Both the position numbers and the translations under genes were made by a program. From contig JBHHYO010000074.1 in assembly GCA_046757665.1 (NCBI GenBank), forward strand, positions 1 through 12,698: a DNA stretch of 12,698 nt, read 5' to 3'. This stretch comes from Nitrospinales bacterium (lineage in GTDB: Bacteria; Nitrospinota; Nitrospinia; Nitrospinales; JAJDAT01). Positions 1-12,698 of the stretch are shown here, piece by piece. Positions within the stretch are counted from its first letter, which is position 1, and every line of letters starts with the position of its first letter. The notes under the pieces are model-generated. The model was not told where the DNA came from and searched no databases. It worked only from the letters and a program-made list of their open reading frames with translations.

Positions 1-2012
1 GTTTTGATGCCGGTGGACAGCATGTCGATGCGGGTTTTGATCGGCATGGTCCAGGCATTAGTCACACCGGGAAAGTTAATGGCCGCATTCATCTCTTCAA
101 TCAGCTTCTTGATTGTCATTCCCGGGCGCCATTGTTCTTCCGGTTTGAGCATGATCGTGGTTTCCATCATGCTCAGGGGCGCCGGGTCGGTGGCGGTTTC
201 CGCCCGCCCGATCTTGCCGAACACGTGATGAACTTCCGGAAATTTTTTGATGATCTTGTCCGTCTGCTGAAGCAGTTCCTTGGCCTTGGTGATCGAGATG
301 CCGGGCAAGGTCGTCGGCATGTACAACAGGTCTCCCTCGTTGAGGGGAGGCATGAATTCCGAACCGATTTGTTTCAAGGGTATCATGCTCAGGGCAACCA
401 CGAAAATGGCGCCCAGGATCACAAGGGTTTTCATTTTTAAAGCCAGCCGAATGATAGGGTTGTAGATCAACCATAAAATCCAGTTGACGGGATTTTGCTT
501 TTCGGGAAGGATTCTGCCCCTGACGAAGTAGCCCATCATAACGGGAACAAGGGTCACCGCCAGAATGGCCGACGCCGCCATGGAGTAGGTTTTCGTAAAC
601 GCCAGAGGAGAGAACAAACGGCCCTCCTGGGCTTGCAGGGTCAAAACGGGCAAAAAGGATACGGTGATGATCAGCAGACTGAAAAAGATGGCCGGACCAA
701 CCGCCGCGGAAGCCTCGTAGATGATCTGCCAATGGTCCTTCTTGCCGCGGTCCTGCTCAAGATGCTTGTGCGCGCTTTCGATCATGACGATGGCGCCGAC
801 AATCATGGCGCCGATGGCGATGGCGATTCCGCCCAGGGACATGATGTTGGCGTTGAGCCCCTGGTAATACATGATGATGAACGCCATGAGAACGCCCATG
901 AGAACGGAGAAAATGGCGACCATCGCGGACCGCAAATGCAGGAGAAAGATGACGCAGATGGCCGCGACCATCAGGTTTTCCTCGATCAGTTTTCCTTTCA
1001 GGGTGTCGACCGCTCGCAGGATGAGGCTGGAACGGTCATAGACGGGGATGACCTCCACCCCTTCCGGAAGTCCGGCCTTCAACTCCGCCAGTTTTTGTTT
1101 GACGCCGTTGATGACTTTCAGGGCGTTTTCGCCGAAACGCATGATGACAATTCCACCCGCCACCTCTCCCTCGCCGTTAAGCTCGACCAGTCCGCGTCTC
1201 AACTCCGGCCCCAGTTGAACGTGCGCCACGTCGCGAATCAGGATGGGGGTTCCGCGGGCGTCCACCCCCACGGGAATCGTCTCGATGTCGCCGATATTTT
1301 TAATGTAGCCCAGTCCCCTGACCATGAACTCCATCTCGGACATCTCCAGAAGCCGCCCACCGACGTCGTTGTTGCTTCGCTTGATGGCCATGAAGATTTT
1401 ATGCAACGGGATGTTGTAGGCGATAAGCCGGTTGGGGTCCACCTCCACCTGGTATTGCTTGACGTAGCCGCCGATACTGGCAACTTCGGAGACACCGGAG
1501 ACGGTTTGCAGTTCATAGCGAAGATACCAGTCCTGGATGGAGCGCAATTCGGAGAGATCGTGTTTGCCGGTTCTGTCTACAATAGCGTATTCGAAAACCC
1601 ATCCGACTCCCGTGGCATCCGGCCCCAACGACGGGTTGACTTCCTTGGGCAGTCGTCCCGAAACAAAGTTCAAGTATTCCAGAACGCGGCTACGCGCCCA
1701 GTACATGTCCGTCCCGTCCTCGAATATGATGTAGACGAAGGAAAAGCCGAAGAAAGAATAACCGCGCACGACCTTGGCGAACGGCACCGACAACATGGCC
1801 GTGGTCAAGGGATAGGTGATCTGATCCTCAACGATTTGCGGCGCCTGCCCGGGGTATTTGGTGAAAATGATCACCTGCACGTCGCTGAGGTCGGGAATGG
1901 CGTCGAGCGGCATCCGTTGCAGGACGAAAATACCCCAGACAATGATGAAGCCGGTCCCCAGAAGAACAAGAAATCGATTTTTGAGAGATGCCGCAATGAT
2001 TTTTTTGAGCAT
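1..2012 (-). CDS. cusA: CusA/CzcA-family heavy-metal efflux RND permease, Cu(I)/Ag(I) type; N-terminal 670 codons, 3' end outside window
   Basis: Manually translated open frame from ATG at 2012: [16 protein letters not shown]...[37 protein letters not shown]...[11 protein letters not shown]...[13 protein letters not shown]...[22 protein letters not shown]...[11 protein letters not shown]...[17 protein letters not shown]. Frame is the same at both ends. Not in the ORF track because there is no stop codon in the window. Confidence 0.97.
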
Positions 2013-2017
2013 TGTTT

Positions 2018-2968
2018 TTAGTTAAGGGAACGATCTCGAATTCGAGAAAGATATTTTTGGGGTGATTGGTTAAACTCCGTGGCACAGGTTTGCGAACAAA
2101 AATAATAGATTCGATCCCGAAATTGCGCTTTCAAGGCGTGGCGGGTATCGTGCACCGGCATTCCACATACGGGATCATATGAAGAATTGCGATTGTCGTA
2201 TTGAATGAACGTTTGGAATGCTTTTTCAAAGGTGGGATCAAATTGAGTTCCCGCGGCCTGTGCTATGATTTCCAGAGCCCGTTGTTTGCTGAGTGCCTTT
2301 CGGTAGGCGCGGTCACAACTCATGGCATCATAGGCATCCACAAAACTTATTATTCTTGAGCCCAATGGAATCTCTTGAGCGTTAAGGCCGTCCGGGTACC
2401 CCGTACCATCGTATTTTTCATGATGATGACGGATGATTTTCACGATGTTTTCAAATCCCTTTAATGTTTTGAGGGCGTCGGCTCCATATACGGGATGTTT
2501 TTTAATCCAGTGAAATTCTTCTTCATTTAATTTGTCGGGTTTTTTTAAAATGGCGTCGGGTATGCCAATTTTCCCGATATCATGCAACTCCGCCGCCATG
2601 GAGATTTCTTCTATATCCTCCGAAGGCAATTGCAGATATTCGCTAAAACTTTGCGCTAAATCCCTAACACGCCTCGAATGTCCTTCCGTATAAGGGTCCT
2701 TTAGATCGATGAGGGAAACGAGCGCCAGTTTTATGCCCATCAGTGTTTCAATAGTATCCTGCTGAAAGCGCAGGATTTTTGAAACATCGCCTACCAGTAA
2801 ACCGCAAAAAATCATAACACTGACAAACATGCCCACCATGATTTCACTATGGTATTGCTCGTGGATTATACCTCCGACAAAAGAATCGATCAGAACAAGC
2901 AAGGCAACCATGCCTATTCCGATGATTTTCCACCCCATGCGTGTTTTTTTTAGGATCGAGGAGGCCAT
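2018..2968 (-). CDS. Membrane-anchored HD-GYP domain phosphodiesterase with C-terminal YHS/TRASH metal-binding domain
   Basis: Two N-terminal hydrophobic segments. HD-GYP motifs [55 protein letters not shown]-terminal DPVCGM...YYFCSQTC...F...PQKY (2051-2176). Alternative start ATG at 2938. Confidence 0.93.
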
Positions 2969-3047
2969 GATTTCCGTTATTTCAAAAGCTGTTCTCGGCT
3001 TTCCACTTTCGAGGACCGTTGCATAACCCGGGGCTTCGCCGCCGCGG

Positions 3048-3153
3048 TGTCATCGCGAGCCGCTACCCGCGGCGTGGCGATCCAGCCGGGCCACGCCCGG
3101 TGGGAAAGGTTCTTTCTGGATTGCTTCGTCGGCTGAGCCTTCTCGCAATGACA
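3048..3153. repeat. REP-like palindromic element resembling CGTC-tagged repeats (GTCATTGCGAG...CTCGCAATGAC type)
   Basis: Terminal inverted repeats TGTCATCGCGAG (3048-3059) and CTCGCAATGACA (3142-3153), 11/12 match. Inner arms GGCGTGGCGATCCAG (3071-3085) and CTGGATTGCTTCGTC (3116-3130). Internal hairpin CCGGGC-CAC-GCCCGG (3086-3100). Confidence 0.85.
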
Positions 3154-3178
3154 GTCAAACAAGTACACTTATACAAAG

Positions 3179-3194
3179 CTCCCACTTTGGGGAG
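3179..3194 (-). terminator. Short hairpin immediately after the cusB stop (weak terminator or processing-site candidate)
   Basis: Minus strand CTCCC-CAAAGT-GGGAG followed by CTTTGT. Stem is only 5 bp and the U tract is poor. Confidence 0.25.
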
Positions 3195-3199
3195 AATGT

Positions 3200-4954
3200 T
3201 TATTGTTTCATGCCTTCCATGTCCATGCCTTTCATGTCCATAGGCGCGGGCATTTTTTGTTTGCCCGTTTGCGGTAAAGCCTGGGATCCACCTGTTTTCC
3301 CTGTGTTTTTCGTGCTTTTTGGCTTGCTTGTTTTAAGCTTGGATTGTTGCATTTTGTTGAGAGCCTCGCGGAGGTTGCTTTCCGAGTCGATGAGGAAGTT
3401 GGAGGAGGTGACGACCTTTTCCCCGGCCTTAACTCCCTGGATCACCTGAACTTCATTATTCGCGTGACGGCCCAACACAACCTGCCGCGACTCAAATCCG
3501 CCGCTTTTATTCATGACGATCACGATATTTTTCTCTCCGGCATGGATAACCGCCACATCGGGAACGACAACGGTTTTCCGGGCGATGACTGACTTGAAAA
3601 TCAAATCGGCGTACATATCCGGTTTTAACTGCCAGTTTGGATTTCTAAACTCCGTTCTTACTTTGACGGTGCGGGTTTTCGGGTCCAAGACGGGGTCGAT
3701 AAAAGTAACCTTCCCCTTGAATTTCTTGCCCGGAAAATAGGAAAGTTGCATTTCCGTTTCCTGGCCCATTCGTATCCAGGGCAATTCATATTCATAAATC
3801 TCTCCCTGAACCCATATATTGGAAAGGTCGGCGATGGTATAAAGGCTCATTCCCGGTTTGATATACATTCCCTGCAACACGTGTTTCTTGATGACGAATC
3901 CGCGCACCGGCGAATGAATGTGCATGGTTTTTGTGATTTTCTGATTGCGAATCAACTCCTCGATCTGGTGCTCCGGAACATCAAACAACTCCAGTCGGCG
4001 GCGGGTGGACTCGAGAAGCGCCTTGGACCCCTGGGAAAGCTCGGTGAACGGATTGTCCTTAAGCGTCTGGTTGTACTTCATGGCGAGGAGCAGTTCTTCC
4101 TGTGTCGATACCAGTTCCGGGCTGTAAATTTCCGCCAGCAATTGGCCTTCCTCGACTTCCTGGCCCGTAAAATCGACATGCAGTTTCTCTACCCATCCCT
4201 CGTACTTGGTATGAACGTGGGTAACTTTTCTTTCGTCGTAAGTTAACGTTCCGATGGTCCGGATTTCCCGCTTGAGGGTTTTGACTTCTGCAATCTCCGT
4301 TTTGACTCCAATGTCTTGAACGATATTTGCCTGAATGCGGATACCGTCTCCGCCCCCCTCATCCTCGTAAACCGGGATCAAGTCCATCCCCATTGGGGAT
4401 TTCCCGGGTTTGTCGGAAATGTAACCGGCGGTCATCGGGGCTTTCCAATACTTGATTTTTCTTTGTTTTTTGGGAGGCGTTTTGTCCGGTTCGGCGTTCG
4501 CTTGCCCGGGTGGCTCTGGCGGCGGCAAGGGTTTTGGTTTTTGCGCTAATTGGGAGTCAATAACGTCCGTGATTTTCTGCGTTATGGGCCCGGATTTTTC
4601 GATAATCAATGAAGCAAATTTTTCCACATTCTTTGGGGTCTCTTGCAGGGAATCCGGGTTTGTGGAATAACCTAAAAGATAGACCAGGCCCATGGTCAGA
4701 AGGAATCCGGCAAACTTTAAAAACCTGGAAGATCGCCGAGGTCCCGCGGATTGGGATTTGGAATCGGCAGATTCCTTCATGGGAAAAATAATCTCTTCCT
4801 CGGAATCGGATTCGCCGGTATCGGACGGTCTCTCCTCGGAAAGCGGCCGTTTCAAGTTTTTGATTTCTTTCATATCGTCCTCACTTTTCCCCAAGGCGTA
4901 CTGCGCGGATTTTTCTCGAGGAGTTTTCGCAATCGTTTGTTTGAAACGTTTCAA
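3200..4954 (-). CDS. cusB: CusB-like periplasmic adaptor (membrane fusion protein) with long N-terminal extension and Met-rich C-terminal tail
   Basis: Metal-binding motif YWKAPM...KPGKSPMGMDLIPVY. MFP motifs GWVEKL, IYSPELVSTQEELL, IADLSNIWV, IDPVLDPKTRTVKVR, LKPDMYA, FLIDSESNLRE. Start uncertain: TTG at 4954 (TTGA overlap with the cusC stop) or ATG at 4873 preceded by GAGG. Confidence 0.95.
   Translation of the reverse strand: MKRFKQTIAKTPREKSAQYALGKSEDDMKEIKNLKRPLSEERPSDTGESDSEEEIIFPMKESADSKSQSAGPRRSSRFLKFAGFLLTMGLVYLLGYSTNPDSLQETPKNVEKFASLIIEKSGPITQKITDVIDSQLAQKPKPLPPPEPPGQANAEPDKTPPKKQRKIKYWKAPMTAGYISDKPGKSPMGMDLIPVYEDEGGGDGIRIQANIVQDIGVKTEIAEVKTLKREIRTIGTLTYDERKVTHVHTKYEGWVEKLHVDFTGQEVEEGQLLAEIYSPELVSTQEELLLAMKYNQTLKDNPFTELSQGSKALLESTRRRLELFDVPEHQIEELIRNQKITKTMHIHSPVRGFVIKKHVLQGMYIKPGMSLYTIADLSNIWVQGEIYEYELPWIRMGQETEMQLSYFPGKKFKGKVTFIDPVLDPKTRTVKVRTEFRNPNWQLKPDMYADLIFKSVIARKTVVVPDVAVIHAGEKNIVIVMNKSGGFESRQVVLGRHANNEVQVIQGVKAGEKVVTSSNFLIDSESNLREALNKMQQSKLKTSKPKSTKNTGKTGGSQALPQTGKQKMPAPMDMKGMDMEGMKQ
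3209..3241 (-). repeat. 15-bp tandem duplication encoding the Met-rich tail MDMKG-MDMEG-M
   Basis: CATGCCTTCCATGTC (3209-3223) and CATGCCTTTCATGTC (3224-3238), one mismatch, followed by CAT. Confidence 0.8.
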
Positions 4955-6231
4955 AATAATCTTTTACCTACGACATGTTCCAGCCGGGCAAGATTTTTTT
5001 CATAGTCAGTCAACTCCTTGTGGTACCTGATCTGCCATTTGAAAAGCGTGATCTCGTTGTCCAGCAGAGTTAAAAAATCCACCTTGTCCACGCCGTATCC
5101 GGCCAGGGCGGATTCCAGGGACTGCCGGGCCTGCGGAATAATTCCAGTCTTGATCAGCTTGAGCAGTTTGGTTCCCTTAACCTCCTCATCCAGGCTTTCC
5201 TTGATTTTCAGGAAAATCTCGTTTCGGGTTTTGTTGTAAGTTTCCTGAGCCATAATCACTTTACGATTCTCTTCAAGCACCTTGCGGCGTTGCTTGCTTT
5301 TCTGCCACAAGGGAATATTGATACCGACAAAAGCAGAGACGAAATCCGGATGGTCCAAGCCCCGCCTCAAGTTGCTTTGCCGTTGCCCGTATCGAAACCC
5401 CACGTTGAAGTCGGGGAAAAAATCCTTTTCGGCTAATCTTCCGGAAACTTTGAACCGCTCGATCACGGAACGGATTCCCTTCAATACCGGACGGCTTCCC
5501 TCGGCGGTTCTTTGCAGATTTTTGAGCGTATAATTGAACGGCGTTTTCGTGATTCCATGAGATATGGACAAAGGCGCTTGCGGCATACGGTTCATCAAGG
5601 TATTGAGTCGGGCCTTTTCGACATCTCTCCTTTTATCCAGCCGGACCAATTCGTCCATGATCTTGGACAACTCCACTTGAGCCTTTATGACATCCTGTTG
5701 AATTCCCTTGCCAACGGAATACTTGGTTTCCGCGATGGTGATGAATTGTTTCAGCAGGGATTTATTTTCCTTGGTGATTTCGATGGACGCCAAAATAAAA
5801 CAAAGCTCGTAAAATGAGACCTTGACCTCCTTGATGAGACTCAGCTTGAGGTCCTCGTAGCTTTCCTCGACAATTTTTACGTTTTTCTCGGCAATCTCCG
5901 TCCGCAGTCCCAGCTTGCCGGGGAAAGGGAATTTCTGTGACAACGTGATTTGTTTCTGCGTCATCGCCTGCGAGGAAAATGAAAAACTGTCGGTCGGCAA
6001 GTTCTTCAACTCAAACTTCAGCATGGGGTCGTCCAGGGAGCCTGCCTGAGAGGGAATCTCCTTGTAAGCCTTGATTTTTTCCCTGGCTTCCTTCAGTTCG
6101 GGATTATTTTCCAGCGCTTCGGTTATAAACCGGTTTAAATTTTCCTTGAATTTACGGGTTTGCTGACCCCAGACCAGGCCGGTATGGGCACAAAAAACCA
6201 GCAAAACAAGAATCGATACCCATCGTTTCAT
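4951..6231 (-). CDS. TolC-family outer membrane efflux protein (CusC role)
   Basis: Signal peptide, ALENNPEL, LSQKFPFPGKL, YSVGKGIQQDVIKAQVE, VGINIPLW, GYGVDKVDFLTLLD. GAGG upstream of ATG. Located directly upstream of the MFP and RND genes. Confidence 0.94.
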   Translation of the reverse strand: MKRWVSILVLLVFCAHTGLVWGQQTRKFKENLNRFITEALENNPELKEAREKIKAYKEIPSQAGSLDDPMLKFELKNLPTDSFSFSSQAMTQKQITLSQKFPFPGKLGLRTEIAEKNVKIVEESYEDLKLSLIKEVKVSFYELCFILASIEITKENKSLLKQFITIAETKYSVGKGIQQDVIKAQVELSKIMDELVRLDKRRDVEKARLNTLMNRMPQAPLSISHGITKTPFNYTLKNLQRTAEGSRPVLKGIRSVIERFKVSGRLAEKDFFPDFNVGFRYGQRQSNLRRGLDHPDFVSAFVGINIPLWQKSKQRRKVLEENRKVIMAQETYNKTRNEIFLKIKESLDEEVKGTKLLKLIKTGIIPQARQSLESALAGYGVDKVDFLTLLDNEITLFKWQIRYHKELTDYEKNLARLEHVVGKRLF

Positions 6232-6333
6232 AGTCGCCTCTGGTTAATTTGATTTTGGGAACCGGGAATCCTCGCGGACAAACCGGCTCAAAAAGGCAAA
6301 CCACGCCTCGTGTTAAATCTTAAACAGCCAGGG

Positions 6334-6347
6334 TGTAACGTGTTACA
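6334..6347. promoter_or_regulatory. 14-bp dyad TGTAAC-GT-GTTACA in the spacer between the leader ORF and the TolC gene (possible operator)
   Basis: Perfect 6-bp arms, flanked by near-direct repeats AACAGCCAGGG (6323-6333) and AACAGCCGGG (6351-6360). Confidence 0.35.
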
Positions 6348-6367
6348 GGGAACAGCCGGGATGGGTG

Positions 6368-6637
6368 TTATTGTCTGGGAGGATGGTAGACGGGATTTAA
6401 AAAGATGAAATCGAATTTCTCAAAAGCCACCGGAACGTTGCACACAGGAGGGAAAACAAGGTCCGGGTCCGAGAAATCAGCCGCGGCAAAAACCACGCAG
6501 GAATGGCAACTGACCTTCATCGGACAATCCGTGGGAGACATGTCGTGCGTCATGGCGATTGAACTGTTGACCATGAAAAGGCAAAACAGCCCAACCAATA
6601 TGGCCGCCGCAAGAGGATGTTTTCGCAACATTCGCAT
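6368..6637 (-). CDS. Small exported Cys-motif protein or leader peptide of the CutF/CruR (DUF2946)/CzcI-like class
   Basis: N-terminal signal-like hydrophobic segment, Met/His patch MTHDM, CxxC (CHSC, residues 44-47) and C-terminal YHPPRQ. First gene of a heavy-metal RND operon. Confidence 0.8.
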   Translation of the reverse strand: MRMLRKHPLAAAILVGLFCLFMVNSSIAMTHDMSPTDCPMKVSCHSCVVFAAADFSDPDLVFPPVCNVPVAFEKFDFIFLNPVYHPPRQ

Positions 6638-6673
6638 AACAATATGATTTGTTGTAGATTATGCTTTTCTTTT

Positions 6674-6701
6674 AAGCTAATCCCTTTTTTTCAAATGTCA
6701 A
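6674..6701 (-). promoter_or_regulatory. Sigma70-type promoter for the leader/cus operon
   Basis: Minus strand TTGACA (6701-6696), 16-bp spacer, TAGCTT (6679-6674), about 36 bp upstream of the leader ATG. Confidence 0.65.
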
Positions 6702-6813
6702 GTTTTTTTGTCCGCGCCGGCGGGCCGGTTTTTCCTCCAGCCGTCCACCGTTTGGAGTATGATAGGTGCCTTGGCCCGGAGCCTCATGAAAAATTTCGCC
6801 GGAAAGATCAACG

Positions 6814-7602
6814 ATGGAACTGATTGAAGCAAAAGACGCCGCCTTGTCTTACCTGAAACCGGCCACGCGGGAAGTTTTGAAGTATTTTCGCTCGGACGTG
6901 ACCGTCGATGAAAAATCCGACGGTAGCCCGGTGACCATCGCCGACCGCAACGCCGAGGAAATCCTGCGAAAACGCATCAGCCGCGACTTCCCCGGTCACG
7001 GGATCATCGGCGAGGAATTCGGCAACGAGTCCGCCACCGCGGAGTGGGTATGGACCATAGACCCGATCGACGGAACGCTGTCATTCATTCACGACCTGCC
7101 TTTTTTCTCCATGTTGCTGGCCCTGTTGCATCGCGGCCGGCCGGTTATGGGAGTGCTTTCCCTGCCCGCCCTCGGCGAAACGGCCTGGGCCGTGAAGGGC
7201 CGGGGAACCCATTGCAACCGCGGGCGCGTCCGGGTCTCCCAATGCAACAGCTTGAAAAACGCCGTGGCGGCCACCGCCGACCGGTATTGCTTCAAGGAAA
7301 AAAAGTGCCTGCACCTGTATGACCGGATTTACCAACACACCGCCCTGGCGCGCACGTATCCCGACGCCTTTGGCCACTGGATGGCCATCCGCGGGGCCGT
7401 AGATATCATGGTGGACCCGTGGGCCTGTATCTGGGACTTCGCGCCGTGTAAAATCCTGGCGGAGGAAGCGGGAGGCCGTTTCGCCAATTTCACCGGCAAC
7501 AAGGGATCGATCACCGAGGGAACCGCCATCGTCGGCAATGCCGCGCTGGTGCGGCAAGTCAGAACGCTATACCTGAAAGGAAAGAACACCGCGCGCCGTT
7601 GA
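6814..7602 (+). CDS. hisN: Inositol monophosphatase family protein, probably histidinol-phosphate phosphatase (HisN-like)
   Basis: Motifs KSDGSPVTIADRNAE, IIGEEFG, WTIDPIDGTLSF, IWDFAP, EEAGG. Family is clear; substrate specificity is inferred. Confidence 0.8.
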   Translation: MELIEAKDAALSYLKPATREVLKYFRSDVTVDEKSDGSPVTIADRNAEEILRKRISRDFPGHGIIGEEFGNESATAEWVWTIDPIDGTLSFIHDLPFFSMLLALLHRGRPVMGVLSLPALGETAWAVKGRGTHCNRGRVRVSQCNSLKNAVAATADRYCFKEKKCLHLYDRIYQHTALARTYPDAFGHWMAIRGAVDIMVDPWACIWDFAPCKILAEEAGGRFANFTGNKGSITEGTAIVGNAALVRQVRTLYLKGKNTARR

Positions 7603-7607
7603 GGCGG

Positions 7608-7988
7608 TCAAAGTTTTTGCCGGCCGGCATAACCCGCGTCCAGATCGTGCCAGAAACGAACTTCCTCCTCGGGAATTTTCCAACAAAGAAAAACCTCCCG
7701 GCCGTTCAGGATCGCGGGAAAATCCACCAGACCCTCGGCGATTCCCTTGATAATGCAACCCTCATCCGACAAGTCGTTCATAGCCCGGTTGAGTTGCAGG
7801 GCGACCTGCAAATAAGCGGAGCCCTGCTCACTGCCTCCATTGAAGCGGGCATTTTCCCGCGCCTTCTCGACGTCGGGAAACTGGTTGGCCAACCGGGCCG
7901 CCAGGCTCTGAATACGGGGAACATCCTTGAGCAACCTGGGCACCAGGGAATTGGCTTCATTCACGGTAAAATGTTTTTTGAACGCCAT
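7608..7988 (-). CDS. DUF2203 family protein
   Basis: FTVNEANSLVP...IKGIAEGLVDFP...EVFLCWK..E....WH...AGYAGR matches the recalled DUF2203 pattern. ATG at 7988 preferred over the upstream start at 7997. Confidence 0.85.
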   Translation of the reverse strand: MAFKKHFTVNEANSLVPRLLKDVPRIQSLAARLANQFPDVEKARENARFNGGSEQGSAYLQVALQLNRAMNDLSDEGCIIKGIAEGLVDFPAILNGREVFLCWKIPEEEVRFWHDLDAGYAGRQKL

Positions 7989-8037
7989 AAGGCACAATGG
8001 GGGAAAAAGGTTGACCGGGCGAGCTTTTTCAATCCCG

Positions 8038-8066
8038 ATTATAATTTATCACAGCGGACCTGTCCA
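8038..8066 (-). promoter_or_regulatory. Sigma70-type promoter for the DUF2203 gene
   Basis: Minus strand TGGACA (8066-8061), 17-bp spacer, TATAAT (8043-8038). Confidence 0.65.
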
Positions 8067-8215
8067 ATTGATTAGCGGAAATTTTTCCGGCATCAATGAG
8101 CCTGTTTTATCATAAATTTTATCGGCGCCGGGAAGGGACGGGAAAACCGCCAACGGCCCGCGGGATAAGAAAATTCTGAAAATGCACCCTAAGCGGAAAT
8201 TCGGGCTTTTTTTAA

Positions 8216-8244
8216 TTGACAAACCGTATGTAAGGATATAGATT
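8216..8244 (+). promoter_or_regulatory. Sigma70-type promoter for the exported hypothetical protein
   Basis: TTGACA (8216-8221), 17-bp spacer, TAGATT (8239-8244), with a T-rich tract upstream. Confidence 0.7.
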
Positions 8245-8361
8245 TTGAACTATAAATTAAGAATACCCTGCGGCGGAACAGCGCGAATAAAACGCATCAA
8301 CCAGCCGATCGCTTAAATTTTCCTGAGTTTAACCATGTCTCAAAAAAACAAGGGGGGACAA

Positions 8362-8832
8362 ATGAAAAAACCATTAATCCTAGCCTCAGTTGTTGCATTT
8401 GTTGCCGCAATGTCCTTGGGCGTCGCGGTTTCTTTTGCGGACGAGTTGTTGCCGGGCGCTTATGCCCAGCAAGACCAGAGCGTCATGGGTGTCGGCAAAA
8501 CCATGGTTGAAATGGGTGCCGCCGACCGTGCCCTGACCAACGCCGTGAACCTGGCTTCCGGAGCCGGCAGGTCCAGAAACACTTCGTTTGGTGTCAACGT
8601 GGACTATCAGTTCGGGTCATCGCAGTCAGACCAGTCCTGGAAAGCCGCCAGAACCGTCGAGGAAGCGCAAGTGCGCGGACTGGTCCCCGGCGATTGCCAG
8701 GGCGACAACTCCACGGACGCTTACAGGAAGCAAATGAATCAAAGCCGGGATGGATACGTGCAAGAGAAGCTGATCCCCAACAACATCTGCGGGGACCACC
8801 ACCCGACCATAAAAATCGGGGCGACCAACTAA
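8362..8832 (+). CDS. Exported hypothetical protein
   Basis: Sec-type signal MKKPLILASVVAFVAAMSLGVAVSFA and ribosome-binding site AAGGGGG before the ATG at 8362 (ORF track starts at 8335). Has its own promoter and a downstream hairpin. No family recognised. Confidence 0.85.
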   Translation: MKKPLILASVVAFVAAMSLGVAVSFADELLPGAYAQQDQSVMGVGKTMVEMGAADRALTNAVNLASGAGRSRNTSFGVNVDYQFGSSQSDQSWKAARTVEEAQVRGLVPGDCQGDNSTDAYRKQMNQSRDGYVQEKLIPNNICGDHHPTIKIGATN

Positions 8833-8856
8833 GCTCATATTGGCGCATTTATCCCT

Positions 8857-8889
8857 TCCCGGACGAAAAGCAGTACCGCCCGTCCGGGA
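8857..8889 (+). terminator. Stem-loop downstream of the exported hypothetical protein
   Basis: TCCCGGACG (8857-8865) and CGTCCGGGA (8881-8889) form a perfect 9-bp stem with a 15-nt loop. No U tract, so it is not a classical intrinsic terminator. Confidence 0.4.
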
Positions 8890-8922
8890 CAATATCGATC
8901 AACATGGTAAAAAGCCGGTAGA

Positions 8923-9396
8923 ATGAAAATTCTATCGGCTTTTTCTTTACGCCCCTTCTCCCCAATCCCGCACTCCATGGTCCGGCGGATTCTCCTGTTA
9001 CTCTGCATCCTGCATCTCATGCAACCTGTCCCCTCCCTGCCTGCCGAAAAGATTTCCTTGAAACAGTATCCCACTCTCAGTATCCCGGTGACGAATCCGG
9101 TGGACCTTAGCCGACTGCCCCGGGACAAAATGTTCCAGGTGAAGGACGAACAATTCATCCTGCAATTTTTTTTCAACGAACGGGACATATTCGGATTTAT
9201 CATGAAACGCGACAAAAAACTCCCGTTATACCTCCGGTGGTGTTTTTTCCGTTCCTGCGAGGAAAGCCCGTTCGATTACACGGTCCGCATCGCGGCGCCC
9301 TACCAGCCGCCTTTTGTTAAGGGATTTTTTGTGGTCAACTTCCCGCCCGGAATTCAATACGACTTTCAAGGATTGTTGTTCTCCTCACCTCGTTAA
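8923..9396 (+). CDS. Hypothetical protein, probably exported (likely start ATG 8977)
   Basis: Fills the gap between neighbours. From M19, MVRRILLLLCILHLMQPVPSLPA resembles a signal peptide. Aromatic-rich body with WCFFRSCEES. No family recognised. Confidence 0.7.
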   Translation: MKILSAFSLRPFSPIPHSMVRRILLLLCILHLMQPVPSLPAEKISLKQYPTLSIPVTNPVDLSRLPRDKMFQVKDEQFILQFFFNERDIFGFIMKRDKKLPLYLRWCFFRSCEESPFDYTVRIAAPYQPPFVKGFFVVNFPPGIQYDFQGLLFSSPR

Positions 9397-9440
9397 AAAT
9401 GACGCAAGGAGAAGCCTTTGTCCCGTTTCCGGCTGGTCCT

Positions 9441-9449
9441 TGGTATAAT
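9441..9449 (+). promoter_or_regulatory. Extended -10 promoter for the DUF1566 gene
   Basis: TG-G-TATAAT at 9441-9449, about 45 bp upstream of the ATG at 9495. No well-spaced -35 seen. Confidence 0.55.
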
Positions 9450-9494
9450 TTGTTCAAGCGAATAAATTCCAAAACCACCATCCATGAGGTTGTT

Positions 9495-9929
9495 ATGACC
9501 ACAAACAGATTTGTCGATAACGGCAACGACACCATAACCGACTCGGACACGGGACTGACCTGGCTCAAACGGGATTCCCGGCAGATAACAAAAAAATGGC
9601 TCCACCTGGAAAAAGCCCGGGAGTTCGCGGAAGAATTAAACGCCGCCCGGTTCGGCGGTTTTGACGACTGGAGGGTGCCGAAACTGGAAGACGTTAAAAC
9701 CATTTTCGACAAAAAGTTCACCCTCCTGACCCACGGAAACGACGAGATTCATATTCCGCCGGTTTTCGAGGCCGGTTGCACCGACAGCACATGGACCGAC
9801 GAGGTGAATGGAGAACGGGCCATGGTGTACAGTCTCATCAAGGGAAGGTCGAGCTGGATCAACAAACTGGGGGAAGGCCCCTTTGCCGTTCGCCTGGTGC
9901 GGGGCACGGCAAAAGACAAGGGGATTTAA
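9495..9929 (+). CDS. DUF1566 (Lcl C-terminal-like) domain protein
   Basis: RFVDNGNDTITDSDTGLTW, LNAARFGGFDDWRVP, W(T) and VRLVR are typical DUF1566 motifs. GAGGT precedes the ATG at 9495. Stop overlaps the convergent symporter stop (TTAA, 9926-9929). Confidence 0.88.
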   Translation: MTTNRFVDNGNDTITDSDTGLTWLKRDSRQITKKWLHLEKAREFAEELNAARFGGFDDWRVPKLEDVKTIFDKKFTLLTHGNDEIHIPPVFEAGCTDSTWTDEVNGERAMVYSLIKGRSSWINKLGEGPFAVRLVRGTAKDKGI

Positions 9930-11152
9930 TGCTCCTCCACAAACTTTTCTTCCAGCCGGTCGATGATCGCCGCGCCGATGGAATCGCCCCAGACGTTGAC
10001 GGTTGTCCGGCACCGGTCCAGAAACCAGTCGATAGCCAGAAGCATCCCGATGCCTTCCAGCGGCAGTCCAACCGACTGGAGAACCATCACCAGGGTCACC
10101 AACCCGGCTTCGGGGATTCCGGCGGCGCCCACCGCGGCCAGCGTCGCGGTTAAAAAAATGACGGTCTGTTCCGCGAAGCCCAGGTGAATCTGAAACACCT
10201 GGGCAATGAACAAAGCCGCAACCGCCTCGTACATGGCGGTGCCGTCCATATTCACCGTGGCGCCCAGGGGGAGGACAAACAAAGACGCTTTCCGTGACAC
10301 CTTGTTGTTTTGCTCGGCGCACTCGATGGTGACCGGAAGCGTGGCCGAACTGCTGGCCGTGGAGAAAGCCGTGATCAAAGCCTCCCCGGCGTTTTTCAGG
10401 TAAACCACCGGGTTTCTGCGCGTAAAAACGACCAGCAAAACCGGCAACACAACGACCGCATGAACCAGGAGCCCGCTGACTACGGTCAAAACGTATTTGC
10501 CGATTTTCACCAGCTCCGCAAGAAACGCATCCCCGCCGCCGGTCGCGCCCAGCTTCGAGGCAATCAATCCGAAAATCCCAAGAGGCGCCAAATACATCAC
10601 CAGATGAACGATTTTCATCATGGCGGCATTGACGACATCGAAAAAATCAATGACCACCTTGCCCTTGGTCCCCAAAGTTGTCAGGACCCCTCCAAACAAC
10701 AGGGAAAAAACAATCAACGGAAGAATCTCCATTTCCACCATGGAACGGACAAGGTTCGGCGAGACAAACGTCTGCAAAATCGTGGTCAGGCCCACGGACT
10801 CTTTTCCGGAAACCTTTTCCGGCAGGTCCAGGGCTCCGGCTTCCATTCCCACTCCCGGCTGAATCAGGTTGACCAATAACAACCCGATCACTACCGAAAC
10901 GGCCGTGGTGAGCATGTAATAACCCAAAGTGATGACACCGGTTTTCCCCAGCTTGCGGATATCGCCCAACCCCGCGATGCCCACGATCATGGAAGAGACA
11001 ATCAGCGGCACCACGAGCATTTTCAAGGCATCGAGGAAAAGTTCTCCCATCCAGGCAACCGCCAGCATGGACTTCCCAAAGGTCCAGCCGCACACCCCGC
11101 CGCTCAGGATTCCGATGACAGTCAGGAAGAGGAGCCGGTTTTTCTTTTTCAT
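9926..11152 (-). CDS. Dicarboxylate/amino acid:cation symporter (DAACS/SDF family, GltP/GltPh-like)
   Basis: LKMLVVPLI, AFSTASSSATLP, VLPLGATVNMDGTA, VGAAGIPEAG, DWFLDRCRTTVNVWGD. The NMDGT motif is of the glutamate/aspartate transporter type. Confidence 0.96.
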   Translation of the reverse strand: MKKKNRLLFLTVIGILSGGVCGWTFGKSMLAVAWMGELFLDALKMLVVPLIVSSMIVGIAGLGDIRKLGKTGVITLGYYMLTTAVSVVIGLLLVNLIQPGVGMEAGALDLPEKVSGKESVGLTTILQTFVSPNLVRSMVEMEILPLIVFSLLFGGVLTTLGTKGKVVIDFFDVVNAAMMKIVHLVMYLAPLGIFGLIASKLGATGGGDAFLAELVKIGKYVLTVVSGLLVHAVVVLPVLLVVFTRRNPVVYLKNAGEALITAFSTASSSATLPVTIECAEQNNKVSRKASLFVLPLGATVNMDGTAMYEAVAALFIAQVFQIHLGFAEQTVIFLTATLAAVGAAGIPEAGLVTLVMVLQSVGLPLEGIGMLLAIDWFLDRCRTTVNVWGDSIGAAIIDRLEEKFVEEH

Positions 11153-11276
11153 CGATCACCGCCCGGTCGTCGTTTTCGCAATAAGGGATGTTCGGCCCAA
11201 GGGAAATGGAGTATATTGTTATCCGCTGATCCCAGCGGTGTTAAATTGAAGTCCGACATCAAACTTGGAGGCCCCC

Positions 11277-12566
11277 ATGGCAGAAACGGTTACAGTTACC
11301 CATCAAGGGAAAACGTTTGAATTGCCCATCGTAACAGGCCGCATGGGCGAACGGGGAATCGATATTTCCAACTTGCTTGCCAAAACCGGGTTGATCGCTT
11401 TTGATCCGGGGTATGTCAATACCGGGTCGTGCAAAAGCGCGATAACTTATCTCGACGGCAATAAAGGCATTCTCCTGTACCGGGGAATCCCCATCGAGCA
11501 ACTTGCCGAAAAAAGCACGTTTATCGAAACCGCCTACCTTCTTATTTATGGAAAACTGCCCACGCAATCCGAACTGGACGAGTTTCATTACCACATCGTT
11601 CATCATTCGATGGTTCACGAATCCATCAAAAACCTTTACGACGGATTCCCCAACAATCCGCACCCCATGGCCGTTTGTAGCGCGGTGGTGGGCTCCCTGG
11701 CCACTTTTTACGCGGGGGAATTGGGCGTCCGCAACGAGCGCCAGGTGGAGATCGCCATTCACCGGCTTTTAGCCAAACTGCCCACCATTGCCGCCTACAG
11801 TTACAAAAAATCCATTGGCCAGCCCCTGCCCTACCCCAACAACGCCATGAGCTATACGCAAAATTTTCTCAACATGATGTTCTCCACGCCCTGCGAGGAT
11901 TACCAAGTGGACCCGCTGGCCGCCAAGACCCTGGATGTCCTGCTCATCCTGCACGCCGACCACGAGCAAAACTGTTCCACCAGCGCCGTGCGCCTGGTAG
12001 GCAGTTCCATGTGCAATCTGTTTGCCTCGGTTTCAGCCGGAATTTATGCCTTGTGGGGACCTCTGCACGGCGGGGCCAACCAGGCGGTCATCGAAATGCT
12101 TCAACATATCAAAACTGACGGCGGAAATGTCAATAAATATATCGAAAAGGCAAAAGACCACAAAGATCCCTTCCGGCTCATGGGATTCGGACACCGCGTT
12201 TACAAAAATTTTGACCCCCGGTGCAAGATCATCAAAAAACTGGCCCATGAAGTTATGGAAAAATTGCAGATCAAGGAACCGCTATTCGATATCGCTCTCA
12301 GTCTGGAGGAAGTCGCCCTCAAGGAATCCTATTTCATCGAAAAAAAGCTGTACCCCAATGTCGATTTTTATTCCGGCCTGATTTACAAGGCATTGAATAT
12401 TCCCGTCAACATGTTTCCCGTCATGTTTGCCATGGGACGGTTGCCCGGCTGGATTGCCCAATGGAAAGAACTGCAGGAAGACAAAAATTTCAAAATCGGC
12501 CGGCCACGGCAAATTTATTCGGGCAACCCGCAAACCGATTACGTTCCCATTGAACAAAGACAATAG
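11277..12566 (+). CDS. gltA: Citrate synthase
   Basis: DPGYVNTGSCKSAITYLDG, LHADHEQNCSTS, WGPLHGGANQ, GFGHRVYK, YPNVDFYSG, RPRQIY. GGAGG precedes the ATG at 11277. Confidence 0.98.
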   Translation: MAETVTVTHQGKTFELPIVTGRMGERGIDISNLLAKTGLIAFDPGYVNTGSCKSAITYLDGNKGILLYRGIPIEQLAEKSTFIETAYLLIYGKLPTQSELDEFHYHIVHHSMVHESIKNLYDGFPNNPHPMAVCSAVVGSLATFYAGELGVRNERQVEIAIHRLLAKLPTIAAYSYKKSIGQPLPYPNNAMSYTQNFLNMMFSTPCEDYQVDPLAAKTLDVLLILHADHEQNCSTSAVRLVGSSMCNLFASVSAGIYALWGPLHGGANQAVIEMLQHIKTDGGNVNKYIEKAKDHKDPFRLMGFGHRVYKNFDPRCKIIKKLAHEVMEKLQIKEPLFDIALSLEEVALKESYFIEKKLYPNVDFYSGLIYKALNIPVNMFPVMFAMGRLPGWIAQWKELQEDKNFKIGRPRQIYSGNPQTDYVPIEQRQ

Positions 12567-12698
12567 AATGCCGCAAGGAAAAGCGTTGGGGACGGTGAGA
12601 AGTGAAAGGAATGATGCGCTTGCTTCGACTATCTGTTAAAGGCCAACGGCGCGGCAAAAGCTCAACGGCGCGCCGGAAAAATCACAGCGGCTCGATCG

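Follow-up and report, generated by a model that had tools for sequence, protein, structure and literature searches.

We describe a natural CusA-type permease in which the proton-relay aspartate of transmembrane helix 4 (TM4; D405 in E. coli CusA) is replaced by valine; it is encoded in the genome of a Nitrospinales bacterium, a deep-sea relative of nitrite oxidisers. The TM4 aspartate is treated as a universal energy-coupling residue of RND transporters. On the evidence of the homologues, D405V is inherited and under selection, neither an error nor simple decay, and we tentatively favour the view that the protein might still be part of a working pump that is coupled differently. Residues are numbered as in E. 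coli CusA unless stated otherwise, and the window denotes the whole stretch of DNA analysed (12,698 nucleotides).

The host genome (GCA_046757665.1) comprises 2.97 Mb in 160 contigs and is 97.6% complete, and the window is its cusA-bearing contig (C74). Source names attached to close homologues put it in the Nitrospinota/Nitrospinaceae. The cusA reading frame starts at 2012 and runs on the minus strand to base 3, where it leaves the contig after 670 codons (2012..3). With these 670 residues only, the product scored 831.1 bits against the family model TIGR00914 (cutoff 701.45), which places it in the CusA/CzcA family, and it aligned end to end over all 670 residues with E. coli CusA chains (HMMER, E = 3e-272). 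The gene order on the minus strand is cusC-cusB-(HD-GYP/YHS)-cusA, with a cusC-type outer membrane factor (4951..6231, OEP domain in two stretches), a cusB-type membrane fusion protein (3200..4954, HlyD_D23 and HMBD domains) and, between cusB and cusA, a membrane-anchored protein with HD-GYP-type (HD_5) and YHS domains (2018..2968); the neighbouring genes are thus those of a tripartite CusCBA system. No cusF was recognised and no second CusA-type gene was found in the 97.6%-complete genome, where the next relatives are CzcA-like and 36-37% identical; the two CzcA-like paralogues of this genome have Asp at the aligned TM4 position. The HD-GYP/YHS gene has full-length matches at nine other loci (two of them one gene). 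It was considered as a correlate of D405 loss and ruled out, since it also lies upstream of cusA in relatives that have D405.

Equivalent sites were read off two alignments, one made with HMMER against chains of E. coli CusA and one against the K-12 cusA translation. Four substitutions had been claimed in an earlier note on this DNA, and all four codons read as claimed on the minus strand, each one base off the consensus codon: codon 405 is GTC (800-798), Val for the TM4 proton-relay Asp (consensus GAC); codon 413 is AGC (776-774), Ser for Asn (AAC); codon 371 is CTC (902-900), Leu for an invariant Pro of TM3 (CCC); and codon 437 is GCG (704-702), Ala for the Glu at the start of TM5 (GAG). The E. 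coli CusA motifs quoted in that note are present in the E. coli sequence, and alignment to E. coli CusA upheld D405V, N413S and P371L as numbered, whereas 437 proved to be the window protein's own numbering and equals E. coli E445, because the window protein is eight residues shorter in the TM4-TM5 loop. Beyond these four, we found F457L (codon 457, E. coli 465, TTG for Phe, 644-642, minus strand) and a substitution of a conserved Asn where TM8 ends on the cytoplasmic side. Both are common to the closest homologue, P0003, as is N413S, and P371L and the Ala at codon 437 are private to the window. The claimed clustering in TM3-TM5 is real, in that five of the eight deviations that set the window apart at columns with 97% conservation or more fall within residues 371-457, a region that was picked post hoc.

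The Met triad equivalents are canonical, as had been noted (M573/M623/M672 all Met), the periplasmic metal-handling residues are intact, and the charged residues of the periplasmic relay (R83, E567, D617, E625, R669 and K678) are kept. The three transmembrane Met pairs (M391, M403, M410, M486, M501 and M1009) are all Met across the N-terminal and C-terminal parts, the pattern of the methionine-relay (Cu/Ag) subtype, and the M755 site falls in an unassembled gap. The TM4 glutamate at codon 412 (GAA, 777..779, minus strand) is kept, as are K482, E939 and T987. By homology, the gene product belongs to the CusA (Cu(I)/Ag(I)) subfamily of heavy-metal RND permeases. The proton-relay triad as defined in E. 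coli, D405/E939/K984, reads V405, E939 and I984 in the window.

Two observations might point to an artefact, be it an error of sequencing, a faulty assembly or a chimeric contig: a contig end cuts through the gene, and many foreign contigs with an Asp codon are drawn to its TM4 region. However, independently assembled Logan contigs from two samples matched positions 27-831 and 807-2100 of the window with 0 differences and span all four substituted codons exactly (word depths of about 18 and about 10; the accompanying depth tables sum many organisms and do not give copy number), and the contigs with alternative letters at 799 and 775 are short loose-ended pieces of RND genes of other organisms. 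Furthermore, the independent single-cell genome that encodes P0003 has V405, S413 and L457. Sequencing error, which the earlier note had argued against, is excluded by the exact contigs of two samples and the single-cell protein, and an artefact of any kind is extremely improbable. The two Logan runs are two samples of one hydrothermal vent metagenome study and may be the source samples. The listed holders of this stretch include none of RNA.

The first 70 bases of the contig show a many-fold higher depth contributed by several organisms, so the contig most likely ends where assembly broke off inside a conserved motif. We located the final 265 codons of cusA at the end of another contig of the same genome (G000:C68:14499..13705, minus strand); this piece is 79% identical to P0003, in agreement with the lower conservation of the C-terminal part. 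Altogether, 935 of about 1040 codons are accounted for by stop-free pieces at two contig ends whose orientations match, and about 104 codons (E. coli residues 679-782) are missing between them at the assembly break. The downstream half, where stops or frameshifts would have marked a simple pseudogene, is stop-free over the located 265 codons and has Glu at the E939 equivalent; on these codons the window cusA is no plain pseudogene.

To gauge how unusual the substitutions are, we compared the 119 proteins (76-86% identical) that remain of the top 120 homologues once the copy of the window itself is set aside. Position 405 is Asp in 117 of them, Val in one (P0003) and Ala in one (P0010); position 371 is Pro in 119 of 119, position 413 Asn in 118 and Ser in one, and position 437 Glu in 118 and Gln in one. 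Asp405 is also found in 143 of the 144 representatives of 50%-identity clusters covering TM4, the sole exception being a garbled sequence, and in 28 of 30 CusA-type loci of the phylum. Such near-invariance indicates that loss of D405 is rare and presumably costly. The remaining deviation from the E. coli triad is not unusual. The earlier note had pointed to both E939 and K984, and of the two E939 stands; at the K984 equivalent, 106 of 115 aligned subfamily rows have Ile and only six have Lys, so Ile984 is the subfamily norm and no mark of the window gene, and we dropped it from the finding. In the window triad V405 is thus the exception, found in 1 of 119 other homologues.

The homologue with Val405, P0003, is named cation transporter by its source and comes from Candidatus Nitromaritima sp. 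[quoted passage not shown] It is full-length at 1044 amino acids, is 86% identical to the window protein, and carries V405, S413, L457 and the changed Asn at the end of TM8 while keeping P371 and E445. The two are sisters with SH-aLRT support of 90 when the trait columns were removed, and of 96 in a wider tree with column 405 retained. A V405 clade, raised in the earlier note as a prospect, hence exists, small as it is: the window and the Red Sea single-cell protein. Since both have V405, the residue is older than their 14% amino-acid divergence, and the shared residues show that in their common ancestor D405 was exchanged for Val, along with the changes N413S and F465L (E. coli numbers).

The differences accumulated since then point to purifying selection. 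The window protein and P0003 differ at 96 sites, of which only 15 (16%) fall in columns at least 90% conserved, which make up 427 of the 670 columns, compared with about 64% expected under neutral drift. At columns at least 95% conserved the window has eight private deviations and P0003 four, within the range of 0-11 obtained by leave-one-out over 33 representatives, and general decay of the window cusA was therefore ruled out. The alternative of very recent decay likewise fails, as V405 predates the 14% divergence and so few of the differences hit conserved columns. Judged by where its substitutions lie, selection has clearly acted on the window lineage since V405 arose. The dN/dS ratios of the window gene against L012, L013, L014, L016, L007, L022 and L028 are silent on recent constraint, because dS is saturated (pS 0.67-0.89), and the DNA of P0003 was absent from the 120 phylum genomes searched.

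We polarised the changes of the two sisters with eight outgroups over 935 aligned columns, with approximate domain boundaries. In the membrane domain, including the cytoplasmic loops, 36 changes are specific to the window and eight to P0003 (binomial p = 2.5e-5), as opposed to 13 and 12 in the periplasmic domain (p = 1.0); the membrane domain has changed 4.5 times faster in the window than in its sister at equal periplasmic rates (lineage by domain interaction, Fisher p = 0.013). Radical membrane changes specific to the window are E340G, F346N, P371L, E437A, I514W, K518N and W522R, and many further ones lie in TM2, TM3, TM7 and the cytoplasmic loops. P371L and E445A affect otherwise invariant membrane positions and are absent from P0003 and from the Ala405 clades described below. 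With branch lengths fitted per partition, the membrane-to-periplasm ratio of the terminal branch is 2.73 for the window, the highest of 24 sequences (tree-wide 1.35); P0010, with Ala405, is second at 2.27, and P0003 stands at 0.67. Control pairs in which both members have D405 reach a membrane-rate asymmetry of up to 2.5-fold (e.g. P0043 vs P0024, 40 vs 16), so the window excess is larger, yet not different in kind. The membrane-specific acceleration would be compatible with an altered or a lost energy module, and the pattern fits two histories, continued adaptation or the relaxation of a motor already dead.

A degenerate pattern with Gly, Ala or Val permitted at codon 405 was also run over the JGI metagenomes and 185,579 species genomes. 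Thirteen stretches came from each of the two scans, six of them CusA-type in the genomes and four in the metagenomes; the remaining 7 of 13 and 9 of 13 failed to match the query by tblastn at E <= 1e-5 and are not CusA-type. Ala405 was found in the Nitrospinaceae MAG encoding P0010 (L048), in a Woeseia MAG and two metagenome relatives (L050, L057, L062) and in two Robiginitomaculum MAGs (L046, L051, L052), Gly405 in a metagenome contig (L053), and Val405 in a MAG labelled Klebsiella with an odd in-frame insertion (L043) and in a metagenome copy disrupted by a frameshift and a stop codon (L064). The D/non-D state at position 405 requires at least four independent changes on a 44-row tree, with the carriers grouped as the Woeseia-like sequences (L050, L057, L062), Robiginitomaculum together with L053, P0010, and the window clade. 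Between Ala405 sequences dS is unsaturated (0.48-1.18) and the ratios reveal strong purifying selection: dN/dS is 0.028 for L046-L051 (dS 0.48), 0.071 for L050-L057 (dS 0.70), 0.066 for L050-L062 (dS 1.18) and 0.088 for L057-L062 (dS 0.96). Within the Woeseia-like trio it is 0.04-0.06 for the membrane segments and 0.03-0.04 for TM4, TM10 and TM11 combined. Wherever a D405-less sequence extends over them, E939, K482 and E412 are retained, and T987 is lost only in L053. Furthermore, two independent Ala405 lineages have P983A in common, which adjoins position 984, a position reported to hydrogen-bond D405 in E. coli CusA. No second CusA-type gene was found in the Woeseia MAG or the Robiginitomaculum MAGs; the genome encoding P0010 does contain a paralogue with D405, whose identity to the window protein is 59%.

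Taken together, we incline, at a little under an even chance, to the reading that the window encodes the permease of a working CusCBA pump in which coupling no longer proceeds via the TM4 aspartate. The protein would still assemble and act as a tripartite copper/silver exporter, ion coupling would bypass the TM4 position, and E939 in TM10, the remaining buried carboxylate, would most likely serve as the single protonatable site, with coupling probably weaker or altered. As the subfamily already does without the "proton sweeper" K984, the relay there reduces to the D405-E939 carboxyl pair, and this makes an arrangement with E939 only more plausible. The simplest account would be that E939 suffices for coupling, if perhaps with lower efficiency, and that the switch was made in rare lineages; the window's own lineage would have remodelled its membrane domain further (P371L, E445A and others). 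The Ala405 clades give the strongest support for coupling by E939 alone, and the window's own evidence is mixed. The broader proposition, that CusA-type RND pumps can work without the TM4 aspartate through an E939-centred single-carboxylate mechanism or through non-proton coupling, is one we put forward with somewhat more reserve: in at least four natural lineages D405 seems to have given way to Val, Ala or Gly with the membrane core under strong purifying selection. To our knowledge, neither single-carboxylate nor non-proton coupling has been described for the CusA family.

Several facts count against a working pump, namely the transport-dead D405 mutants of E. coli (PMC8092243), the near-invariance of D405, the changes P371L and E445A in the window, the faster change of its membrane domain, which fits relaxed constraint on the energy module, and the V405 copy L064 with its frameshift and stop. 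The same facts would suit a de-energised, transport-dead protein in which D405V broke the coupling, its loss being tolerated or a residual periplasmic function being selected, while the membrane module drifts; L064 would then be a V405 copy that went on to break. The 4.5-fold membrane excess of the window against level periplasmic counts, the top rank of its membrane-to-periplasm ratio with an Ala405 protein second, and the radical private changes at invariant membrane sites also speak for it. Yet the sister P0003 has the same V405 with a ratio of only 0.67 and few deviations, the differences between the two avoid conserved columns, the membrane core of the Ala405 clades is held at dN/dS 0.03-0.06, and the buried E939 persists in all D405-less lineages. 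Moreover, D405 control pairs are asymmetric as well, the operon partners are intact, and the gene is the sole one of CusA type in an organism of a hydrothermal vent metagenome. We regard a transport-dead protein as a serious contender that is nonetheless doubtful.

A role other than pumping, be it as a sensor, a passive conduit, a periplasmic plug or copper-binding scaffold for CusB/CusC, or a subunit of mixed trimers with an energised paralogue, is improbable. It would agree with a periplasmic domain that keeps to the normal rate next to a changing membrane domain, and with a signalling-type HD-GYP/YHS gene inside the operon. However, that gene also precedes D405 cusA genes, and the transmembrane Met pairs and E939 would be needless for a mere scaffold. 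The partner subunit proposed in the earlier note finds no counterpart, the nearest matches in the genome being the CzcA-like genes, and its sensor or passive conduit has nothing in its favour in the arrangement of the genes, a complete cusC-cusB-(HD-GYP/YHS)-cusA operon with no pointer to signalling.

Natural D405-less pumps under selection would offer a ready-made test of how strictly the proton relay needs the TM4 aspartate, for which the window clade, the Woeseia-like clade and the Robiginitomaculum clade are candidates, and they would reveal whether E939 alone couples and whether P983A compensates. Should they prove dead, the periplasmic half could evidently stay under selection after loss of the motor. 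With either outcome, the annotation "CusA" would be no guarantee of a canonical pump.

Compared with E. coli CusA (CusCFBA; PDB 3K07, 3NE5, 7KF5), the window protein has the same Met triad, relay residues and Met pairs, the same K482, E412, E939 and T987, and an operon with a membrane fusion protein and an outer membrane factor. It differs in V405, S413, L371, Ala at E445, Ile at K984 and the TM4-TM5 loop that is eight residues shorter, and its operon differs in having the HD-GYP/YHS gene between cusB and cusA and no recognised cusF. Point mutants of E. coli CusA at D405, E939 or K984 are reported to have lost metal transport; D405 was proposed to hand the proton on and to move TM4, the bearer of three transmembrane methionines, and E939 has a computed pKa near 7 (PMC8092243). 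In the literature consulted on CusA, HME-RND relays and Nitrospina/Nitromaritima copper, including PMC8092243, PMC3637150, PMC8277102 and PMC5029188, whose supplements may hold residue tables, we found no description of a natural CusA without D405. A likeness exists to engineered E. coli D405 mutants, including the chain 4dnt_A (Ala at this position), which is the top-scoring solved chain against the window protein and has, like it, an uncharged residue in place of the TM4 aspartate. The engineered mutants are reported to be unable to transport, whereas the window variant is natural, inherited, accompanied by other changes and set in a protein without K984. P0003 differs from the window protein in keeping P371 and E445 and in its eight lineage-specific membrane changes against 36. 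The CzcA/ZneA-type HME-RND pumps have the superfamily fold in common with the window protein (ZneA, E = 4e-109) and are reported to conserve the TM4 Asp and not E939 or K984 (PMC3637150); unlike the window protein, they keep this central aspartate and are without the Met triad.

Between cusB and cusA, on the minus strand at 2018-2968, lies a gene for a 316-aa membrane protein with N-terminal membrane segments, an HD_5 domain of the HD-GYP type and a C-terminal YHS domain, its stop codon separated from the start of cusA by only 5 bases. Full-length homologues with 49-53% identity occupy the matching position upstream of cusA in nine other loci (two of which represent one gene), and the neighbouring cusA genes include both the D405 and the A405 types. 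The protein may be a copper-linked cyclic-di-GMP phosphodiesterase incorporated in the cus operon. Directly upstream of cusC, also on the minus strand, an 89-aa ORF (6368-6637) begins with a segment resembling a signal peptide and contains one Cys/His/Met-rich stretch; a Pfam search of this ORF gave no match. Its product is a candidate for a small metal-binding protein of the periplasm that would take the place of CusF. The region at 6814-12566 holds housekeeping-type genes, with citrate synthase, a sodium:dicarboxylate symporter, an inositol monophosphatase family protein, an Lcl_C-domain protein and three ORFs without Pfam matches.

Within the phylum the CusA-type gene is patchy, as a phylum-wide search (E <= 1e-200) yielded a match in 45 of 120 Nitrospinota genomes. 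The window's closest DNA relatives belong to another family than its own, and four of the five other genomes of that family lack the gene. Together, these observations suggest that the CusA-type gene moved horizontally within Nitrospinota.

Val405 also occurs in two further CusA-type copies. The copy on a metagenome contig (L064) carries a frame change and a stop, showing that decay does happen in some D405-less copies. In the other, from a MAG labelled Klebsiella (L043/L070), roughly 93 extra codons are inserted in frame following residue 248; the gene lies within a 1578-codon open frame and represents either an unusual architecture or a mis-binned contig. Metagenome-bin RND genes are prone to splitting at their most conserved motifs: the breaks of the window's contig and of independently assembled Logan contigs fall exactly at such motifs (1-70 and 771-910), where depth piles up from many organisms.

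Two independent Ala405 lineages, L048/L013 (the Nitrospinaceae protein P0010) and the Woeseia-like loci L050/L057/L062, share P983A, a substitution of the TM11 proline adjacent to position 984 that may be compensatory; 96% of the D405 background rows have proline there. Y736 is likewise altered in two lineages. At the equivalent of K984, the "proton sweeper" of E. coli CusA, the Nitrospinota-type CusA proteins (the C-terminal part on a second contig of the genome, C68:13705-14499, and homologues P0003-P0121) have isoleucine in 106 of 115 aligned rows, the remainder being lysine (6), methionine (2) and valine (1). Therefore the textbook D405/E939/K984 triad of E. coli CusA is not general, even in pumps that keep D405.

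Follow-up and report, generated by a model that had tools for sequence, protein, structure and literature searches.

A cus-type copper and silver efflux operon carrying a putative copper-responsive HD-GYP–YHS phosphodiesterase in a Nitrospinales bacterium

Organisation of the cus locus

What does a gene for a signalling phosphodiesterase do between the adaptor and permease genes of a metal efflux operon, and is the neighbouring CusA, in which valine occupies the site of a proton-relay aspartate, still part of a pump? Both questions arise from the window, the whole stretch of DNA analysed here (12,698 nucleotides), which is an entire 12.7-kb contig of a Nitrospinales bacterium and whose end truncates cusA. 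The cus genes of the window all lie on the minus strand, in the order small Cys-motif protein, outer-membrane factor (OMF), CusB, phosphodiesterase (PDE) and CusA, and the reading frames of all five are open. An earlier note on this DNA had described a one-directional set of Cys/PP leader, OMF, CusB, HD-GYP-YHS and CusA genes; ORF, Pfam and NCBIfam analyses confirmed both the order and the families. The best reading of the locus is an RND efflux operon for Cu(I)/Ag(I), of the cusCBA kind and of a working type, in a member of the Nitrospina-like phylum.

The OMF (TolC/CusC type, 426 aa; 4951..6231, minus strand) matched PF02321 (E = 4.9e-40) and was 57–67% identical to the OMFs of the relatives' operons. 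The CusB-like periplasmic adaptor (584 aa; 3200..4954, minus strand), whose uncertain TTG start overlaps the OMF stop, matched HlyD_D23 (E = 9.3e-84) and HMBD (E = 2.1e-7), and scored 183 bits against the NF007303 CusB model, under the cut-off of 390. A charged tail and a single hydrophobic segment form its N-terminal part; an HMBD motif is also present, and the C-terminal tail is rich in Met. The first 670 residues of CusA (3..2012, minus strand) matched ACR_tran (E = 3.2e-143), TIGR00914 (831 bits, cut-off 701) and the E. coli CusA structures (E = 1.5e-272). The contig end interrupts the gene at residue 670; the final 258 residues of the protein were located at the end of contig C68 (G000:C68:13726-14499) and ~104 residues were unassembled. 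An RND permease of the CusA/CzcA family (TIGR00914), sharing its operon with an OMF and a CusB-type adaptor, places the locus among the CusCBA-type HME-RND systems.

Comparison with E. coli CusCFBA revealed both likeness and difference. The RND permeases are ~60% identical over 670 residues (245/399 plus 155/271 aligned columns), and each operon unites a CusB-type adaptor with an OMF. The three-methionine site (M573, M623, M672) of E. coli CusA is present in the window CusA and in eight orthologs, and the charged transport residues are likewise shared (R83, E567, D617, E625, R669, K678, E412 and E939 are kept). In contrast to CusCFBA, the window operon lacks CusF and an adjacent CusRS, begins with the small Cys-motif protein, encodes an adaptor with an N-terminal tail and membrane segment, and carries the HD-GYP + YHS gene between cusB and cusA; within CusA, D405 is replaced by Val, and K984 by Ile in the whole clade.

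The first gene (6368..6637, minus strand) is an ORF for a small secreted or anchored protein of 89 aa, outside any Pfam or NCBIfam family, with a signal-like N-terminus, a C-x5-C-x2-C motif and YHPPR at the C-terminus. In seven PDE-bearing relatives a homolog is encoded immediately ahead of the OMF gene, and the protein was also encoded first in all eight PDE-less cus operons sampled. The family comprised 61 representatives at E ≤ 1e-3, and residues C38, C44, C47, P86 and P87 were invariant across 30 sequences. Among 20 family members nothing exceeded the Pfam cut-off, and the protein atlas returned unnamed clusters only, plus a weak lead to DUF6660. This protein, which has no family name, heads every sampled cus operon of the phylum and may replace CusF. 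The earlier note had remarked on the absence of cusF between these genes, which proved to extend further, as no CusF domain (CusF_Ec) was matched in the window or in the whole genome (97.6% complete). It had also seen no cusRS or MerR/CsoR regulator upstream, and Pfam/NCBIfam scans of the 12.7-kb contig matched no regulator family, CusRS included; the upstream neighbour was indeed HisN-like (TIGR02067, E = 4e-68, below the cut-off of that model). The standard cus operon of this lineage is composed of the small Cys-motif periplasmic protein, OMF, CusB and CusA, with neither CusF nor an adjacent regulator.

A promoter had also been proposed ahead of the first gene. A perfect TTGACA hexamer, a possible -35 box, does lie there (6696..6701, minus strand, read from 6701 to 6696), but without a matching -10, and the promoter itself was not confirmed. 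A consensus scan of the window returned no sigma-70-like sites on the minus strand; the plus strand had three, where shuffled sequences led one to expect 5.3. No riboswitches were detected by an Rfam scan of the whole window (E ≤ 1), the three weak matches all falling under their gathering scores.

A membrane-anchored HD-GYP phosphodiesterase with a YHS domain

The PDE gene (2018..2968, minus strand) encodes a protein of 316 aa with Pfam HD_5, HD and YHS matches and two TM helices. The HD-GYP catalytic domain spans residues 83–246 (2231..2722, minus strand; HD_5, PF13487, E = 3.1e-42, 144.6 bits, cut-off 27.2) and the C-terminal YHS domain residues 265–308 (2045..2176, minus strand; PF04945, 42.6 bits, cut-off 30.3). 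The diagnostic motifs are H129-D130 (HD), H182-H183-E184 (HHE) and G190-Y191-P192 (GYP). In 29 members of the PDE family, residues H97, H129, D130, H158, H183, E184, G190, Y191, P192, D211 and D214 were invariant, as were the YHS residues D265, C268, C291 and C295, and the two domains were always joined by a short linker. The HD-GYP and YHS residues were also invariant across the eight operon-linked PDEs, together with H40 and M44.

The AlphaFold2 model of the PDE (mean pLDDT 81.1) contains helices at residues 2–31 and 40–90, and Foldseek matched it to PmGH (4mcw, E = 1.2e-11), PA4781 (4r8z, E = 1.8e-11) and DvhD (9rbz, E = 6.6e-11). With these and V-cGAP3 (5z7c), the PDE has its fold (Foldseek E ~1e-11) and its HD, HHE and GYP motifs in common. 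Whereas known HD-GYP enzymes carry N-terminal REC, PAS or GAF-like sensors, the PDE has an N-terminal two-TM hairpin and a C-terminal YHS domain, and no description of an HD-GYP + YHS fusion was found in the searchable literature. Judged by its sequence, the PDE probably breaks down a cyclic-dinucleotide messenger. Sequence by itself fails to separate c-di-GMP from cGAMP enzymes. The best PDB sequence match was the cGAMP-specific V-cGAP3 (E = 2e-41), and PmGH, which acts on c-di-GMP, matched less closely (E = 1.1e-35); we infer that the substrate is c-di-GMP or 3'3'-cGAMP. Cyclic-dinucleotide machinery in the genome comprised five GGDEF, six HD-GYP and one PilZ matches. A shorter form of the PDE with a single TM helix (~270 aa) also exists, named by NCBI as Nitrospinae bacterium.

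Occurrence of the phosphodiesterase in cus operons

PDE orthologs occurred in 12/102 genomes of the order and 12/120 of the phylum (the window's genome included). A gene-neighbourhood search found that the cusB-PDE-cusA arrangement is not unique to this genome: in addition to the window, 8/11 relatives having a PDE ortholog have it between cusB and cusA, in the order OMF-CusB-PDE-CusA. In two relatives the PDE gene adjoined a multicopper oxidase, with a MerR regulator present in one of these, and in one (G007) it lay among unrelated genes. YHS-type CopA ATPases or multicopper oxidases were encoded downstream of cusA in loci L013, L014 and L104. The OMF-CusB-PDE-CusA order is thus supported as a conserved, copper-linked arrangement. 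Outside the phylum, only generic HD-GYP proteins were found among the matches listed for the PDE alignments (at least 603 genome-contig and at least 599 metagenome-contig stretches). In the phylum of G120, for which the best five candidates per genome were scored, 7/401 genomes matched the PDE at E ≤ 1e-52; no match went beyond residue 255, and therefore none carries the YHS fusion.

On the CusA tree (30 loci), the presence of the PDE was explained by ~5 gains or losses, and placing the PDE-bearing operons in one clade was rejected (p-AU = 4.7e-5). Within-genus pairs of sister operons consisted of one with and one without the PDE. With such turnover among sister operons, the PDE counts as a facultative insert that the pump does not require. 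The GC3 of the PDE gene was 0.45 versus 0.74 for cusA; horizontal transfer was rejected as a cause of this low value because the same offset occurs in all seven relatives.

The junction with cusA is tight. The PDE stop codon (TAA, 2020-2018) is followed by a 5-nt spacer, AAACA (2013..2017, minus strand), and the cusA ATG at 2012, with no purine-rich stretch, which bore out the description of a 5-nt gap lacking a Shine-Dalgarno sequence. Spacing in the relatives ranged from a 1-nt overlap to 12 nt, and this closeness is conserved. The cusB-PDE spacer of the window measures 231 nt (2969-3199), compared to 12–24 nt in the relatives and 152 nt in L013. Inside it are a copy of an interspersed genomic repeat (3034..3181), which has >100 blastn matches across the genome and a contig depth of ~1615 versus ~18 around it, and a weak terminator-like hairpin. 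We infer co-transcription of the PDE with the pump genes, counting the repeat and hairpin of this spacer against a single transcript.

A proposed link between copper and cyclic-dinucleotide signalling

We consider it reasonably probable that the locus is a Cu(I)/Ag(I) efflux operon with an add-on copper-sensing cyclic-dinucleotide PDE, in which the presumptive elements are the role of the YHS domain as copper sensor, the identity of the substrate, co-transcription and the physiological output. The PDE would be held in the inner membrane by its two-helix hairpin, whose second helix is predicted to run as one long helix into the catalytically complete HD-GYP domain, followed by the YHS domain with its one Asp and three Cys. 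It would be made together with the pump and closely coupled to cusA. Binding of cytoplasmic copper by the YHS domain would change HD-GYP activity, and a further signal may enter from the periplasm through His40 and Met44, a conserved pair where the hairpin reaches its outer end. Copper stress would in this way alter how much c-di-GMP (or 3'3'-cGAMP) the cell contains and, with it, the behaviours under its control. The PDE would act as an optional signalling add-on and not as a pump subunit.

Copper sensing by the YHS domain is suggested by analogy. In Mycobacterium phlei, according to the available text of PMC4626032, copper switches on an adenylyl cyclase bearing a YHS domain, which is the probable copper sensor there. 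That cyclase, like the PDE, is a second-messenger enzyme with a short linker and a C-terminal YHS domain containing an Asp and three Cys. It is, however, a class III enzyme making cAMP, in contrast to the putative cyclic-dinucleotide hydrolase described here, and, unlike for the PDE, that part of the source reports no metal efflux operon around its gene. A second precedent is the urf2/mrp EAL phosphodiesterase of the Tn501/Tn21 mer operons (PMC6629876, as far as its available text goes), where a c-di-GMP PDE gene also lies inside a metal-resistance operon and is metal-induced. The same text describes an EAL enzyme without its own metal-binding domain in a mercury operon, whereas the present PDE combines HD-GYP with YHS in an RND efflux operon.

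The YHS domain might instead serve mainly as a cytoplasmic copper buffer or as a donor to CusA/CopA, with the HD-GYP domain acting on another nucleotide or regulated by something other than copper, and with no copper-to-messenger relay. YHS domains do head CopA ATPases in the same gene clusters, the closest solved sequence belongs to a cGAMP-specific enzyme, and a methionine path by which metal enters from the cytoplasm is described for E. coli CusA (PMC8092243, available part). This explanation is nonetheless quite unlikely in our view, as no family member departs from the HD-GYP catalytic residues or lacks the short linker that fuses both domains, the precedent given above for YHS on a nucleotide enzyme is a regulatory one (PMC4626032, in part), and the PDE also occurs without an adjoining cusA or copA. 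If, as we favour, the YHS tail makes the HD-GYP domain copper-responsive, the operon would be a compact natural link from metal efflux to cyclic-dinucleotide signalling, and it occurs in ecologically important marine nitrite oxidisers and their relatives.

Loss of the proton-relay aspartate in CusA

Alignment to E. coli K-12 CusA confirmed the earlier claim of V405, the codon GTC (798..800, minus strand) standing at the site of the proton-relay Asp405. The available text of PMC8092243 gives the E. coli relay triad as D405, E939 and K984 and describes D405 mutants that fail to transport. In the window CusA the three sites hold Val, Glu (E939, kept in the C68 fragment) and Ile. By analogy with those mutants, the V405 pump may not work as a pump; because K984 is Ile in the window and all clade members, E. 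coli rules may not transfer to this clade.

A chimeric assembly at codon 405 was judged unlikely. Contigs of other organisms share positions 804-866 and unitigs break at 807-831, but both halves of cusA around the codon have equal depth and are ~80% identical to orthologs, and the stretch VGAIVMIES recurs in P0128 and P0241, the CusAs of two Candidatus Nitromaritima single-cell genomes. In the contig sets of runs X1 and X2 (over 1-7000), codon 405 showed no other letters and the PDE-cusA junction was bridged; these contigs may stem from the source sample and are therefore not independent of the window. The organism was not found among the contigs of run X5.

V405 is common to the two single-cell genomes, whose CusAs share 85.7% identity with that of the window; V405 and S413 are thus retained in full-length proteins (1044 aa) diverged by 14%. 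The relay-site changes N413S and V988A accompany V405, and V988A is also present in an Ala405 protein. The window CusA was altered at 16/463 columns invariant in Asp-type orthologs (96.5% kept), within the range of Asp-type long branches. On these alignments, V405 is a genuine substitution confined to one small lineage, and the protein otherwise stays conserved.

Such conservation bears on whether the operon is decaying here, with V405 inactivating the pump, a repeat inserted between cusB and the PDE gene, and the PDE-cusA pair left as a relic without coupled function. The transport defect of E. coli D405 mutants (PMC8092243, in part) would fit decay, as would the repeat copy and terminator-like hairpin in the cusB-PDE spacer. 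So would the outcome of a check for a second, D405-intact cusA, a possibility that the earlier note had raised: the genome holds no second Met-triad CusA, and its two CzcA-like paralogs (contigs C7 and C27) lack the triad. We nevertheless regard decay as unlikely, given five open reading frames, the sharing of V405 and S413 with diverged full-length proteins, and the high proportion of invariant columns kept; the repeat, with >100 copies in intergenic places, need not disrupt anything.

A further alternative, advanced in the earlier note, makes the PDE a physical partner of CusA; the D405-less, uncoupled CusA, instead of pumping, would receive or conduct metal and signal to the PDE. The conserved, close and SD-less PDE-cusA spacing would suit such a partnership, as would the location of both proteins in the inner membrane, the conservation of the V405 protein and the company of N413S and V988A (the latter also with Ala405). 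Both non-Asp CusAs of the 30 loci lie in PDE-bearing operons (2/9 loci with the PDE versus 0/21 without), which does not count as a correlation in so few loci from such closely related genomes. An association of D405 loss with the PDE, which the earlier note had suggested checking, was not supported, since 7/9 PDE-linked CusAs keep Asp. Nor was the receptor role supported: the Met triad and other transport residues are intact, and nothing shows CusA acting as a receptor. Also against it, the PDE has been gained or lost between sister operons and occurs away from cus, by a multicopper oxidase or unrelated genes; the window retains an intact OMF and CusB, neither of which a receptor would need; and, as a weak point, the V405 single-cell genomes give no PDE among the 120 PDE relatives listed. 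A complex prediction for CusA(1-670) and the PDE, run with an eight-row alignment for each and without controls, scored 0.00, which counts neither for nor against contact. We regard the receptor explanation as distinctly improbable and retain the reading of an efflux operon with an optional, copper-sensing PDE.

A small CusA lineage, comprising the window, the two single-cell genomes of Candidatus Nitromaritima and perhaps G023 (with Ala), has replaced the otherwise universal TM4 proton-relay Asp (D405V/D405A, with N413S and V988A at the same site) while the protein stays under constraint. We find it improbable, if worth stating, that this lineage is an RND transporter whose energy coupling has changed, or one converted into a sensor handing metal or a conformational signal on to the PDE. 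The best tree separated L015 from the window CusA, but a single clade of D405 loss was not rejected (AU p = 0.19). In both cases of non-Asp CusA with a readable context, a gene for a membrane-anchored HD-GYP PDE lay close by. The V405 lineage offers a natural experiment in how the RND proton relay works.

Layout of the cus operon

The window is one entire contig of the Nitrospinales genome (2.97 Mb, 160 contigs, 97.6% complete) and carries five ORFs arranged head-to-tail, all on the minus strand. These encoded a family-less small protein of 89 aa (6637..6368), an outer-membrane factor (OMF, 6231..4951; PF02321, E 4.9e-40), a 584-aa CusB-like adaptor (4954..3200; HlyD_D23, E 9.3e-84, with an HMBD motif), a predicted membrane-anchored phosphodiesterase of 316 aa with HD_5/HD and YHS domains (hereafter PDE, 2968..2018) and CusA (2012..3; TIGR00914, 831 bits versus a cut-off of 701). 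Several features described in the earlier note were confirmed: the PDE stop lies 5 nt from the cusA ATG (TAA AAACA ATG), the upstream neighbour is HisN-like, no regulator occurs on the 12,698-nt contig and no CusF match was found in either the window or the whole genome. The proposed promoter was not confirmed: TTGACA is present at 6701-6696, but a scan found no promoter-like site on the minus strand. A single transcript for the five genes is putative. The remainder of the contig (7608-12566) was unrelated to the cus genes, encoding a DUF2203 protein, two family-less ORFs, an Lcl_C-domain protein, a sodium:dicarboxylate symporter and a citrate synthase.

The window CusA is truncated by the contig end beyond residue 670. 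An ORF fragment at the end of another contig of the same genome (C68, 13726-14499) shared 70% identity with residues 775-1032 of a CusA ortholog and is the C-terminus of the window CusA, leaving ~104 residues unassembled between the two parts. Stretches of cusA conserved with the cusA of other organisms break the assembly graph near 804-866. Besides a charged N-terminal tail containing a conserved EE-x-IFPM-like stretch, the adaptor (3200-4954, minus strand) has a single hydrophobic segment, a linker rich in Pro, an HMBD motif in which other residues take the place of the usual Cys residues, and a Met-rich C-terminal tail.

At 231 nt, the window cusB-PDE spacer (2969-3199) was far longer than the 12-24 nt found in most relatives, and it also contains a weak terminator-like hairpin. 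Within it, positions 3034-3181 hold a copy of an interspersed repeat (120-150 nt, inverted ends) with >100 blastn matches on >70 contigs of the genome; the contig depth of the repeat was ~1615 compared to ~18 in its surroundings. The repeat matched no Rfam family and was not found in the cusB-PDE spacers of relatives.

Distribution of the PDE and its gene neighbourhoods

Names attached to the closest proteins put the organism among Nitrospina-like bacteria. Counting as orthologs those proteins with 48-54% identity and an alignment spanning the YHS domain, the PDE occurred in 12/102 genomes of the order and 12/120 of the phylum (window included). The possibility, raised in the earlier note, that the arrangement is unique to the window genome was not borne out, as the same order (OMF-CusB-PDE-CusA) was found in 8/11 PDE-bearing relatives, the PDE and cusA genes overlapping by 1 nt at one extreme and lying 12 nt apart at the other. 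In two further relatives the PDE directly adjoined a multicopper oxidase, one of these also having a MerR regulator, and in the last (G007, a complete genome) it was located amid unrelated genes with the cus operon at another place. Given the cus order or the multicopper-oxidase neighbours, the PDE has a copper-handling context in 11/12 genomes. In three relatives, cusA was followed by YHS-headed CopA ATPases or multicopper oxidases. At two relatives' loci (L014:15616-16200 and L016:5325-5906), a family-less secreted protein of ~193 aa followed cusA or copA; this had no match in the window's genome (tblastn).

We further compared operons with and without the PDE. CusA orthologs (E<=1e-150) were present in 48/120 genomes, and the best 30 CusA loci comprised 9 with the PDE and 21 with cusB immediately before cusA. 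Across the CusA tree of these 30 loci, PDE presence required 5 changes, three within-genus sister pairs differed in PDE presence, and a single clade of PDE-bearing operons was rejected (p-AU 4.7e-5). Judged by this comparative sequence evidence, the PDE is a facultative insert in a pre-existing operon, and it is probably not part of the pump. The third-position G+C of the PDE gene was below that of cusA (0.45 versus 0.74 in the window), and this was repeated in 7/7 relatives (loci L013-L107); it is a property of the gene rather than a mark of recent transfer.

The small first gene belongs to the older operon. Besides the window, seven PDE-bearing relatives have it upstream of the OMF (the eighth contig stops within the OMF), as do 8/8 sampled PDE-less cus operons. 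Searching 1.84 billion proteins recovered 61 representatives of this family (E<=1e-3); in its ~90-aa members all three Cys of a C-x5-C-x2-C motif are invariant and YHPPR stands at the C-terminus, and no Pfam family matched. The window member (6368-6637, minus strand) represents a secreted-protein family that supplies the first gene in all cus operons sampled across the phylum. This small Cys-motif protein may be a stand-in for CusF.

Loss of the transport aspartate in CusA

The loss of D405 claimed previously was upheld, with Val405 (GTC, 798-800) aligning to D405 of E. coli K-12 CusA. Contigs from two sequencing runs (X1 and X2), which may be the source sample, covered codon 405 without differences and spanned the PDE-cusA junction. 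According to the accessible text of PMC8092243, the proton relay of E. coli CusA consists of D405, E939 and K984, and point mutants fail to transport. The other transport residues of this CusA were all kept (M573, M623, M672, R83, E567, D617, E625, R669, K678, E412 and E939). The K984 position was Ile in all members of the window's clade of Nitrospina-like CusA orthologs, including those with D405, hence the E. coli relay triad is not general. The genome's two other heavy-metal RND genes (on contigs C7 and C27; ~35% identical) keep the Asp but both are missing the Met triad. The window CusA is therefore the sole Cu(I)-type RND permease assembled.

The earlier note had proposed to test whether loss of D405 co-occurs with the PDE. 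Among the nine PDE-linked CusAs, seven kept Asp, the exceptions being Val in the window and Ala in one relative (G023), and Asp was found in 21/21 PDE-less CusAs (Fisher's exact test, p = 36/435 = 0.08). Taking this value together with the kinship of the genomes, there was no correlation between D405 loss and the PDE.

Of the best 120 CusA homologs, 118 contained the TM4 stretch, with 115 Asp, 2 Val and 1 Ala (the G023 protein). The Val pair consisted of the window protein and P0128, which, along with its cluster mate P0241 (from two Candidatus Nitromaritima single-cell genomes), shared 85.7% identity with the window CusA; all three have VGAIVMIES in common. The V405 proteins of these two single-cell genomes are KMP11437.1 and KMP10727.1. 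The name Candidatus Nitromaritima was not found among the 120 PDE relatives listed. Six substitutions (E. coli numbering: D405V, N413S, F465L, L557I, L908M and V988A) were common to the window protein and P0128 and absent from 47 Asp-type orthologs, V988A also occurring in the Ala405 protein. In E. coli, V988 neighbours T987, which hydrogen-bonds D405 (accessible text of PMC8092243). Asp may have been lost once or twice, as a single clade was not rejected (AU p 0.19). The window CusA altered 16/463 columns invariant in Asp-type orthologs, a share inside the span seen for long-branched Asp-type proteins (14/529 to 29/544), and V405 is therefore a maintained lineage state rather than an error or fresh lesion.

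Predicted fold and precedents of the PDE

The AlphaFold2 model of the PDE (mean pLDDT 81.1) showed helices 2-31 and 40-90 joined by a short loop, the second helix continuing from the membrane directly into the catalytic domain. Foldseek matched the model to PmGH, PA4781 and DvhD (E ~1e-11), and the best solved sequence match was the cGAMP-specific V-cGAP3 (E 2e-41), followed by PmGH (E 1.1e-35). The HD, HHE and GYP motifs and the YHS residues D265, C268, C291 and C295 were invariant in 29 PDE-family members. The second helix carries H40 and M44 at its outer end; both were invariant in the 8 operon-linked PDEs, though not across the whole family. Clustering at 90% identity places the HD-GYP+YHS fusion in some 60 to 70 clusters, and a 1-TM form of the fusion also exists.

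Our literature search found no relevant paper on HD-GYP joined with YHS, nor, in titles or abstracts, an operon combining a c-di-GMP phosphodiesterase with copper efflux or cusA. The accessible text of two comparative papers on these bacteria (PMC5029188 and PMC10839748) contains no mention of HD-GYP or c-di-GMP and no account of a cus operon, the former lacking the term 'efflux' and the latter 'CusA'. Two known systems come closest: the adenylyl cyclase of M. phlei, copper-activated through its C-terminal YHS domain (accessible text of PMC4626032), and urf2/mrp of mer operons, a metal-induced EAL phosphodiesterase (accessible text of PMC6629876). The present operon unites the ideas of both, placing an HD-GYP enzyme among the genes of a Cu/Ag RND system. 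We infer that the PDE may sense copper, and its substrate and output are likewise predictions. The window's genome gave matches to 5 GGDEF, 6 HD-GYP and 1 PilZ.

Follow-up and report, generated by a model that had tools for sequence, protein, structure and literature searches.

A gene lying within a CusCBA-type metal-efflux operon encodes a protein, here called P0001, that we take, with a probability of roughly 0.55 and from its sequence and gene context, to be a copper- or silver-responsive, membrane-anchored c-di-GMP phosphodiesterase co-expressed with the pump. Three features of P0001 are unusual: an HD-GYP domain is combined with a YHS domain, the presumed sensor is C-terminal, and the gene is part of an RND operon for metal efflux. 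Such a protein in a cus operon suggests a possible link between copper stress and c-di-GMP signaling. The DNA analyzed (the window) is an entire contig of 12,698 bp (C74) from a genome bin of 2.97 Mb in 160 contigs.

A two-helix HD-GYP-YHS protein

The open reading frame at 2018-2968 on the minus strand starts with ATG, ends with TAA and yields a translation of 316 residues, which is divided as follows.

2018..2968, minus strand: HD-GYP-YHS gene (P0001), 316 aa, stop codon included; two TM helices, HD-GYP, YHS
2876..2935, minus strand: TM helix 1, about residues 12-31, with K7, K8 and R10 ahead of it; from hydropathy and the AlphaFold2 helix 2-31
2699..2851, minus strand: TM helix 2 (about residues 40-62) and connecting helix 63-90; a single helix 40-90 in the AlphaFold2 model, and hydropathy
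2837..2851, minus strand: H40-x3-M44 motif at the outer (periplasmic) end of TM helix 2; from alignment and family counts
2231..2722, minus strand: HD-GYP catalytic domain (Pfam HD_5, residues 83-246), with the last helix reaching about residue 257
2045..2176, minus strand: YHS/TRASH-type domain, putatively metal-binding, residues 265-308, with D265, C268, C291 and C295

In Pfam, P0001 matches HD_5 above the cut-off (3.1e-42, residues 83-246) as well as HD (4.2e-23), and its C-terminal part (residues 265-308) matches YHS at 6.1e-11, scoring 42.6 bits where the cut-off is 30.3, a match that was returned again by the genome scan. The motifs are LHDIGK (H129-D130), an 11-residue stretch from H182 to P192, DPVCGM (C268) and FCSQTC (C291, C295). 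Every motif quoted in an earlier, sequence-only reading of this DNA is found in P0001. That reading had described the HD and GYP motifs as intact, the C-terminus as a YHS/TRASH domain with three cysteines and both domains as cytoplasmic, and these descriptions hold up: the catalytic set is complete and the fold matches solved HD-GYP enzymes, the YHS match exceeds the Pfam cut-off with its Asp and three Cys kept, and there are two TM helices with Lys/Arg flanks and a loop free of both residues. Judged by the approximately 63 other clusters that share its domain content and by the 11 related genomes with full-length orthologues, the reading frame is more than a chance one. Structural statements below refer to an AlphaFold2 model built from a 34-sequence alignment (pLDDT 85.6, pTM 0.79).

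The gene is internal to a cusCBA-type operon

Upstream and downstream of the P0001 gene the window contains the following features.

3..2012, minus strand: first 670 aa of a heavy-metal RND permease of the cusA/czcA type, whose gene runs off the contig; TIGR00914 831 bits against a cut-off of 701
3010..3170, no strand assigned: GC-rich dispersed repeat (MITE/REP-like) inserted downstream of cusB, ahead of the HD-GYP-YHS gene; the genome has 41 more matches to it
3200..4954, minus strand: periplasmic adaptor of the cusB type, which includes an HMBD and ends in a Met-rich tail; TIGR01730 140.9 against 94.9; HlyD_D23
4951..6231, minus strand: outer-membrane factor (OMF; cusC/TolC-like); OEP 137.8 against 22
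6368..6637, minus strand: small Cys-rich ORF preceding the OMF gene; its N-terminus is hydrophobic and resembles a signal peptide

The order on the one strand is thus OMF, cusB, HD-GYP-YHS gene, cusA, or cusC-cusB-X-cusA. Because these four genes share a strand and X lies between cusB and cusA, X is an internal member of a cusCBA-type operon. The start of cusA follows the stop codon of X by 5 bp. The operon context is not mentioned in the sequence-only reading. On the other side of X, the gap to cusB is 231 bp (2969-3199), as against 0-152 bp at the orthologous loci, and it holds the dispersed repeat, for which 39 of the 41 further matches in the genome are 83-92% identical over most of the element. 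Folding of this gap is not unusual (z = -1.23). Scans of positions 1900-6900 returned 3 promoter-like sites, against 4.6 expected, and 15 terminator-like sites, against 8.0 expected, none of the latter convincing inside the operon.

The operon probably begins with the small Cys-rich ORF, which has counterparts upstream at two orthologous loci (L037 and L041). This ORF has no Pfam match, and no cusF-like gene was recognized at this operon. The missing part of cusA is likely to be found at the end of contig C68, which is 76% identical to the C-terminal part of an orthologue; beyond it come a gene of the FGE-sulfatase family and no further copper genes. Because the CusB-specific model NF007303 falls below its cut-off on the adaptor (183 versus 390), we base the choice of copper over another metal on the multicopper oxidases and the YHS/HMBD ATPases that neighbor the family. 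Two DNA sequencing runs of one study, labelled hydrothermal vent metagenome, are listed with the locus, and no RNA run; one of the two may be its source.

Most orthologues lie beside copper genes

A search of 5.8 billion proteins, followed by a hand count of domain content among the best 120 matches, gave approximately 63 clusters (at 90% identity) besides the query that carry HD_5 together with YHS, at 38-60% identity. The few of these relatives that bear names are proteins of metagenome-assembled genomes (MAGs) labelled Nitrospinae, Nitrospinota, Nitrospinales or Nitrospirales. The family has few members, and these belong exclusively to uncultured bacteria. Defining a full-length orthologue as a match that reaches residue 307 or more, we found one in 12 of 120 genomes of the window's phylum, its own genome counted, and all 12 belong to the window's order (102 genomes). 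In the 18 phylum genomes of other families, no match free of internal stops extends into the YHS part. We also sampled 401 genomes of the phylum to which a MAG labelled "Nitrospirae" belongs. Seven matches there had E <= 1e-52 and none passed query residue 255; therefore no YHS form was found, with five candidates per genome scored.

Searches with broader nets recovered few additional members. A representative search was dominated by tandem HD-GYP proteins, and all three family motifs occurred in 8 of the best 150 matches. Collection scans were swamped by ordinary HD-GYP genes because the search patterns were HD-GYP motifs: by the residues matched, the best 80 loci from genome contigs include no family member, and among the best 80 from metagenome contigs only one locus (L130, described below) is a member. 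One candidate whose match ran to residue 313 (L084) was rejected, as its translation is a REC-HD-GYP protein without YHS.

We then consider the neighborhoods of the 11 other orthologues, taken as up to 17 kb around each. At 8 of the 11 loci the arrangement OMF-cusB-X-cusA recurs in the same order. At two more (L044 and L046) the orthologue immediately precedes a multicopper oxidase gene and has no neighboring cusA, and at L044 it also adjoins a regulator of the MerR family. In 10 of the 11 other genomes, then, the gene is inside a cusCBA-type operon or adjoins a multicopper oxidase. No recognizable copper gene lies near the remaining orthologue, L047. P-type ATPases with N-terminal YHS and HMBD are found in islands L037 and L039, and a multicopper oxidase follows cusA in L038. 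Island L043 contains ArdC-like and Gp49/HTH genes, which hint at mobility.

A YHS tail with a candidate metal site

Judged by its profile match, the YHS domain of P0001 is an ordinary member of its Pfam family. In all 34 rows of the family alignment its residues D265, V267, C268, M270, F290, C291, S292, C295, F299 and P303 are invariant, and P266, V267, G269 and M270, which flank D265 and C268, are invariant or nearly so. D265, C268, C291 and C295 match the YHS ligand pattern [D/C]-x2-C ... C-x3-C. The same arrangement of Asp and three Cys, D-x2-C...C-x3-C, is the proposed copper site of the Mycobacterium phlei adenylyl cyclase (PMC4626032). The YHS part has no close relative among solved structures, and its best matches in the PDB are weak, an example being phenol hydroxylase (E 0.13).

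The spacing of these elements varies little. The first two cysteines are separated by 22 residues in 50 of 69 members and by 19-21 in the other 19. The linker from the last HD-GYP helix to the YHS domain has about 7-8 residues, and in 62 of the 69 members the YHS Asp follows GxGYP at a distance of 76-78 residues. This near-constant distance fits a fixed packing of the HD-GYP and YHS domains better than a loose tether.

We consider it doubtful that P0001 is a constitutive c-di-GMP phosphodiesterase whose link to copper is only transcriptional, the YHS domain being a structural Zn/Cys ribbon or a module for dimerization or docking. Some points favor this explanation. The 5-bp gap to cusA would by itself couple the level of the enzyme to induction of the pump. 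Further, Zn or Cd can play a structural part in YHS/TRASH folds, L24e being an example, and no metal is bound by the YHS domain that toluene-4-hydroxylase carries (both PMC4626032); with structural and metal-free examples known, the Cys site of P0001 could therefore be structural. Against this explanation stands the conservation of the Asp, the three Cys and their neighbors P266, V267, G269 and M270 in an otherwise fast-evolving protein. The M. phlei cyclase, moreover, shows that a YHS domain can be a copper switch (PMC4626032), and the YHS domains encoded in the same islands belong to copper-type P-ATPases. Metal gating of the phosphodiesterase is something that we infer, and the cus-operon and multicopper-oxidase context strengthens the connection with metal.

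Membrane helices and a conserved His-Met pair

Kyte-Doolittle means over 19 residues peak at 2.24 (residues 16-34) and 2.19 (residues 43-61). K7, K8 and R10 precede TM helix 1, K64 and R67 follow TM helix 2, and the 8-residue loop between the helices has no Lys or Arg. By the positive-inside rule this pattern of charged flanks and an uncharged loop predicts that both termini are inside, and therefore that the HD-GYP and YHS domains are both cytoplasmic. In the AlphaFold2 model the connecting helix 63-90 continues unbroken from TM helix 2 and enters the HD-GYP domain.

At the outer end of this helix is a motif, H40-x3-M44, that the sequence-only reading does not mention. In the 34-row alignment, His occupies position 40 in 24 of the 30 rows that have no gap there, and Met occupies position 44 in 24 of 31 such rows. 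Among 72 sequences carrying all three family motifs, H-x3-M lies ahead of the catalytic domain in 42, and in every one of these 42 the His precedes the D of the DxYT motif by exactly 51 residues. The spacing is common to forms with two TM helices, whose His is near position 40, and to forms with one, whose His is residue 3 or 4. The long single helix 40-90 of the model, which leads from the outer face of the membrane into the HD-GYP domain, has His40 as its cap. An HxxxM in a TM helix is required for copper uptake by the CcoA importer (PMC5829832). The motif suggests a second, periplasm-facing metal input, and this idea is conjectural. Several members with two TM helices lack H-x3-M and keep YHS; YHS is therefore the universal feature. 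The family as a whole includes forms with two TM helices, forms with one and soluble forms.

The gene is an accessory cassette of the pump operon

A search for CusA returned 46 places in 39 of the 102 genomes of the order, and the best 30 loci were examined. The HD-GYP-YHS gene lies between cusB and cusA in 9 of these 30, and in the other 21 cusB is directly beside cusA. When presence or absence of the gene is placed on the CusA tree, 6 changes are needed; at least 4 of these gains or losses are required by branches with good support. Clustering of this label on the tree is not clear, since 49 of 500 shuffles needed as few changes.

In three pairs of genomes, each pair from one genus, flanks that are 85-89% identical enclose a clean replacement, in which 1068-1128 bp (the gene and a variable cusB tail) stand in one genome against 44-176 bp in the other, and which in each pair ends exactly at the start of cusA. 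On these comparisons, the HD-GYP-YHS gene is an accessory cassette of the cus operon, dispensable for the pump. Among orthologues the HD-GYP-YHS protein is 48-54% identical and CusA 75-84%, and by this measure it evolves faster than the pump. Its tree follows genus membership. On a metagenome contig of 1.85 kb (L130), cusB at 88% identity is followed by a 77%-identical copy of the HD-GYP-YHS gene that is missing residues ~125-279 and changes frame; this is either a decaying copy or an assembly artefact.

These results bear on an explanation in which P0001 is mainly an accessory subunit of the pump at CusA, with YHS (and perhaps HxxxM) handing metal over or sensing load, and with the HD-GYP domain making efflux answer to c-di-GMP or degrading this molecule only locally. 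In 9 of 12 genomes the gene does occupy precisely the slot bounded by the adaptor and permease genes, its product is predicted from the AlphaFold2 model and hydropathy to be membrane-anchored, and HxxxM in a TM helix is a copper-handling motif in the CcoA importer (PMC5829832). However, 21 of 30 orthologous cus operons do without the gene, two orthologues adjoin a multicopper oxidase and lack a neighboring cusA, a third is isolated, and the catalytic residues are all retained, which speaks for turnover and not for binding alone. We therefore regard a role mainly as a pump subunit as unlikely. The 21 cusA loci lacking the gene, together with the lack of copper genes at L047, also count against the preferred reading of P0001 as a copper-responsive phosphodiesterase.

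The catalytic domain and its substrate

Judged by its residues, the catalytic domain of P0001 is an ordinary member of the HD-GYP family and of its binuclear subclass. Invariant in all 34 family rows are H97, H129, D130, K133, H158, H183, E184, G188, G190, Y191, P192, D211, D214, R220, Y222 and R223, and H182 is kept in 33 of the 34. The HHExxDGxGYP motif occupies residues 182-192, and its G188, G190, Y191 and P192 are among the invariant positions. H97, H129-D130, H158, H182-H183 and D211 align with the metal ligands of PmGH, which we take to be H189, H221-D222, H250, H276-H277 and D305, so that the ligands of a binuclear site are covered. A search with the model using Foldseek placed PmGH (4mcw, 7e-12), PA4781 (4r8z, 1.4e-11) and DvhD (9rbz, 1.5e-10) at the top, each with a probability of 1.00, and 9rbz is a structure with bound c-di-GMP. 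By sequence, the solved relatives that rank highest are V-cGAP3 of Vibrio cholerae (2e-41, the best), PmGH (1.1e-35) and PA4781 (1.2e-25).

The Glu/Asp of the trinuclear subclass, which is E185 in PmGH (this residue number and the 4MCW numbering are from the Galperin & Chou census preprint), is absent from P0001; the aligned residue is Y93, an invariant Tyr in the family, and because of this Tyr we place P0001 in the binuclear subclass. Most HD-GYP enzymes that have a Tyr here proceed no further than pGpG, although there are exceptions (Galperin & Chou census preprint). R220-A-Y222-R223 (RAYR) matches RxY[K/R], the motif described in the same preprint as largely responsible for c-di-GMP specificity, and RxYR is invariant across the 34 rows. 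The KPG motif, of which Lys and Gly bind through main-chain carbonyls (Galperin & Chou census preprint), is KPG in the family consensus and reads K143-P144-D145 (KPD) in P0001. The genome contains 5 GGDEF, 6 HD_5 and 1 PilZ matches, and c-di-GMP signaling therefore exists in the organism.

Two of these observations count against c-di-GMP as the substrate, namely that the best solved match, V-cGAP3 (2e-41), is a cGAMP-specific enzyme and that KPG reads KPD; a preference for 3'3'-cGAMP or pGpG instead is nonetheless very improbable, given an intact and invariant RxYR, when shifts towards cGAMP accompany RxxQ or RxxN (Galperin & Chou census preprint), and given the 5 GGDEF matches in the genome.

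Discussion

The data show the domains of P0001, its intact catalytic and metal-ligand residues, its topology, the place of its gene in the operon and how far that place is conserved, and c-di-GMP machinery in the genome. What P0001 hydrolyzes, that it does so, that it binds metal, which way metal regulates it and what follows for the cell we infer along the following lines. The gene would be co-transcribed with cusC, cusB and cusA, so that the enzyme appears together with the pump. Two TM helices would anchor it in the inner membrane with its catalytic and YHS domains facing the cytoplasm, where Cu(I) or Ag(I) may bind at the Asp and three Cys of the YHS site. YHS is tied to the last HD-GYP helix by a short linker of fixed length. 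Binding of metal could alter the rate of hydrolysis, and the likely direction is activation, by analogy with the YHS adenylyl cyclase of M. phlei. c-di-GMP would be cut mainly to pGpG, its level would fall, and behavior under c-di-GMP control would shift during metal stress.

A more elaborate version of this scheme, which is speculative and which we think probably does not apply, makes P0001 a two-compartment copper sensor within the efflux machinery. A dimeric H40-x3-M44 site would read periplasmic Cu(I)/Ag(I) and the YHS Cys site cytoplasmic Cu(I), and the HD-GYP domain would integrate the two and clear c-di-GMP locally at the pump. If this were true, the periplasmic signal would run down a rigid 51-residue helix, and P0001 would be without precedent both as an HD-GYP enzyme that senses metal and as a second-messenger enzyme belonging genetically to an RND operon.

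The inputs of HD-GYP phosphodiesterases are poorly known. According to the Galperin & Chou census preprint, no HD-GYP protein linked to an extracytoplasmic sensor has been characterized. The present family is a compact case, with approximately 250 soluble residues and an obvious candidate ligand, and the position of the gene ties heavy-metal efflux directly to c-di-GMP signaling. The natural pairs of near-identical operons with and without the gene are ready-made controls. If metal gating is real, messenger enzymes of a second class would join the one cyclase in which YHS is a "copper switch", and the case would show how bacteria from a metal-rich habitat couple metal stress to lifestyle decisions.

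Full-text searches of the literature for HD-GYP with YHS or TRASH found nothing relevant, although the supplements of the census preprint may list the architecture; one paper that matched the search for HD-GYP and YHS was irrelevant, since it contains a "YHSDF" motif instead of the YHS domain. This agrees with the remark in the sequence-only reading that the architecture was not recognized as characterized. The same reading had noted that HD-GYP inputs are usually N-terminal, and the census preprint likewise places HD-GYP normally at the C-terminus, behind sensors. Judging by titles and the beginnings of abstracts, the papers retrieved on c-di-GMP, copper and cusCBA do not describe such a protein. 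Automatic annotation already records HD_5 and YHS on proteins of the family.

Comparison with known systems

The operon may be compared with E. coli CusCFBA, which carries out Cu(I)/Ag(I) efflux and in which the genes for the OMF, adaptor and RND permease form one operon. The window resembles it in having these three genes in one operon and a permease that scores above the curated CusA/CzcA cut-off, and it differs in the addition of a predicted cytoplasm-facing signaling enzyme between cusB and cusA and of a Cys-rich ORF upstream. With the HD-GYP phosphodiesterases of the RpfG family (PmGH, PA4781, DvhD), P0001 shares the catalytic domain, the fold, the ligands, HHExxDGxGYP and RxY[K/R]. Unlike PmGH it has Tyr at the E185 position and falls in the binuclear subclass, and unlike the usual HD-GYP protein it has its accessory domain at the C-terminus instead of the N-terminus, this domain is YHS, and its gene is inside a metal-efflux operon. 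In the main text of the Galperin & Chou census preprint the terms YHS, copper and zinc do not occur.

TRASH/YHS as a presumed copper-binding input is a likeness to archaeal regulators of the CopR/CopT type, which combine an HTH with a C-terminal TRASH domain (CopR, PMC7830388), and to copper P-type ATPases with YHS/TRASH N-termini, of which forms with YHS and HMBD occur in the islands of P0001 relatives. The output of these regulators and ATPases, as described, is transcription or transport, not turnover of a second messenger. The copper importer CcoA has MXXXM and HXXXM in TM helices 7 and 8 (PMC5829832) and so resembles P0001 in its HxxxM, but it is an unrelated MFS transporter, whereas the motif of P0001 is at the outer end of a single putative signaling helix and its role is conjectural.

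The closest functional precedent is the class IIIc adenylyl cyclase of M. phlei, which carries a C-terminal YHS domain on a linker of 8-11 residues and is activated by copper (PMC4626032). The two proteins differ in their catalytic domains, and the cyclase makes cAMP whereas P0001 is predicted to break c-di-GMP. The cyclase is also soluble and without HxxxM, and the available text of PMC4626032 reports no efflux-operon context for it. Yet both are, in the case of P0001 by prediction, nucleotide second-messenger enzymes in which a C-terminal YHS domain with Asp and three Cys follows the catalytic domain by a short linker (PMC4626032).

A small ORF upstream of the OMF gene

The OMF gene is preceded by a small ORF of 89-114 aa at three cus loci, the window's own and L037 and L041 from other genomes of the window's order:

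Window 6368-6637 (-), small ORF
L037 8832-9176 (-), small ORF
L041 4253-4576 (+), small ORF

Its N-terminus is hydrophobic and resembles a signal peptide, it contains a motif rich in Cys and Met, such as DCPMKVSCHSC, and it ends in YHPP[R/K]; no Pfam match was found for it. Its product is a possible periplasmic partner of the cus pump, one that would bind metal. A Pfam search also found no match for any of three consecutive ORFs elsewhere in the window; this group, with the ORF that comes after them, is flanked on one side by an inositol-monophosphatase gene and on the other by a dicarboxylate symporter gene:

7599-8075, 8335-8832 and 8923-9396 (+), three consecutive ORFs
9399-9929 (+), Lcl_C-domain ORF

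Islands carrying HD-GYP-YHS orthologues, and an incomplete copy

The following genes were recorded at loci with the HD-GYP-YHS gene:

L037 9503-11827 (+), P-type ATPase with N-terminal YHS and HMBD
L039 12147-14507 (+), P-type ATPase with N-terminal YHS and HMBD
L038 12378-14459 (+), multicopper oxidase, then TPR and FAD_binding_6 genes
L043 9065-11030, ArdC-like anti-restriction/metallopeptidase, HTH and Gp49-like genes, beside the cus island
L130 (metagenome contig) 1368-1839, HD-GYP-YHS copy, after cusB

In L046 the HD-GYP-YHS gene is followed by the same multicopper oxidase set as in L038. The genes adjoining the L043 island hint that it is mobile. On L130, cusB (88% identity) is followed by an HD-GYP-YHS copy (77% identity) that lacks residues ~125-279 and changes frame. 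It is a copy in decay or else an artefact of assembly.

The window operon

Between the cusB and HD-GYP-YHS genes lies a dispersed repeat:

3010-3170, GC-rich, MITE/REP-like, ~155 bp

A genome search returned at least 41 further matches, with scoring covering 40 of 121 first-look candidates; 39 of the 41 have 83-92% identity and span most of the element. The 3' remainder of cusA probably forms the end of contig C68 of the same bin, with ~100 codons absent between the two parts and an FGE-sulfatase-family gene after the putative continuation:

C68 8197-9000 (-), probable 3' part of cusA
C68 7195-8091 (-), FGE-sulfatase-family gene

Two parts of the adaptor contain notable Met residues:

3200-4954 (-), CusB gene; HMBD match, residues 169-195; Met-rich tail, residues 560-584

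The C-terminal tail (MPAPMDMKGMDMEGMKQ) differs between insert-bearing and insert-free operons. In the HMBD match, Met (APMTAGY...SPMGMD) replaces the Cys residues usual in this domain.
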